A DNA stretch of 64,000 bases from an uncultured Planctomycetaceae bacterium (GCA_963815195.1 CAWFGE010000017.1:32001-96000); one strand, 5' to 3'. Counted from the first letter of the stretch, positions 1 through 64,000 are shown. Program-made: numbers and translations. Notes: a model not told the origin generated them from the letters alone.

Positions 1-422
1 TTCTCACGCCCTATCCGGGAACGCCCTTATTTCGGCAGATGGAAAAGGAAGGACGATTGCTCCACAAGGACTGGAGCCGGTACGACACGGCCCACGTTGT
101 GTTTCGGCCCCGGCACATGACGCCCGAGGAGTTGGAAGCGGGCTATGCGTGGTGCTATCGGCGGCTGTTTTCGCACCGGTCCATCTGGCGGAGGCGGCCG
201 CCTGATAACAAAGCCGTCGTGCCTTATTTGGCGATGTCCTATCTCTACAAGCGGTCGAACTTTCTGTGGCATTTGCTGATTCGGCACCGGCTGACGGGCA
301 GGGTCTGGCGGCCGCTGGTCGAGTGGACCCGCCGCCGGCATTTGCGGTATCGTCATCAACTGGAAAACCACCCCGAGGCGTCCCGGGACCCCGTGGGCGC
401 GGTCATTTCCCCAGGAGTTTGA
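1..422 (+). CDS. Radical SAM protein (probably B12-binding class), C-terminal part; gene starts upstream of the window
   Basis: Frame reads LTPYPGTPLF...DWSRYDTAHVVFRPRHMTPEEL, the typical C-terminal motifs of B12-binding radical SAM proteins. Confidence 0.7.
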   Translation, partial: LTPYPGTPLFRQMEKEGRLLHKDWSRYDTAHVVFRPRHMTPEELEAGYAWCYRRLFSHRSIWRRRPPDNKAVVPYLAMSYLYKRSNFLWHLLIRHRLTGRVWRPLVEWTRRRHLRYRHQLENHPEASRDPVGAVISPGV

Positions 423-526
423 GGGCGAGTCTGGACGATAAGAGAAGGACGTGTCCTGACTTTCCCCGGCGGAAGGACGGGCGAAATCCGTTTGGTTGCC
501 AAATGGAGGTTTTGCCGTAAGCCGTT

Positions 527-1552
527 ATGGAAACACCCTTTCCGCAATTTCTCGTTCGCCGGGAATTTGAGCCGCACCGCCTGCTTCGGGGCGGCCATGC
601 GCAGACGCTCGCGGGAAATTGCCTGCCCGGCGCGAGCTATCCGTCCTCGTCGGCGATCCATCACGTCGAATTTCCCGATGGGGATGCGGTCGCGTTACAT
701 GATGATCGCCCGGCTGGTTGGAAGGACACGGACCTCACCGCGTTTCTGGTGCACGGCTTGGCCGGGACCTCGCAAAGCGGCTATATGCAACGGGTTGCGG
801 GGAAGTTGGCCAGCCAGGGCGTGCGGGTGTTCCGGATGGATCTCCGCGGCTGCGGAGCCGGGGCCGGCCTCGCGAAAATGCCCTATCATCCCGGCCGGTC
901 CCGCGATGGGCTATGGGCTTTGCAGTATGTGGCCGACCGCTGTCCGCGGTCGCCGTTGGCCTTTGTCGGGTTTTCGCTGGGGGCGAACCTGGGACTGAAA
1001 ATGTTGGGCGAGTTTCACGGCGAGTTGCCGGCGAATCTCCGGCGGGCGATCGCGATCAATCCACCCATCGACCTGGAGCAGGCTGCGTACGCTCTCGAAG
1101 GGGTTTTCGCGCGGATTTACAACGCGCATTTCGTGAAGTGCCTGCTCAAGCAGATCGCCAAGTCTCCGCGATTGATCCGCCGGAAGGCGATGCTCACCCA
1201 CGGCAAACGGCTGCGGAAGATCCGCGACTTCGACGACTACTACACCCGCGCGGTGTGGGGCTATGCTTCGGTTTCCGATTATTACACCGACGGCAGTGCC
1301 GGGCCGTGGCTCGAGCACATCGGCGTGCCCACGCTGATTCTCACGTCCAAAGACGACCCCATCGTGCCGCACACCGTCTTCGCCGACGCGCCGCGTTCCC
1401 CATTCGTGCAAGTGCTGTTCATGGAAACCGGCGGCCACATGGGTTACATCAGCCGGCGGGGTCTCGAAGGCGACTGCCGGTGGATGGAATGGAGAATCGT
1501 GGACTGGGTCACGGCCGAAGAACCGCGAGCGGCCCTCTCAATCGCCGCCTGA
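527..1552 (+). CDS. YheT-family alpha/beta hydrolase
   Basis: GGHAQT, HGLAG, nucleophile elbow GFSLG, DDPIV and GGHMGY motifs; ggagg RBS upstream. Confidence 0.85.
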   Translation: METPFPQFLVRREFEPHRLLRGGHAQTLAGNCLPGASYPSSSAIHHVEFPDGDAVALHDDRPAGWKDTDLTAFLVHGLAGTSQSGYMQRVAGKLASQGVRVFRMDLRGCGAGAGLAKMPYHPGRSRDGLWALQYVADRCPRSPLAFVGFSLGANLGLKMLGEFHGELPANLRRAIAINPPIDLEQAAYALEGVFARIYNAHFVKCLLKQIAKSPRLIRRKAMLTHGKRLRKIRDFDDYYTRAVWGYASVSDYYTDGSAGPWLEHIGVPTLILTSKDDPIVPHTVFADAPRSPFVQVLFMETGGHMGYISRRGLEGDCRWMEWRIVDWVTAEEPRAALSIAA

Positions 1553-1702
1553 TTCGGATTCCCTCGTTTCGAGGGGCCGTCAACTCGGCGGTTGATTTCT
1601 GCCGGCGATGTGCGTAACTCATGAAACTCCGTGGAGAATTTGCCATAATGGAGCGGCTGTTGATGTGAAGGGATTTCTCCTTCTTCTTTGGGAGGCTTGG
1701 CC

Positions 1703-3019
1703 ATGCACGCGACCGATCGACGCACGTTTTTGAAGGAAGCCGGGGCCGGTGCCGCGGCGGTGAGTTTGGGGGCGGCCCAATTGTATGCCGCGGGCAGCGA
1801 TCGCACGAAGATCGCGGTGATCGGTCCCGGCGGCATGGGATCGAATCACACCCGCCTGCTCGCCAACCGCAAGGATGTGGAACTCGTCTATGTCTGCGAC
1901 GTGGATCGGCACCGCTTGGAACGGGCCGTGGAACTCGTCAAGTCGGGCGCGGGGACGACGCCCAAAGCCGTGACCGACATGCGGGAGATCCTCAAAGACA
2001 AGGATGTGGAAGCGGTGTTCCTCGCCACGCCCGACCATTGGCACGCCCCGGCGGCGATCCTGGCTTTGGAGCACGGCAAGCACGTTTATGTCGAAAAGCC
2101 GATGTGCCACAACATCCGCGAAGGCCGCATGACCGTCGATGCGGTCGCCCGCAGCGGCAAAACGGTGCAAGTCGGCACGCAAAGCCGCAGCACGGGGTTC
2201 GATCGGGAAGCAATCGAACGCCTCCAAAATGGAGAGATCGGCGAAGTGCTTGTCGCCAAGGCCTGGAACAGTCAACTGCGGCGGTCCATCGGCAAAACCC
2301 AACCCGGCGAACCGCCCGCTTATCTCGACTTTGATCTCTGGCTCGGTCCCGCGAAGAAAGTGCCCTATCGGTCGAACCTGCTGCCCGGCATTTGGCGGTG
2401 GTGGTATGACTTCGGCTGCGGCGACATCGGCAACGACGGCGTCCACGATCTCGACATGGCTCTGTGGGGCCTCGGCGTGACGACGCACCCGTCCAAGGCG
2501 ATGTGCCTCGGCGGGAAATCCTTTTTCGATGACGACCAGCAATTTCCCGACACGCAGTACGCCGTGTTCGAATACCCCGCGGAAAACGGCGGCCGGCCCA
2601 AGCAACTGATCTTCGAGCAGCGGATCTGGTCGCCGTACAAGCAGGAAGGCTACGAGAACGGGGCCGCGTTCTACGGCACGAAGGGCGTGTTGATTCTGGG
2701 GCATTCCGTCGGCTGGCGGCTGTATGGGCCACGGAATAAACTGATCGCCGAGAAAACCGGCAGCGTGGACCTCGCCGCCCATCACCAGAACTTCTTCGAC
2801 AGCTTTCGCGGCAGCGATCACACGCCGAACGCCGACGTCCACGCGGGGCACCGGGCGGCGACGATCGTGCACCTGGCGAACATCTCCGCCCGCGTCGGCC
2901 GCTCGCTGGCGTTCGATCCGGTCCGCGAGACGATCCTTAATGATCAAGAGGCCTCGTCGCTGTTGGGCCGAACCTACCGCGACAACCACTGGGCCGACCC
3001 CCGGCAGTTCGCGAGTTAG
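1703..3019 (+). CDS. Gfo/Idh/MocA oxidoreductase with Tat signal
   Basis: DRRTFLK twin-arginine signal; IGPGGMG; ATPDHWH; YVEKP; GVHDLD. Confidence 0.9.
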   Translation: MHATDRRTFLKEAGAGAAAVSLGAAQLYAAGSDRTKIAVIGPGGMGSNHTRLLANRKDVELVYVCDVDRHRLERAVELVKSGAGTTPKAVTDMREILKDKDVEAVFLATPDHWHAPAAILALEHGKHVYVEKPMCHNIREGRMTVDAVARSGKTVQVGTQSRSTGFDREAIERLQNGEIGEVLVAKAWNSQLRRSIGKTQPGEPPAYLDFDLWLGPAKKVPYRSNLLPGIWRWWYDFGCGDIGNDGVHDLDMALWGLGVTTHPSKAMCLGGKSFFDDDQQFPDTQYAVFEYPAENGGRPKQLIFEQRIWSPYKQEGYENGAAFYGTKGVLILGHSVGWRLYGPRNKLIAEKTGSVDLAAHHQNFFDSFRGSDHTPNADVHAGHRAATIVHLANISARVGRSLAFDPVRETILNDQEASSLLGRTYRDNHWADPRQFAS

Positions 3020-3063
3020 TGTCTGTCCCGACGACGATTAGGCAGTTGCCAGGCAACCGCCCA

Positions 3064-3999
3064 TCACCATTTTTTCATCAGACGGTTGAGCGTGCCCGGG
3101 TCCACGGGGCCTTCGTGAATGACGAGGCGGTATTTGAGGACCACAGGCTCGGTTTCGGACAGGGCGACCGGCTCGCGGCCGGGGTAGGCGGGGTTTTGCA
3201 TGCTCCGCTCGGAACGGAGGATCCAAGGCTGCGGGGAGCCGGGGTTTTCGGGATGATCCAATATCGCCACGCCGCCCGCGGGCGTCGCCACATCCACCCA
3301 AGGCCCGGCTTTGACGGCGGCGGTTTGCGGGTGCACCGGGCCGTTCGGATCGCGAAAGGTCGTGTCGGGCGAGAGTTTGATGCGGGCCGAGAACCCGCCG
3401 TAGCCTTTGACATCTTCCGAGCCGCCGATTTTGACGCCGGACTTTAAGGCCAAGAGCCGGATTTCAAAATCGACGAGCCGCAGGCTGTCTTTGTTGGCGT
3501 GAACGGTAATCGTGGTGTTCTCGTCGACCACGGGAACGGGACGCTTCCGGTCATCCGTCAAGAGGCTCGATGTCCAAAGCACATGGGCATGAATCGCGAT
3601 CGCGGCGGGGTCTTGGTCCTCGATTTTGACGGATTGGACTTTCGCCAAAAAATCCTTCGTGGTCCAGGCGTCGCCGAGCTTTTGCTCGCCGACCCAAAGC
3701 TGATGCCAGGCCCAAAGAATCCCGCGATGATGCCGATGGTCGGCGGGAAAGTCCTCGGTGAGCACCTTGCCCGTGAGGTCGTAAAGCGGATGCACATAGT
3801 TCGCCCGCTTGTAGCCGTTCTGCGACTTGGGCTGTTTTTGATAGAACAGCACCTTCTGCCCGGACTCTTTCACCAGGACGCCGGCGTCCGCCGTTTCCAC
3901 GCTGAAGCCGGCGGGTTCTTTCGCGAACGCCGCGGAGGAAAGGCCCGCTCCGAAGAGCAGCGCAAACAAAGCCGACCGAAGAGCGATGCGCAGAAGCAT
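3064..3999 (-). CDS. Secreted DUF6807/PmoA-like (PF14100-type) protein
   Basis: Signal peptide; YVHPLY...DFPADHRHHRGILWAW; KGYGGFSAR; DHPENP. Start chosen at MLLRI. Confidence 0.7.
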   Translation of the reverse strand: MLLRIALRSALFALLFGAGLSSAAFAKEPAGFSVETADAGVLVKESGQKVLFYQKQPKSQNGYKRANYVHPLYDLTGKVLTEDFPADHRHHRGILWAWHQLWVGEQKLGDAWTTKDFLAKVQSVKIEDQDPAAIAIHAHVLWTSSLLTDDRKRPVPVVDENTTITVHANKDSLRLVDFEIRLLALKSGVKIGGSEDVKGYGGFSARIKLSPDTTFRDPNGPVHPQTAAVKAGPWVDVATPAGGVAILDHPENPGSPQPWILRSERSMQNPAYPGREPVALSETEPVVLKYRLVIHEGPVDPGTLNRLMKKW

Positions 4000-4101
4000 G
4001 AGCGAAGCCTCACGAAACGGGAACGATGTCGAGACGCGATGTGGATATTCTCGGCGGATCGCGGCCAAAGTGCAATCAAGGGCCGGACCGCTGACTTCGT
4101 G

Positions 4102-4273
4102 CTATCCCAGCGTGAAATCCGGCAATTTGACGAGTGCGCCGCCTTTCGTCGCGGATTCGTGGGCGCAACGTGCGGCTCGTTTTCGATCAATGCCCACTCG
4201 AAACTCTTCTTCGTGTCGTAAATGTCGAAGCTCTCGCGATACTTCCGGGCCACATCGTAAAGGAACCGCCAAA
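4102..4273 (-). pseudogene. Diverged, internally deleted duplicate of the 3' end of the Gfo/Idh/MocA gene at 6357-7474
   Basis: Encodes WRFLYDVARKYRESFDIYDTKKSFEWALIENEPHV joined to CAHESATKGGALVKLPDFTLG*, matching ~6686-6790 and ~6357-6423. Confidence 0.85.
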
Positions 4274-4277
4274 GGAT

Positions 4278-4904
4278 TTATTGAACGGCATTCTCAGCGA
4301 GCGATAGCATTTCCTCTAGCATCGTTTTGAGATAAGGGCATTTGCTCACAGCAATTTTCGGATCAAGATCGGAGAACAACGTTTTCCCATACGTCGTCTT
4401 TTTGTAATTCTGCCCGAGCTTTTGCTTATAAATTCGATCCAGGAGTTTCGCAGGGGGTTCGGTGAAATTCACCTTTTCAGGTCGCCGGATTTTCTTGGGG
4501 AATGCATTCCTCACTTCGCTCGGAAAGATTTCGGGCTGGCTGAGCAACCAGGCTTCCGTTTCATGGACGGCAAAGAACATGCGAAATCGCTCATTCTCCA
4601 CCGCCTTTTCATAATGCGATTTTCCCCAATCGTATTTTTGTTTGACGGTCGCGGCATGGGAGGGGAAAAAGTTGGGACCGTAGAGATCCAATAATCCGAT
4701 CGCCGCGATGATCTCGGATTGCTTCGGTCCGTTCAGATGCATTTGAGCCTTGGTGACGGCGTTTTTGTCGAAATCGGAATAGCCATTAAACTTGACGATT
4801 TGAATTTTGACCGACTTGGGAAGCTGTGGATCGAGCCAGCGTTTGAAAAAATCTGGAAGCGCAACGCTCTCCGTTTTTCCTTCAACCAGAAGCAAGAATT
4901 TCAC
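4278..4904 (-). CDS. DUF4276-family (RloB/TOPRIM-like) protein
   Basis: N-terminal LLVEGKTE, LLDLYG, HETEAWLL, PEKVN, YKKTTYG and KCPY motifs; GTG start overlaps the ATPase stop. Confidence 0.75.
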   Translation of the reverse strand: MKFLLLVEGKTESVALPDFFKRWLDPQLPKSVKIQIVKFNGYSDFDKNAVTKAQMHLNGPKQSEIIAAIGLLDLYGPNFFPSHAATVKQKYDWGKSHYEKAVENERFRMFFAVHETEAWLLSQPEIFPSEVRNAFPKKIRRPEKVNFTEPPAKLLDRIYKQKLGQNYKKTTYGKTLFSDLDPKIAVSKCPYLKTMLEEMLSLAENAVQ

Positions 4905-6166
4905 GGCATGGCCTCAAGTTCTTGGCTTCGATAAAGCTCCCCCAATGTATACTGCTTGAGCCAATAGCCTAACTCTTCCCCAGAGATGGTGCGCAGGTTC
5001 GTCTCTCCGTTATGCCATTCCACGACGGTTGTTGTGGGAATGGTCTCGTCAAATGCATCGAGAAATTCCGGCGAATGCGTTGTCAGAATAACCTGCGCCC
5101 GCGACGCAGCGTGGCAGGCATACTCGGCGACAATCGGAAACATGGACGGATGCAGGCCCGTTTCAGGTTCATCGATCGCGATAAGAGGCGGTGGTAATGG
5201 ATTGGCCAGAACGGCAATCAGAAACAAAAAACGGAGCGTCCCATCTGATAGATCCGCAGTGGATTGCTCGCGCTTGAGGTTCTTCCACCGGATTCTCATT
5301 TGAATCCGCTGATCCGCTGCCGGGGGAAAAACCAACTCCTCAAACTCATTGTTGAAAGCAGCCCGCATCGCGGAGTCGATTTCTTTCTTGAACTCGCGTT
5401 TGCTCGTGTAAAGGCTATGAAGCACCGAAATGAGGTTCGATCCCTCGGAATCGACTTGCGTCTCCCGGCGGGTGAGTTGGGCTTCCCGAACGGGAGCTTT
5501 CCGATGCGTTTGAAATCCCTGGTAGATTTTCCACTGGGCAAGTTCCTGCTGAAATCCCGCCACAAACCGATTGGCCGCAAACGGGCCCGTTGCAAACGAG
5601 AGCAATGTTTCTTCTTCAGGCAGTGAATCCTCCACGGCTTGAATCGGCTGCTCTTCGGTGGGATAGGGAATCGTTGTCGTCGTCGTTTGATCCGAAGCGG
5701 GGACCTTTTCGAACTGTTGGGAATCTATGGAGAAGACCACGGCTTGATGGGGAGATCGTACCAACAATTTGAACGGATCCTGCATCTCTCCTGTCTCGAC
5801 TCTGCAGTAATTCCCCAAGACTTCATGATTGATGCGATAGCTGCTGGAAGAACCAATCCGTCCCATTTCCAATTTGTATGTGAACGCGTCGGTCGTGGGA
5901 TCGGAATAGGGAGGTAGGGGCGTCATCTTTGTGCGGATTGCGATTTTGTCCGCCTGACCGTCCCAGACAAGCGGTTCCATTCCACCTTGTTGTTGGACAT
6001 AGGATCCCAGGCGGCCGTTGGCGGCGGCGGAGAGAAGTTCCAAAACACTCAGAAGGTTGGACTTTCCGCTTCGGTTGGGGCCGATCAACACATTTAATTC
6101 GCCAGGATGCCATGTTTGGCTTTTGAAGGAGCGAAATCCTTCGACCTGCAATTCGAGAATCTTCAT
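4901..6166 (-). CDS. ABC/AAA_21-type ATPase (AbiEii/SMC-like)
   Basis: GFRSF, Walker A GPNRSGKSN, signature LSDGT, Walker B/D-loop IDEPETGLHP, H-loop TTHSP. Confidence 0.9.
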   Translation of the reverse strand: MKILELQVEGFRSFKSQTWHPGELNVLIGPNRSGKSNLLSVLELLSAAANGRLGSYVQQQGGMEPLVWDGQADKIAIRTKMTPLPPYSDPTTDAFTYKLEMGRIGSSSSYRINHEVLGNYCRVETGEMQDPFKLLVRSPHQAVVFSIDSQQFEKVPASDQTTTTTIPYPTEEQPIQAVEDSLPEEETLLSFATGPFAANRFVAGFQQELAQWKIYQGFQTHRKAPVREAQLTRRETQVDSEGSNLISVLHSLYTSKREFKKEIDSAMRAAFNNEFEELVFPPAADQRIQMRIRWKNLKREQSTADLSDGTLRFLFLIAVLANPLPPPLIAIDEPETGLHPSMFPIVAEYACHAASRAQVILTTHSPEFLDAFDETIPTTTVVEWHNGETNLRTISGEELGYWLKQYTLGELYRSQELEAMP

Positions 6167-6356
6167 GTTGCTGGACCAACCTCCGATATGCTTGCTCTTA
6201 GCACCTCTCAAAAATGAGATGCCCTCATTACGATGTCGTGAACATCATGTCTGCCAATCTTCCCGCTTGATTCATAATACACAAAATACCGAAGCGCGAT
6301 GCGACTTCGGTATCCGTGTGCGTTGAAATTTGGGAAACCGATTCCGGCACGGAACC

Positions 6357-7474
6357 TTATCCCAATGTAAAGTCCGGCAGCTTGACGATCTCGCCGCCTT
6401 TGGCGGCGGATTCGTGGGCGCAAATGCCGACGCAGGTCCAATTGGCGCTGGTGACGGCATTGGGGCGGGGGTCGCGGTCTTCGATCAGGGCGCGATGAAT
6501 TCATTGGCCAAATGCGGATGCGACCCGCCGTGCCCGCCGCCTTGGATGAACGACAGATGCTCGGTGTCGTGAATCTCCTGCGGCAGCGTAAACTTGCGGA
6601 TGGACTCGGGCAGCAGATGGGCGTAATCCGGAACTTCCACCCGCTCGGGGATTTCCGGTTCGGGCTTCTTCGCGGTGTGGAGGACGTGCGGCTCGTTTTC
6701 AATGAGGGCCCATTCGAAACTTTTCTTCGTGCCGTAAACGTCGAAGCTCTCGCGATACTGCCGGGCCACATCGTAAAGGAACCGCCAAATGTGCGCGGTG
6801 AGGTCCTGGTCTTTGACTTTGATGTGGCAGGTCTCGACGGCGAAGCGGTTGCCGGACTTCTGGGCGATGTCGTCCCGCACGGTGCCGGAACCGAAGCAGC
6901 TCACATACTCCGCGAGCCCATCGACCAGGCCCAAACACGGGCTGACGACGTGCGTGGCATAGTGCATGGGGATCATTCGCTGCCAATACTCCGGCCAGCC
7001 GTCCATGTCCTGCGGATGCGACGCCGCGAGATATTGAATCTTCCCCAACTCGCCTTTCTCGTAAAGCTCCTTGATAAACAGAAACTCCCGGCTGTAAACC
7101 ACAGTCTCGGCCATCATATATTTGAGGCCCGTCTGTTTGACCTTCTCCACGATCTGCCGGCATTCGTCGATCGTCGTCGCCATCGGCACGGTGCACATCA
7201 CATGCTTGCCGGCGTCCAAGGCTTTGAGCGACATCCACGCGTGGTCGTTGATCGGGCTGTTGATGTGCACGAAATCCACATCCGGATCCGCGAGCACTTG
7301 ATCGTAACTCGTGTAGCGCTTCTCGATGCCGAACTGGTCGCCCGCCTTGTTCAATTGGGTTTGATCCCGGCGGCAGATGGCGTGCACGTTCGCGTTGGGG
7401 TGGGCTTGATAAATCGGAATGAACTCGGCCCCGAACCCCAGCCCAATCATCGCCACGTTCACGGTTTTGCTCAT
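6357..7474 (-). CDS. Gfo/Idh/MocA oxidoreductase (apparent frameshift near 6490)
   Basis: IGLGFG Rossmann motif; GGGHGGSHPHL; the C-terminus ...CAHESAAKGGEIVKLPDFTLG* continues in another frame. Confidence 0.85.
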
Positions 7475-7716
7475 GGTGTTCCCTTTCGATTCGCAGGTGG
7501 ATTTCAATGGTGGTGCCAGCAGCAAGTCGGCGAGTTGGCCGTCCATTATGGGGCGTTCCCGATCCAATTTCCACACCGCTCGCCAACGGTCCTTGAACGC
7601 GAGCCGAGCAGTCGATTATTCCGGATGGGGTGGCACGTCCCGGAGTGCGGCGAAGGGCGTGGCAATCGCGAAAACCAAGCCCCAATGCACTCCTTGGGCT
7701 AGCGCCGAGCGGCCGA

Positions 7717-8931
7717 TTATTCGGGCGGGCGGATCAGGACGGCGTCGCACCAGTCGGCGTAGTCGCGGACATCGCCGAACTGCCCGAACTCCACGCGCAG
7801 CGTCAACCGCTTCGCCCCGGCGACGGAAATCGGCGGCAACATAAGGGCGGACTGCCCGGCGGTTTGGGGACCTTTTTGAAATATCTGTTTCCCGTCCACG
7901 TCCACCTTGAACACAACGCTCCCGCCGGCTTGGGCGGCATCGTCCACGCCGGCGGTCGCGCGAAACGTTTGAAACTTGCCGTCCAAGTCGTAGCTCACCG
8001 CCGACCGGCTATGCATGCCCAGGCCTTTGGGATATTCGCGTCCGTCCAGGCGGAGCGGCTCGCCGAGCACGTTGCGGTCCGGCTTGAGGTCCCAATGCCC
8101 GGCGAGATAGGGCTGCTGCTCGTAGCGGGCGGGCTCGAGATCGCTCAAATACACCGCCCGCCCGCCCAGGCAGCGGATGGAGACAACCGCCGAGATCGGC
8201 AAATCGAGCGGAGCCCCGAACGCGGCTTTCGCGGCCAGCCGATCTTCCCCCGCGCGCTTTAGATCGGTGACGGTGATTTGCGAGCCGTCGGTGAGCGAAA
8301 GCAGCATCGAGGGGCCCGTCACCTTGGGAAAGCTGACCAGTTCCCGATTCATCGTCACCAGGCGAATGCTGTCGCGTTCGATCGCGGTTTCGCCCACGGC
8401 ACTTTCCAGGCGGAGGACTTTCTCGTCGAGTCCCACAAATTCGCCGCTGGCCTGGTCGCCGTTTTTGAGGTCCACCAGGTCGGCCTTTTGCCGGCGGTCC
8501 ATTACCGTGCGGAGCGCCTCGGCCCGCGCGGCCTTGATGTCGGGAACTTCCAAAATGAAGCCCGCAATCGTTTCCAAAGGCACCGTCGCGGGCTTCCAAC
8601 CGGGAAACAGCGTCCATTGGGCCTGGGCCGCGGTGTCGTCGATCGTTTTCGGCCGGGCCGCCAGGCGGTCGCCGTTGGCGAGAAAAATCACCGCCCCGGA
8701 CAAGTGATCTTTCAGCCGTTTGTGCGGAAACTCGATCCTCAGCACATCCCGCGCTGCGAAGGTGCGGGTCCGTTTGTCGATCGACAACGCAACCGACCGC
8801 TGCGTGAGATCTTCCAACGTCCCCGCATGCGATTCGCCGTCGACATCCACCACCGTCATCGTGATCGAGCCCGCTTCGGCGAACGCCGCCCGCCCCGCCA
8901 ACGTCCCCGGAAACACCAAACCGAGCAGCAA
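7717..8931 (-). CDS. Secreted NPCBM/NEW2 domain protein
   Basis: C-terminal YLSDL...DRNV.G.PLRLDGREYPKGLGMHS...GVDD...DYADW; start uncertain. Confidence 0.8.
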   Translation of the reverse strand: MLLGLVFPGTLAGRAAFAEAGSITMTVVDVDGESHAGTLEDLTQRSVALSIDKRTRTFAARDVLRIEFPHKRLKDHLSGAVIFLANGDRLAARPKTIDDTAAQAQWTLFPGWKPATVPLETIAGFILEVPDIKAARAEALRTVMDRRQKADLVDLKNGDQASGEFVGLDEKVLRLESAVGETAIERDSIRLVTMNRELVSFPKVTGPSMLLSLTDGSQITVTDLKRAGEDRLAAKAAFGAPLDLPISAVVSIRCLGGRAVYLSDLEPARYEQQPYLAGHWDLKPDRNVLGEPLRLDGREYPKGLGMHSRSAVSYDLDGKFQTFRATAGVDDAAQAGGSVVFKVDVDGKQIFQKGPQTAGQSALMLPPISVAGAKRLTLRVEFGQFGDVRDYADWCDAVLIRPPE

Positions 8932-9173
8932 GGCCCAACGAAATACCCAGGAGCGATTCGCGGGGATGACGAGGATTTGAACCGCGAAGCGGCGGCAGCA
9001 GATAGCTGCGGCGCCAGCCTGAAGATCAATGAGCGTCCGAATCGATCAAGCCGCGAAGCAGCGACAGCCGCTCCGGTCTTCAATTCACGGCATGTTCCGC
9101 GGTGTGCCATGGATCCCCTTTACGGATTTAAAATTCGCTGCCGTGTGGCGGTTCAGATCAAAAGGTCTCGCTG

Positions 9174-10248
9174 TCACCGTTGGAAAATGGGCAAATAATT
9201 GTTGGGCAGTTGCAGGATGAGCAGGGCCATCGCGGTGCCGTATTCGTTGCACACCGACGTATCCACCCAGGCCCCATCGCCGATTTGCCGGTCAAGCAGT
9301 TCGTCGCGAATCGCGGGATACCACTCTTCCCAAGACCGTCCGCCCGCGTGCCACATGGCTTGCACGGCGTAATAATGCGCGTAGAAATAGTGGCTTTCGT
9401 AGCGGAAGATTTGCCCGCGGGGCAGGAACCGCATGAGGTAATCGAGGCCGCGTTCGATTTCCGGACCTTCAAACAGTCCGGCGTTATACAGTGCCACCAC
9501 GCCCGCCGCCGACCGCGGAAAAACGCTGTCCGGCCGGCCCACGAGTTGGTAGCGAAATCCGCCGTCGGCGTTTTGGCAGCGTTTCACGTATTCCACGCAG
9601 CGGTCCACGGTGGATTTGGGAACGAAAATTCCCGCGTTTCGAGCCGCGCAGAGCGCCATCATCTGGCAGACCGTTACCGAGATGTCCGCCTGGTACGGCT
9701 TGGGAAAATACCGCCAGCCGCCTTCGTCGTTTTGGCAATCCACGATCAGCTTGACCGCCTTTTGCAGGGTCTCTTGCAGTTCTGCGTTGGGCGACATCCC
9801 ATAAACTTCGGCGAGAAACAGCGTCGCGAATCCGTGGCCGTACATCGGTCCGTACGTCTGATACGCCCCGCCGACCATGTGCACGATAAAACCATTGGGC
9901 CGGGCCTGGCTGATCAGGTACTCGGCCGCTTTTTCCACGTGCTGGCCGTATCGGCCGCGGCCCGGCGTGTGCCCCGCGGAGAGAAACGCCATCCCGCACA
10001 GCGCGGTGACGGCCACGTTGCCTTGGTACATCGCCCCAGATCCGAAGGAGCCGTTGCGCGCTGCCGGCCGGCGAGCCATTGCAGGCCGCGGTCGATCGAG
10101 GCTTGCGCGGGCGGGGTGACGAGTTTCATCCCGCTGAGCTCGACCGAGACGTCGGCGCGCGGTTCGGCCGGCCCGCAGGATCCGCGAAGAGCGCCGCCAC
10201 GGCGATGAGGGCGCCGGCACTCGCCACCAAAATCAGAATGCGGTTCAT
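9174..10248 (-). CDS. Prenyltransferase/squalene-oxidase repeat protein (two apparent frameshifts near the 5' end)
   Basis: IDRGLQWLA..Q, MYGHGFATLFLAE, QNDEGGWRY, QNADGGFRY repeats; signal peptide MNRILILV in an upstream frame. Confidence 0.8.
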
Positions 10249-10310
10249 CGGCAGGCCTCCCTGGAATGTCGGTCCGCCAGCGATGACGGCCCTCGGGAGG
10301 CGACCCGAAA

Positions 10311-10634
10311 TCACGGACGAACGGTATCAGGATAATTGAAGGAATTGGGCGGGGAAGGCGGCGGATCGAGCCCCAACAACGCCCGGCTTTCCAGGATTTT
10401 TCGCGGCTCGTCCCGCGGCCGGCTAAACGCCCGCGGCCGGGTGAACGTCTTCGGTCCGATGTCATCGTCGGGGAAGGGATCGTGAATGCTGTACGACCGC
10501 TGTTCCACGGCGGGCGGAGGCGTGCCGATCGTCGGCAGCTGGGTATTCATGGGATTGATGCACCCGCCGCAAACCGCCGCGCACCCCAACGCCCAGCTTC
10601 CCCAAACTCCGCGAACAAACATTCGAGACCTCAT
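10311..10634 (-). CDS. Small putative lipoprotein
   Basis: Hydrophobic N-terminus ending in a CGGC lipobox-like site; HDPFPDDDIGP..RPR motif. Confidence 0.6.
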   Translation of the reverse strand: MRSRMFVRGVWGSWALGCAAVCGGCINPMNTQLPTIGTPPPAVEQRSYSIHDPFPDDDIGPKTFTRPRAFSRPRDEPRKILESRALLGLDPPPSPPNSFNYPDTVRP

Positions 10635-11056
10635 GTCTCATCCCCATACGAATTTCAATGGGACCACGGGCTTTCACCGCGAGGCTTTCCTTCGACAAGT
10701 ATATCGCATGAGCCGCGGTCTGGAAATCCCAATGAAATCCAAGGCGAGAGTCACTGCTCGGCATTGGGAAAACGGGGCCACGGCCCTCGAACGAGCCGGG
10801 GTCACAAGGTGCTTTTTTGAAGATTGCGAAGTGTGAACTGCCTCACAGAAACTTTTGCGGGCGGAGATCATCCTAGGTGCTTGGTGATTGACGAACCGAT
10901 TTCTTTCGCCGTATGATAACCAGCCACCGAGATTCTCCCACCCGCAAACTCGCCCGACTTCCTCGAATCGGCTTGCCGGTGACTTGTCCCAAACCCGACC
11001 GAAATGCGTTTCCGCCGTGCGTTGGTTTGTTCCATTCGATTCCCAAAGGAGCCTTC

Positions 11057-11623
11057 ATGAAACAGTTCACGATTCTGACCGCATTGGCCGTTCTGGCTTT
11101 GACCGTAAAGGTCCAAGCGGAAGAAATCAAAAGCGGCCTGCAGCCCGGCAAATTGATCGGTGCTTTCAATGTGACGAAATGTGCCGGTGCCGATGAAGAC
11201 GGCGTGAAAGTCGGCCAGGAACTCTGCTACCGCTGCCGCAACGGCGGCCGGCCCCAAGTGCTCATCTTCACCCGCTCCCCCAAAGACAAGAACGTGGTGA
11301 AATTCATCCAGGAACTCGACAAAGCCATCGGCGAGAACAGTGACAAGCAGCTTCGCGGATTCGTCAGCGTGTTGGCCGAGGACAAAGAAGAAGCCTCCGC
11401 GACCGCCAAAGAAGTCGCCAAGTCCAGCAAAACCAAAAACGTGCCCTTCGTGGTGCCCAACGAGTTCGAAAACGGCCCCGCCGACTACGGCCTCAATTCC
11501 AAAGCCGAAGTGACGATCATCCTGGCCAACGGCGGCAAAGTCCAATCCAACCACGCCGTCGCCACCGCCAAGGATCTCAAAGTGGACGACGTGATCGCCG
11601 ACGTTCAAAAACTCGTCAAATAA
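11057..11623 (+). CDS. Secreted protein, probable thioredoxin-like fold with CYRC motif
   Basis: aaggag RBS, signal peptide, SGLQPG...ELCYRCRNGGRPQV; strongly biased codon usage. Confidence 0.7.
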   Translation: MKQFTILTALAVLALTVKVQAEEIKSGLQPGKLIGAFNVTKCAGADEDGVKVGQELCYRCRNGGRPQVLIFTRSPKDKNVVKFIQELDKAIGENSDKQLRGFVSVLAEDKEEASATAKEVAKSSKTKNVPFVVPNEFENGPADYGLNSKAEVTIILANGGKVQSNHAVATAKDLKVDDVIADVQKLVK

Positions 11624-11689
11624 CGCCCTTTCCAGTGATGGTTCGGCATGCAACAACCTCAAGTTTAATTCGCCAACGCACGACTGGCC

Positions 11690-11743
11690 GAAGAAGCTGC
11701 CTCGCCCTATTTTCCCCCAGGCGCGGCGGCTTCTTCTTTTTTT
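11690..11743 (+). terminator. Probable intrinsic terminator
   Basis: Imperfect stem gaagaagctgc...gcggcttcttc followed by a T-run, downstream of the stop at 11623. Confidence 0.55.
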
Positions 11744-12236
11744 GGGAGCAGAGGGTTTCCCAAAACCAAAAATGCAAAAGTGACAAAGGCGGCGGGATTT
11801 GCGAAAATGAATAGGAGACAGAAATCTCTTTTGGACGCTTCCAACGAGGCCCTTGGAAGAAACATACATGGCCGCCTGGAACGATGTGCCGGCCCAGTTT
11901 CAAGACGTGCTCGCCGCTCCTTGAGGTTTTATCTCCGGGATGTGCAGAACTTTTCCCGCGGCGCCGGGTTTATTAGGAATTCTTGAACCCATTTCCGATC
12001 GGCATTTGTCCAAAACCTCCGCGCGACGCCCTTGGAAAGCCACTTGGAATTGAGGCTTTCAGGGGATTTAACTCGTTGGCCAACTTTGATATAATGGGTT
12101 TGGCGGATTGAGTTCCCCACCGCGGATCGGACCCTGGCAGAACCCACGCCAGTTCGACCCGCCGACTTCACACCCCAGAAAAACCCTGTTGCCTCAATCG
12201 GCGGCAGCGGATTGAAGACGATCCCAAGGCGGATTT

Positions 12237-14936
12237 ATGTTGATTCCGATCGAATGCTGGTCCTGTGGCTTGCGGTTCCACGTGGATGCGCGGTACGCGG
12301 GGAAGGTGGGCACCTGCCCCCATCCCGATTGCGGCCGGAAGTATCTCGTGCCCAGCCCCGAACCGCACCAGCCTCTTCAGAAATCCGCCCAACCGAAGCG
12401 GCGAAAAAAAACGCCCAAACCGCCCGTGGCCAGGCAACCGCAAGTCCCGCCGCTTCCGCAGGCCGCGCCCGCGCGGAAAACCTACGCCCGTTCGCGTGCT
12501 CAAGTCCGCCGGCGAAGCGCGGCGTGGTGGAAGAAGGGGAACACCTGGATTGCCTTCGGTCTGGTCGTCGCGTGTCTCTTGCTGGGGGTGGTGACGTTCT
12601 TCCAGCAAACACGCCCTGATCAAACCGCGGAATCCAAACCGCCCGCCTTGGCCGCGGAGCAGTTGCAACTCGTCGCCCACAAACCCCACCCGGCAAGCGC
12701 GGACAAGTTTGCCAAACACGTCGGCCCCTTCTTGCAGAAGTATTGCTTCGACTGTCACGCGGGCGGTGCCGAGGAAGGCGGGTTGACGTTGGATGAATTC
12801 GCCAAACCCGAAGCCTTCGCCAAAAACCGCAAGACCGCGGAACTGGTCTTCAAGATGTTGAACGCCGGCGTCATGCCGCCCGAAGAAGGCGCGCAACCGA
12901 AAATGGAAGAACGCCAGGCCGCGGTGGATTGGATCGATGCGAAACTCAACTACGTGGACTGCGATCTGCCGCCCGATCCCGGCCGGGTGACGATCCGCCG
13001 GCTGAACCGGGCCGAGTACAACAACACGATCCGCGATCTCGTGGGCATCGATTTCGAGCCCGCGGCAGACTTCCCGTCCGACGAAGTGGGCAACGGGTTC
13101 GACAACATCGGCGACGTGCTTTCGTTGCCGCCTTTGCTCTTGGAAAAATACCTCGAAGCCGCCGAGACCATCGCCAAGAAATCGATCGTGGCCCATCCCG
13201 ACCGGTACGGCATCCAGCGGTTTGCGGGGAAGGATCTCGAAGGGACAGGTTCCGCCGGCGGTCCGGGCGACGATGGATTTATCACGATGGCCTCCACGGG
13301 ATCAGTAATCGCCAAGGTCCGCATTCCCGCCAAGTCGGAATACGTCGTGCGGACGGAAGCCAGGGCGGATCAGGCGGGCGATGAACCCGCCCGCATGGAG
13401 CTTCGGCTCGACGGCAAGAAGATCGAAGTCTTCGACATCAAAGGCCGACGCAAGCCGGACGCGTATGAAGCCAAATTTCAAATCGACGCGGGCGAGCACA
13501 AACTCGAGGCGGCGTTCATCAACGATTTTTACAACCCCAAAGCCAAGAATCCCAAGGAGCGCGACCGGAACCTCCACGTCCGCAAAATCGAAGTCGTGCC
13601 CACAAACGTCTCGCTCGATCAACTCCCCGAAAGCCATCGGCGGATCGTATTCGTCACGCCCGACAAAAACACCTCCGACAAAACCGCCGCCGAGAGAATC
13701 TTGGACCGGTTTATCACCCAAGCCTTCCGCAGGCCCGCAACCGATGAGGAAGTCGAAAAGTTCAGAGACCTCGCGATGTTCGCCATCTCGCGCGGCGAGA
13801 CGTTCGAAGAGGGCATTCAGATCGCGGTGACGGCGGTGCTTGTCTCGCCGCATTTCCTGTTTCGCGTGGAAGACCATTCGCTGTCCGAGAAGCCCGCCGT
13901 CAAGCCGGTCCGCGATTACGAATTGGCGTCCCGGCTATCGTATTTCCTCTGGAGCAGCATGCCGGATGAAGAACTCTTTCAGCTGGCCGAGAAGAAAAAA
14001 CTGCGTCAACCCGCCATCTTGGAAAAGCAGGTCCGGCGGATGCTCCAGGATCCCAAGTCCAAGGCCCTCGTCGATAACTTCGCCAGCCAATGGCTCAACC
14101 TGCGGAACCTCGAGGAAGTCTCGCCCGATCCGAAAATGTTTCCCAGTTTCAATGATGACCTTCGCCGGGACATGCGGAAGGAAACCGAGGAATTCTTCGC
14201 GGCGATCATGCGGGATGACCTGAGCGTGATGGATTTTTTGGATGCGAATTTTACGTTCGTCAACGAACGTCTCGCGGAACATTACGGCATTGCGGGCGTG
14301 AGGGGCGAGGAATTTCAAAAAGTCTCGCTCTCGGGCATGCCGCGAGCGGGAGTGTTGACGCAAGCGAGCATTCTGACGCTGACGTCCAATCCCACCCGCA
14401 CCTCGCCCGTGAAGCGCGGCAAGTGGATTCTGGAGAACCTCTTGAACGAGCCGCCGCCCCCGCCCCCGCCCAACGTTCCGGAGCTGGAAGAGACCGCGAA
14501 GGAAAAGCCGGGCTTGTCGCTGCGGAAGCAGTTGGAGCTGCATCGCCAATCGCCCAGTTGCGCGGCCTGTCACAAAACCATGGACCCGTTGGGGCTCGGT
14601 TTTGAGAATTTTGACGCCGTCGGCAAATGGCGGGACCGCGACGGCAAACTGCCCGTGGACGCCTCCGGCGAATTGCCCGGCGGGAAAAAATTCCAAGGCC
14701 CCATCGAACTCATCAAACTGTTAAAGCAGAGAAAAATCGATTTCCGCCGCTGCCTGGTCGAAAAAATGCTCACCTACGCCCTGGGTCGGGGTTTGGAGTA
14801 TTATGACCGTTGTGCGGTCGACACGATTACGCAAAACATGGACAAGGACGGGAACCGATTCTCAAGAATGGTGCTGGAGATCGTTCAAAGCCAACCGTTC
14901 CTCTACCTTTGCGCCGAAACCAAGACGGGGAGATAG
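12237..14936 (+). CDS. DUF1592-family planctomycete cytochrome c protein (DUF1587/1595/1592/1588/1585) with N-terminal Zn ribbon and a carbohydrate-binding-like insert
   Basis: CFDCH and CAACH heme motifs; RRLNRAEYNNT; ELASRLSYFLWSSMPD; RTSPVKRGKWIL; AFINDFY...DRNLHV. Confidence 0.9.
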   Translation: MLIPIECWSCGLRFHVDARYAGKVGTCPHPDCGRKYLVPSPEPHQPLQKSAQPKRRKKTPKPPVARQPQVPPLPQAAPARKTYARSRAQVRRRSAAWWKKGNTWIAFGLVVACLLLGVVTFFQQTRPDQTAESKPPALAAEQLQLVAHKPHPASADKFAKHVGPFLQKYCFDCHAGGAEEGGLTLDEFAKPEAFAKNRKTAELVFKMLNAGVMPPEEGAQPKMEERQAAVDWIDAKLNYVDCDLPPDPGRVTIRRLNRAEYNNTIRDLVGIDFEPAADFPSDEVGNGFDNIGDVLSLPPLLLEKYLEAAETIAKKSIVAHPDRYGIQRFAGKDLEGTGSAGGPGDDGFITMASTGSVIAKVRIPAKSEYVVRTEARADQAGDEPARMELRLDGKKIEVFDIKGRRKPDAYEAKFQIDAGEHKLEAAFINDFYNPKAKNPKERDRNLHVRKIEVVPTNVSLDQLPESHRRIVFVTPDKNTSDKTAAERILDRFITQAFRRPATDEEVEKFRDLAMFAISRGETFEEGIQIAVTAVLVSPHFLFRVEDHSLSEKPAVKPVRDYELASRLSYFLWSSMPDEELFQLAEKKKLRQPAILEKQVRRMLQDPKSKALVDNFASQWLNLRNLEEVSPDPKMFPSFNDDLRRDMRKETEEFFAAIMRDDLSVMDFLDANFTFVNERLAEHYGIAGVRGEEFQKVSLSGMPRAGVLTQASILTLTSNPTRTSPVKRGKWILENLLNEPPPPPPPNVPELEETAKEKPGLSLRKQLELHRQSPSCAACHKTMDPLGLGFENFDAVGKWRDRDGKLPVDASGELPGGKKFQGPIELIKLLKQRKIDFRRCLVEKMLTYALGRGLEYYDRCAVDTITQNMDKDGNRFSRMVLEIVQSQPFLYLCAETKTGR

Positions 14937-14980
14937 GGAGACGGGGAGAAATCAAAAAACAACTGACGAATGAACGGCAT

Positions 14981-15140
14981 TTAACGCAAAGGCGCAAAGG
15001 GAAGACGCAAAGCGGCGCAAAGAACAAAAATTCAAAATCTGAAACAAGGCGATTGTGAGTCCAAAAGCCGTTCCCGCTTTTTTCTTTTTGTCTTTTCTTT
15101 GCGGCCCTTTGCGTCTTTACTTTGCAGTCTTTGCGTTGAA
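14981..15140. repeat. REP-like inverted repeat built from cgcaaag units
   Basis: aacgcaaaggcgcaaag...acgcaaag paired with ctttgcg...ctttgcgt...ctttgcgtt. Confidence 0.6.
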
Positions 15141-15181
15141 TAAAACTAAAAACTGAAAAACCAACCAGAAGGGAGCCTGCT

Positions 15182-16527
15182 ATGAGTCGCACACATCTAT
15201 CCCGCCGCACGATCTTGAAAGGTCTGGGGACCACGATGGCGTTGCCTTTGCTCGAGGCGATGCTGCCCGGCCAAGGCTTGATGTCCTCGGCGAGCGCGGC
15301 GGAATCGGCCGGGCGCCGGTGCGGACGGCCTTTGTCTTCTTTCCCAACGGGGCGATCATGGACGCCTGGAAATGCGAAGGCGAAGGGAAAGATTTTAAGC
15401 TCTCGAAAACGCTCGAACCGCTCGCCGAGTTCAAGAACGACATCACCGTGTTCAGCGGCCTCACGCAGAACCACGGCCGGGCCAACGGCGACGGCGGCGG
15501 CGACCATGCCCGGAACGCCGGCGTGTTTTTGACCGGCTGCCAGCCGCGAAAGACCTCCGGTGCGAACATCGAAGTCGGCCAGTCCGTGGATCAGGCCATC
15601 GCTTCGGCCGCCGGCAGCCAGACGAAATTGCCTTCCCTGGAAGTGGGCGTCGATCGCAGCCGAAACGCCGGCAGCTGCGATTCGGGCTACAGCTGCGCCT
15701 ATTCCTCCAACATTTCCTGGAAAACCCCCAACGCGCCGATGGCCAAGGAAATCAACCCCCGGCTCGCCTTCGAGCGGCTGTTCGGCACCGGCGAAGATTT
15801 CAAATCCCGTGCCAAACGCGACCTCTATCGCCAGAGCATTCTCGATCTGGTCTCCGAAGATGCCGCCAAGCTCAAAAATCGGCTCGGCCAGACCGACCGC
15901 CGGAAGATCGATGAATATTTTTCGAGCGTCCGCGAACTCGAGCTTCGGCTGCAAAAGTCCGCCGTCACTCCTGCGGAAGTGCCCGAATACGACCTGCCGG
16001 AAGGCATTCCCAAGGAAACGCAAGAGCACATCCGCCTGATGTACGACGTCATGGCGCTCGCGTTCCAGACCAACACCACCCGGGTCGCGACCTTCATGCT
16101 CGCCAACGCAGGCAGCAACCGCACCTATCCGAATGTCGGCGTCACCGACGGGCATCATAACCTGTCCCACCATCGGCTCGACAAAGAGAAAATGGAAAAG
16201 ATCACCAAGATCGACAAGTTCCTCGCCGGCGAGTTTGCGTACTTTTTGGGCAAGCTCAAATCCATTAAGGAAGGCAGCGGAAACCTGCTCGACAACAGCA
16301 TGATCCTCTACGGCAGCGCAATCTCCGACGGCAACCGCCATCAGCACCACGACCTGCCGATCCTCCTCGCCGGCCGCGGCGGAGGCAGCATCCAAGCCGG
16401 CCGCCATCTGGCCTATCCCAACGAAACCCCGCTCAACAACCTGTTCCTCGCGATGATGCACCGCATGGGGGCGGACCTCAAAGAATTCGGCGACAGCAAA
16501 GGCCCGCTCAAACACCTGGAAGGCTAA
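15182..16527 (+). CDS. DUF1552 (HXXSHH) protein with Tat signal; apparent frameshift near 15317
   Basis: SRRTILKG.G..MALPLLEAM; CDSGYSCAY; HHNLSHH; usual partner of DUF1592. Confidence 0.9.
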
Positions 16528-16556
16528 ATCATTGCGCGATTTTGCGCGATCGGATT

Positions 16557-16794
16557 TAGGGCCGAAGGCCCGGCTTTATGTCAGCCCAGGGCGAAGCCCT
16601 GGGAAACCGCAACGAACAAAATGCAAAAGCCCCAACGGGGCGCTCCTAAACCGGAGATACGCTGGTGGCCACGTGGGATTATACGTGTGACGGATAGGGC
16701 CACCCCGTTGGGGCTTGCGTTTGATTCATCATCAATAACCCAGGGCGGCGCTGCGCTTGCCCTGGGCTGACATAGAGCCGGGCCTTCGGCCCTA
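16557..16794. repeat. REPIN/MITE-like palindromic element, copy 1
   Basis: ~35 bp terminal inverted repeats tagggccgaaggcccggctttatgtcagcccaggg / ccctgggctgacatagagccgggccttcggcccta, plus inner aagccccaacgggg/ccccgttggggctt. Confidence 0.8.
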
Positions 16795-16889
16795 TTTCCG
16801 CGAAAAATGCGGCGCCGGCATGGGTGCAAGCGGCGAACGAATTGTGTTACATTGGTTTATCATTTTCTCTAACAACGTGTCGGAAAATC

Positions 16890-16970
16890 TGAGCGGTAGG
16901 CGCTAGCCTCCGGTTTCGATCAAAGGATCGTCATAAAATCAAAACCGGCGGCTAGCGCCTCGCCGCTCAC
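16890..16970. repeat. REP doublet (gagcgg...gctagc family)
   Basis: gagcggtaggcgctagcctccggttt ... aaaccggcggctagcgcctcgccgctc; related copies at 24197, 28912 and 57380. Confidence 0.75.
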
Positions 16971-17004
16971 GCTCATTCGCCTCCGTTCAAAAAGGTTCTG
17001 CCCA

Positions 17005-18372
<1,368 letters not shown>

Positions 18373-18404
18373 CCGTCTGACCGAGTTGTCCCAAATTACG
18401 GAAA

Positions 18405-18612
18405 TAGGACCGAAGGTCCGGCTCTATGTCAGCCCAGGGGCATCGCCCTGGGGAAACGGGAATGAACAAAGTGCAAAAGCCCCAGCGGGGCGGTCCTAAA
18501 CCGTATGCCAAATAGGGCCGCCCCGTTGGGGCTTGCGTTTCATACATCACGCGCAACCCAGGGCGGCGCTGCGCTTGCCCTGGGCTGACATAAAGCCGGA
18601 CCCTCGGTCCTT
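18405..18612. repeat. REPIN/MITE-like palindromic element, copy 2
   Basis: Same architecture as 16557-16794, with arm-matched substitutions (ggacc/ggtcc). Confidence 0.8.
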
Positions 18613-18649
18613 TTCACCCGTCTCCGTCGTCTTCTCCGTATCTCGGTGG

Positions 18650-19697
18650 TTACCCCTTTTTTTGTTGTTCGCTTTGATCCGGCTCTTTTTTCTTTGGCTG
18701 TTGTTTCTTGTCTTCCTTCGGGATCGGCTCTGGGTCGCCTTCCGCGCGGAAGCGGCCGGTCTTCAGGAACTCGCGAGTGTAGGTGATCGTGTCGGCGTTG
18801 TTCATGAGGAAGGAATGCAGGCACTCGACGGTCGCGAAGTCACAGGCTCCGGGCAGGCGGGTGCTTTCCACGCTGACGGTGCCGTCGTCGTCGCCGGGGA
18901 CGAGCGGGTTGTAGCCGGTGTCCTTGCCGCGGGCGCCGGCAATCACGCCGAAGTCAAACTCCGGCGTGGGCAGCGAATCGATGTAGCCCCCGTTGATGCC
19001 CAACTGCCCCCCGGCCGGGCCGAAGATCATCTTGAACAGGAGGATGTTCTTAAAGATGTCGGCCATGTTCGCCCCGCGGTTGGGGACGCCGAGCATGACC
19101 ATCCGCTCGATGCGGTCGTCGTTGTGCTTCTCTAAATAACAGCGCACCAACAGCCCGCCCATGCTGTGGACGACGAAGGAAATCTTCTCGACGCCTTCGA
19201 GCGATTCGATCAGCTGGTTCAAGTATTCTGCCGACTGCGAAATCTCCACCTGCGTGCTGGGGTAATCGAAGCCGATGACGGTGTAGCCGTCTTTTTTAAG
19301 GGCCTCGGCCAGTTTGCTGAAGGACTTGGACGAGCGCACGATGCCGTGAATCAAAATCACCGCGTGCCCGGACATCCTCGGCAGCTTTTTCTCCTTCTTG
19401 ATTTCCTCCAGCTTCTTCTGGCAGCCTTCGAGCGTGCCCGAAGCGTGGCGGTGGTTTTGGGGATCGAGCAGGCGGTATTGCTTGAAGAACACGTTGTGCT
19501 GAAATTCGCCAGCCGTGAAAGTAGGCCACGTCCCCCCAAAACTGCATCCCGCCCAAAGTTTTCATCGCGAAATCCTGCTTGAGTTCCAACTTGGGAAGCC
19601 AGTCAAAATCCTCAGCCGCCGCGGGCGAAATCGCCACTCCCCCAAAAAGCACGAAGAGCCAGAGTTTCCAGGATGCCGCTTTGAAAAACTTCCACAT
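18650..19697 (-). CDS. Secreted alpha/beta hydrolase (lipase-like); apparent frameshift near 19500
   Basis: Signal peptide; KTLGGMQFWGD..FHGWRI; ILIHG; VHSMGG; DDGTVSVEST; HSFLM. Confidence 0.8.
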
Positions 19698-19835
19698 CAC
19701 GCTACCTCCGTATGCGTGTTTGGGAGACATTAAGAAAAAACCGCACCCATCTTACCTCAATCGAGGCGGGAAGGATGCGGGAATATCACGCGGTTTTTCC
19801 ATTTTCGGCGATCGGAATCGGATCGCCCCGTCTCC

Positions 19836-22302
19836 CTATCTCCCCGTCTCCCTATCTCCGCGCGGAGCGGGCTTCTCCGCTTCCGCCGGGACAGGCCGGG
19901 CGACGGGCTTCAACGTCTTCACGGTCACCAGGCCCTCGGCGGGCGGGGTTTGGTCCAACAATCGGGCCGCTTCTTGGAGCACGAAATCCGGATTCATGAA
20001 CGGCTCGTAGCTGATGTCGTGCCAACGAACCCGGCCCTCGGCGTCGATCAAATACGTCCCGTGCAGCGGCTGGTTCTCGAAATCATCGAACGCCCGGTAC
20101 GCCTTGAACACCTTGTATTCCGGGTCGGCCACCAGCGGGAACGCGTACGTGTGCTCTTTGTTGTAATTCTTGAGGGCGATCTCCAAAGCCTCTCGGCTTT
20201 CGGTGCTGATGGCGATCAACGACAGGCCCTGTTTCTCAAATTCCTCGGCCTTGGGGGCGAAGGCTTTGAGCTGCTCGACGCAGTGCAGACAGCCGAAGCC
20301 CAGATAGAAAATCACCACCACCGGCTTGCCGCGATAATCGGCGAGGGAGTGCATCTTCCCGTCCTTGTCCTGCAGCGTCCAGGGTTCGGCTTCCGAGGGA
20401 TGCCAGCGGAACGGCCCCAACGTGTCGAGGTCGGGGCGATTGCCGACATCGCCGACTTTCGCGAGCGGCTGCCGCCAGTCCGCGGGCAGGCCCAGTTCTT
20501 TCGCCAAGGGCGCGAGCCGGGCAAAGATCGGTGTGTCGAGATCGATCGGCCCCGAGAATTTTCGCAGCTCGTCAAATGTGGCTTTGGCCGCGTCCGTCTG
20601 GCCGGCTTTCCATTGGATATAAGCCGCCTGCGCCCGCGGGATGGTTTCGTTTTTGTGCCGGGGCAAGTTCGTGCTCGCCAAACGCGCAGGCTTCTTCTTC
20701 ATCGCCGGCCCAGAGTTTCACGAGCGCCAGAAACAGCGGGTCCTGATCGCCCGCCTTCCGCAAGAGATCGTAGGCTTCCTGATGATTCCCCGCCGCGAGG
20801 GCTTCCTGTCCCTGGAACTCTTCGAGGGCTTTGTCGAGCGAGCGAAGCGAAGTCGCAAACGGCCGGGCCGCGGTGTCATGGGCTCTTTTGATGTCCTTGA
20901 CCGATTGCCGAACGATGTTGCGGTTGTAATCTTCGTCGGATTGCTCCGGTTCTTGTTTGATGCGTTTCTTGGCGTCGGCGAGGACTTTTTCTTCCGCCTT
21001 GATCTGGGCGGCCTTTTGCTGCTTTTCCACCTCGGCCTTGCGGCCGGCGACTTGCGTCACGACTTGCCGGGCGGCTTCGAGGTCGCCGCTGCGGAAGTAC
21101 GCCCGGCCGAGATACCGCAGGCGTTTGATCTGCTCGGCTTCCACGCCGGTCGGTTCCAGGTACGGCGAATTGCAGAGGCGGATCATCTCCGGCCACATTT
21201 CGTTTTGATTGAGAGCCGCAAAGAGCCGCAGCCGGCCGTAAGAGGCGCTGCTGCCGCGCCGGCTCACGGTGTTGTACCGCGGGTGCCGGGGCAGTTCGGT
21301 CATGTTCTTGGCGAGATCGACCGCATCGCGGACCCGGCCGGTGTAAAGCAGGTTGCGGATCAGCCATTCGTTGTTGTGGGCGAAGTTGTGGATCTGATCG
21401 GGCAGCACGCGGTCGCGGATCATCTGGGCATGGTCCACGCGGGCGGAGGCTTCCTGCTGCCAGACGGCGTCGTTATAGCGTTTGAGCCGGGAATAAATAT
21501 GCCCCGGCATATGCCACATGTGGGCGATGGAGGGAGCCGACTGCCCGCACAGCGACGCCGACTTGAGCGCCAACTCCGGCTTCTTCAAATCCCAGAGATG
21601 GATCACGTAATGATGCACCGGGTGCATCGGGTTTTTGGCGAGGATTTCGTGAAGGAGCGCATCGGTGCCCAGGTAGCTTTGAATCGGCTGCACCGAGCGG
21701 TTGAGCCAAATCTGCAAGCACAAAAACGCCTTGGCTTCCAAATCGTCCGGAGAGTCGAGGGCGATTTTTTCAAGCGCGAGGAGATAGGCTTCCTTCCGCT
21801 GCTTGTCTTTGTTGGCGGGCGTGGTGAGGTAGGCACTCAAGGCGTCGATGTATTGCTGCTCGCGATCGCTGGCTTTCGATTTCCGCTGGACGGCTTCTTT
21901 GATGAAGTCTTGGGCCCGCTTGGAATTGTTCGTGTTGGCCATCGCCATGCCCCAATAGGCAATGGCGCAGTCGGGATCGATCGCCGCCGCCTGCCGGAAC
22001 GAGCGCTCGGCTTCAAAGTACCAAAACCCGTGCAGTTGCCCCACGCCTTGGTTGATGAACTTCTGGGCGAGTTCGCTTTTGGTGGTCGCGGGGAAGGTCA
22101 CATTCCCGGTGCCTTCCATCAGGTAGGCTTTTTGGCGGGGGCCTTCGTTGAAGGCTTCGCCGTGGAAGGAATGCCCCGCCTCGGGCCCGGCGTCTTTCTC
22201 GGCGGATTCCTGCCCGCACGTTAAACCCGATCCGACCGTCAAAAGTCCGAAAACACAACACAGGTTGACGATGATGGCGTTCGTTCGGTTGGGGCGAATC
22301 AT
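19836..22302 (-). CDS. TPR-containing protein fused to a C-terminal redoxin (AhpC/TSA-like) domain; apparent frameshift near 20670
   Basis: GHSFHGEAFNEGPRQ; LHGFWYFEAERSF; HMWHMPGHIY; C-terminal FYLGFGCLHCVEQL...FPLVAD. Confidence 0.75.
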
Positions 22303-22664
22303 ACGAGGGCGTCCTTGTGAGGCGGGAAGAACGGAGGGAAACACAGGCCGGGACCTAACGGGCAATTCCACACTCTATTCTGACGCCTGGACGCCGGAAT
22401 TCCAACGGACCGCCGCCCAAACGCGGCAAATCCGCCAAAGAACCGCCGAAATCGAAGGTGTGGGCAAAGTGCGCGGGAAGCGTGTTGCTTCGTGGGGGCG
22501 GCTCCAATGCGCCTCGGCTAACTCAACGACTTATCTCCTTTCGGGCGTTTCTCATTTGATGCACAAATCGTAAAAATAACCAAGCGACGAACTGACTGTA
22601 GATGAACAAAAAAAACCTGGCTCGACAAGAAAATCAGCCCAACCAAGACGCAAAGGTCTCTCTG

Positions 22665-23981
22665 TCACATGCGCCAGCTTTGCCGGTATTTCCACCAAAC
22701 CAGAATCCACGCCGGCACGATGAACAGGACGAGAACGGCCAGAAACCCCGCGGTGGTGCCGAGCATCGCGGACTCGCGTTGGGCCCCCCACCACACGGCG
22801 GCGATCAGCGCGAGATTGGAAATGACGACCAGCCACACATAGGGCTCCCGCTTGTGTGCGCGGGCGTACAAATTGAGCGACAGCGGAACGTGGTTCAAAA
22901 TCACGCAGAGAATGAGGAGTGCCAAAGGCCCCAGCGGGAGCAGGCGATCCGCCAGCGGAAGTTCCCACCAGTTCAACACCGCAACCACGCCGAAGGCGGA
23001 GAGGCCCCCCAAGGCGAGCAGGCCCAGCGACACGCGAAAGACGCGGCCGAACATGCGGTCCAAGGCCGCGTAATCCCCTTGGGAAATGAACATCCCAAAC
23101 TTGGGAGCCCGCGTGTAAACCCAGGCGAGCGCGCCCCACTGCAGGGATTTGAGGGCCGACCAGGTCATGCCCATTCGACCGGCGACGGATTCGCCTTGAT
23201 ACTCGAACAACAGCAGTGTCAAGGACGACATCGCCAGGGCCGTGGTCCCGGTTTGTAGGGCCAATCGCCATTGGAGCGGCAGAATCTCCTCCCGCCAGGA
23301 AACGGCCGGTCCCTCCGGCTTTTCAAAAAACGCGCGGAAAAACCGGCGGTACGGTCCCAGGAGCGGATAAAGGTCGCCCGCGAGCTTCGTGCCGGCAATG
23401 GCGGCCGTCGTCCAGAGCCCGGCTCCCAGCGGAATGCACATCCACACAAATACATTTCCAAGAATGCTTTGCAGCACGCGGAAGCGGTTCGTGGCGATCA
23501 CCTGATTGCAGCCGTCCAACAGGGCGTAGATTGGCATCAGCCACAGCGAAAGCACGGTCGAAGCCGTGACGACAATCCAAGGCCCCAGCCACGAAACCTT
23601 TGCCGCGGGATCGTTCGAGGCCATCCAAAACCCGCCGCCGACGCCGATCGCGAGCAGATACAAAATCGCAACGCCCAGATACCACTTCGCGAAAAACCGG
23701 CCCAGGCTCACGAGCCGGGATCTCGCGTGGGGATCGCCCGTGATCGAGCCGTCCTCCGCCTGCTCCAGCCGGCTCCATTCGTGGCTGGCGACGTTGATAA
23801 TGATCTGGTTGAGGCTCATCTCCACCAGGGATTGCAGCGAAAGCATTTCCGCGAAGACGTAAAACCAGCCTTGGACTTCCGGCGGGAAAAACAGGCTGAT
23901 GAGCACCAGCGTGATCGGCCCGGCGACGACCTGCCAGGCGCGGGTCAACAGCGCATAAAACGTCGCCCGGTCGATTTCCAA
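22665..23981 (-). CDS. Polysaccharide flippase-like (Wzx/MOP superfamily) membrane protein
   Basis: About 12 hydrophobic segments; PEVQGWFY; LQWRLA; AGRMGMT; start uncertain. Confidence 0.65.
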   Translation of the reverse strand: MEIDRATFYALLTRAWQVVAGPITLVLISLFFPPEVQGWFYVFAEMLSLQSLVEMSLNQIIINVASHEWSRLEQAEDGSITGDPHARSRLVSLGRFFAKWYLGVAILYLLAIGVGGGFWMASNDPAAKVSWLGPWIVVTASTVLSLWLMPIYALLDGCNQVIATNRFRVLQSILGNVFVWMCIPLGAGLWTTAAIAGTKLAGDLYPLLGPYRRFFRAFFEKPEGPAVSWREEILPLQWRLALQTGTTALAMSSLTLLLFEYQGESVAGRMGMTWSALKSLQWGALAWVYTRAPKFGMFISQGDYAALDRMFGRVFRVSLGLLALGGLSAFGVVAVLNWWELPLADRLLPLGPLALLILCVILNHVPLSLNLYARAHKREPYVWLVVISNLALIAAVWWGAQRESAMLGTTAGFLAVLVLFIVPAWILVWWKYRQSWRM

Positions 23982-24068
23982 CCGATTGATGAATCGGCGG
24001 GGCCAACTTCTGGCCCGCGGATTGGGGGCGGGGCGGCGGATTCCTCAAACCTTGGCAATAGAGTCATG

Positions 24069-24332
24069 AGCCCGAAGCGCATGCGAGGGAATTGATTTGA
24101 AATCCCTCGCTTGCGCTTTGGGCTAATTGAGACAGAAATCCCTCGCTTGCGCTTTTTGAAGATGCGCATTCTCTAAATCGCGAGCGATCGTGCATTGTGA
24201 GCGGTTCGGCGCTAGCCGCCGGCCTTGTCATATCCAAATTTCCGTTGAAAAGGCCGGGGGCTAGCGCCCTTCCGCTCACATTTTGCGGTTTCGTGCAACT
24301 TCAAAACTGGCGCTTCGGGCTAATTGAGACAG
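24069..24332. repeat. Composite REP cluster
   Basis: agcccgaagcgc..gcgaggga/tccctcgcttgcgctttgggct hairpin, a partial tandem copy, and a nested gtgagcgg...ccgctcac doublet (24197-24280). Confidence 0.7.
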
Positions 24333-24430
24333 AGTTTTTTGCGATGAATTGGCAAAAATGCCGGGTTAGCGCTCGATTTCGAACCGCTCATCGACCTTCG
24401 GTCCACATTCTCCCCCAACGACTCCGCGGT

Positions 24431-26138
24431 TTACTTCGCCTGGAACAAGGCTTCTGAAAGGTCGTCTCGTTCTTTATAGGGGCGATATTTGTAGTACCAT
24501 TCGCCCCACTTCTCTTTCGAGCTGCTTCCGCCACTGGGCGACTGCGGCGTCTTTGGCTTTCTGGTCCGCCGAGGCGGGAACCTTCTCGAACGGGGTTTCG
24601 GGAAGATGAAAACCCAACGGTTTGCGGCTGAGCGTGCACAGGGCGTTGCGGGCTTCGACCATCACGTCCACGTTGTTGTCGTCCAAGGCCTCGATGAGCA
24701 ACTTGGCCATTCCCAGATCCTCCGTGCGGCCGAGCGCCCAAATGGCGGTCCGCCGGACTTCCACATTCGGATGCTTCGCGAGCTTGACCAACCGGTCCTT
24801 CTGTTTGATCAACTCCTCGCGGTCCCCCAGTTGCACCTGCTCGACGATGGCCTCCTGCGCGGCGGCGACATCCACCGTTTCCACTTTTTCCAACTCTTGG
24901 AGCAACTCGTCGATCGGGCCCAAATCTTTCTTGCTCTCGACTTTGCCGTCCTTGAGGATCGCCTGGCTGAGGTCGTCGGGCAGTCCGCGTCCGCCAGCGA
25001 GTAGCCCGTTGCCCAACGGATCAAACGGAACGTCGCGGTGCAGGATCTTGGCGGTGGCTTTGGTCAGAAACAGAATCCCGAACGCGGTGGAGGCGATTTC
25101 CCCGGTGGTGGAATTCCACGATCCGTTCTTGGCCTGGCTCGTGACGAGGTACGTCGCCCCTTCGCGGTACCAGTCGTGGTTGGCGATCGTTTGGACGTTC
25201 ATCAAGGCCGCCATCCGCTCGAACGTGTAAAGGTAATACATGTTCCAGCGGCCGGCGGTGATGGTGTACCGGCGGGCGATCCAACCCGCGGCGCGGTTCG
25301 CCGCCGCCGTTAAATTCCCGCTTGTCACGGTGGGGTGATAGTCGTTCGGGTCTTTGACCTTGGTGCCGTCGGGTTTTTCCACGGTGTCCAGATCGACGGA
25401 TTCCAGCACGCCGAATTTCGTGGTGGCGGGTTTTTTGGGTTTCTCGGCAGTTGGGTCCTCGGCGTTGGGATAGAGATGCATTCTCGCCATCAACAGCGAC
25501 CCCACGCCCGCGGCTGTCATCGTGTGGGAGACCGCGGTGTCATCGCCTTGACTTCCAAAGGGGTGATAGGAGTAGCCCCCGTCGCCCGACTGCGTCTTGA
25601 TAAACCAGGCCGCGCCGCGGTCCCAGACCTCGGGCGGGACCTTGATGCCCGACCGCTCGGCCGCCCAGAAGCCGAGCATCGCGTATTGGCATTGGCTCGT
25701 GTCCCCGCCGCGAAACCCGTCCACATAGTCCCAAGACCCGCTGGAGTGCTGGTGCTTGATCAGATACGCCACGATCGCTTCCATTTCCTTGCGGTATTTT
25801 TGCGGGTTGGCGGCTTCGAGGAGCATCATCTCCACGCCCGCGCCGTAAATCCCGTCGGAGCCGGGCTTGTAATTTCCGCCGCCCGCCCGCTTGACAACGT
25901 TGTTCAACACGCCTTGCACCGCGGGGCTGTTCGGCGGATCGCCCGCCTTCAAGAGGGCATACGCCGCCAAACCGCCGTAGCTCGATTCGCTTTCTTGCGC
26001 GACTCGCTGCCGGAGATAGGCCGCGGCGTCCGCCACGGATTTTTTGATCTGGGCACCCGTGACCTGGGCCGACGCCGCTTGGGGAAGGACGCAAACGATG
26101 GCCAATGTGCTCAGAATGAGAAAACGGAAGGTAACCAT
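24431..26138 (-). CDS. Secreted prenyltransferase-repeat + HEAT-repeat protein; apparent frameshift near 24515
   Basis: QHSSGSWDY, GDTSQCQYAMLG, QSGDGGYSY, YYLYTFER, HEAT repeat EVRRTAIWALGR; the C-terminus WGEWYYKYRPYKERDD lies in an alternative frame. Confidence 0.75.
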
Positions 26139-26339
26139 GGTGATCGATCGCTTTGAGAGGAGAAAACACTGTCAAAAAGCTGGATCAGCCGGAACGCGCT
26201 CGCGTCCGATTCGCCCCGCAATAAACCGGGGCTAGCCGCCCTGCGGCTAATTTTTCCAACCTCGTTTTTGTTTTGGCGGAGTATTAGGACGATTTCCAAC
26301 TTCAGTTTATCTCAATCCCAGCCGCCTCGTCAAAGTCGC

Positions 26340-26864
26340 CTACCCGAAGAACGCGTCGGTCAGCCAGTTGATCAACAGCAAGGCGATCAAACAATTCCCG
26401 AACCAGACAGGCCAGCGGGCTTCGGAAATGCCGGTTTTGAGCTCGCGGAGCCGGTAGATGCGATAGGGGATTTGCAGCACGATCGCCAAAGCGAGGATCC
26501 AGCCGATGCGGTGGTAACTGAGCGAAGCTTCCCAATCGCCGCGGGCCAGCGAGAGGATGCTGCGGGTCAATCCGCAGCCGGGGCATTCGACGTTGAACAT
26601 AGCCCGGCTGCCGCACAATTCGGGCAGCGGATAATCTTCCAGCCCCCGAAACGCGACTCGCGTCCCGTCTTGGACCTGCATCAAAAACGCCAGCGCGACC
26701 ACGCTCGCGGAAATCCAGAGCATCGACCCGTGCCGTTTTCGCTGCCAGCGGCGAGTCCGCGCAACGTCGTCCGCATCGTCCAGGATTTCCAGGACTTCCA
26801 GCTCCGCCTCCGCGAGGTGTTCTTCCGCTGGAATGGACGTGGCGATCGAATCGGACATGGTCAT
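26340..26864 (-). CDS. DUF2752 membrane protein
   Basis: C..RAMFNVECPGCGLTRS...GDW..S..YH motif; start overlaps the E2 stop. Confidence 0.8.
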   Translation of the reverse strand: MTMSDSIATSIPAEEHLAEAELEVLEILDDADDVARTRRWQRKRHGSMLWISASVVALAFLMQVQDGTRVAFRGLEDYPLPELCGSRAMFNVECPGCGLTRSILSLARGDWEASLSYHRIGWILALAIVLQIPYRIYRLRELKTGISEARWPVWFGNCLIALLLINWLTDAFFG

Positions 26865-27583
26865 CGGATTTCAAATACCCTCATGCACTTCTTGCAGCGA
26901 ACCCGGCGGCCGCGGACCTCGACTTTGACCGCGTAAACGGCACCGCAACCGGGGCAGGCCGTCTGAATGGTCTCGGGAGCCGGCTGCAACACGATGGGGG
27001 CTTCGTCCTCGAAGGTCGAACTCGCGGCGGGAGCCGGGGATCTTCGGGCCGTCGCCCGCGCGCTCGATGCGGCGGCGGGCGGGCGGCTTACCGCGGCCGA
27101 TTCGCCGGCGCCGGCTTTCTCCTCGTCCACCAGAAGGCTCACGCGGTCGAGCGGCAGTTGATCGCGGTTCTCATCGACCCAGCGGGCGGCTTCCCCGTTG
27201 AGCGGGCTTTTCACGTTGTAGCTTTGATAGGCGAGCATCTCGCCGATGCGGGTCACGATCGACTGCAGCGATTCCCCCGCGCTCCAGTGGTCCCCCACGC
27301 AAATCGCGTGCGGGGCGATGTTCGGATGGAACACCGGCGTCAGCATCCGGCACTGCGGCGGCGTGCGCGGATAATTCCGCGGCAACAGAATCTCCACCGT
27401 GTGATCTTTGATCGGCTCCAATTCCCCGTTGACCGACCGCAAGCTGCGAATGCGATATTGCAACTGATACCGCTCGGGCGGATCGCCTTCCGCCTGCAGC
27501 AACGTGATCCGCGGATGCAGCCGGGCGTATTCCTTCAACTTCTGATAATCGGCATTCAGCCGACGCAATCGCACATTGCTCAT
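26861..27583 (-). CDS. Ubiquitin-conjugating enzyme E2 (UBC fold) with C-terminal Zn ribbon
   Basis: RLRRL..D helix, LPRNYPRTPP, TPVFHPNIAPHAIC (catalytic Cys codon 27299-27301), WS, SPLNGEAA; tail CPGC...GRRVRCKKC. Confidence 0.9.
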   Translation of the reverse strand: MSNVRLRRLNADYQKLKEYARLHPRITLLQAEGDPPERYQLQYRIRSLRSVNGELEPIKDHTVEILLPRNYPRTPPQCRMLTPVFHPNIAPHAICVGDHWSAGESLQSIVTRIGEMLAYQSYNVKSPLNGEAARWVDENRDQLPLDRVSLLVDEEKAGAGESAAVSRPPAAASSARATARRSPAPAASSTFEDEAPIVLQPAPETIQTACPGCGAVYAVKVEVRGRRVRCKKCMRVFEIR

Positions 27584-28845
27584 TTCTTGGGCGTCTCGAT
27601 TTGTTTCTGAGGCAGGGAAAGATTCCGCGGAAGCAATTCCAAGAGCGTGGGCAGGGAAATGGAAAAGCCCAGGCCCTCCGCCACGCGCTTGTCTCCGGTC
27701 AAGGTGTTGATGCCGATCAGTCGGCCTTGTTTATCGTAAAGTCCGCCGCCGCTGTTGCCGGGATTGAGCGCGGCCGTGCTTTGGAGAATCTTATACACGA
27801 ACCGCCCGCGCTGCCGGCGCCGGATTTGCGAAAGCTGCCCGGCCGAATGCGTCCAGCCCAACCCGTGGGGGTTTCCGATGGCGAACACGTCGTCGCCGAT
27901 GTGCGGATGCTGCTCGGCGTCCCAGTGGGCGACGGCGATGTCCTCGGGATCGAGGTGCGTGGAAAGAATCGCCAAATCGACCCCGTGCGGAGCGACCCAT
28001 TCAATTCTCGCGGGCACCGCCATTTGGGTGACGGTTTGAATCGAAATGTCGGACAGCTCCGACAAATTCGCGGCGGCGGTTTTGGTGTCCTCGGAATAAT
28101 CGTGATCGACGACGTGGCGGTTGGTGACGATCCACGCCACGCCGTCCTTGAGCTTCAAAATCACGCCCGAGCCCATGCCCTGCCTGGCGAATCCCGCGTC
28201 GGAGATCACGATCACGTTTGCCCGCATCGACCGGCCGAGATGCTCGGGCAACTCCTCGATCGAGGCCAGGTCCGGGGCGGCAAATTCCTGGAGCGAAACA
28301 AACCCGTGGTTTTGGCCCATGAAGTGATACATTCCAAAGGCCCAGCCGGCCACGTCCGCCATGCCAATCAGAATGGCGAGCACCCCCATCCACAGCCCGC
28401 GGCGGTTGCTGGTCTGGACGACCAGGGCAATGCAGCCGACGACGATGGCGACCATCCCCGTCACCAGCCCGAACAGCGGAATCCCCAAGAGCGCGATCAC
28501 AAACGCCCAGATCGCCGTGCGGTTCCAGCGTTTGTCCGGGGTCCGCAGGTCGCCCGCATCGAATTCGCTGAACGACCGCGGCGGCGGCAGCGGCTCGGCG
28601 GCGGCGAGTTCGTTGCGGGAAATCGTCAATGTCGAACCGGCGGGGGCCTGCGAACTCTTGCCCGTGGAGCATTCGTAAGAACCGCAGCCGCCTTGCAGAT
28701 TCCAGCAGGACTCGTGGTGGATCGTCCCGCATTTCCGGCAGATGGAGGTGGACTCGCCCAACTCCAACTCGCGCCCGCAGGCTCGGCAGTCCGCACCTGC
28801 TTCCCGGTCACCGGCCGCGACAATTATGGGATTCAAATTTTGCAC
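27580..28845 (-). CDS. Prokaryotic RING-like domain + transmembrane segments + trypsin-like serine protease
   Basis: C-x2-C-x12-C-x2-C-x4-H-x2-C-x6-C-x4-C at 28669-28788; hydrophobic segments; triad motifs TNRHV, DLAIL, NPGNSGG; GTG start after a gagg RBS. Confidence 0.85.
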   Translation of the reverse strand: MQNLNPIIVAAGDREAGADCRACGRELELGESTSICRKCGTIHHESCWNLQGGCGSYECSTGKSSQAPAGSTLTISRNELAAAEPLPPPRSFSEFDAGDLRTPDKRWNRTAIWAFVIALLGIPLFGLVTGMVAIVVGCIALVVQTSNRRGLWMGVLAILIGMADVAGWAFGMYHFMGQNHGFVSLQEFAAPDLASIEELPEHLGRSMRANVIVISDAGFARQGMGSGVILKLKDGVAWIVTNRHVVDHDYSEDTKTAAANLSELSDISIQTVTQMAVPARIEWVAPHGVDLAILSTHLDPEDIAVAHWDAEQHPHIGDDVFAIGNPHGLGWTHSAGQLSQIRRRQRGRFVYKILQSTAALNPGNSGGGLYDKQGRLIGINTLTGDKRVAEGLGFSISLPTLLELLPRNLSLPQKQIETPKK

Positions 28846-28911
28846 GACATTCCTCAAGGGAAAAGTTTCCGTTGGGGCCTCGATCCTTGGAACGTGTTTT
28901 AAATTGCCATT

Positions 28912-28993
28912 GTGAGCGGCTAGCCGCTCGCCGCCGGTCTTGATTTTGTACGTATCCTTCATCGAAACCGGAGGCTAGCGGCTTGCCGCTCAC
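28912..28993. repeat. REP doublet inside the ubiquitin-like cluster
   Basis: gtgagcggctagccgctcgccgccggt ... accggaggctagcggcttgccgctcac; overlaps the stop codon of the upstream RING gene. Confidence 0.7.
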
Positions 28994-29694
28994 TTCCCAA
29001 ATACGATGAAAAACACCATGAGTGCGCTGTAGATTCCCGACAGCCCGATCGACACCCATGCCATGATAGCGTAAAGCGGGCTGCATTTGGCTAGTATTTT
29101 TCGGCGGGGCAGGACGTAAATCAAGCCGATCAGGAGAATCAACGGAGCCGCGCAACCGATGAGAGACGCCACAAATAGCGCCGTCACCGACTGTTGCGTC
29201 TTTTCGACGTCCGTTTTGGACTTGGCCTGTTTTCGGAGATCCTTCGTGGTCATCGGATCGACCGACTCGAATTCCTCGTCGCAATACCGGCATTTGAGGG
29301 CGATCGCTTTGATCTCTTCCCCGCACGCCGGGCAGCGTTTGGTGTCGCCCCAGGCCGCGAGCGGCGTTTGGTGGGAGTCTTCGGACTTCTCGACCGCCGG
29401 GGCCTGCTCGCAGCCGTACGTCCCGCAGCCGCCGATCTCTGACCAGCATTCCCGGTGGTGCACCTGATCGCAGCTCGGGCAGGTCACGCAGGCTTCGTCG
29501 GGCGAGATTTCGCTTTGGCAAATGGGGCACGCGGTTTGATGGCCGGCGGAGACCGGCGTGAGCGAGAGCACGCGGGCATCCACCGTCAGCGCCAAACCCG
29601 TCTTGCACCGCGGGCAGCGGAACGTGCGGTTGGTGCGGTCGGCCGGAACCCGAACTTTGGCTCCGCAGTCACAGCTAATGATTTGGGTCGACAT
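28990..29694 (-). CDS. Zn ribbon + prokaryotic RING-like + Zn ribbon + C-terminal TM protein (candidate E3)
   Basis: CDC...CPRC; RING-like motif at 29410-29529 with the same spacing as the neighbouring gene; CPACGEEIKAIALKCRYC; two hydrophobic segments. Confidence 0.8.
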   Translation of the reverse strand: MSTQIISCDCGAKVRVPADRTNRTFRCPRCKTGLALTVDARVLSLTPVSAGHQTACPICQSEISPDEACVTCPSCDQVHHRECWSEIGGCGTYGCEQAPAVEKSEDSHQTPLAAWGDTKRCPACGEEIKAIALKCRYCDEEFESVDPMTTKDLRKQAKSKTDVEKTQQSVTALFVASLIGCAAPLILLIGLIYVLPRRKILAKCSPLYAIMAWVSIGLSGIYSALMVFFIVFGK

Positions 29695-29854
29695 GGAGGT
29701 GTTTCAAGGACTTCGCTTCGTTGGTCAATGGCGGTTTTGTCGAGCGGGTGAAGCACAACAGACCCCAATCGCAAAAGGGGGCGGCGCTTCTCCGCCGACG
29801 GAATGTCAAATACAAATCCTACTCTTTTCGATCGCAGGTTTCTTCCCACCCGCA

Positions 29855-30394
29855 TTAGTGCCGGCCCGCCGACTCGATAATGACGCGGATGACTCCCCCC
29901 AGGATGCTGAATAGGAGCGACACGCCGAACATTTTGGCCCCCTTGGGTTTGCCTTGGACCATCCACACGATCCCCAAGATGCAGCCGATCCCGGAGCAGA
30001 GAATCGCCACGACCCAATCGCCGCCGGTCATATCCGCGTCTTCGTCGGCATGGCGGGACCCCGACCGCGACTTCTTGGACCGGCGTTTTAACCCCGGATC
30101 GAAAATCTCCCCGCAATACCGGCACTTGGCGGCTTTGCGCATGATCATTTCGCCGCACGCCGGGCAGGGCTTGCGGTCGCCCTCCTCCGCCGCCGATCCC
30201 GCATTGGGGTCCAGCCCGCCAAAATCGAAATCCCCCCCGCCGCCGACTTCCTCGGCCTCGAAGACATCGTCGGCCGCGGCGGCGGGGATCTGCACCCGCT
30301 CTCCGCAATGGGGGCACTTGGCCATCTTTCCCGCCATCGAGTCTTTCGTTCGCAAGACCGCGCCGCAGGATTCGCAGTTGACAGTAATCGACAC
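29855..30394 (-). CDS. Double Zn-ribbon membrane protein, paralog A
   Basis: CESC...AGKMAKCPHC; CPACGEMIMRKAAKCRYC; two C-terminal TM segments. Confidence 0.8.
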   Translation of the reverse strand: MSITVNCESCGAVLRTKDSMAGKMAKCPHCGERVQIPAAAADDVFEAEEVGGGGDFDFGGLDPNAGSAAEEGDRKPCPACGEMIMRKAAKCRYCGEIFDPGLKRRSKKSRSGSRHADEDADMTGGDWVVAILCSGIGCILGIVWMVQGKPKGAKMFGVSLLFSILGGVIRVIIESAGRH

Positions 30395-30456
30395 AGGAGG
30401 CCTTTCTCTGACAAGCGGAAATTCAGTTTCTCATGGTCATAAAAACTTCGAGCGGC

Positions 30457-31014
30457 TTAACCTGCTCCTTCGAGGATGGCTCCAATGACGAACCCGATGG
30501 CCCGCCAAATGATTCCCGAAAGAATCGAGAACCCAATCATTTTCGAGCCTTTGGGTTTGCCTTGAATCACATAGACCAGCCCGACGATGCACGCGATCCC
30601 CCCGCAAAAAATCACCAGCAGCCATTCCAATGTGTCCAGATCCTCATCTTCATCTCCGTAACGGGAGCGCGAGCGTTTTCGCGAACTTTTCTTGCGGCGT
30701 TTGAGGGCGGGGTCGAAAATCTCCCCGCAGTACCGGCACTTGGCGGCTTTCCGCATGATCATTTCGCCGCACGCCCGGCAGGGCTTGCGCTCGTCCCGCG
30801 GGACGGTGGCGCCGGCATTGGGGTCGAATCCGCCGAAGTCGAAATCCTCGGCTCCGTCCATCTCTTCCGCTTCGTAAACCTCCTCTTTTTTCGGTTTGGG
30901 AACCGGAATCCGCACGCGCTCCCCGCAGTGAGGGCACTTCGCCGTTTTGCCCGCCATCGACGTCTTCGTTCGCAGAACCGCCTGGCAGGATTTGCACCTT
31001 ACCCGAATAGACAC
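30457..31014 (-). CDS. Double Zn-ribbon membrane protein, paralog B
   Basis: CKSC...AGKTAKCPHC; CRACGEMIMRKAAKCRYC; VIQGKPKG between TMs; GTG start inferred from alignment to paralog A. Confidence 0.8.
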   Translation of the reverse strand: MSIRVRCKSCQAVLRTKTSMAGKTAKCPHCGERVRIPVPKPKKEEVYEAEEMDGAEDFDFGGFDPNAGATVPRDERKPCRACGEMIMRKAAKCRYCGEIFDPALKRRKKSSRKRSRSRYGDEDEDLDTLEWLLVIFCGGIACIVGLVYVIQGKPKGSKMIGFSILSGIIWRAIGFVIGAILEGAG

Positions 31015-31088
31015 ACTCAACCTTCCTCTCGCACGTTGATCGGCGGGATAATCCACCTCTTCAAAAGGATTTCAGGATGATGAGTTTT

Positions 31089-31255
31089 AGGGGAAAATTC
31101 GAAATCCGAATCTCGAAATCCGAAACAAATTCCAATCACCGAAATTCCCATCTCCAAACCCTGAACCGGTTGTGTTTTATGACCCAACGTTGTTTGCAAC
31201 ATTTGGATTTTGAATTTGTTTCGGATTTCGGATTTCGCGCTTCGGATTTCCCCCT
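31089..31255. repeat. AT-rich inverted repeat of 7-mer units (cgaaatc / gatttcg)
   Basis: aaattcgaaatccgaatctcgaaatccgaaacaaattc ... gaatttgtttcggatttcggatttcgcgcttcggatttc. Confidence 0.75.
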
Positions 31256-31256
31256 T

Positions 31257-32354
31257 TTAGGACGTGGTTTCTTTGACGGAGAATTCCAAAACCGTTTTGC
31301 CCAGCACCACCTGGTCGCCGGGCTGGAGTATGTGCCGGGTGATGGGAATCCCGTTGACGTAGGTCCCGTCGGGGGTGTTGCAGTCTTCGATTTCGAAGCG
31401 GCCGCCGCGGTTGGTGACGATCGCGTGCCGGGGTTCGATGGCATCATCTTTGAACAGATACACGTCGGCCTTGGGCGAACTGCCCAGGACGGTGGTGTCT
31501 TTGAACAAGATGAACTGCTTGCCCGCCAGGGGGCCTTTCCGCATGAGCAGCCAGGCGGTCTTGGTCCAGCCTTCGACGAGGCCCACGAACAACCCGACGA
31601 AACAGCCGATCGTCGCAAACCCGACGCCCCGGCTGTAAGTCGCCTGCCCATCGGCGGTGACGAGGACCATGCTGATCGGGTCGAACAGAAACCCGCCCAA
31701 GAGTCCGCCCAACACCGCTCCGACGAGCCCGTTGATAATGACCTTCTTCTCGCGGAGGGCGATGCCCTGGCCGATTCCCGAGGGAATCGATGCCACGCTC
31801 CACGCGGCCGCCCGGCCCATCATCATGATCAACAGCGCGAGTCCCGTGGGCATGGCGTTCGGCTGCGGATTCTTCCAGAAACTCACCGCCAATGTGATCA
31901 TCAAACTGAAGATGATCCCGGTGGGGATGAGCGCGATCAGTCCGCCGAGGAAGCCCACGGCCAAACCGACCATGCCGGATTTGACTGCCCGGAGCGGATT
32001 CCGGCAAATGATGCCTTCCGCTGCGCCCAGGAACAATCCCACCGATCCCGCCACCACAGGGAACATAAACAACGCGGCCAGATCCACATCGTTCCCGATG
32101 CGGTTGTCGTCGAAGAACGGCTCTAAAATCAGCCAGCCAAGGATCCCGCCCACCATCGCGGCGATCGACAAGTAAAACCAGTTGGCGTAGATCACGCGGA
32201 TCAGCCAGGGCTGATCGCTCAGCGGGCCGACGTCTCGCTGGAGGTACGCCTGAAGCTCGACATACTCATCCACCGCGGGAGCGTGCAGGTCGCGTTGGCT
32301 GATGCGAATGGGATCGGACACGGAGCAGTCCTCGAACAGATTCTTAATGAGCAA
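31257..32354 (-). CDS. Multi-pass membrane protein with C-terminal FHA domain
   Basis: About 7 Gly-rich TM segments, then GPLAGKQF.L....VLGS....D...HA......FEIEDC....GTYVNG....L.PGD.V.LG; start may lie ~30 nt downstream. Confidence 0.85.
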   Translation of the reverse strand: MLIKNLFEDCSVSDPIRISQRDLHAPAVDEYVELQAYLQRDVGPLSDQPWLIRVIYANWFYLSIAAMVGGILGWLILEPFFDDNRIGNDVDLAALFMFPVVAGSVGLFLGAAEGIICRNPLRAVKSGMVGLAVGFLGGLIALIPTGIIFSLMITLAVSFWKNPQPNAMPTGLALLIMMMGRAAAWSVASIPSGIGQGIALREKKVIINGLVGAVLGGLLGGFLFDPISMVLVTADGQATYSRGVGFATIGCFVGLFVGLVEGWTKTAWLLMRKGPLAGKQFILFKDTTVLGSSPKADVYLFKDDAIEPRHAIVTNRGGRFEIEDCNTPDGTYVNGIPITRHILQPGDQVVLGKTVLEFSVKETTS

Positions 32355-32366
32355 GAGAGATTGGGG

Positions 32367-33586
32367 TTATTTTTCCGCCTGGGCCGGAGCTGGGGATTCC
32401 GGCGGCTGTTTTGGCGGGTTCTCGGTTTCTTTCGCCGGGGGCTTGGAACTCTCGTCAACGGGCTTTTTGGTTGTTTTGGGAGCGGCCGCGTTTTCCGGCT
32501 TCTTGGTCGAAGCACCATTGGCGGACTTCGAGGAACCGGATTTCCTTTTCAATTTCATCCCCTGCGCCTCGGCCTCCTTTTCCGCGATCAACTGCTCCAC
32601 GGCGTTTTGCTCGACGGCGGAAAGTCCATAGACTTCCCTCATGTATCCGATCGTATTGGCGCTCGCTTTGAGATTCTCCGCGATCAGTCGGCGGCGTTTC
32701 AGCGCGGCCGCCCGCTCTTCGTCGGAAAGTTCGGCCGACGGAGCCGGCAGCTTTTGGAACTCGCTTTCGATGAGATGCAAGTGCTGTTCGATGGCGGACA
32801 TCTTCTCTTCGAAGCCCGGCTTCAGCAATTTCGTCACCCCGTAGCGGGCGACCGCTCCCTGCTGAAGCAGGATGGATTCCGATTGGCTCCGCCACCCGGC
32901 CAGGAGGTAGCCCAGCAACAACATGCAGATGCACGCCAGGATCGTGGTCACGAACGGCAAAATGCCCGGGTCCCCGGGAGGAGCCCCGGGGCGGGATTCG
33001 CCGGTCGCTTGACCCGGCGTGTCCCGGGGCGAAGCGGTCGAACGCAGCGTGGCGTCCACCGTGCGAACGCGGTCGCCGATCCAATAATGGGCGATGGGCG
33101 TGGGCTTTCCCGCGCGCAGGTGAAGACGCCTTCCAAATCCCGCACCGGATCGACCACATAGGCCACCTGCCCGGGGCCGGAGAAGAAATTCTCGTGGATG
33201 AACACGTCCCGGTCCGAGAGGAAGATCCCAAAGTCGGGGTGCGAATGATACCAGCCGATGATCCGCAGATCGGTATACTTGCTGTCCATCTCCTTGTTGA
33301 TCTGCGACCAGGATTCGTGGGTGAACGTGACCTCGGCGAATTTGCTCGTGGCGCTCTCGCAGCGGATATTTTCGGTGACGAGGGCAAAGGGGCCGTGCTC
33401 GTCTTTCTCCCACTTCCCCACCAGGACGCCGCAAATCTCCACGGAGACATCGGCCTTGGCGTGCTCCTGGATGCTCTTATGCACCGCTTCGGTCATGTGG
33501 AACCGAAAATCCTCTTTCGGCTTGACCGGAAATTTGCCCTCGGACAATTTTTCCTTTTTGAGGTCGCGAATGTCCACGCCGCTCAT
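32367..33586 (-). CDS. JAB/MPN+ metallo-isopeptidase with TM helix and helical/Lys-Pro-rich tail; apparent 1-nt frameshift near 33117
   Basis: EICGVLVG and GWYHSHPDFGIFLSDRD (HxH-x7-S-x2-D); one added G gives ...VFTWRAGK... continuing into a TM segment (ILPFVTTILACICMLLLGYLLAG); ATG overlaps the E1 stop. Confidence 0.85.
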
Positions 33587-34782
33587 TTCGTTTCTCGCCC
33601 TTCCGCCAAAGCCCCCAAGACCAGGGAACGATCTCCCGCAAATTCGTAGTAATGCTGCTCCATGCCCGCCCGGCCGCCCAGGATGTCCCAGGCCGGCACA
33701 CCCAGCTCTGCGAGCGTCTTGTCCAAAAGGGCCGAGCCGGGGCCCAACGTATGATACAGATTCGGCGTCCGCAGATTTTCGCATTTCGGACATTTTGCCG
33801 CCGACTCGGTGACTTTTCCCAAGGACGCCAGCATCGGCGTGGTTTCCTTGCACGCGGGGCAGGTCAAGGATTCCAGAAGTTCCTGATTGAACTCGATCAC
33901 CGCGCTGGGCCCCAAATCGCTTTCTATCCGCTTGAGGAAGTCGCCCGCCGTCGTGTTTCCGATTTGATTCGGCAATTCGGTGATGGGTTCGTAGGCATCG
34001 TGGGCCGGGCAGTCTTCCAGCTTCGTGTAGTTGACGAGATAGCTTTGATGCCAATTGCCGTCGAACACAAACCCTTGCCCGGAAAGCGTGTCCAGCCCGT
34101 GCAGCATCTTGACGGCTTCGTGGGCCTGGATGCCGGCGATGATCGAGGAAGTCGTCGGCGTGGTGGGGACTTTGCCCTGCTCCATTTCCTCGCGGGACAA
34201 GAGGCGCAGCTCCGGCGGGCTTCGAGCATTTTCCAATCGACTTCGCTCATCGTGCATTCGTAGCAGGGCCCGACCGCGGGATCGAACACGCGGGCCACGC
34301 CGTCGAGCCGTTCGATCGCCCCGTCGATCCAGGGCTTGCCCACGCGGGCCGCGGCCTGATTGATCGCCACGCGGGCTTCGCGGTTGTCGAGTCCGCCGAG
34401 AATAACATCCGCCCAGCGGTACACGCCCAGGCCCAGATCGAACACGATATTCCCGTGAAACGCCTGCGTGCGGATGTCGGGGTAGATGTCCTTCGCCCGC
34501 TCGGCGGCGACCTCGGCTTTCGGGCGGCCGCAATCGGCGGCCCGGTACAACACCGACCGCGACAGGTTCGAGTTCTCGATGAGATCGAGGTCGGCCACAA
34601 ACAGATTCCCGACCCCCAACAGCGCCAGGTTTTTGATCAGCTGCGTTTCCGAGCGCACCCGCCCCGATCACCAGCGCGTTCGCCGCCGCCAATCGCTCCT
34701 GGTCCCACCAGCTGATGAGTTCAAACCGTGCAAACCGCCCTTCCTGGGGTTTTAAATCGGTCAACCGCAATACGTCATTCAA
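33583..34782 (-). CDS. ThiF/E1 ubiquitin-activating-like enzyme; two compensating apparent frameshifts (~34644, ~34204)
   Basis: RFARF, VIGAGALGN, DLDLIENSNLSRS, KAE, GLDNREAR, PCYEC, candidate catalytic RRSC, PTTPTTSSIIAGIQ..EAVK, C-terminal CPAC/CPKC; ggagga RBS + TTG start. Confidence 0.85.
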   Translation of the reverse strand: MNDVLRLTDLKPQEGRFARFELISWWDQERLAAANALVIGAGALGNAADQKPGAVGGRESVCGRPRSHRELEPVAVGVVPGRRLRPPESRGRRRAGEGHLPRHPHAGVSREYRVRSGPGRVPLGGCYSRRTRQPRSPRGDQSGRGPRGQALDRRGDRTARRRGPRVRSRGRALLRMHDERSRLENARSPPELRLLSREEMEQGKVPTTPTTSSIIAGIQAHEAVKMLHGLDTLSGQGFVFDGNWHQSYLVNYTKLEDCPAHDAYEPITELPNQIGNTTAGDFLKRIESDLGPSAVIEFNQELLESLTCPACKETTPMLASLGKVTESAAKCPKCENLRTPNLYHTLGPGSALLDKTLAELGVPAWDILGGRAGMEQHYYEFAGDRSLVLGALAEGRETK

Positions 34783-34846
34783 GAATCTGACTCCTCCGGC
34801 ATTGGGGGGGGAATTGTTCCTCCGCAGCATCGCTTTCGGGGAAGCG

Positions 34847-35116
34847 CTACCCGGCTGTGATTTCCGGTTGGAGCCGCAGAACGTCGCCGTCCCGAACATC
34901 CGCCGATGCCAGCGTTTCCGAGTCCAAGAGCTGCCGACCCGAGCCTTTGTGATGGAATTTGTAACTCATGGCCTGCCCGTCCGGGCTGTGGCGGGGCAGG
35001 TTCATGCGTTCGATCAACACGGCAATCAGGCGGTTGACCTCGGCGTCGGCCGGGACTTCGACCATTTGGCGCTTGTTGCCGGTGGCGTCCCAGACTTCGA
35101 TTTTCAGCTCGCTCAT
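34847..35116 (-). CDS. Ubiquitin-like beta-grasp protein (EsaB/YukD-like), 89 aa, ending in -TAG (Thr-Ala-Gly)
   Basis: Alternating strand pattern KIEVWD/QMVEV, helix, LLDSETLASADVRDGDVLRL (compare ubiquitin LEDGRTLSDYNI...LHL), C-terminal Gly; first gene of the E1/JAB/E2 cluster. Confidence 0.85.
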   Translation of the reverse strand: MSELKIEVWDATGNKRQMVEVPADAEVNRLIAVLIERMNLPRHSPDGQAMSYKFHHKGSGRQLLDSETLASADVRDGDVLRLQPEITAG

Positions 35117-35565
35117 AAGATGGATTCGCTCAAACAGGTTTTCGTCGCAGTATGATCTTGGGATTGGAGTGTTTTTGAGGATTGGCTGAACGTTCGGAAA
35201 CACCGATTCTTTGATTGAAAGAATCCCCGCTTTCCGGCAGGAAAAGGGAACCAAAGTGTGCTTCAAATTACCAAATCATACGATACCCCCACCGTGCAAG
35301 GTTGTCTAGGATGTATCTTCACGAAATTCAAGCCGGCAAGCGTCGGAACGCCCGTGGTCTCTCAAATCACGAGGCGGACGGTTGGCCCGCTTGCCGGGGC
35401 ACCGGGTCAAGGGATAGAATCACGTGAACCTTCTGGGGCAAACCTTGTCGTGATGTTGGTCGAACCATAACCCGCGATCATCCTGCGCCCTTATTCCGAG
35501 AACCGACTTCCTTCCTCCACGGCAGTTTTCCTTCCTCGAACCCGTCGAAAGCCGACATAGACCAC

Positions 35566-36987
35566 ATGACCGACAAACAGAATCTTTTCAACAAAGTCTG
35601 GGATTTGCATGCCGTGCGCCAACTGCCTTCCGGGCAGACGCAGCTTTTCATCGGCCGGCATCTGATTCACGAAGTCACCAGCCCGCAAGCCTTCGAGATG
35701 CTCCGCGACCGGGGCCTCAAGGTGATGTATCCCGAGCGGACCCTGGCCACGGTCGATCATATCATTCCCACCGACAACCAGGCCCGGCCGTTTGCCGACA
35801 CGCTCGCCGAGGAAATGATGTCGGCCGTCGAAAAGAACTGCCGGGAATTCGGGATCGAACTTCTCAATCTGAACGACAACCGCCAGGGCATCGTGCACGT
35901 GGTCGGGCCGGAGTTGGGATTGACGCAGCCCGGCATCACGCTGGTCTGCGGCGACAGCCACACCAGCACGCACGGGGCCTTCGGCAACATCTCCCTGGGC
36001 ATCGGCACCAGCCAGGTCGCGTATGTGCTCGCCACGCAAACCTTGGCGTTGGAACGGCCCCGCGTCCGGCGGATTGAAGTCAATGGCGAACTCTCGCCCG
36101 GCGTGTATGCCAAGGATGTGACCTTGCACATCATTCGCATCCTGGGCGTCAAAGGCGGCATCGGTTATGCCTACGAATACGCGGGCGACGTGTTCGACCG
36201 GATGACGATGGAAGAACGCATGACCGTGTGCAACATGAGCATCGAAGGCGGGGCCCGCTGCGGCTACGTCAATCCCGACCAGACGACCGTGGATTATCTC
36301 CGCGGCCGGCCCCTGGTTCCTCAGGGCGAGGAATTTGAACGAGCGGCCGCGTGGTGGCTGAGCCTGGCTTCGGGGCCCGCTGCCGAGTTTGACGATGTGG
36401 TCACCATCGACGCGGCCGACATCGAGCCGACGGTCACCTGGGGCATCAATCCCGGCCAGTCGGTGGGCGTGCGCGAATCGATTCCCTCGCCGGGCAGTTT
36501 TCCGGCCGAGGAACAAGCCGGGGCGGCGGAGGCCTTGGAGTTTATGGATCTCCAGCCCAACCAGCCGGTCCAGGGCATCAAAATCGACGTGGCGTTTATT
36601 GGTTCGTGCACGAACTCGCGATTGTCGGATCTTCGCGAGGCGGCGGAAGTCGTCAAAGGCCGGCACGTGGCCGAGGGTGTCAGGACTCTCGTCGTGCCCG
36701 GTTCGCAGGACGTTCGCCGGCAAGCCGAGGCCGAGGGCTTGGATCAAATTTTCGAAGACGCGGGCTTCGATTGGCGCGGGGCGGGCTGTTCGATGTGTCT
36801 GGCGATGAATCCCGACAAACTCCAGGGCCGGGAAATCTGTGCCTCCTCGAGCAACCGCAACTTCAAAGGCCGCCAGGGCAGCCCCACCGGTCGGACGCTG
36901 TTGATGAGTCCCGCGATGGTCGCCGCCGCCGCCGTCACCGGCCATGTGACCGACGTCAGAGAACTCCTCCAACCCGCCGGCGTCTAG
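35566..36987 (+). CDS. leuC: 3-isopropylmalate dehydratase large subunit
   Basis: [49 protein letters not shown]. Confidence 0.97.
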
Positions 36988-37098
36988 GCGAGCGGGGGGC
37001 GTGAGCCCCCTGGTTTTGTTCGAGTCGATCCGTTCGGCTCGCGATTCAATCCTTCAATCATTCGACGTGACCAGGGGGCTCACGCCCCCCGCTCGCCT
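36986..37098. repeat. REP doublet between leuC and leuD
   Basis: aggcgagcggggggcgtgagccccctggt / accagggggctcacgccccccgctcgcct inverted pair; a related half copy lies at ~42068. Confidence 0.8.
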
Positions 37099-37128
37099 TG
37101 AGACAAACTTCAACGGACAATTCTCCAC

Positions 37129-37722
37129 ATGGCAAAAATCGATCAAATCACCGGCACCGGCCTTCCTTTGTTGCTCGACGACATCGACACCGACCGCATC
37201 ATCCCGGCGAGGTACTTGCGCTGCGTGACTTTTGAAGGCATCGGCGAACACGCCTTCGAGGATGACCGCCAGCAAAATCCCAAGCATGCCTTTAACGATC
37301 CCAGGTTCGCGAACGCGTCGGTTCTGGTCGCGGGGCGGAATTTTGGGTGCGGCTCTTCGCGGGAACATGCTCCGCAAGCCCTCATGCGGTGGGGCATCCA
37401 GGCGGTTGTTGCGGAATCGTTTGCCGAGATCTTCTTCGGCAACTGCACCGCGCTGGGCATTCCCGCGGTGACCGCGAAGCGCGCGGATTTGGAAAAAATC
37501 GCCGCCGCCATCGGGGCCGACCCGTCGTTGACCTTGATGGTTGATCTTTTGGAAATGCAACTCCACGCGGGGGAAGAGCAATATCCCATCCAAATGCCCG
37601 AAAGCGCCAAGAAAGCCCTCACCACGGGGCAGTACGATTTCCTCGCGCAACTCTTGGAGGGTGAACCGCAAATCCGCGAGACCGCGAAGACGCTGCCTTA
37701 TCTCAATCATTTCCAAACATAA
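37129..37722 (+). CDS. leuD: 3-isopropylmalate dehydratase small subunit
   Basis: [38 protein letters not shown]. Confidence 0.97.
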
Positions 37723-37743
37723 TTGGCCGCCTTTCGCCACAAC

Positions 37744-37845
37744 GTGTGCCACTGGCTTTGCCAGTGTTTTTTGCGATGGGCATCAGGACATCGATCAGAC
37801 TTCGGAGCCAACCGGTGAATCGCACTGGCGGAGCCAGTGGCACAC
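37744..37845. repeat. REP doublet (gtgtgccactgg family)
   Basis: gtgtgccactggctttgccagtg ... cactggcggagccagtggcacac. Confidence 0.75.
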
Positions 37846-38006
37846 CCGCGGTTCGCGGTTTCGCAAAGGATGTCGGACAAACAAAAGGTCTGGACTTTTC
37901 GAACGAGGGACTTTTATACTGGATTGAGTTCGGGACGGTTGCTTTTCTGAGCCATCGCCTGTGCGCTCGGGAGTCATTCAATCATTCGATGAGTCGGACG
38001 GTTGCC

Positions 38007-39152
38007 ATGTTCCTGCATGACACGCATCTTCCGCAGATTCTTCCGCCCTCCGCCTACACCAGCCAGGACCAATTCGATCGCGAGATCGAAACGCTCTTCA
38101 AGCCGGCCTGGCATCTGGTGGGGTCGTTCTCCGAGCTGCCCCGCGACGGGGATTACCTCACCACGACCGTTCTCGATCACCCGTTGCTCGTGTGGCGGCG
38201 GGATGGGAAATTCCAGACCTTCTTGAACGTCTGCCCGCACCGGTTTTCGCAACTCTCCTGCAAACCGCAGGGGCATTGCCAGCCGCATTTGAAATGCCAA
38301 TACCACGGCTGGGAATTTGATTCCGAAGGCCACACCCGGCTGATTCCCGACGCGCGGAGCTTCAAGCCGATGACCAAGGGGGCCCTCGGTCTCACGAAGA
38401 TCCGCACCGACACCCTCGGGCAGTTGATTTTCGCGAATCTCGACGACGAGGCGCCGCCGCTCCGGGATTGGCTCGGCGAGAAGCCGGCTTTGCTGTTGGA
38501 GGAACTCTTTCCGCCCAACTTCCGATTGATCGCTGCGCTGGATTTCGAGGTAAAGGCCAATTGGAAGTGCCGGATGGAGAACTCGGTCGAAAGCTATCAC
38601 TTGGACATGGTCCATCAAGGCACGTTTGGCAAAACGCCGCCCGTGGAGAACGTGGTCCACGAACTGGAGCCGGGGTGGAGCGTGTATTCTGTGACGGAAA
38701 CGCAGGCGCGCTCGAAAATGGAAGAGCGGTTGGACCGCTGGATGCACCGCCTGGCGGGACGGCCGCAAGACCGGGTGTTTCGCAATTATCTCCGCTACCC
38801 GCATGTGATGTTTTCCAAAGTCCGGCTGTTTCGGTCGATGGAATGGGTGCTGCCGCTTTCGCCCACGCGGAGCCGGCTGGTCTACAAGTTCTTCTGCTAC
38901 GAGAACCCTGCATCCCTGCGGTCGCGGTTGGCTTGCCGGCTGCTGTCTTTCTGGGGCAAGCGGTTTTTCCCGCACGTTGTCTTAGAGGACGCCGCCGCGG
39001 TGGAATGGATGCAGAAAGGCCTGAGCTCGCCCCGGCACGCCTCGGGCGGGGTGATCTCCGCCCGCGAAGAGCGCTGCCATCACTTCCAAGAATACATCAA
39101 AGACGCGACCGCCCCGAAGATGCCCGAACCCAAGCGAGGCCGCTCGATGTAA
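38007..39152 (+). CDS. Rieske aromatic-ring-hydroxylating oxygenase alpha subunit
   Basis: Rieske motifs CPHR...CQYHGW; NWK...EN..ESYH...VH; ED..AVE..QKG. Confidence 0.9.
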   Translation: MFLHDTHLPQILPPSAYTSQDQFDREIETLFKPAWHLVGSFSELPRDGDYLTTTVLDHPLLVWRRDGKFQTFLNVCPHRFSQLSCKPQGHCQPHLKCQYHGWEFDSEGHTRLIPDARSFKPMTKGALGLTKIRTDTLGQLIFANLDDEAPPLRDWLGEKPALLLEELFPPNFRLIAALDFEVKANWKCRMENSVESYHLDMVHQGTFGKTPPVENVVHELEPGWSVYSVTETQARSKMEERLDRWMHRLAGRPQDRVFRNYLRYPHVMFSKVRLFRSMEWVLPLSPTRSRLVYKFFCYENPASLRSRLACRLLSFWGKRFFPHVVLEDAAAVEWMQKGLSSPRHASGGVISAREERCHHFQEYIKDATAPKMPEPKRGRSM

Positions 39153-39263
39153 GGGGCATTTCAGCGGCGAAGCGAGTGGGAACGCGGGGAAACAGTGTCG
39201 CCAGTGGAGCGCAAACCAGCGTCGTCAGTTCGCCTGTTTCAGCAAAAAAGTCGGAGCCGAGTT

Positions 39264-40727
39264 TCAGGGGCAATTGACGTTGCAGCTGTAGTTTCGGTCT
39301 TCGAGATGATACAGCCGGGGCCTTTTGGTCGGGCAATCGTAAAGGGCGTCGGCTTTGGCGGTGACGTAAAACGGCCCCACGGGCAGCCCGAACAAGTTGC
39401 AGCAAATGCTGGGGACGGGGTAGCTTGCCTCGGCCCGGACGGCGAACGGCCGCCCCGTGCCTCCTCCGGTACAACTTCCCGCCGAGACGCTGCCCAATGC
39501 CTGGCCGTTGTTGTTGGCCGAGGAACCGGGAGGACACGGAATGTCGGGAATCCCGGTGGGGTGGATAATCAGACCGCGATTCGTGGCCGAGTGGGGCGGC
39601 GGCTGGACGCTGATTCCCCAGGGCGAGGCCACATTGGCGCATTGCAAGCATTGGTTCGAGGTGTCGGTCGTGTCGACAAAATGCCCCGTGCACGTGGTTC
39701 CGTTGCTGAAGCAGACCGTGATTTCCGTCATGCATCCGCCGACGGCGTCGGCGTCGAGTTGGCCGTTGCTGATCGTGTCCGCGACTTCCGCCCCAAACCG
39801 GATGCGGTCGAGAATGTTAAACCGCGCCTGGTCGTTGTTGTCATCGTTGGGAAACACGACCGCCAGCGACCGCGACACGGGATCGCCAACGGCAATCGGA
39901 TCCCCGGTCGAACAGGGGTTGCCGGGATCGACGTTCCGCAAAAAGGTGACCAGCGTCCGGTCGATTCCATACACGTCGGATTGGGCGGACGGGCCGCCTT
40001 TCGGACCGGGGCAATTGTCTTGAAGCATGACATTGGTGTCGTCATCGGTGATGAAGGTGGACACCGTGGGGACGGAGTTGTCGAAATTGAAGCGGGGCAT
40101 GACGGTTTGGAAGTTCATCCCCGCCCCCACGCGGGCTTCGCATTGATCGGGCAGCCGGTAAATCACCCGCAGAATCCGCAAATCGGGAATCGGAAAGATC
40201 GTGGGCTGGAACGAGATGCCCCAGTCGTTGGCGTGCGAGAACGAGCCTTGGGCCGTGGCATCAAACTGGACGTTGCCCACGCCGCAGCCCGGCGTCGCGC
40301 AGCAGTCGAACACGAACTCCGGGTTGTCGGCGATGATCGCTCCGAAGACCAGAACCCCGTTGCTGCAGGCGTTCTGGTTGCAGGGTTCGTTCGCGTCGTA
40401 ATTCAAGGCGGGATCGATGGTTGCCAGGTTCACCTGCACGCCGTTGATCGTGTTCGCCATCGCATAGTTGTTGCCCACGAGGCGCGCGTGCATTGTGTCG
40501 CCGCCTCCGTGATCGCCCCAGTCTTTGACCGCGGCCTGGGCCGCGGCTTCGAGGGCGTCGTGGAGTTCCGTGCGGGCGAGGTACAGGTTGCCGACTTCCA
40601 GGATCACGCACAACAGCGTCAAGATCACCGGAAGCCCCACGATAAACCAGACCATCACCGCCCCCCGCCGGGGGTGCCGAAGAGGACGGGTCTGACTTCG
40701 CCGAGCGGAAACGCGACTGCGCATCAT
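39264..40727 (-). CDS. TadG-like pilus-assembly protein, Cys-rich
   Basis: RRGAVMVWFIV..P..L....EVG......ELHDALEAAAQAA Tad N-terminal domain. Confidence 0.7.
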   Translation of the reverse strand: MMRSRVSARRSQTRPLRHPRRGAVMVWFIVGLPVILTLLCVILEVGNLYLARTELHDALEAAAQAAVKDWGDHGGGDTMHARLVGNNYAMANTINGVQVNLATIDPALNYDANEPCNQNACSNGVLVFGAIIADNPEFVFDCCATPGCGVGNVQFDATAQGSFSHANDWGISFQPTIFPIPDLRILRVIYRLPDQCEARVGAGMNFQTVMPRFNFDNSVPTVSTFITDDDTNVMLQDNCPGPKGGPSAQSDVYGIDRTLVTFLRNVDPGNPCSTGDPIAVGDPVSRSLAVVFPNDDNNDQARFNILDRIRFGAEVADTISNGQLDADAVGGCMTEITVCFSNGTTCTGHFVDTTDTSNQCLQCANVASPWGISVQPPPHSATNRGLIIHPTGIPDIPCPPGSSANNNGQALGSVSAGSCTGGGTGRPFAVRAEASYPVPSICCNLFGLPVGPFYVTAKADALYDCPTKRPRLYHLEDRNYSCNVNCP

Positions 40728-40745
40728 AGGCCTTGGAGCGAGGTT

Positions 40746-41285
40746 CTAGGGTAAGGGTTGTTGTTCGTAAATCCAGACGGCGGATTGCCGAATGGAACAG
40801 GTGGAAACATCGTATCCGAACGTGCTTAAGCAGTTGGGAATGTTCCCCGACATCGGCAGACACACGGTCACTCGGACCGCCTGCATCGGCAGCGAACCGA
40901 TCGGACCATACACGGGAACGCAGGGGCAATTGGCGACCGTGGGGTTTGGCTGAATTGGGTTGGCGATCCCCATCACATTGTGTTCCAGGATCACCTGGCA
41001 GGAATTGGTGTAACCGGCGGTGATCAAATACTGATCCACCTGGTTTTTCAGATTGTTGGGCGTCGCCGGCTGGTTGAACGTATCCAGGTTTCCGGTTTCC
41101 GCCGCGAGCTTGGCCCCCAGCCGGCTGGCGAATTCCACATGCTTCGCCGCCGCTAGAATCAATCCAAACTCGACAACCGCGATGAGCAGAATCACCAGAA
41201 TGGGAAACAGCAGCAGGAATTCGAGCGCAACGACTCCCCGTTTCTTGGAGCAGGCTTTTGGGAGGGTTCTGCTTTTCGTTCGCAT
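40746..41285 (-). CDS. TadE-like pseudopilin
   Basis: KRGVVALEFLLLFPILVILLIAVVEFG...ASRLGAK. Confidence 0.85.
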   Translation of the reverse strand: MRTKSRTLPKACSKKRGVVALEFLLLFPILVILLIAVVEFGLILAAAKHVEFASRLGAKLAAETGNLDTFNQPATPNNLKNQVDQYLITAGYTNSCQVILEHNVMGIANPIQPNPTVANCPCVPVYGPIGSLPMQAVRVTVCLPMSGNIPNCLSTFGYDVSTCSIRQSAVWIYEQQPLP

Positions 41286-41441
41286 GGTGCCCAGGCGGTG
41301 AGAGATTCAAAGGGAGGAAACTTCCCCGACCAAATGCAAAGCTCATACCGCTCGCGGAAAATTCGCCGGTCCGCAGCGGCACGGTGATTGCAGAGGCAGT
41401 CGGGTCCAACGTGGAATTCCTTGTCATCTTATGTTCTTTTT

Positions 41442-42041
41442 ATGCGATCTTCCGTGCGGAAACTCAATCCCCCACAAAAAAGCGGACGAAAACGCGCCGG
41501 CGTGGTGACGTTGGAATTTATCATCGTCGCCCCCGTCGTGTTTATTTCCGTCATCGCGATCTTCGAGTTCGGCTTCCTCGCGCTCACCTTGCAAGTGGGG
41601 CACACGGCGCTCATTGAAGGCACCCGCCGCGGGGCGGAACTTTATCCCAGCATGTACCCGCTCGATATGGCCGGCCCCGACAACGACATCGCCGACCAGA
41701 TCGTGGAAATCATGAACGCCCATCTCAACGTGCAGTGTTTGGAGATCACACAGGGATTCGCGGACAACCCCGACCGCGCAAACGCCCAAATCATTATCGA
41801 GCGCGCGGGCATGAGCCCGATCATGCGGGGCGATGCCGTGAATTTCCCGCCGGGGTTCGTCTGCACGCCGATGGGCCCGGCCCCCGATGTGAATGAAATT
41901 CGCGTGACGTTGTGCTTTCCAATCGTCGATGCAACCGACCCCACCGGTTGCGGCAATCCCGTTCCCGATTGGCTGAGCCGCTACGGCTTCTCGCTCGACG
42001 GCTGCGTATTTGAAGTCAGCTCGCGAATGACGCTCGAGTAA
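41442..42041 (+). CDS. TadE-like pseudopilin (divergently oriented)
   Basis: RAGVVTLEFIIVAPV....AIFEFG...EGTRRGA; C-terminus resembles the neighbouring TadE (VTLCFP / PDWLS.YGFSL..C). Confidence 0.8.
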   Translation: MRSSVRKLNPPQKSGRKRAGVVTLEFIIVAPVVFISVIAIFEFGFLALTLQVGHTALIEGTRRGAELYPSMYPLDMAGPDNDIADQIVEIMNAHLNVQCLEITQGFADNPDRANAQIIIERAGMSPIMRGDAVNFPPGFVCTPMGPAPDVNEIRVTLCFPIVDATDPTGCGNPVPDWLSRYGFSLDGCVFEVSSRMTLE

Positions 42042-42143
42042 CCGCGCTTCTTCCCCACAGCGAAGCCAGGCGAGCGGCCGGCGTCAGCCGGCTAGTAGTT
42101 CACAATGGCCCCGCGATTCCGAGCCATCGCAACCGTAACTTCG

Positions 42144-44348
42144 TCAATTCGATAATTCTTCCAGTTCGCGCAAGTACCGCTTAGCCGTTTCCCTGTGTTG
42201 GAAGAACTCTTTCCGCAACTTGGCTTCCCGTTCTGAAAAGTCGGCAGATTTGGCTTCTTGAGCCTTGATCTCCCGCCATTTTTTCAGGCTTTCGTTCATT
42301 GCAGCCCTAGCCTTTTGATACTGCCTCAATTGTTCCGCTCCCCGAACCTTCGACTTCTCACCGTGAATGCCCAACCGGAGATCGGCATCCGAAGTTTCCA
42401 CGGGCAGGATCAGCCAGCCGTCTTTCTTTTTGACGTCCGCTTCTTTCCTGCCTTCGGCGAGAAGCACGCGCTTGTAAAGTTTCCCGCCGCGAAGGAAGAA
42501 GATCACTTCATCCGTCCCCGAATGCGCTTTTTCAAGCGTTCCGCCACCAGAAAAGAGCAACTCATACCGGTGATCACCGGATTCTGTTTCGATTCGCAGC
42601 GCATTCGCATCGTGATCGTCGAACTCCCAATCCTTACCATTGCCAGCCGCTTTTTCCGTCCGTTCCAACCACTCCTTGCGATTGCCCGCCGCGCTTTCCC
42701 TGGATTCCAACGTCTTCCGCAACTCCACAATTTTGCGGGCTTTCTTGTCGGGCGAAGTATCCTTGAGAAAGGATTCCGCCTCTTTCGCCCCGGGCAAGGT
42801 TCCCAGCAAGTCCAAGTCAACGCGGCGGAGCCAGACGGCATCGTCGGTGGTTTTCGCTAAATCGTGTGCCTTTCCATCGGATTTCTCTTTCTCGAGGGGT
42901 AGCACCGAAAGCCCCATCAAGCTGTGATAGAGCTTTCCATCTTTCGCATGGGCTTTGCCCAACGCGCCAAGGTCCAGCCAAACGGAATCGTTTTCATGGC
43001 ATTGCTTGCATTGCGAGGAACGCTCCAAATCCCACACGCGGGCCACGGCCGCATCTGTGTCTAACGCGAGTTCCGCAACGTCCATCGCGTAATCGTCGAT
43101 CGTCGCCTGCAGTTGTTTCCGCACCGCTTGCTGCTGTCGCTCGAGTTGTCGCAACTTGAGCAGCAACATAACTTGCTCGTGCACCACGAGGCTGGCCGTG
43201 ATGATGAGCCGGTTGTTCTTTGTGCGTTTGAGCGAATACGCTCCGCCGGCTTTGGCCCATTCTTTGGGGGCGACTTGTTTGCGGATGTCCTGCTCGACCT
43301 GTTTGGCGTTCAGATCGCCTAAACGGTAGACGATGGTTTTGAGTTCCGTGGCTGTCGGCTCTTCCTGGGCGAAGGCCAATGTCATGGGGACGATGAGGAC
43401 GGCCAGCATCGCCGCGAGGCCGCGGACCGAGAGCCGGCGAACGTGGGAGCCGTGTTTCAGCATTTCAATTCTCCTCGTCAAAGTGATGGCGGGTTGGGCC
43501 GCGGTCGCCCCGATGGGCAGCCGGCCGGTTTGTTGGGACAAAAACTCGACGGTTTCGATCAAGGCGATCGCATACCGGCGGGCGGAATCGGGCAGGGTTT
43601 CCAGGACCAGCGCATCGCAGCATTGCTCTTCCATCTCCCGCAGATTTCGGCGGACCCACCACACGAGCGGGTTCCACCAAAACACGGTGGTCACGGCCAG
43701 TTCCAAAATCCGCACCAGATGATCGCCCCGCCTGATGTGCGCGAGTTCGTGGGCGAGGATCGTTTCTAGCTGAGCCGGGTCCATCTCCGCAGCCAGTTGC
43801 GCCGGCAATAAAATCCGCGGCCGGCCGCACAGCGACCACACCGCAGGCGTGATCCGCACCGGAAGGAGCAAGAGTCTGGGAAGCCGGCGAACGCCCAACC
43901 GCCGGGCGAGGGCTTCCGCCAGGTCTTCCAGTTCCCGCGGCGCCGGCTCGGCCTGCTGGAGCAGTTTGCGAAAACACAGGATCCGAAGAATCGTCATCGC
44001 GAGGATCCCGGCAATTCCCACGATCCACACCGCGAGTAGGATGCCGTTCCAACTCCACGCTGGAGTTTGAGCGGGCTCGCGCGGTGGGGCCGGCATCGGC
44101 GGCGCGGGCAACAATAACCGAGGTTCCAATTCGATCGCGATTTCTTCCACGGGCGGTTCCACAGCAGGCTCTGGCCAGGGAAGCCCGATCCACAACAGCG
44201 GCGGCGTAAACAATTTCAAAAGCACCATCAGCCACAACACGTGGATCAAGTTGGGATTCACGCGGAACCGCGCGATCGCCGCGACCACGCCAGCCAGCAC
44301 GAGAGCCACCAGGCAATTGCTGGCCACGGCTTCCAACAGACCGTTCAT
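42144..44348 (-). CDS. BlaR1/M56-family membrane metallopeptidase with an unusual C-terminal region
   Basis: HVLWLMVLLKL.TPP, ILAHELAHIRRGD, FWWNPLVW, EQCCD, RRI; downstream CKQCH motif and a DUF1549-like segment. Confidence 0.9.
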   Translation of the reverse strand: MNGLLEAVASNCLVALVLAGVVAAIARFRVNPNLIHVLWLMVLLKLFTPPLLWIGLPWPEPAVEPPVEEIAIELEPRLLLPAPPMPAPPREPAQTPAWSWNGILLAVWIVGIAGILAMTILRILCFRKLLQQAEPAPRELEDLAEALARRLGVRRLPRLLLLPVRITPAVWSLCGRPRILLPAQLAAEMDPAQLETILAHELAHIRRGDHLVRILELAVTTVFWWNPLVWWVRRNLREMEEQCCDALVLETLPDSARRYAIALIETVEFLSQQTGRLPIGATAAQPAITLTRRIEMLKHGSHVRRLSVRGLAAMLAVLIVPMTLAFAQEEPTATELKTIVYRLGDLNAKQVEQDIRKQVAPKEWAKAGGAYSLKRTKNNRLIITASLVVHEQVMLLLKLRQLERQQQAVRKQLQATIDDYAMDVAELALDTDAAVARVWDLERSSQCKQCHENDSVWLDLGALGKAHAKDGKLYHSLMGLSVLPLEKEKSDGKAHDLAKTTDDAVWLRRVDLDLLGTLPGAKEAESFLKDTSPDKKARKIVELRKTLESRESAAGNRKEWLERTEKAAGNGKDWEFDDHDANALRIETESGDHRYELLFSGGGTLEKAHSGTDEVIFFLRGGKLYKRVLLAEGRKEADVKKKDGWLILPVETSDADLRLGIHGEKSKVRGAEQLRQYQKARAAMNESLKKWREIKAQEAKSADFSEREAKLRKEFFQHRETAKRYLRELEELSN

Positions 44349-44752
44349 GAGCGGTTCTCCTTGTTCGAAGAGCGCGACGGAGGCCAAAGCTGGTCGATCA
44401 ACTCGCGAAGTTGTTTTTGTTCCTTCTTGGAAATTCCCTTGGACTGGAGCAGCGAAGACATCAAGGGGGCCACCGACCCGCCGCACAACCGGTTGGCGAG
44501 CGACTGCAAGCGGTGCTGGAGATATTCCTCCTGGCTGACGAGCGGCCGAAAGCGGTGCGCCCGCTCGCTGCGGTCCCGCTCGATGCAGCCCTTGGCCTCC
44601 AAACGCTCCAGAAGCTTTTGCACCGACGCCAACTTGGGATCGTTGACCTCGTCGTAAAGCACATCCGTGATGTCCCGGCTCGTGGGCGCGTCCTGCTCCC
44701 AAATCACCTGCAAAATCGAGAGTTCCGTTTCCGTAACCTGATCCAATTTCAT
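44345..44752 (-). CDS. BlaI/MecI/CopY family transcriptional repressor
   Basis: TETELSILQVIWE...SVQKLLERLEAKG...RP; stop overlaps the M56 start. Confidence 0.9.
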   Translation of the reverse strand: MKLDQVTETELSILQVIWEQDAPTSRDITDVLYDEVNDPKLASVQKLLERLEAKGCIERDRSERAHRFRPLVSQEEYLQHRLQSLANRLCGGSVAPLMSSLLQSKGISKKEQKQLRELIDQLWPPSRSSNKENRS

Positions 44753-44766
44753 GGGGCACCTCTTTT

Positions 44767-44785
44767 GACAGACATTCTGTCTGTC
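44767..44785. promoter_or_regulatory. Candidate BlaI-type operator
   Basis: Perfect palindrome gacagaca-ttc-tgtctgtc 15 nt upstream of the blaI-like start. Confidence 0.65.
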
Positions 44786-44981
44786 TTTGTACAAAAAACA
44801 AAATCGCCTGGCAAGCGGAATCTCGAAAAAAAAGAACGAAATGGAAACGTCCCGGGCGGCGCAGCGGCGGTAACGCAATGGACGGGCGGCGAAGGCGGAC
44901 TTCATGAGCATCGGCTTGGCCAGTTCCAATCGCTCGCCTTGCGCCGCCCTTGGGCGTTGATTCCGGGACACGCGAGGGCGG

Positions 44982-45287
44982 TCACTTTTTCTTATTGGAC
45001 TTCGATTCCCCGGGCGACAGATCGAACACCCATCCGCCGCTGCCGGATTCCATCGCGATCTGCTGCAAGTCGGGATCGATGGTTTTGGCCACGTCGTACA
45101 GATAGCGGAGCGCCTCGTTGTCCTGCCCCAGCTTGGCCTTGACGACGAGTTCCATCTCCCCTTTGACCGCCCGCCACGTGCACGTTCTGGCTCCGGGGGT
45201 GCCGGTCGGATCGGGATTGAGATCAATAAACCGCTGACAATTGAGCGTCCAACCGGCGTCCTTCAACCGCGCTTGAAGCGTCGTCAT
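44982..45287 (-). CDS. Small hypothetical protein
   Basis: ~101 aa ORF with a plausible RBS (ggggga) and globular-looking composition; no family recognised. Confidence 0.5.
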   Translation of the reverse strand: MTTLQARLKDAGWTLNCQRFIDLNPDPTGTPGARTCTWRAVKGEMELVVKAKLGQDNEALRYLYDVAKTIDPDLQQIAMESGSGGWVFDLSPGESKSNKKK

Positions 45288-46220
45288 CTCGCGTCCCCCG
45301 CAATGAGGAAAACCCAATAAGCCGCAGTTCACCCCCGAACATCCATTTTCCGCTCGAAATGTTGGGAACGCAACAAAAATCCGGCACGGCTTCCCCAATT
45401 TCGCGGGATGCCCCGGTCGCTTGTAAGCCGGGCGTCGAAGCGATGCAACGGGGACCCGGGCCGCCGATTGAGCGAGGGTTATCGCGGCGAGTCGCAGAGG
45501 TTGGTTGGCGTATCCGACTCACTCCGCGGGTCGCGCGAGGCGATGCGGTAGAACACGAGGCCACACAGAATCGAAATGGCGTAAATCAGGACCATTTCCG
45601 CGTCAAAGTACATGGCGGTTCTCCCTCAATGTGTGGACAGCCGGCGGATTCGCTCCCTGTCTCTGAAAATCCTCCGGTTCGACACGTGATTCGCAGGCAG
45701 GGTTCTCATCTTGACAAAACTTTTCCCGCCAGCGGACTTTTCCATTTCGTGGGGTTGTCGGCATCGGACGCGTTTTCGCGATAACGATCCGGGTGTTGGT
45801 TTGCCGGCGGTTTGTCAAATGTCTGACGACGCCCGCCTTCAATGTGCACACTATTATCCTTCTGTTCGGCCTTTCACATCGGTGAATTGAGAATACTGAT
45901 CTTTTTTCCAGATGTGTCTGCCGCCGTTTCAGGTTTTCTACGAATTTCGCGGCAAAATCGTGGGCGGGTTTTCGTAACTCTGTAGGAAAGATGACAAAAA
46001 CCGCCCTGAAACCGGCGGCGGTTTTCCGCGAACTGAGGGAAACTTGGAATTCTCGCCGGCCGCCACGATTTTTCCAATTAACTCGCGGGCGGAGAGATCT
46101 ACGATTAAAAAGGTGGCGTTAAGAAGCACTGTGATTCCTCTTTTCTTTCATTTTCCCTGATGGAACACCCGGTTTCGCGGCGTTCGCACTCCAGTCTCAA
46201 GCCGATACGAAGGAGCTTCC

Positions 46221-47581
46221 ATGAGTCGTGCCCGACAGAATCCGTTGAAAAACGATCGAGAGTTGCTGTTGGGCTGGGATGCCGAGGATGCGATGAACCG
46301 CCCGTTTGGGTTTGCTTCGGCGAGCCGGCGGATTCGCCGGGGAACTCTCAGCCGCTCACTTATGCGGGGGACAGTCATCTCCTGACGGTCGCTCCCACGG
46401 GGGCCGGAAAGGGCCGGGGCGTGATCATCCCCAACCTGCTCACCTACCAGGGTCCGGTGATCACGATCGACCCCAAGGGGGAAAACTACCAGGTTACTGC
46501 CCGCCGGCGGCGGGAAATGGGGCAGCGGGTGATCGTGCTCGATCCGTTCCACGTCGTCACCCAAAAGGGCGACCGCTTGAATCCGATGGACATTTTCGAC
46601 CTCGACAAGTCCATCCTGGATTGCGACGCGGAGATGCTGGCCTCGATGCTTTCCGTCGGGCATCATTTCGCGGACGATCCGTTCTGGAGCGACAGCGCCT
46701 CGGCGATCATGGCCGGGCTGATTGCCCACATCGCGTCCACCTCCCCCAAGCGCGAACGGAACCTCAATACGCTCCGTGGGCTGATTTATCACGATGACAT
46801 GGACTACACGCTGGCGACGCTTTTGGACAAAGAAGAGGTCGTCAACAAAATGGCCCGCGACGAGATCGTGGCTTATCTTTCGCATCCCGCCGAGCGAACC
46901 CGGCCCTCGGTGCGGTCCACGGCTTCGACGTATATCAAAGTCCTCGGCAGCCGGGAGGTCGCGGAAACTTTGGACTCCTCGAGCTTCAACCTGCAGGACA
47001 TCGTCAATGGCGAATCGCTCAGCATTTACATCGTGATCCCGCCGGAAAAGCTCGACAGCCACAAGGCCCTATTAAGGTTGTGGGTGAATACTTTGCTCAC
47101 GGCGGTCATCAGCCGCCGGCAGATTCCCCGGCAGCGGACATTGTTCCTGTTGGACGAATGCGCCCAGCTCGGTTCGCTGCCGGCACTCAAGCAGGCGATC
47201 ACACTGCTCCGGGGGTACGGCCTGCAAATCTGGTCGTTCTGGCAGGATTTGAGCCAGCTCCGCCTCTTGTATCCGCAGGATTGGGAGACGATCCTCAACA
47301 ACTCCGCGGTGCTGCAAACCTTTGGCCTCGCGAATCACTTGATGGCCACGGAATGGTCCAAAGTGGTGAATTGGGACGCCCAGGATCTCCAGGAACTCGA
47401 TCCCGAAGAAGCCTTCGTGATGGTCCAAGGCGAAGGCGGCGTTCGCTGCCGGCGTCCGGATTATCTGATGGACCCGGCCTTCGCCGGCCACTTCGATCCC
47501 AACGAACGCTTCTCGTTGCTCTCCAAGTTTTCCGCCCTGTCCGACAAGGAAGAACCCCCGCCCCGCAGCGAAGAACGCTAA
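46221..47581 (+). CDS. VirD4/TraG-like type IV coupling ATPase (apparent frameshift near 46320)
   Basis: aggag RBS + MSR...LLLGW; HLLTVAPTGAGKGRGVIIPNLL; IDPKGE; DPFW; LFLLDECAQLG; RGYG....FWQD. Confidence 0.85.
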
Positions 47582-47646
47582 TCGCGGTTTGGGGGGACGA
47601 GGACGTTGACGTCCGCTGGCCCAATGGCCCGCAAAGCTGGCTTACG

Positions 47647-48809
47647 TCACTTCATCGACTCCGCCGGGCCGGTGATTTCCGCCAACTTCGCGAAGAACTC
47701 GCGCGTTTGCGGTCGGAACTGATCCCCCAATTGACAGGGACGCTCTGATATCCTTCGCCGAAGTGCTTGTGTTTCTCCATGTCTTCATTGGGGAGACGAA
47801 AGTCAAAATAGCCCCACGAGACGTAGTTCTCCACACAGGTCACGAAGTTGTTCCCCTCGTCGCCCCAGCCTTGGTGGTCGTCGCGCCAGGGGCGGTCATC
47901 TTCGTTATTGACGATGGGCCGGGGCGTGTATTCCTGCATGTTCCGAATGGTGCGGATCATCGTCGCCATGCGCTTGGGATCACTGACGCCGTTGCCGTGG
48001 AACAGGATGTAATCGGCGACGCGGACGACGTTCGGACGGGGGATCGAGCCGCCGTTGAAACTGGCGCTGACGGGCAGCGGCTGTTTGTGCTCGGCCGCCC
48101 GCCGCTGGGCCAGTTCGATCAATTCGTGCACGCGCGGGGCCTTGATGATGGCGTGGTTGTACTTGGCGTTGTCGCATTCATTGGCAATCTCCAGCAGCAC
48201 GTTTTTGTATCCCTTTCCAGCGATCCAGTCGACCGTATCGACGACCGCCCGTTTGACCGCTGCTTCATCATCCAGCCTCTCGTCCTGGCCGAAATAGAAG
48301 ACGCCCAGCATGATCACCATTCCCAATTCGTCCGCGCGGTCGATGATGGTTTCCAGCCGCCGCATGGAGTCGTCCCGCAGCGAGCCATCGCCGCGGATCG
48401 CCGAATTGTGCCACGGTTGGTTGCGCGAATATCCCTCGGGACTCCCGCCCTGCAGGTTGACCACGGCGCACAACAGCCCCTTGGCCCGCCATTGGGGCAT
48501 GGCGGCGACGAACTCGCGGGTATTGCGGTCGGGATCCCACTTGCCGGTGTCCGGATAGGCCCAGCGGGAACGCGTCTGGGGATTCAGATCGTCAAAGATC
48601 CCCTGGACCATCCGGGAGTTCATCAGCAGCCCCTCGATTTTGTGGCCCTTCCACGTGCGGCCTGCATAGGTGGGTCGGCCATTGATGTGGAACTGGGCAC
48701 CATGAATCGAAACCTCCGTCTTCCGCTGCGGGGCTTCCGCCGCTGCCGATACACCCACGCAGGCCACGACGGCAATCGCCAGGAACAGCTTTTTCAACAT
48801 GATCGTCAT
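47647..48809 (-). CDS. Secreted putative glycoside hydrolase-like TIM-barrel protein
   Basis: Signal peptide; EGLLMNSRMVQG; LEIANE; HGNG; NEDD; SWGYFD; possible 2-nt slip near 47700. Confidence 0.6.
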
Positions 48810-49121
48810 GCCCTTTCTGGCCAAGTCGGCGGGGTTTTCATGTCAGTGGGAAGGCTCGTAAGGCACGATGATCTTTTGAACGGATTTGAGAAGCTGCTCG
48901 TATTCTTTGGATTTCTTCGGATCGTGAATCTCGATCGAGCCTGGCAAGTACATCGCGGATTTTCTGCGGTCGCTAAATCATCGGCCCCCAGAATCCCGCC
49001 GGGTTGGAATACGACCACCGACAACAGCAGCATCGAGCTCACAGCAAGTCGGGACGTCAAAGGTCCTTCCAAAAAAACGGTGCCAACCGAATGTTTGCTG
49101 TTACTCAGACTGTAAGTCGAA

Positions 49122-49277
49122 AGCGTAGGGGGTGGCTGGGGCGCAAACGAGCGTTCCAAGGAAAAAGGACGTTTAAGGCCTGGGTCCGTGTAAGATTTTC
49201 TCGCCCGGCCACGGCCCCAGCATTCGCAGTTCGAGCTTTATTTAAAGGGGGATTTGCGCCCCAGCCACCCCAACGCT
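49122..49277. repeat. MITE/REPIN-like inverted repeat
   Basis: agcgt.ggggtggctggggcgcaaa ... tttgcgccccagccacccc.acgct with a ~105 nt spacer. Confidence 0.65.
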
Positions 49278-49349
49278 GAATGTTTGAGCTTTTAGAATAC
49301 CACAAACGTCTCCACGATGGCGCAACGAATCGGTAACAAGCTCCGACGG

Positions 49350-50822
49350 CTACGGCTTCTTCATCGGGGCTTTCTCTTCTTTTCGCCGGATCTCGAATTT
49401 GACGTTGAGATCCATGGGCATATTTTCCGTCGGCCACACGCCGTCGGGTAGGAGAAGTTGGGTGTCCTGCGTGGTGGCCGAAGGCACATCCGCCAGGTCG
49501 ATGGGCTTGGTGGGAATCGATTGAATCTGCGAAGCGAGCGACTCGCGAATTTTCACCTTCACTTTCGGGACCGACGGCGCCAAAGAGACGAGCACCCATC
49601 CCGGCGGAAGCCGGCCGTGGGTTTTCACATCCACCGGCCGTTCGACGGTTTGCGTGGGATAAGCCGTCACCCGCACGACGCTCGGCTCGGCGCGGACCAG
49701 GGAGATTTCCTCCGGAAGGTTGATCGCATCGTCTCCCACCACGACCGTTTGCCGGCCGCTCTCGGGCTGGCTCAAATCCAACCGCACCCGCAAGGTACTC
49801 CAGTCGAACGCGGCAAAAGCCCGCTCGGAACCCATCACGTTCACCCGGAGTTGTTGCGGTTTGAGCGATTCGATCACCCAGTCCGGCGGGAGATTGTGGA
49901 CTTCCACCGGCACCTGATCGATGACTCGCTGCACCGAAGCGACCTGAAACGCAAACATCAGCCACAGAAAAAACGCGGCCGTGAACCCGACGGCGACCGC
50001 CAAAAGCTGATTGGCGAACGACCGGAACCAATCGCCCGCGGTCCTGTGTTTGGCCCCCTGATGATAAAAGGCCTCCAGGCGGTTCGCCAAATCCGCCGGT
50101 TGGGCCAGAATCTGCAGCCGGCTGTTTTGGGCGATGCTGACCTGTCCGCGTTCTTCTGAGACGACGATGACCAGGGCGTCGCTTTGTTCGGCGAGTCCCA
50201 AAGCCGCGGCGTGCCGGGTTCCTCCCGCCCCGATCGCCGCGAAATTCGTGGAAAGCGGAAGGTGCACTCCGAAGCGTTCCACGAGTTTTCCCTGCATGAC
50301 CACCGCCCCGTCATGGCCTGGAGACGTGGTGTCGAAAATGCTGACCAAGAGCGGAACGCTGGCCTGGCCGTGGAGTCGCTCGCCACCGTGCAGGTGCCGC
50401 TCCAAATCCTGCCCGCCCGGCAAGACGATGAGCGCCCCAATTTTCTCGCTGGCAAACAAGACCGCGGCTTCCACCAGGATGGAAATCAAAGTCGCATGAT
50501 TTTCCAGGCCTGAAGGACGAGAAAACGGATGCCAGGCGGCGAGCCGTTCAAACCCGTGCCGCAGGTCCCTTTGAAAAATGATCAGAATCCCAATCACCGC
50601 CAAGGCCAATCCCATGCGAAACAGGCCCAACGTCAAATACATCCGCAACCAATGCGAGATGAAATACAGCAAGACGAGGCCGATGACAACCAACACAAAG
50701 GCCTGATTCGATCGTTTCCGCATCCAGTGAAACAGGACGGCGAAGACGATCGTCACCACGGTCAGGTCCAAGGCATCCGCCAGGCGGAAATTCCTCGCAA
50801 TCTCATCAACATCCGGAAACAT
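49350..50822 (-). CDS. cdaA: Diadenylate cyclase (CdaA/DisA_N) fused to YbbR-like domain(s)
   Basis: N-terminal TMs, IIFQRDLR, GALIV, HDGAV, GTRHAAALG, VVSEERG; a further TM and a YbbR-like beta-rich C-terminus. Confidence 0.85.
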   Translation of the reverse strand: MFPDVDEIARNFRLADALDLTVVTIVFAVLFHWMRKRSNQAFVLVVIGLVLLYFISHWLRMYLTLGLFRMGLALAVIGILIIFQRDLRHGFERLAAWHPFSRPSGLENHATLISILVEAAVLFASEKIGALIVLPGGQDLERHLHGGERLHGQASVPLLVSIFDTTSPGHDGAVVMQGKLVERFGVHLPLSTNFAAIGAGGTRHAAALGLAEQSDALVIVVSEERGQVSIAQNSRLQILAQPADLANRLEAFYHQGAKHRTAGDWFRSFANQLLAVAVGFTAAFFLWLMFAFQVASVQRVIDQVPVEVHNLPPDWVIESLKPQQLRVNVMGSERAFAAFDWSTLRVRLDLSQPESGRQTVVVGDDAINLPEEISLVRAEPSVVRVTAYPTQTVERPVDVKTHGRLPPGWVLVSLAPSVPKVKVKIRESLASQIQSIPTKPIDLADVPSATTQDTQLLLPDGVWPTENMPMDLNVKFEIRRKEEKAPMKKP

Positions 50823-51104
50823 GGGGCGAAATCACCGCCGAAAGGGAAGGGTTTGGTCCACCATTCAATCCGCGGAGACACAGCGTGCAAATCTCAGGCC
50901 GAACCCGTTTAATGCCGACTCACCGGCGAGAACCTTCTGAATTGCATCCAGACTCGTTAAACTTCCCAGAAGCGTTGTGTGTTGGAAGTTAGGACATTTT
51001 CGGATCAAGAATCGGTAAAACTTCTCATTGGCGTATTCGCCTGTGATTCTAAACTGTCGTAATTGAAATGTGTGATGGAGCCTCTCCACGGATCGGGACC
51101 CCGG

Positions 51105-53428
51105 ATGGAACGGCGAGAAATCACGGTCGAGGGAATCGTGCAAGGGGTCGGGTTTCGGCCCTTTATTCATCGACTGGCTTCCCAATATCAGTTGGACGGC
51201 TTCGCCAAGAACCGGGCCGGTTCCGTGCTGATCGAAGTCGAGGGCGAACCGCAGTCGCTGTCTCGATTTCTGGAGGATTTGGAGCAACAGCCCCCGGCCT
51301 TGTCCCGCATTGATGACGTGCGCTGGAAATCCTTGCCGGTCCGCGGCGAACGCGGGTTTCGCATCGAACACAGCGACCTGGCGTTTCCCAGCCCGGTTTT
51401 CATCTCACCGGACATGGGGGTGTGTGCGGACTGCCTGAGGGAACTGTTCGATCCGGAGGACCGCCGATACCGATATCCGTTTCTCAACTGCACCCGTTGC
51501 GGGCCGCGGTTGACGATCATCGAGGCCTCGCCCTACGACCGCGAGCGGACGACGATGGCCGGCTTTCGAATGTGCCCCGCGTGCCGAGCCGAGTACGACG
51601 ATCCAAGAGACCGCCGGTTCCACGCGCAACCGACGGCTTGGCGGAATGCGGCCCCCGCCTCGAACTTCTGAAGTCCACCGGCGAGCGAATCGGCAGCAGC
51701 GATCCGCTCGCCGCTTTTGCCCTGCACCTCTTGCAAGGGCAGATCGGTGCCGTCAAAGGCTTGGGCGGATTTCACCTCGTCTGCGATGCCCGCAATGAAA
51801 TCGTTGTGAAGGAACTCCGCCGCCGCAAGCATCGCGATGAAAGACCCTTCGCGGTGATGGTGTGGGATGTCGCTACCGTTCAAAGCCTCTGTGAATTGAA
51901 TCCTCAGGAGCGCGAACTCCTGGGATCGCAGCGGCGGCCGATTGTGCTGTTGAAAAAACGAACTCCTTCGGACAATGCGAATGCGATCTCCGAAGCTGTC
52001 GCGCCGGGAAATCCGTATCTTGGCGTGATGCTGCCTTACACGCCGTTGCATTTTCTTATGATGGAGGCCGCGGACGGGGTGCCTTTGGTGCTGACCAGCG
52101 GCAATCGTGCGGACGAGCCGATCGCCTACACCGATACCGACGCCCTCGAGCGGCTGGCCGACATTGCGGACGTGTTCTTAACGCACAATCGAGAAATCCA
52201 TGTCCGCTGTGATGATTCCGTCACGCGGATTGTCGACGGTCTGGAACAACCCGTCCGCCGGTCCCGCGGCTATGCCCCGGAACCGGTTAAACTGCCGAGC
52301 GGGTGCACTCGTCCCGTCCTCGCGGTGGGCGGGCAATTGAAGGGCGTGTTTGCGTTGGGGCGGGATCGGCAGGCGTTCCTCAGCCATCATTTGGGCGATT
52401 TGGACCACTATGCCGCTTACGCGGCGTTCGAGCGGGACGTGCGGCGGTATGAGCAACTCTTCGACGTTCGCCCCGAATTGATCGTGCACGATCTGCATCC
52501 CGATTATGCTTCGACAACCTATGCAAAAGAGCGGGCCGCGCGCGAAGGACTGGAACTGTTGGGCGTTCAGCATCATCACGCGCACCTGGCAAGCTCGATG
52601 GCCGAGCATGGTTTGGAGGAACCGGTCATCGGCGTGTGCTTTGACGGCACGGGCTTCGGGACCGACGGGGCGATCTGGGGCGGCGAATTTCTGATGGGGG
52701 ATCTGCGGCGATTCACGCGGGCGGCTCATTTGCGGTACGTCCCGCTGCCGGGCGGCGACAAAGCCGTCCGCGAACCCTGGCGCATGGCGGCCTCGCACCT
52801 CTGGGACGCCGGTTGTGAGAACATCAATCTGCTCGATGTTTCCTTCGGCGAGCGGCGGACGATCGAGCGGATGATCGAACGGAATTTCAATTCGCCCATG
52901 ACTTCGAGCATGGGCCGATTGTTCGATGCCGTCGCTGCGATCACAGGCGTCAGATCGCGGGTCCGTTACGAAGGGCAGGCGGCGATCGAATTGGAATGGC
53001 TGGCGACGGATGTTCCGGCGGCCGGAAGTTATCCGTTTGAAGTCACAGATAGCATCGACACTCGCCCGCTGATTCGTGCCGTCGTGGAAGACCTCAAACG
53101 CCAAACGAACGTTGGAACCATCGCGAGGCAGTTTCATTCAAGCTTAGTGGAGATGATTGCCGCAATCTGTCAGCGGGTGCGTTCCAACACGCAAGTCGAA
53201 GCGGTGGTGCTCAGCGGCGGTGTGTTTCTGAATGCCCTGTTGACTCGTGAGGCAACCGCCCGGTTGAAAGCGGACGGATTTCGGGTGTATCGGCATCGGC
53301 TCGTGCCTCCGAACGATGGCGGTTTGGCGTTGGGACAATTGGCGATCGCGGCCGCCGCGATCAACGCTCCACCATCGGATCACAAAGACTCGGAACAACC
53401 AGCGCCTTTAACGGCGTCCCCCTCATAA
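51105..53428 (+). CDS. hypF: Carbamoyltransferase HypF (apparent 1-nt frameshift near 51640)
   Basis: GIVQGVGFRPF, CADC/NCTRCGPR/CPAC Zn fingers, KGLGGFHL, DLHPDY, QHHHAH, PPNDGG. Confidence 0.92.
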
Positions 53429-53439
53429 CGGAGCCTCCC

Positions 53440-53691
53440 ATGTGCCTTGGGATTCCCGGCAAAGTCGTTGAAACCTACGAAGAGCACGATGTGCTGATGG
53501 GCAAAGTCGATTTCGGCGGCGTCTTCAAGCGGGTCTGCCTCGCGCACACGCCGGACGCGGAGCCGGGGCAGTACGTCATCGTGCACGTGGGGTTTGCGCT
53601 CCAGGTCATCGACGAGGAAGAAGCCTGGCAGGTGTTTGAGTTCTTGAATCGCATGAACGAGTTGGACGAACTGGAAGCCGGCGATGCTTGA
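53440..53691 (+). CDS. hypC: Hydrogenase chaperone HypC
   Basis: MCLGIPG...YVIVHVGFA. Confidence 0.95.
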   Translation: MCLGIPGKVVETYEEHDVLMGKVDFGGVFKRVCLAHTPDAEPGQYVIVHVGFALQVIDEEEAWQVFEFLNRMNELDELEAGDA

Positions 53692-53706
53692 ACAAGAAAG
53701 CGTCCG

Positions 53707-54831
53707 ATGAAATACCAAGACGAATATCGCGATCCGAAGGCGGCGAACAGGCTCCGGGAGATGATCCGGAACGCGACCACGCAGCCGTGGACGATCATGG
53801 AAGTCTGCGGCGGGCAGACGCACACGATCGTCAAGTATGGCATCGTTGAACTCCTGCCGCCGGAGATCGAACTCGTGCACGGGCCAGGTTGTCCGGTGTG
53901 TGTCACGCCTTTGGAGTTGATCGATAAAGCCCTCGAGATCGCCGCCCGCCCGGATGTGATTTTCTGCTCGTTCGGGGACATGCTCCGCGTCCCGGGCAGC
54001 CGGCGGGATTTGTTTTCGGTCAAGGCCGCCGGCGGGGATGTGCGGATCGTGTATTCCCCGCTCGATTGCCTGAAAATCGCCGAGCAAAATCCCGACCGCA
54101 CCGTGGTGTTTTTTGCCGTGGGTTTCGAGACGACCGCTCCCGCGAATGCGATGGCCGTTTGGCAGGCGAAGAAGCGGGGCATCGAGAATTTCGCGGTGCT
54201 CGTGTCGCAAGTTCTGGTGCCGCCGGCGATGACGGCGATTCTTTCTTCCCCCCAAAACCGCGTGCAGGGCTTTCTCGCCGCCGGGCATGTGTGCTCGGTG
54301 ATGGGCTACGAAGAATACGAACCGCTCGCCGAGAGATTTCAAGTTCCGATCGTGGTGACGGGCTTCGAGCCGCTCGATCTCTTGGAAGGCATCTATCAAT
54401 GCGTCTGCCAGTTGGAACTGGGCCGGGTCGGCGTGCAAAACCAATACGCCCGGGCCGTCCGCCGCGAAGGCAATCCGGCGGCCAGGCAATTGATCCAGGA
54501 CGTGTTTGAAGTCGGCGACCGAAAATGGCGGGGCATCGGCACGATTCCCCAAAGCGGTTATCGGCTCCGCCCCGAATATGCCCATTACGATGCCGAGCGG
54601 CGGTTCGCCGTCGATCAGTTGGAAGTGCTCGAATCGGACGAGTGCATCAGTGGCATTATCTTGCAAGGCGTGAAGAAGCCGCACGAGTGCCCCGCGTTCG
54701 GCAAAACCTGCACGCCGGAGCATCCCCTGGGAGCCACGATGGTTTCCTCGGAAGGGGCGTGCGCGGCGTATTACAACTATGGACGCTATCGCGAAAGTTC
54801 TCGGAACGTGTTCGTCAACTCCCCGAAATGA
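53707..54831 (+). CDS. hypD: Hydrogenase maturation protein HypD
   Basis: [31 protein letters not shown]. Confidence 0.97.
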
Positions 54832-54844
54832 AGCACCGCGAAAA

Positions 54845-55948
54845 ATGTCTGATCCTTCCGGCAGAACAATGAACGCGGACGGCTTCGGGTCGTGTCCGTT
54901 GCCGCGGACGGACTCCGAGCGGATATTGCTCGGCCACGGCAGCGGGGGCAAGTTGAGTGCCGACCTGATCCAGCGGCTGTTCCTGCCCGCGCTCGGGAAC
55001 GATGTCCTCGATGCCTTGGAAGATCAGGCGACGCTCGCCTTGGACCGCAACGTCCTCCAAAGCAACGGCGTCCCCGCGGCCCGGCTGGCGTTCACGACGG
55101 ATGCCTTCGTCGTCAAACCGTTGTTCTTTCCCGGCGGCGACATCGGCAAGCTCGCAGTGCATGGCACGGTCAACGACCTGGCCGTCGGCGGGGCGAGGCC
55201 TTTGTATCTGTCGGCGGCATTCATTCTTGAAGAGGGTCTCGCCATCGAAAGCCTAAAGCGGATTGTCCGTTCCATGCGCGAAGCGTGCGAAGAAGCCGGC
55301 GTCCAGCTTGTCACCGGCGATACGAAAGTCGTCGATCGCGGCAAAGGCGACGAGGTGTTTATCACCACCTCCGGCATCGGCATCGTGCCCGCCGGTCGCC
55401 ATCTGTCGATCCGGAATGCCCGGCCGGGCGACCGTGTGCTGGTCTCCGGGACGATCGGCGATCACGGCATCGCAATCATGTCCGTCCGCGAAGGCATCGA
55501 GTTTGAAACTCTGTTGGAAAGCGACACCGCGGCCCTCCACGATTTGACGCGGGTCATGCTCGAAGCCTGCCCGAGGGTCCGCCTGATGCGCGATCCCACC
55601 CGCGGCGGCGTGTCGAGCACGGTGAACGAACTCGCGTCGGCTTCCAACGTCGGCATCAAGCTCGATGAAGCCGCGATCCCCCTGCGACGGGAAGTCCGCG
55701 CGGCCTGCGAGATGCTCGGCCTCGATCCGTTATATGTCGCCAACGAAGGCAAACTGATCGCCGTCGTTCCACCCGATGATGCGGAACGGCTTTTAGAGAC
55801 CATGCAAAGTCATCCCTTGGGGAAAAATGCCGCGATCATCGGAGACGTGGTGGAGAAGCACGCGGGGATGGTGGTGATGCGGTCGCGCATTGGCGGCGAG
55901 CGGGTCGTCACCATGCTGGCGGGAGAACAACTCCCCAGAATCTGCTGA
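54845..55948 (+). CDS. hypE: Hydrogenase maturation protein HypE
   Basis: HGSGG, GTVNDLA, GDTKVV, RDPTRGG, C-terminal PRIC. Confidence 0.97.
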   Translation: MSDPSGRTMNADGFGSCPLPRTDSERILLGHGSGGKLSADLIQRLFLPALGNDVLDALEDQATLALDRNVLQSNGVPAARLAFTTDAFVVKPLFFPGGDIGKLAVHGTVNDLAVGGARPLYLSAAFILEEGLAIESLKRIVRSMREACEEAGVQLVTGDTKVVDRGKGDEVFITTSGIGIVPAGRHLSIRNARPGDRVLVSGTIGDHGIAIMSVREGIEFETLLESDTAALHDLTRVMLEACPRVRLMRDPTRGGVSSTVNELASASNVGIKLDEAAIPLRREVRAACEMLGLDPLYVANEGKLIAVVPPDDAERLLETMQSHPLGKNAAIIGDVVEKHAGMVVMRSRIGGERVVTMLAGEQLPRIC

Positions 55949-55955
55949 GGAAACC

Positions 55956-56297
55956 GTGCACGAGCTTTCCATCGCCTTAAACCTGATCGAGATCGCGGCC
56001 GAGGAAGCCCGGCAGCGCGGCGTGCGGGTGACGGCTTTGCATCTGAAGGTCGGGCCGCTCTCCGGCGTGGTGGCGGAGGCGTTGGTGTCGGCTTACGAAC
56101 TGGCCCGCGAAGGCACGCTGTTGGACAACTCTCGGCTGGAGATTGAAGAGACCTCCATCACCATGAACTGCCCCGCGTGCGACGCCCCGCGCGCGGTGGC
56201 GTCGATTCAGAATTTGTGTTGCAGCGCATGCGGCGAGCCCGCGATGGAGATCACCGGCGGCCGCGAACTGGAACTGACCGCTTTGGAGATTGAATGA
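55956..56297 (+). CDS. hypA: Nickel metallochaperone HypA
   Basis: (M)HELSIA from a GTG start, CPAC and CSAC pairs, GGREL. Confidence 0.93.
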   Translation: MHELSIALNLIEIAAEEARQRGVRVTALHLKVGPLSGVVAEALVSAYELAREGTLLDNSRLEIEETSITMNCPACDAPRAVASIQNLCCSACGEPAMEITGGRELELTALEIE

Positions 56298-56959
56298 TGA
56301 CCACAACCCGCCTGGTCGAAGTCCGCACGAAGATCCTCAAGCAAAACGACGTGGCCGCCCGCCAGCTTCGCGAGCGGTTCCAGGCCGCCGGCGTGTTTGT
56401 GGTCAGCCTGGTTTCCAGCCCCGGGTCCGGCAAAACGACCTTCCTGCAGAAGACGCTGGAGAGCCTGCGGGACAAATACCGCGTCGCAGCACTCGTCGGC
56501 GACCTCGCGACCGAAAATGACGCCGCCCGTCTTGCGAAAGCCAACGTGCCGGTCCGCCAAATCACCACGGGCACGGTCTGCCATTTGGAAGCCGACATGG
56601 TCGCAGAGGCCCTCGGCGGCTGGCGGCTCGAGGAACTCGATTTTCTGTTTGTGGAGAACGTGGGGAATCTCGTCTGCCCGGCGACTTATGATCTGGGCGA
56701 AGCGCTCCGGCTCGTGCTGTTTTCCGTCACCGAAGGCGAAGACAAGCCGCTCAAGTACCCGACGATCTTCAACACGGCCGACCTCGCGGTCATCACCAAA
56801 ACCGATCTCGCCGCAGCCGTGGAGTTTAATGCCGACGCCGCGAGGCAAAGCATCCAAGCCGTCCGCCCCGGCATGGAGACGATGGAACTCTCGGCAAAAA
56901 CCGGCGAGGGCATGGACGCATGGCTCAACCGCTTGACCGCCGGCCGCCAGGGGCCGTAG
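56294..56959 (+). CDS. hypB: Nickel incorporation GTPase HypB
   Basis: SSPGSGKT, CHLEA, ENVGNLVCPA, EGEDKPLKYP, TKTD. Confidence 0.95.
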   Translation: MMTTTRLVEVRTKILKQNDVAARQLRERFQAAGVFVVSLVSSPGSGKTTFLQKTLESLRDKYRVAALVGDLATENDAARLAKANVPVRQITTGTVCHLEADMVAEALGGWRLEELDFLFVENVGNLVCPATYDLGEALRLVLFSVTEGEDKPLKYPTIFNTADLAVITKTDLAAAVEFNADAARQSIQAVRPGMETMELSAKTGEGMDAWLNRLTAGRQGP

Positions 56960-57081
56960 AGATTGCGGACCCCGGAGTTGAACGCCGGCCGGCTGGCTGG
57001 CATCGTCACGGCTCGCGCTGGCGTGGCCGGGACGGCCATCGAACCCATTGTGCAACGACTTTTCCGTGGGTGTCGGCTGCT

Positions 57082-57267
57082 TTAATCGGGTGTTGAGCCC
57101 CATCTCAGGAACACCAGTTCTCGATGGGTTTCCCGCGGATCGAACCGCACCGCGGCCACGTTCTGGGACGGGGCGATGTTGTAATGGGGCGCGAGGTCCG
57201 GCACGTCCACGTCGAAAAGGTCGGCGATGTCCCGGGCCGGAGTGCGAAGCGTAAATCTGCCACACAT
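57082..57267 (-). pseudogene. Truncated SRAP/HMCES (YedK-like) abasic-site protection protein
   Basis: MCGRF...YNIAPSQ...LRWG, then a stop after ~61 aa; no downstream continuation recognised. Confidence 0.75.
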
Positions 57268-57379
57268 GGGTTTTCCTGTGCGTGACTGCCGGTGATGATT
57301 TTCTTCCCTCCTCAAATGTAAGCCACACGCTCGTTTTGTTCGAGGCCGATTTGTGATTTGACAGCCGCAAAGGTTCAAA

Positions 57380-57473
57380 GTGAGCGGTAGGCGCTAGCCT
57401 CCGGCGGCGATGAAGTGAAATTCACAAAGTCAAGTCCGGCGGCTAGTCACCCAGAGGGTCCCCGGCCGCTCAC
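57380..57473. repeat. REP doublet (gtgagcgg family)
   Basis: gtgagcggtaggcgctagcctccgg ... ccggcggctag...ccgctcac. Confidence 0.65.
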
Positions 57474-57487
57474 GCGGAGTTCAAACT

Positions 57488-58887
57488 TTAAGGCTTGCTT
57501 TCCTGAGCGACGACGGGCCGGCCTGAGGTGATCCAGGCTTTGTAGCCTCCGATCAAGTCGAACACATTCTCGCGGCCGGCTTTTTCCAACAGGCTCGCGG
57601 CCGCCGAGGAACGGTAGCCGCCTTGACAATGCACCACCACCGGACCGGTCGCGGGAACTTCGCTCAAGCGGTCGGCGAGGTGATTGAGCGGGATGTTTCG
57701 GCTGCCTGCAATGTGGCCCGTCTCCCATTCGCTGGGCGCGCGGACGTCGATAATCGACGGTTCGCCCTCCAGTTCCTCGACGGCGTTCGCCGCGATGCGG
57801 TTTGTCACGTCAATTTGGTCGGATCGCTCCTGCAGCGAGGCCATCCCGTCTTTGAGGTAGCCGGCCACGTTGTCGAACCCGATCCGGCCCAGCCGCATGA
57901 CCGCCTCTTCGACGCGGTCGGCGTCCGCAATCACGACAATGGGAACATCCTTCTTCAACAGCGTGCCGGCCCAGGTGGCGTATTTCCCGTCGATGCCGAT
58001 GTTGAGCGAACCCCGCAGATGGGCGCTCGCAAAACTCGCCGCATCGCGGACATCGACCAATTGAGCGCCTGCGCCGGCCAGATCCAGCACGCGGTCCAGT
58101 TCGAGCGGCTGAAGCGATTGACCGAGTGCCGTCTCCAGGCTCGGCCGTTCTTGGCGGTTGAGGAGAGCGTCGTGTCCGAAGTAAGCCGGGGCTTCGGGCT
58201 GGTCCGCGGTAATCAACTTCACGAACTCTTCGCGGGACATCGGCTGAAGGGCGTAATTGTACCGCCGCTGCTGGCCGAGCGTGGAGACCGCCTCGTCGCT
58301 CAACTGCTTGCCGCACATCGAGCCGGCCCCGTGCGCGGGGTAAACCAGCGTGTCGTCCGGAAGTTTGAGCAGCTTCTCGTGCAGCGAATCGTAGAGCATG
58401 TTCGCCAGTTCGTCGGCGGTCATGCCGATGGACGCCAACAGGTCGGGCCGGCCCACATCGCCTAAGAACAACGTGTCGCCCGTCAAGACGGCATACGGTT
58501 TTGCAGGGTTCGTTTTGTCGTCATAGACCAGGATCGAAAGCCCTTCCGGAGTATGGCCGGGCGTTTCCATCGCGACCAGCCGGACCGAACCCAATTCGAT
58601 CGCGTCCCCGTCTTTGAGCGGGGTGAAGTCGAATTCCGCCTGGGCCTTGGCTCCGAAATAAATCCGCGCACCAGCCGGTCCCGCAATTCGATATGCCCGG
58701 AAACAAAGTCGGCATGAAAGTGCGTGAGGATGACGTGCTTGATCGTAAAGCCGTGCTCGCGGGCGTCGTTTACATAAATGGCGATGTCGCGCTGCGGGTC
58801 GACGACGGCGGCGATTTTGGTTTCCTCATCCGCCAACATGTACGAGGCGTGGGATAGACATTCGAGGTAATACCGCTGAAAAAACAT
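57488..58887 (-). CDS. MBL-fold hydrolase / double rhodanese fusion (persulfide dioxygenase-like); apparent frameshift near 58670
   Basis: THFHADFVSGH, TPGHTPE, GDVGRPDL, PAHGAGSMCG, rhodanese HCQGGYRS. Confidence 0.88.
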
Positions 58888-59224
58888 GGCCGTGCCTTTC
58901 TGAAAACAGTGGTTCCTTCGCTTGCGACCGAATCTCGCCCGCACAAATCCATTATATCGCAAGGTTTCGACATGTCAATATAAATCCCGCCATGCACAAA
59001 CCGGCGCTGAAGCTGGGACAATGGTGGGACGGATGAGTCGGCCCTCGCCGCGCGACAACCGCCCGCCGGAATCGTGCGCGGTCATCAAGATTCAAGACCA
59101 AGTTGGCCTATGGTCTGTGGTCCGGAAAACATCACGCCGCTGAAGGTTCAATGTACCGCGAGCGGGGCCGGATTCAAATTGTGTCAATAGAAATGGCGGA
59201 ACTTTCCCCGCCGATTTTCTGAAA

Positions 59225-59974
59225 CTAATTGCTCCCGCTCAGCGCGGCCATCAACACGCCGGCGGCGACGGAGACGTTGAGGGACGTGATTTCCCCACGC
59301 GGGCAAATGCGGCAGAGTTCGTCGCAGTGCTCGCTCGTCAGCCGGCGGAGGCCTTTTTCTTCGTTCCCTAATACCAACAGCCACGGCCGATCGCGATCGA
59401 CTTGGGAAAGATCGCGGGTCGCGTGTTCCGAGGTGCCCAGGACCCAAAGCCCCGCATCTTTGGCTTTTTTGATCGCCCGGCTGAGATTCGGCGGCTGGGC
59501 GAAGGGCACGCATTCCAATCCGCCCGACGCCACGTCATAGACCGTCGCGCTCAAGGGGGCGGAACGGTCCTTGGTGACGATGATCCCGCGAACGCCAAAA
59601 AACGCCGCCGTGCGAAAGATCGCCCCGACGTTGTGGGGGTCTTGAATCTGATCCAGCGCCAGCCACAGCCCGGGGAGATTGCTATCAATATTTTGAAAGA
59701 GTTGATCGAGCGTGACATCGGGATGTTCTTTGACAATCGCGATATTTGTTCCCGTGCGGCCCATCGCGTTCGCCGCCTCCCGCCGGCTTTTTCTTCGCGG
59801 TTCGTTTCGCGCGGACACCCGGCGGACGAGAATGCGATGCTCGGCCGCGAGCGTCGCCACCGCGTCCCAGCCGGTACTCGGTTGAGCGGCAGTTAACTGC
59901 ACCTCGAGCACCGCCGTGGGCCGATGTTCCAAGGCGGCCAGCACGCTATGAGGATTGCGAAGCTCCCAAGCCAC
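59225..59974 (-). CDS. TrmH/SpoU family RNA methyltransferase (RlmB-like)
   Basis: DQIQDPHNVGAIFRTA, GNEEKGL, SLNVSVA. Confidence 0.9.
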   Translation of the reverse strand: MAWELRNPHSVLAALEHRPTAVLEVQLTAAQPSTGWDAVATLAAEHRILVRRVSARNEPRRKSRREAANAMGRTGTNIAIVKEHPDVTLDQLFQNIDSNLPGLWLALDQIQDPHNVGAIFRTAAFFGVRGIIVTKDRSAPLSATVYDVASGGLECVPFAQPPNLSRAIKKAKDAGLWVLGTSEHATRDLSQVDRDRPWLLVLGNEEKGLRRLTSEHCDELCRICPRGEITSLNVSVAAGVLMAALSGSN

Positions 59975-59985
59975 GGAAAATCTCG

Positions 59986-60789
59986 CTAGTCTGGTATCAT
60001 GTTTCGTTGACGATGGACTTCATAAAGCAGAATCCCCGCCGAGACGGCCGCGTTCAGGGAACCTACTTGTCCGGTTTGAGGGATCGCAACCCGCAGGTTG
60101 CAGGCCTCGAGCAATTCTGGACGAATGCCAGAACCTTCGTTTCCGATAACGAGCGCAATCGGTCCGGTCAGGTTAATATGATAGATCGGCGTCGAGGATT
60201 TTTCACTCGCCCCTAGAATCTGAACACCGCGACTTTTCCAGTCGGTAATGACATCCAATAGATCCGGCGAGCGAATCATCGTCAAATAATTCACCGCCCC
60301 GGCGGAACTGCGGGCGACCTGACTTGTCACACCCGTTTGACCCTGTTCGCCGATCACGATGGCGTTTGTTCCTAGGACTTCCGCGGAGCGGAGGATGGCT
60401 CCGAAGTTATAAGGATCTTGAATGCCGTCTAGTATCAAGAAGAGCGGGTTATCCGGCCAATTCGTTTGGAGAGTCGCCAAGTCGTCATAGGGATAGGGAG
60501 GCATCTTGGCGAGATAGCCTTGATGCTCCTGCGAGCCGCCGGTTTTTGTCAGGTCCTGGCTCGATTCAAAGCCATAAGGAACGCCGAGTTGTTCCGCGAG
60601 TTCCCCGGCTTGGTTTTGCTCCTGTTGAGGCAGTTCGTTCGCGAACCGGAGTTCGTAGATCGGCCACTTGCCGGCTTTCATGGTTTCCAGAACGACGTGC
60701 CGGCCCCAGAGCCAACAGCGTTGATGGCTGCTTAACAGAGGTTGTTTCGCCCGGCGTTTCCGCCGCGACCGGCGAGATCGTTCCACCAT
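59986..60789 (-). CDS. TrmH/SpoU family RNA methyltransferase (RlmB-like)
   Basis: HQG, DGIQDPYNFGAILRSA, GNEGSGI, SLNAAVS. Confidence 0.9.
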   Translation of the reverse strand: MVERSRRSRRKRRAKQPLLSSHQRCWLWGRHVVLETMKAGKWPIYELRFANELPQQEQNQAGELAEQLGVPYGFESSQDLTKTGGSQEHQGYLAKMPPYPYDDLATLQTNWPDNPLFLILDGIQDPYNFGAILRSAEVLGTNAIVIGEQGQTGVTSQVARSSAGAVNYLTMIRSPDLLDVITDWKSRGVQILGASEKSSTPIYHINLTGPIALVIGNEGSGIRPELLEACNLRVAIPQTGQVGSLNAAVSAGILLYEVHRQRNMIPD

Positions 60790-60796
60790 CGGGACA

Positions 60797-61004
60797 ACCG
60801 GACGCTAGCCAAATCGGGATAACCGGACGCAAACGCGTTCCGGCTGATGATTTCTTGTATTCATTTCATTAGCCGCAGGAGTTTCAGTCGCTCAAATCGA
60901 AGGCGGCGTCGGCACGCTGATGATTTCTTGTATTCATTTCATTAGCCGCAGGGTGCTCGCCCCGGTTCAGAGGGCAACCGGACGCGAGCGCGTTCCGGCT
61001 GATG
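60797..61004. repeat. Local direct-repeat / REP cluster
   Basis: gctgatgatttcttgtattcatttcattagccgcagg occurs twice (~60843 and ~60916); accggacgc...cgcgttccggctgatg occurs at ~60822 and ~60978. Confidence 0.7.
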
Positions 61005-61007
61005 GTT

Positions 61008-61382
61008 TCAAAATTCCTCATCGTCGAGGTCGTCCAAGTCGTCGTCCTCGTCTTCTTCATCCTCATCCTCGTCGAAATCGTCGTCGAAGTCGTCATCGTC
61101 CTCGAAATCGTCGTCGAAGTCGTCATCGTCCTCAAAGTCTTCGTCTTCGAATTCTTCATCGTCGAATTCCTCGTCCTCAAGATCATCGTCGAGATCGTCG
61201 TCGAGATCGTCTCGATCGTCGTCATCGTCGTCCGTCAGGAAATCATCGAAGTCTTCATCATCATCGACAGCGACGCTCTCGAAGCCGGTCCATGCGTGGG
61301 GAAAGCCGGAGGACGAACTCCGGCGGGCCAGATCGATCACAGGCGCTCTGGTCTCCTTATCCTGGTTGCTGAGAGTGACCAT
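61008..61382 (-). CDS. Highly acidic low-complexity protein
   Basis: C-terminal ~80 aa almost entirely D/E with periodic F/L; internal 30-nt tandem duplication. Confidence 0.6.
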   Translation of the reverse strand: MVTLSNQDKETRAPVIDLARRSSSSGFPHAWTGFESVAVDDDEDFDDFLTDDDDDDRDDLDDDLDDDLEDEEFDDEEFEDEDFEDDDDFDDDFEDDDDFDDDFDEDEDEEDEDDDLDDLDDEEF

Positions 61383-61615
61383 CTGTGTACACCTCTAACA
61401 TATTGAAGTATTGGGAATGACTGCCAATGCCGACATCGATTTCACCCTCATTATTAAACATTTCGGGGCTTGTCAAGCACAAATGCACGGTCATTTCAGA
61501 TTCCGTTGATGGACGGTTTTCGACCTAACATCATTTATCATCAATTCTTAAATCGCGGCGAAAATACTGTTCAGGCCCGCCGTGCGCCGGAACGTTCGCG
61601 CCGGCGATTGCGGAA

Positions 61616-63787
61616 TCACGGCCGAGACCGGGATGCCGAAACCCCGCGTTTGGGGCGGAGCGGCGATTGGTTCCGCCAGGTCTCGATGCGGACCTTGTGC
61701 CGGAGCCGATGGTATTCGCGTGAACTCGTTGGCAACAAGTCGAGGGCCTTTTCCCAATGGGTCAACGCGGCTCCCGTTTGGCCGAGATTTTGATGGCAGT
61801 CGCCGAGCAGGGATTCGATCCGCCAGTTGCGGGGCTCCAATTTCGCGGCCCGCGTGAGGGCTCGAGCCGCCTCTTGGTACCGGCGCTGGGAGATCAGCGA
61901 ACGGGCCAGGTTTTGTTCGAGCACGCCGCCCTCCTGGCCCATCTCCCGCGCAGCTTCGAAATGCACCTCCGCCCGCGCCGGCTGCCGAAGGTTCAAATAC
62001 GCCAGCCCCAACAGATATTGCACGGCCCCCTCGCCGAAATCCGGTTCCCACTGATTGAGGAACTCCAAATGTTCGAGAGCCTCCGCAGGCTGGCCGAGCC
62101 GCATGAGCGCCAATCCGTAATCGTAGCGGGCCAATAAAAAGTCGCCGTCGAGGTCGAGGCACCGCCGGTAGTATTTCAATGCCGCCGCGGTTTGCCCGCG
62201 CGACCATTCCAAATTGGCCCGGACCCGCAGGACCGCGGCGTACTCGGGATCGTAATGCTCCGCCAAATCCAGTTCCCGGACGATCCGCTCGATCGGATAG
62301 CCGTCCCGCTCCATGTTGACGGCGAGCATATAATGTGTGTTGGACCGCATGGGATCGTGCGGCTCGCCAGGCCAGTTCGCTAAGACCGCCACGAGTGCGA
62401 GAACCAAGCCGCCCCATGCCAGCCGCCCAAACGGACGCCGAAACCGGCTCGGCAGCCGAACCAGTCCCGCCGCCGCGAACAACATGAGCGCCGGGACCAA
62501 GGGAAAGCGATACCGCCCGAAGACGTAAAACAAACTCACACTCGCTGCATAAATCGCGATAAACAGCAGCACCACCCCCTGCCGCCGCCAACTTGTCCAC
62601 GCCAAAACGAGGCCCAGCGCCGCAAGCGGAGCCAGCACCCCGAAGTGCCAAACTGCGAGCAAACTTCGCAAAATCCACGAGGCGTCCGCGTGGGAATAGA
62701 TGTCTTCCGTGTCGATGATCTCCGCGCTATTCCCGATCAAAAACCACTTGCGGCCCATCAATTCCAGCCAGCCCGGCCAGTCGGCCCGCATGTCGGAAAG
62801 GGCCGCTTCCGTCCAATAGGCGGAGACTTCCCGCGGCGAGAGTTCGCGGCCCACGTCGCGCTCGGCGAGTTCGGTCGCATCGATCCGCTCGTACTCCGGC
62901 CCGCCCCGGTCCTGGCGAAGCGGAATGTAGCGGCCGTTCGCGTACGCCGAATTGCCGATGTAGAAATTCGGCCCGAACTGCGAAGTCGTCAGCAGCCATT
63001 CGCCCCCGACGAGCCGATTTCTCAAGGCCACCGGGAACAACACCACCGCAAGCCCCACCGCGACCGCGCCCAGCCAGCCGCAGCGGGACGCCAACGAATG
63101 CTTCCGCCAACCAAAGGCCAGCCAGATCGGCAACAGCCCCGCGAGGACGAGGGCGTTTTCCCGAATGAGCATCAAGGCCCCCAGAACGACGCCCCAAAGA
63201 CTCCATCGCCAAAGCCTGCGCGGACGGTAAACGGCGGAGGCGGTCGCCGCGAGCAACCCGCAGGTCAGGAATGAACCCAGCGAGGTTTTCTGAAGGATGC
63301 CGTCGTAAAAAACGGCGGGGGCAAACACCGCCAGCAGCAGCCCCGCGAGCCAACCGGTCCTCGGCGAAAACAGCCGCCGGCCCGCGAGCGCCAAGAGCAG
63401 GCAGCCCGTGGCGCCCAACACCGCTTGGGCGATCCGCACGGTCATCTGCCCGACGCCGAAGATCCAATATAAGCCGCCGATGAAGTAGGGATACAGAGGG
63501 GCCTGGTAGAAGGTTTCGCTCCCGAGCCAATCCCCGGCTGCGATCTCGGTCCCCCATTCGTGATACCGGCGGGCGTCGCCCATCAGCACATGCCCCAAGG
63601 GGTCATCCTGTAACAGCCACAAATGCCCCAGCCGCACCAACAGGGCCAGCGCCCAAATTCCGGCACACCCCGCCCACCAACGCCGCGAAACCCGGCGAGC
63701 AGACGGCGGAAGCGAGCCAGCGATGTTCAATGCAATTGCCCCCTTGATCCGGGCGAGCGAACCCACCGGTGGCCGGTGGCGCATCAA
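61616..63787 (-). CDS. GT-C (ArnT/PMT, family 39-like) glycosyltransferase with C-terminal TPRs
   Basis: GDARRYHEW, YQAPLYPYF, IRENAL, NFYIGN, RYRFPLVP, many TMs, TPR-like helical repeats. Confidence 0.8.
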   Translation of the reverse strand: MMRHRPPVGSLARIKGAIALNIAGSLPPSARRVSRRWWAGCAGIWALALLVRLGHLWLLQDDPLGHVLMGDARRYHEWGTEIAAGDWLGSETFYQAPLYPYFIGGLYWIFGVGQMTVRIAQAVLGATGCLLLALAGRRLFSPRTGWLAGLLLAVFAPAVFYDGILQKTSLGSFLTCGLLAATASAVYRPRRLWRWSLWGVVLGALMLIRENALVLAGLLPIWLAFGWRKHSLASRCGWLGAVAVGLAVVLFPVALRNRLVGGEWLLTTSQFGPNFYIGNSAYANGRYIPLRQDRGGPEYERIDATELAERDVGRELSPREVSAYWTEAALSDMRADWPGWLELMGRKWFLIGNSAEIIDTEDIYSHADASWILRSLLAVWHFGVLAPLAALGLVLAWTSWRRQGVVLLFIAIYAASVSLFYVFGRYRFPLVPALMLFAAAGLVRLPSRFRRPFGRLAWGGLVLALVAVLANWPGEPHDPMRSNTHYMLAVNMERDGYPIERIVRELDLAEHYDPEYAAVLRVRANLEWSRGQTAAALKYYRRCLDLDGDFLLARYDYGLALMRLGQPAEALEHLEFLNQWEPDFGEGAVQYLLGLAYLNLRQPARAEVHFEAAREMGQEGGVLEQNLARSLISQRRYQEAARALTRAAKLEPRNWRIESLLGDCHQNLGQTGAALTHWEKALDLLPTSSREYHRLRHKVRIETWRNQSPLRPKRGVSASRSRP

Positions 63788-64000
63788 CTCCAGGATCGAT
63801 TTGAATCGGAAAGGATTCGCCGGTGGATCGGGATCAGCCGGCCGACACCGGCCGCTCGCCTTTTCGTGTTAATCCGTGGAACCCAATCCCATGATACACG
63901 GGGAGGCCGCGTTTCCAATACCTCGCGGGGCTCCGCGAGTCGCCACAGCAGGCCTGCTTTATTGCAGGGGGACGACTTTGAGCGTTTGGGCGGGATGCCC

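Follow-up and report, generated by a model that had tools for sequence, protein, structure and literature searches.

A cluster of ten genes on the minus strand (26340..35116) of the window, a 64,000-nucleotide stretch of DNA from an uncultured Planctomycetaceae bacterium, appears to encode a functional membrane-associated set for Ubl conjugation, made up of Ubl, E1, E2 and JAB. The invariance of catalytic residues, purifying selection and a conserved order of genes give this conclusion good support. The genes encode a YukD-like Ubl, an E1, a JAB, a membrane protein with an FHA domain (TM-FHA), two Zn-ribbon proteins, two Prok-RING_1 proteins (one fused to trypsin), an E2 and a DUF2752 protein. 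A sequence-only reading had described ten co-oriented genes at this place; their coordinates and strand were confirmed, and Pfam searches of each ORF gave YukD, ThiF, JAB, UQ_con and Prok-RING_1 matches. The components that it listed were all recovered by Pfam, but the trypsin domain was missing from its title and its 'FHA' lacks phosphothreonine-binding residues. As it had noted, stop and start codons overlap at three junctions (E1/JAB, RING-protease/E2, E2/DUF2752), by 4 nt each, and the remaining intergenic gaps are 12-200 nt. The seven membrane-segment genes that it counted were likewise found by hydropathy, the sole basis for membrane topology here, with none in the Ubl, E1 or E2. A palindromic genome-wide repeat between two of the genes (31075..31256; matched at 39 places in the genome over at least 80 nt, hairpin z -6.55) is not part of the system. 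No Rfam match was found in 24000-38000, terminators were at chance level, and a promoter scan gave 5 weak sites where 2.1 were expected, including one at 35308, upstream of the Ubl. None of the data sets listed as containing the sequence was RNA, which has no bearing on whether it is expressed.

The same set of genes is kept across several phyla. Among 47 loci with long flanks, JAB, TM-FHA and RING genes are each present in 46, E2 in 45, Ubl in 44 and trypsin in 33, and the synteny survey that had been proposed found the gene order kept. The DUF2752 membrane protein (26340..26864, minus strand; DUF2752 1e-15) is an accessory gene of this subtype, occurring in 19 of the 47. The two double Zn-ribbon membrane proteins (30457..31056 and 29855..30394, both minus strand; Zn_ribbon_3 6e-9 and DZR 3e-7 for the latter) are local duplicates, 62% identical over 185 columns, and most relatives have one copy; in 29855..30394 a basic loop is flanked by two hydrophobic segments.

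By sequence, the Ubl (34847..35116, minus strand) is a beta-grasp protein of the YukD family, a single YukD-like domain of 89 aa (Pfam YukD 3e-12, above cut-off) whose best Atlas matches are YukD clusters (0.97). Its best full-length PDB sequence matches, 6fj7, 6fnn and 2mqj, are weak (E 0.02-0.04). The C-terminal Gly noted for it is real and free, the translation ending in PEITAG and a stop, and the P, E, A and G of this tail are conserved with Lys15 in all 80 rows of the relatives' alignment. In 51 of 81 Ubls a tail of 1-25 residues follows the Gly, and JAB would therefore have to trim those pro-Ubls. The E1 (33583..34782, minus strand; about 399 aa, Pfam ThiF 4e-38) presumably starts at a TTG behind GGAGGAG. 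Its ATP loop, CYEC motif and catalytic Cys are kept in 83 of 83 intact relatives. A ThiF-family E1 with NCBIfam matches to ThiF/MoeB, all far below cut-off, might point to a sulfur-carrier pathway (ThiS/MoaD-like) instead of protein tagging. However, an intact E1 relative matches UBA1/UBA7/UBA3/UBA2 ahead of ThiF/MoeB, placing the E1 nearer UBA1/UBA3/UBA2 than ThiF; an E2 accompanies it in 45 of 47 loci, and no sulfur-metabolism or rhodanese domains were found in the operon ORFs scanned. We regard a sulfur-carrier role as extremely improbable.

The JAB/MPN metallopeptidase (32367..33586, minus strand; Pfam JAB 1e-12) has one membrane helix and a helical C-terminal part that is probably outside the membrane; in 28 of 29 relatives JAB and this C-terminal part form a single ORF. 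Its HxH-x7-S-x2-D site is intact in translation, as the sequence-only reading held, and in 90 of 92 JAB matches; the best PDB matches are to Rpn11 (2e-9). The E2 (26861..27583, minus strand; Pfam UQ_con 9e-13) has a UBC fold and, at its C-terminus, a Zn ribbon of the MJ0042 type, and its profile matches eukaryotic E2s at 3e-11. The HPN..C signature was confirmed, with the Cys six residues after HPN, one fewer than the seven of eukaryotic E2s; HPN is conserved in 70 of 70 rows and the Cys in 68 of 70. At the position of the loop-1 Phe of UbcH5, 66 of 70 rows have Arg.

As assembled, the E1 is in three pieces (an extra base near 34643 and a missing base near 34203) and the JAB in two (a base missing near 33117), and such frameshifts, if confirmed by reads, had been named beforehand as a sign of a dead locus. 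Both E1 indels are absent from a near-identical 558-nt contig of a public run that shows no other difference, and shifts occur at 0.24/kb genome-wide (8 in 6 of 32 control genes over 33 kb); the locus is therefore probably alive and the frameshifts assembly errors. At this rate at least three shifts at the locus are unsurprising (P 0.31 by chance). A contig from a second study also lacks the first E1 indel, and the JAB shift has no correction among the indels listed, contig depth there being 0.67. Moreover, dN/dS against a same-genus genome was 0.02-0.19 in all nine pieces tested, with dS near saturation, and was lowest in the out-of-frame middle piece of the E1. That the frameshifts are real and the locus dead in this genome would fit the presence of three shifts in a pair of neighbouring key genes, and the same-genus genome, which also has three shifts and whose E1 is broken a few bases away from the second shift seen here; the correcting contigs are also shallow (depth 2-3.6), and the best run is possibly the window's own source. 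However, no other stops or decay were seen at the locus, and, given the contigs and the control genes, we consider a dead locus very improbable. Programmed frameshifting in E1 was rejected, the E1 being in one ORF in 83 of 87 loci (the exceptions being the window itself, one relative with a broken copy and loci cut by contig ends). Two of four indels lie near GCGC, against a 6% background, which is too thin to use.

Two proteins share a C4HC3 RING-like motif, as had been proposed, and both exceed the Prok-RING_1 cut-off (39.0 and 34.3 bits; cut-off 29.1). A candidate E3 (28990..29694, minus strand; Prok-RING_1 8e-10) consists of a Zn ribbon, the C4HC3 Prok-RING_1 domain, a second Zn ribbon and a membrane anchor. 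The other protein (27580..28962, minus strand; Prok-RING_1 2e-8, Trypsin_2 3e-22, DUF4190 weak) joins Prok-RING_1 to a DUF4190-like membrane anchor and an HtrA-like trypsin protease, and its start may lie farther downstream. The eight zinc ligands are invariant in 98 rows. A hydrophobic E2-binding residue in loop 1 is found in 73 of 97 RING rows (Ile in 28990..29694, Ala in the protease fusion), the canonical helix Trp in none of the 97 and the linchpin Arg/Lys in 15, and in 95 a different Trp directly follows the sixth ligand. An archaeal E3 required those hallmark residues (PMC5654768). With the usual Trp and linchpin Arg absent, E3 activity is something that we infer: the two RINGs are likely true E3s, although their fold match is weak and two of three hallmark residues are missing. 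The full E1-E2-E3-DUB cascade of the sequence-only reading thus stands as an E1-E2-JAB kit, on residues, selection and gene order, to which a putative E3 step would be added.

Alternatively, the cascade may be E3-free, as in Bil, with the C4HC3 fingers serving as zinc modules of the PHD or C1 kind for the binding of partners or lipids. The missing Trp and linchpin and the C4HC3 ligand order are consistent with this, and sequence and Foldseek matches are a mix of RING, PHD and C1 in which the top sequence matches are C1 and PHD and Foldseek does not separate PHD from RING. However, RING and U-box rows rank first in structural alignment of the 28990..29694 model (RNF165, Z 4.9, rmsd 1.4 over 42 residues, the best Z thus being <5), ahead of the first PHD row at Z 3.5. 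Moreover, RING genes co-occur tightly with the Ubl, being present in 32 of 34 Ubl genomes against 10 of 367 others, and expand only where it exists: a Ubl is present in every one of the 11 genomes that carry at least five RINGs, and one relative has 25 RINGs and a single E2. An E3-free cascade is thus somewhat unlikely.

The protease of 27580..28962 is probably periplasmic, a topology deduced from basic loops. Its DegP/DegS-like matches are below cut-off, no PDZ match was found in the RING-protease, and His and Ser motifs are both present in 37 of 43 trypsin matches. ERAD-like quality control, with damaged membrane proteins tagged and degraded and the trypsin cutting the outer part, might be suggested by the membrane-bound RINGs, by the HtrA-like protease (33 of 47 loci) and by the invariant lysine of the Ubl, through which chains could be built. 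Against this, no more than one proteasome-family gene (probably HslV) is present in any of five genomes, and none has an alpha/beta pair; a Pup-ligase family occurs in two of the five; the operon ORFs scanned contained no match to an AAA ATPase; and >90% of sampled phylum genomes are without the Ubl. We find degradation of this kind improbable.

The TM-FHA protein (31257..32354, minus strand; Pfam FHA 6e-13) has six membrane helices followed, at the C-terminus, by a pseudo-FHA domain. Its predicted structure (pLDDT 89) aligns with GarA at Z 19.3 and rmsd 1.1 over 97 residues, and the FHA fold is thus present in the model. FHA domains bind phosphothreonine through Arg, Ser and Asn residues. All three are absent from the pseudo-FHA when aligned to GarA, as are the GR, SxxH and NG motifs, and it has an LFKD motif of its own: among 64 TM-FHA rows the Arg is found in none and the Ser in 6, whereas F and D of the motif are kept in 64 and K in 61. 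Other FHAs within the loci have both Arg and Ser in 12 of 12 cases. TM-FHA, a core part in 46 of the 47 loci, occurs in 17 of 17 genomes carrying the close Ubl type, a count taken from kin genomes that are not independent and partly circular because the Ubl profile was built mostly from TM-FHA operons; it is absent from 17 genomes with a distant Ubl. The six-helix part has no Pfam match, and Atlas leads are all <0.9; whole-model fold searches were filled by FHA matches and barely probed it. In Bacillota variants the E2 is fused to TM-FHA, and one JAB is fused to LysM. In a cryo-EM structure, FHA domains of YukB grip YukD (PMC12637312), and by likeness to this complex the pseudo-FHA may be a Ubl reader.

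Taken together, these data are best explained, with somewhat more confidence than doubt, by a reversible ubiquitin-style tagging switch on the cytoplasmic side of the inner membrane. In the sequence, none of the residues needed catalytically for Ubl adenylation, for the E1 and E2 thioesters or for cleavage by JAB has been lost. E1 would very probably charge the Ubl and hand it to E2; the membrane-anchored RINGs would then, with fair probability, bring in E2~Ubl and help to pass the Ubl on to membrane-protein lysines. The anchored JAB would take the tag off and, in relatives, trim pro-Ubl tails. More tentatively, the pseudo-FHA membrane protein might bind the Ubl or E2 as reader or scaffold, and the outward-facing trypsin and JAB tail could sense envelope damage or attack, the tag being a non-degradative signal. 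Of the three roles that had been suggested, ERAD-like quality control has little support, with no proteasome pair in five genomes, a defence-island context was not seen, and envelope signalling or sensing, we infer, fits best.

Anti-phage defence like that of Bil, with a phage protein tagged (e.g. as DNA enters or virions assemble at the membrane) and infection blocked, would suit an operon that is patchy and mobile. The Ubl occurs in 34 of the 401 genomes examined in the phylum and, within one genus, in 3 of 7; two complete genomes of that genus have the operon between unrelated flanks. A quick E1 tree (51 selected rows, the window's E1 left out) shows almost identical E1s from loci assigned to different phyla, one of which may be a mis-binned contig. 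Moreover, both Bil and type II CBASS serve in defence, a role also predicted for the uncharacterised operons (bioRxiv 2023.09.26.559546). However, only 5 of 115 flanking ORFs had PADLOC matches, of which Pfam identifies two as an ABC ATPase and an NHL-repeat protein, and one is a CBASS phospholipase, and no classic defence-island context was seen among the 115. The Ubl and E2 had no PADLOC model match at 1e-8, and E1 and JAB matches were weak; PADLOC 2023 may hold no Bil model, and the result therefore speaks mainly to CBASS and context. The neighbours in the window are ordinary genes, including a pair whose translations resemble leuCD. Bil-like defence is, on balance, unlikely. Phage defence is compatible with a tagging switch, for which phage attack could be the trigger.

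A bolder version of the switch, which we hold to be rather doubtful, is transmembrane ubiquitin signalling: non-canonical RING E3s would write a Ubl mark (possibly Lys15 chains) on membrane proteins in response to the periplasmic protease, the anchored JAB would erase it, and the pseudo-FHA, having traded phosphothreonine for Ubl binding, would read it. In some planctomycete lineages this chemistry would then have grown into a eukaryote-like pyramid, with a single Ubl and a single E2 serving at least 25 scattered RING E3s.

Bacterial Ubl/E1/E2/RING/JAB operons were reportedly predicted by Burroughs, Iyer and Aravind in 2011. All five components are shared with this locus, where a Ubl with a conserved Gly, clustered E1, E2 and JAB catalytic residues and Prok-RING_1 genes, both above cut-off, were found. 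Such operons have been placed in Planctomycetes, Actinobacteria and Acidobacteria as sporadic and uncharacterised (PMC4197634; PMC3417536), and the literature searched held no bench study of one, in agreement with the sequence-only reading. The Ub/E1/E2/srfp/Rpn11 operon of Caldiarchaeum subterraneum (PMC5654768) has the full E1-E2-RING-JAMM set in common with the locus, and pro-Ubl trimming with many of its relatives; sequence matches to its structures are weak for the Ubl and clear for JAB. Unlike it, the locus has a single-Gly PEITAG end, C4HC3 fingers without Trp and Arg, seven membrane proteins, a protease and a pseudo-FHA. BilABCD, Bub and type II CBASS Cap2/Cap3 also conjugate bacterial Ubls with E1, E2 and JAB, but have no RING as described, and differ in the tandem adenylation domains of BilD, the oxyesters of Bub and the E1-E2 fusion of Cap2. 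The YukD-YukB (EsaB-EssC) pair of type VIIb secretion shares a YukD-family Ubl and membrane-protein FHA domains (PMC12637312). However, YukD there is not conjugated (PMC1779556), and the operon has E1, E2 and JAB while FtsK ATPase and WXG100 were not found in it.

To the known type are added TM-FHA as a core part without the phosphothreonine-binding Arg, atypical RINGs and the relative with 25 RINGs to one E2. In the literature searched, no bacterial RING-E3 cascade has been shown working, and this operon type is an obvious test of E3-directed ubiquitin-style tagging in bacteria and of the role of a tag without a proteasome. Intact copies in the complete genomes L023, G302 and G415 are better bench material than the frameshifted assembly here. 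A Ubl-reading FHA and a genome with one E2 and many RINGs, if true, would bear on the growth of eukaryotic ubiquitin networks.

The ten genes of the operon lie on the minus strand at 26340-35116 and are arranged as Ubl, E1, JAB, TM-FHA (a six-helix membrane protein with a C-terminal pseudo-FHA domain, 31257-32354), two Zn-ribbon membrane proteins, RING, RING-trypsin, E2 and DUF2752. The sequence-only reading had counted ten co-oriented genes, seven with transmembrane segments; both counts were borne out (hydrophobic segments in 7/10), and every motif that it named was found. The GC content of the operon is that of the remaining window. The host genome (8.87 Mb, 94.6% complete, window on contig C17) holds a single copy each of Ubl, JAB and TM-FHA, and its RINGs are the operon's two only. 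A long palindromic repeat at 31075-31256, with 39 matches of at least 80 nt in the genome, folds into one hairpin (z = -6.55) and has no Rfam match. A Pup-ligase family gene occurs in two pieces elsewhere in this genome (G000:C1:54335-55964) and was not found in genomes G302, G415 and G017.

The assembly splits E1 into three pieces and JAB into two. Contigs from four public runs were placed on 24000-38000; their depth is just 2-3.6, and run X1 may be the source sample. A 558-nt X1 contig free of substitutions does not have the extra base at 34643 and contains the base missing at 34203, and a contig from another study (run X2) also lacks the extra base at 34643. These contigs did not bear out, for E1, the refuting case of real shifts in a dead locus. 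E1 is one ORF in 83/87 loci, JAB and its tail are one ORF in 28/29 relatives, and dN/dS against a same-genus genome is 0.02-0.19 in all nine operon pieces. The control was a search of the window's genome with 418 ORFs from the flanks of relatives. Thirty-two had a match of at least 50%, and 6 of these contained 8 frame changes over 33 kb, giving P = 0.31 for three or more in the operon. However, the same-genus genome's own E1 is broken within a few bases of 34203, and the public-run contigs showed no correction of the JAB shift. We judged the E1 and JAB frameshifts to be assembly errors; the operon is real, probably intact, and belongs to a kind already predicted. Further one-base indels relative to the public-run contigs were seen at 24393-24862 and 26236. 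The gene at 24474-26138 (prenyltransferase-like with HEAT repeats) ends within the former stretch and is possibly mis-assembled.

Scanning species genomes for E1 yielded 206 relatives, from which 80 loci were kept and ten further regions added, with a doubly retrieved locus counted once. The relatives are for the most part Planctomycetota. Gene order, whose absence from relatives was to count against the cascade, recurs in many Planctomycetia loci, and other classes and phyla have the same parts shuffled. Among the 47 loci whose downstream flank is 7 kb or longer, JAB, TM-FHA and RING were each found in 46, E2 in 45, Ubl in 44, trypsin in 33 and DUF2752 in 19. RING anchors differ among loci (DUF4190-like, DUF805, DUF2628), and L096-L100 carry a second operon type, Ubl-E2-E1-JAB without TM-FHA. 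A sample of 401 genomes of the phylum had Ubl in 34, TM-FHA in 19 and RING in 42, with RING present in 32/34 genomes containing Ubl versus 10/367 without. TM-FHA occurred in 17/17 genomes with the close Ubl type and 0/17 with the distant type, a comparison that is partly circular and involves non-independent kin. Within one genus 3/7 genomes have the system, two complete ones at unrelated sites; in G017 the system is split. In Bacillota loci (L062-L090; L073:15470-16471) E2 is fused to TM-FHA and two JABs are present, with a JAB-LysM fusion in L073. The operons of L087 and L090 are nearly identical, their records being labelled Phascolarctobacterium and Escherichia coli, which reflects recent transfer or a mis-binned contig. 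A solitary E2 of the operon's family lies in a complete genome (L095, G008:C1:2983873-2984538) in which E1 and Ubl were not found, and a solitary TM-FHA without operon neighbours lies in G322 (L121).

The ATP loop, zinc site and catalytic Cys of E1 are kept in 83/83, and E1 matches UBA1, UBA7, UBA3 and UBA2 better than ThiF. E2 retains HPN in 70/70 and Cys in 68/70 and matches eukaryotic E2s at 3e-11, whilst the best match of JAB is Rpn11. Judged from residues and matches, the enzyme set fits real conjugation rather than sulfur transfer, contrary to the alternative that the Ubl is only a sulfur carrier. The Ubl ends at Gly, like that of the window, in 21/81, with a tail of 1-25 residues in 51/81 and a longer one in 9/81. 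Its tail residues P, E, A and G are kept in 80/80 rows, as is Lys15 (35072-35074), a possible chain site in a DATGNK loop, which presumably sits near the position of ubiquitin Lys11.

The E3 step of the proposed cascade stood only in part. RING passes the Prok-RING_1 cut-off with all eight ligands invariant, and its model (pLDDT 80) aligns best to RING domains, at Z 4.9 only; sequence and Foldseek matches are a mixture of RING, PHD and C1. Three residues are required by an archaeal E3, according to passages of PMC5654768: across 97 rows, the loop-1 hydrophobic is present in 73/97, the Trp in 0/97 and the linchpin in 15/97. Because of these absences, the low Z and the mixed matches, we infer E3 activity only from context; if real, its E2 interface is non-canonical. 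In Phycisphaerae, RING is fused to an FHA that retains its phosphothreonine residues (L039, L042, L048, L052, L057, L060, L064, L065, L068, L071, L078). This layout is that of RNF8/CHFR, and it could tie the cascade to Ser/Thr kinases.

RINGs are expanded in some genomes. In G121 (loci L107-L119; completeness 90%, contamination 6%), 25 Prok-RING_1 domains exceed the cut-off, spread across some 20 contigs, against one Ubl and one E2, and the Ubl-E2-JAB-E1 cluster of G121 has no adjoining RING. Of 13 RING ORFs inspected, ten carried membrane segments and matched no other Pfam family above the cut-off. G077, G102 and G138 have at least 15 RING candidates and one E2 each; G262 was grouped with these four. 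Such RING-rich, single-E2 genomes look like a eukaryote-style E3 pyramid.

The model of TM-FHA (pLDDT 89) shows six long helices together with a true FHA fold. In alignment to GarA, its GR, SRRH and NG motifs are all substituted, and an extra Lys gives an LFKD motif. Arg is retained in 0/64 and Ser in 6/64 of these domains; both are kept in 12/12 other FHAs of the loci, so the core FHA appears to be conserved for a purpose other than phosphothreonine. Passages of PMC12637312 describe YukD as held by the FHA domains of YukB and, as the operon Ubl is YukD-like, this analogy suggests that the pseudo-FHA may be a Ubl reader. The E2-TM-FHA fusion suggests E2 as another partner.

A probably outward-facing HtrA-like protease, the JAB tail and LysM point to the envelope. 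Of the roles offered by the sequence-only reading, signalling is favoured: the operon would be a non-degradative switch at the envelope, a reading we hold somewhat better than even. Five genomes have no more than one proteasome-family gene each, which speaks against ERAD-like degradation of tagged proteins. Phage defence, the main rival of the envelope switch or else its trigger, we consider rather unlikely: in a PADLOC scan of 115 of 137 picked flanking ORFs, 5/115 matched, one convincingly, and the flanks are not defence islands. A CBASS-type phospholipase effector (L063:3243-4259) lies ~5 kb upstream of a Bacillota operon.

Bacterial Ubl/E1/E2/RING/JAB operons were predicted in 2011, and are described as sporadic in planctomycetes and others and as uncharacterised in passages of PMC4197634 and PMC3417536; the same account appears in passages of PMC7159879, bioRxiv 2023.09.26.559546, PMC11601596, PMC11601603 and PMC11354881, in agreement with the sequence-only reading. 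No experimental study of the operon type was found in the literature searched, most subscription papers being outside its reach. The accessory genes may already be in the 2011 prediction. The operon kind is not new, and better copies exist in other genomes; the pseudo-FHA and the RING expansion offer two specific new tests of the question that the operon poses.
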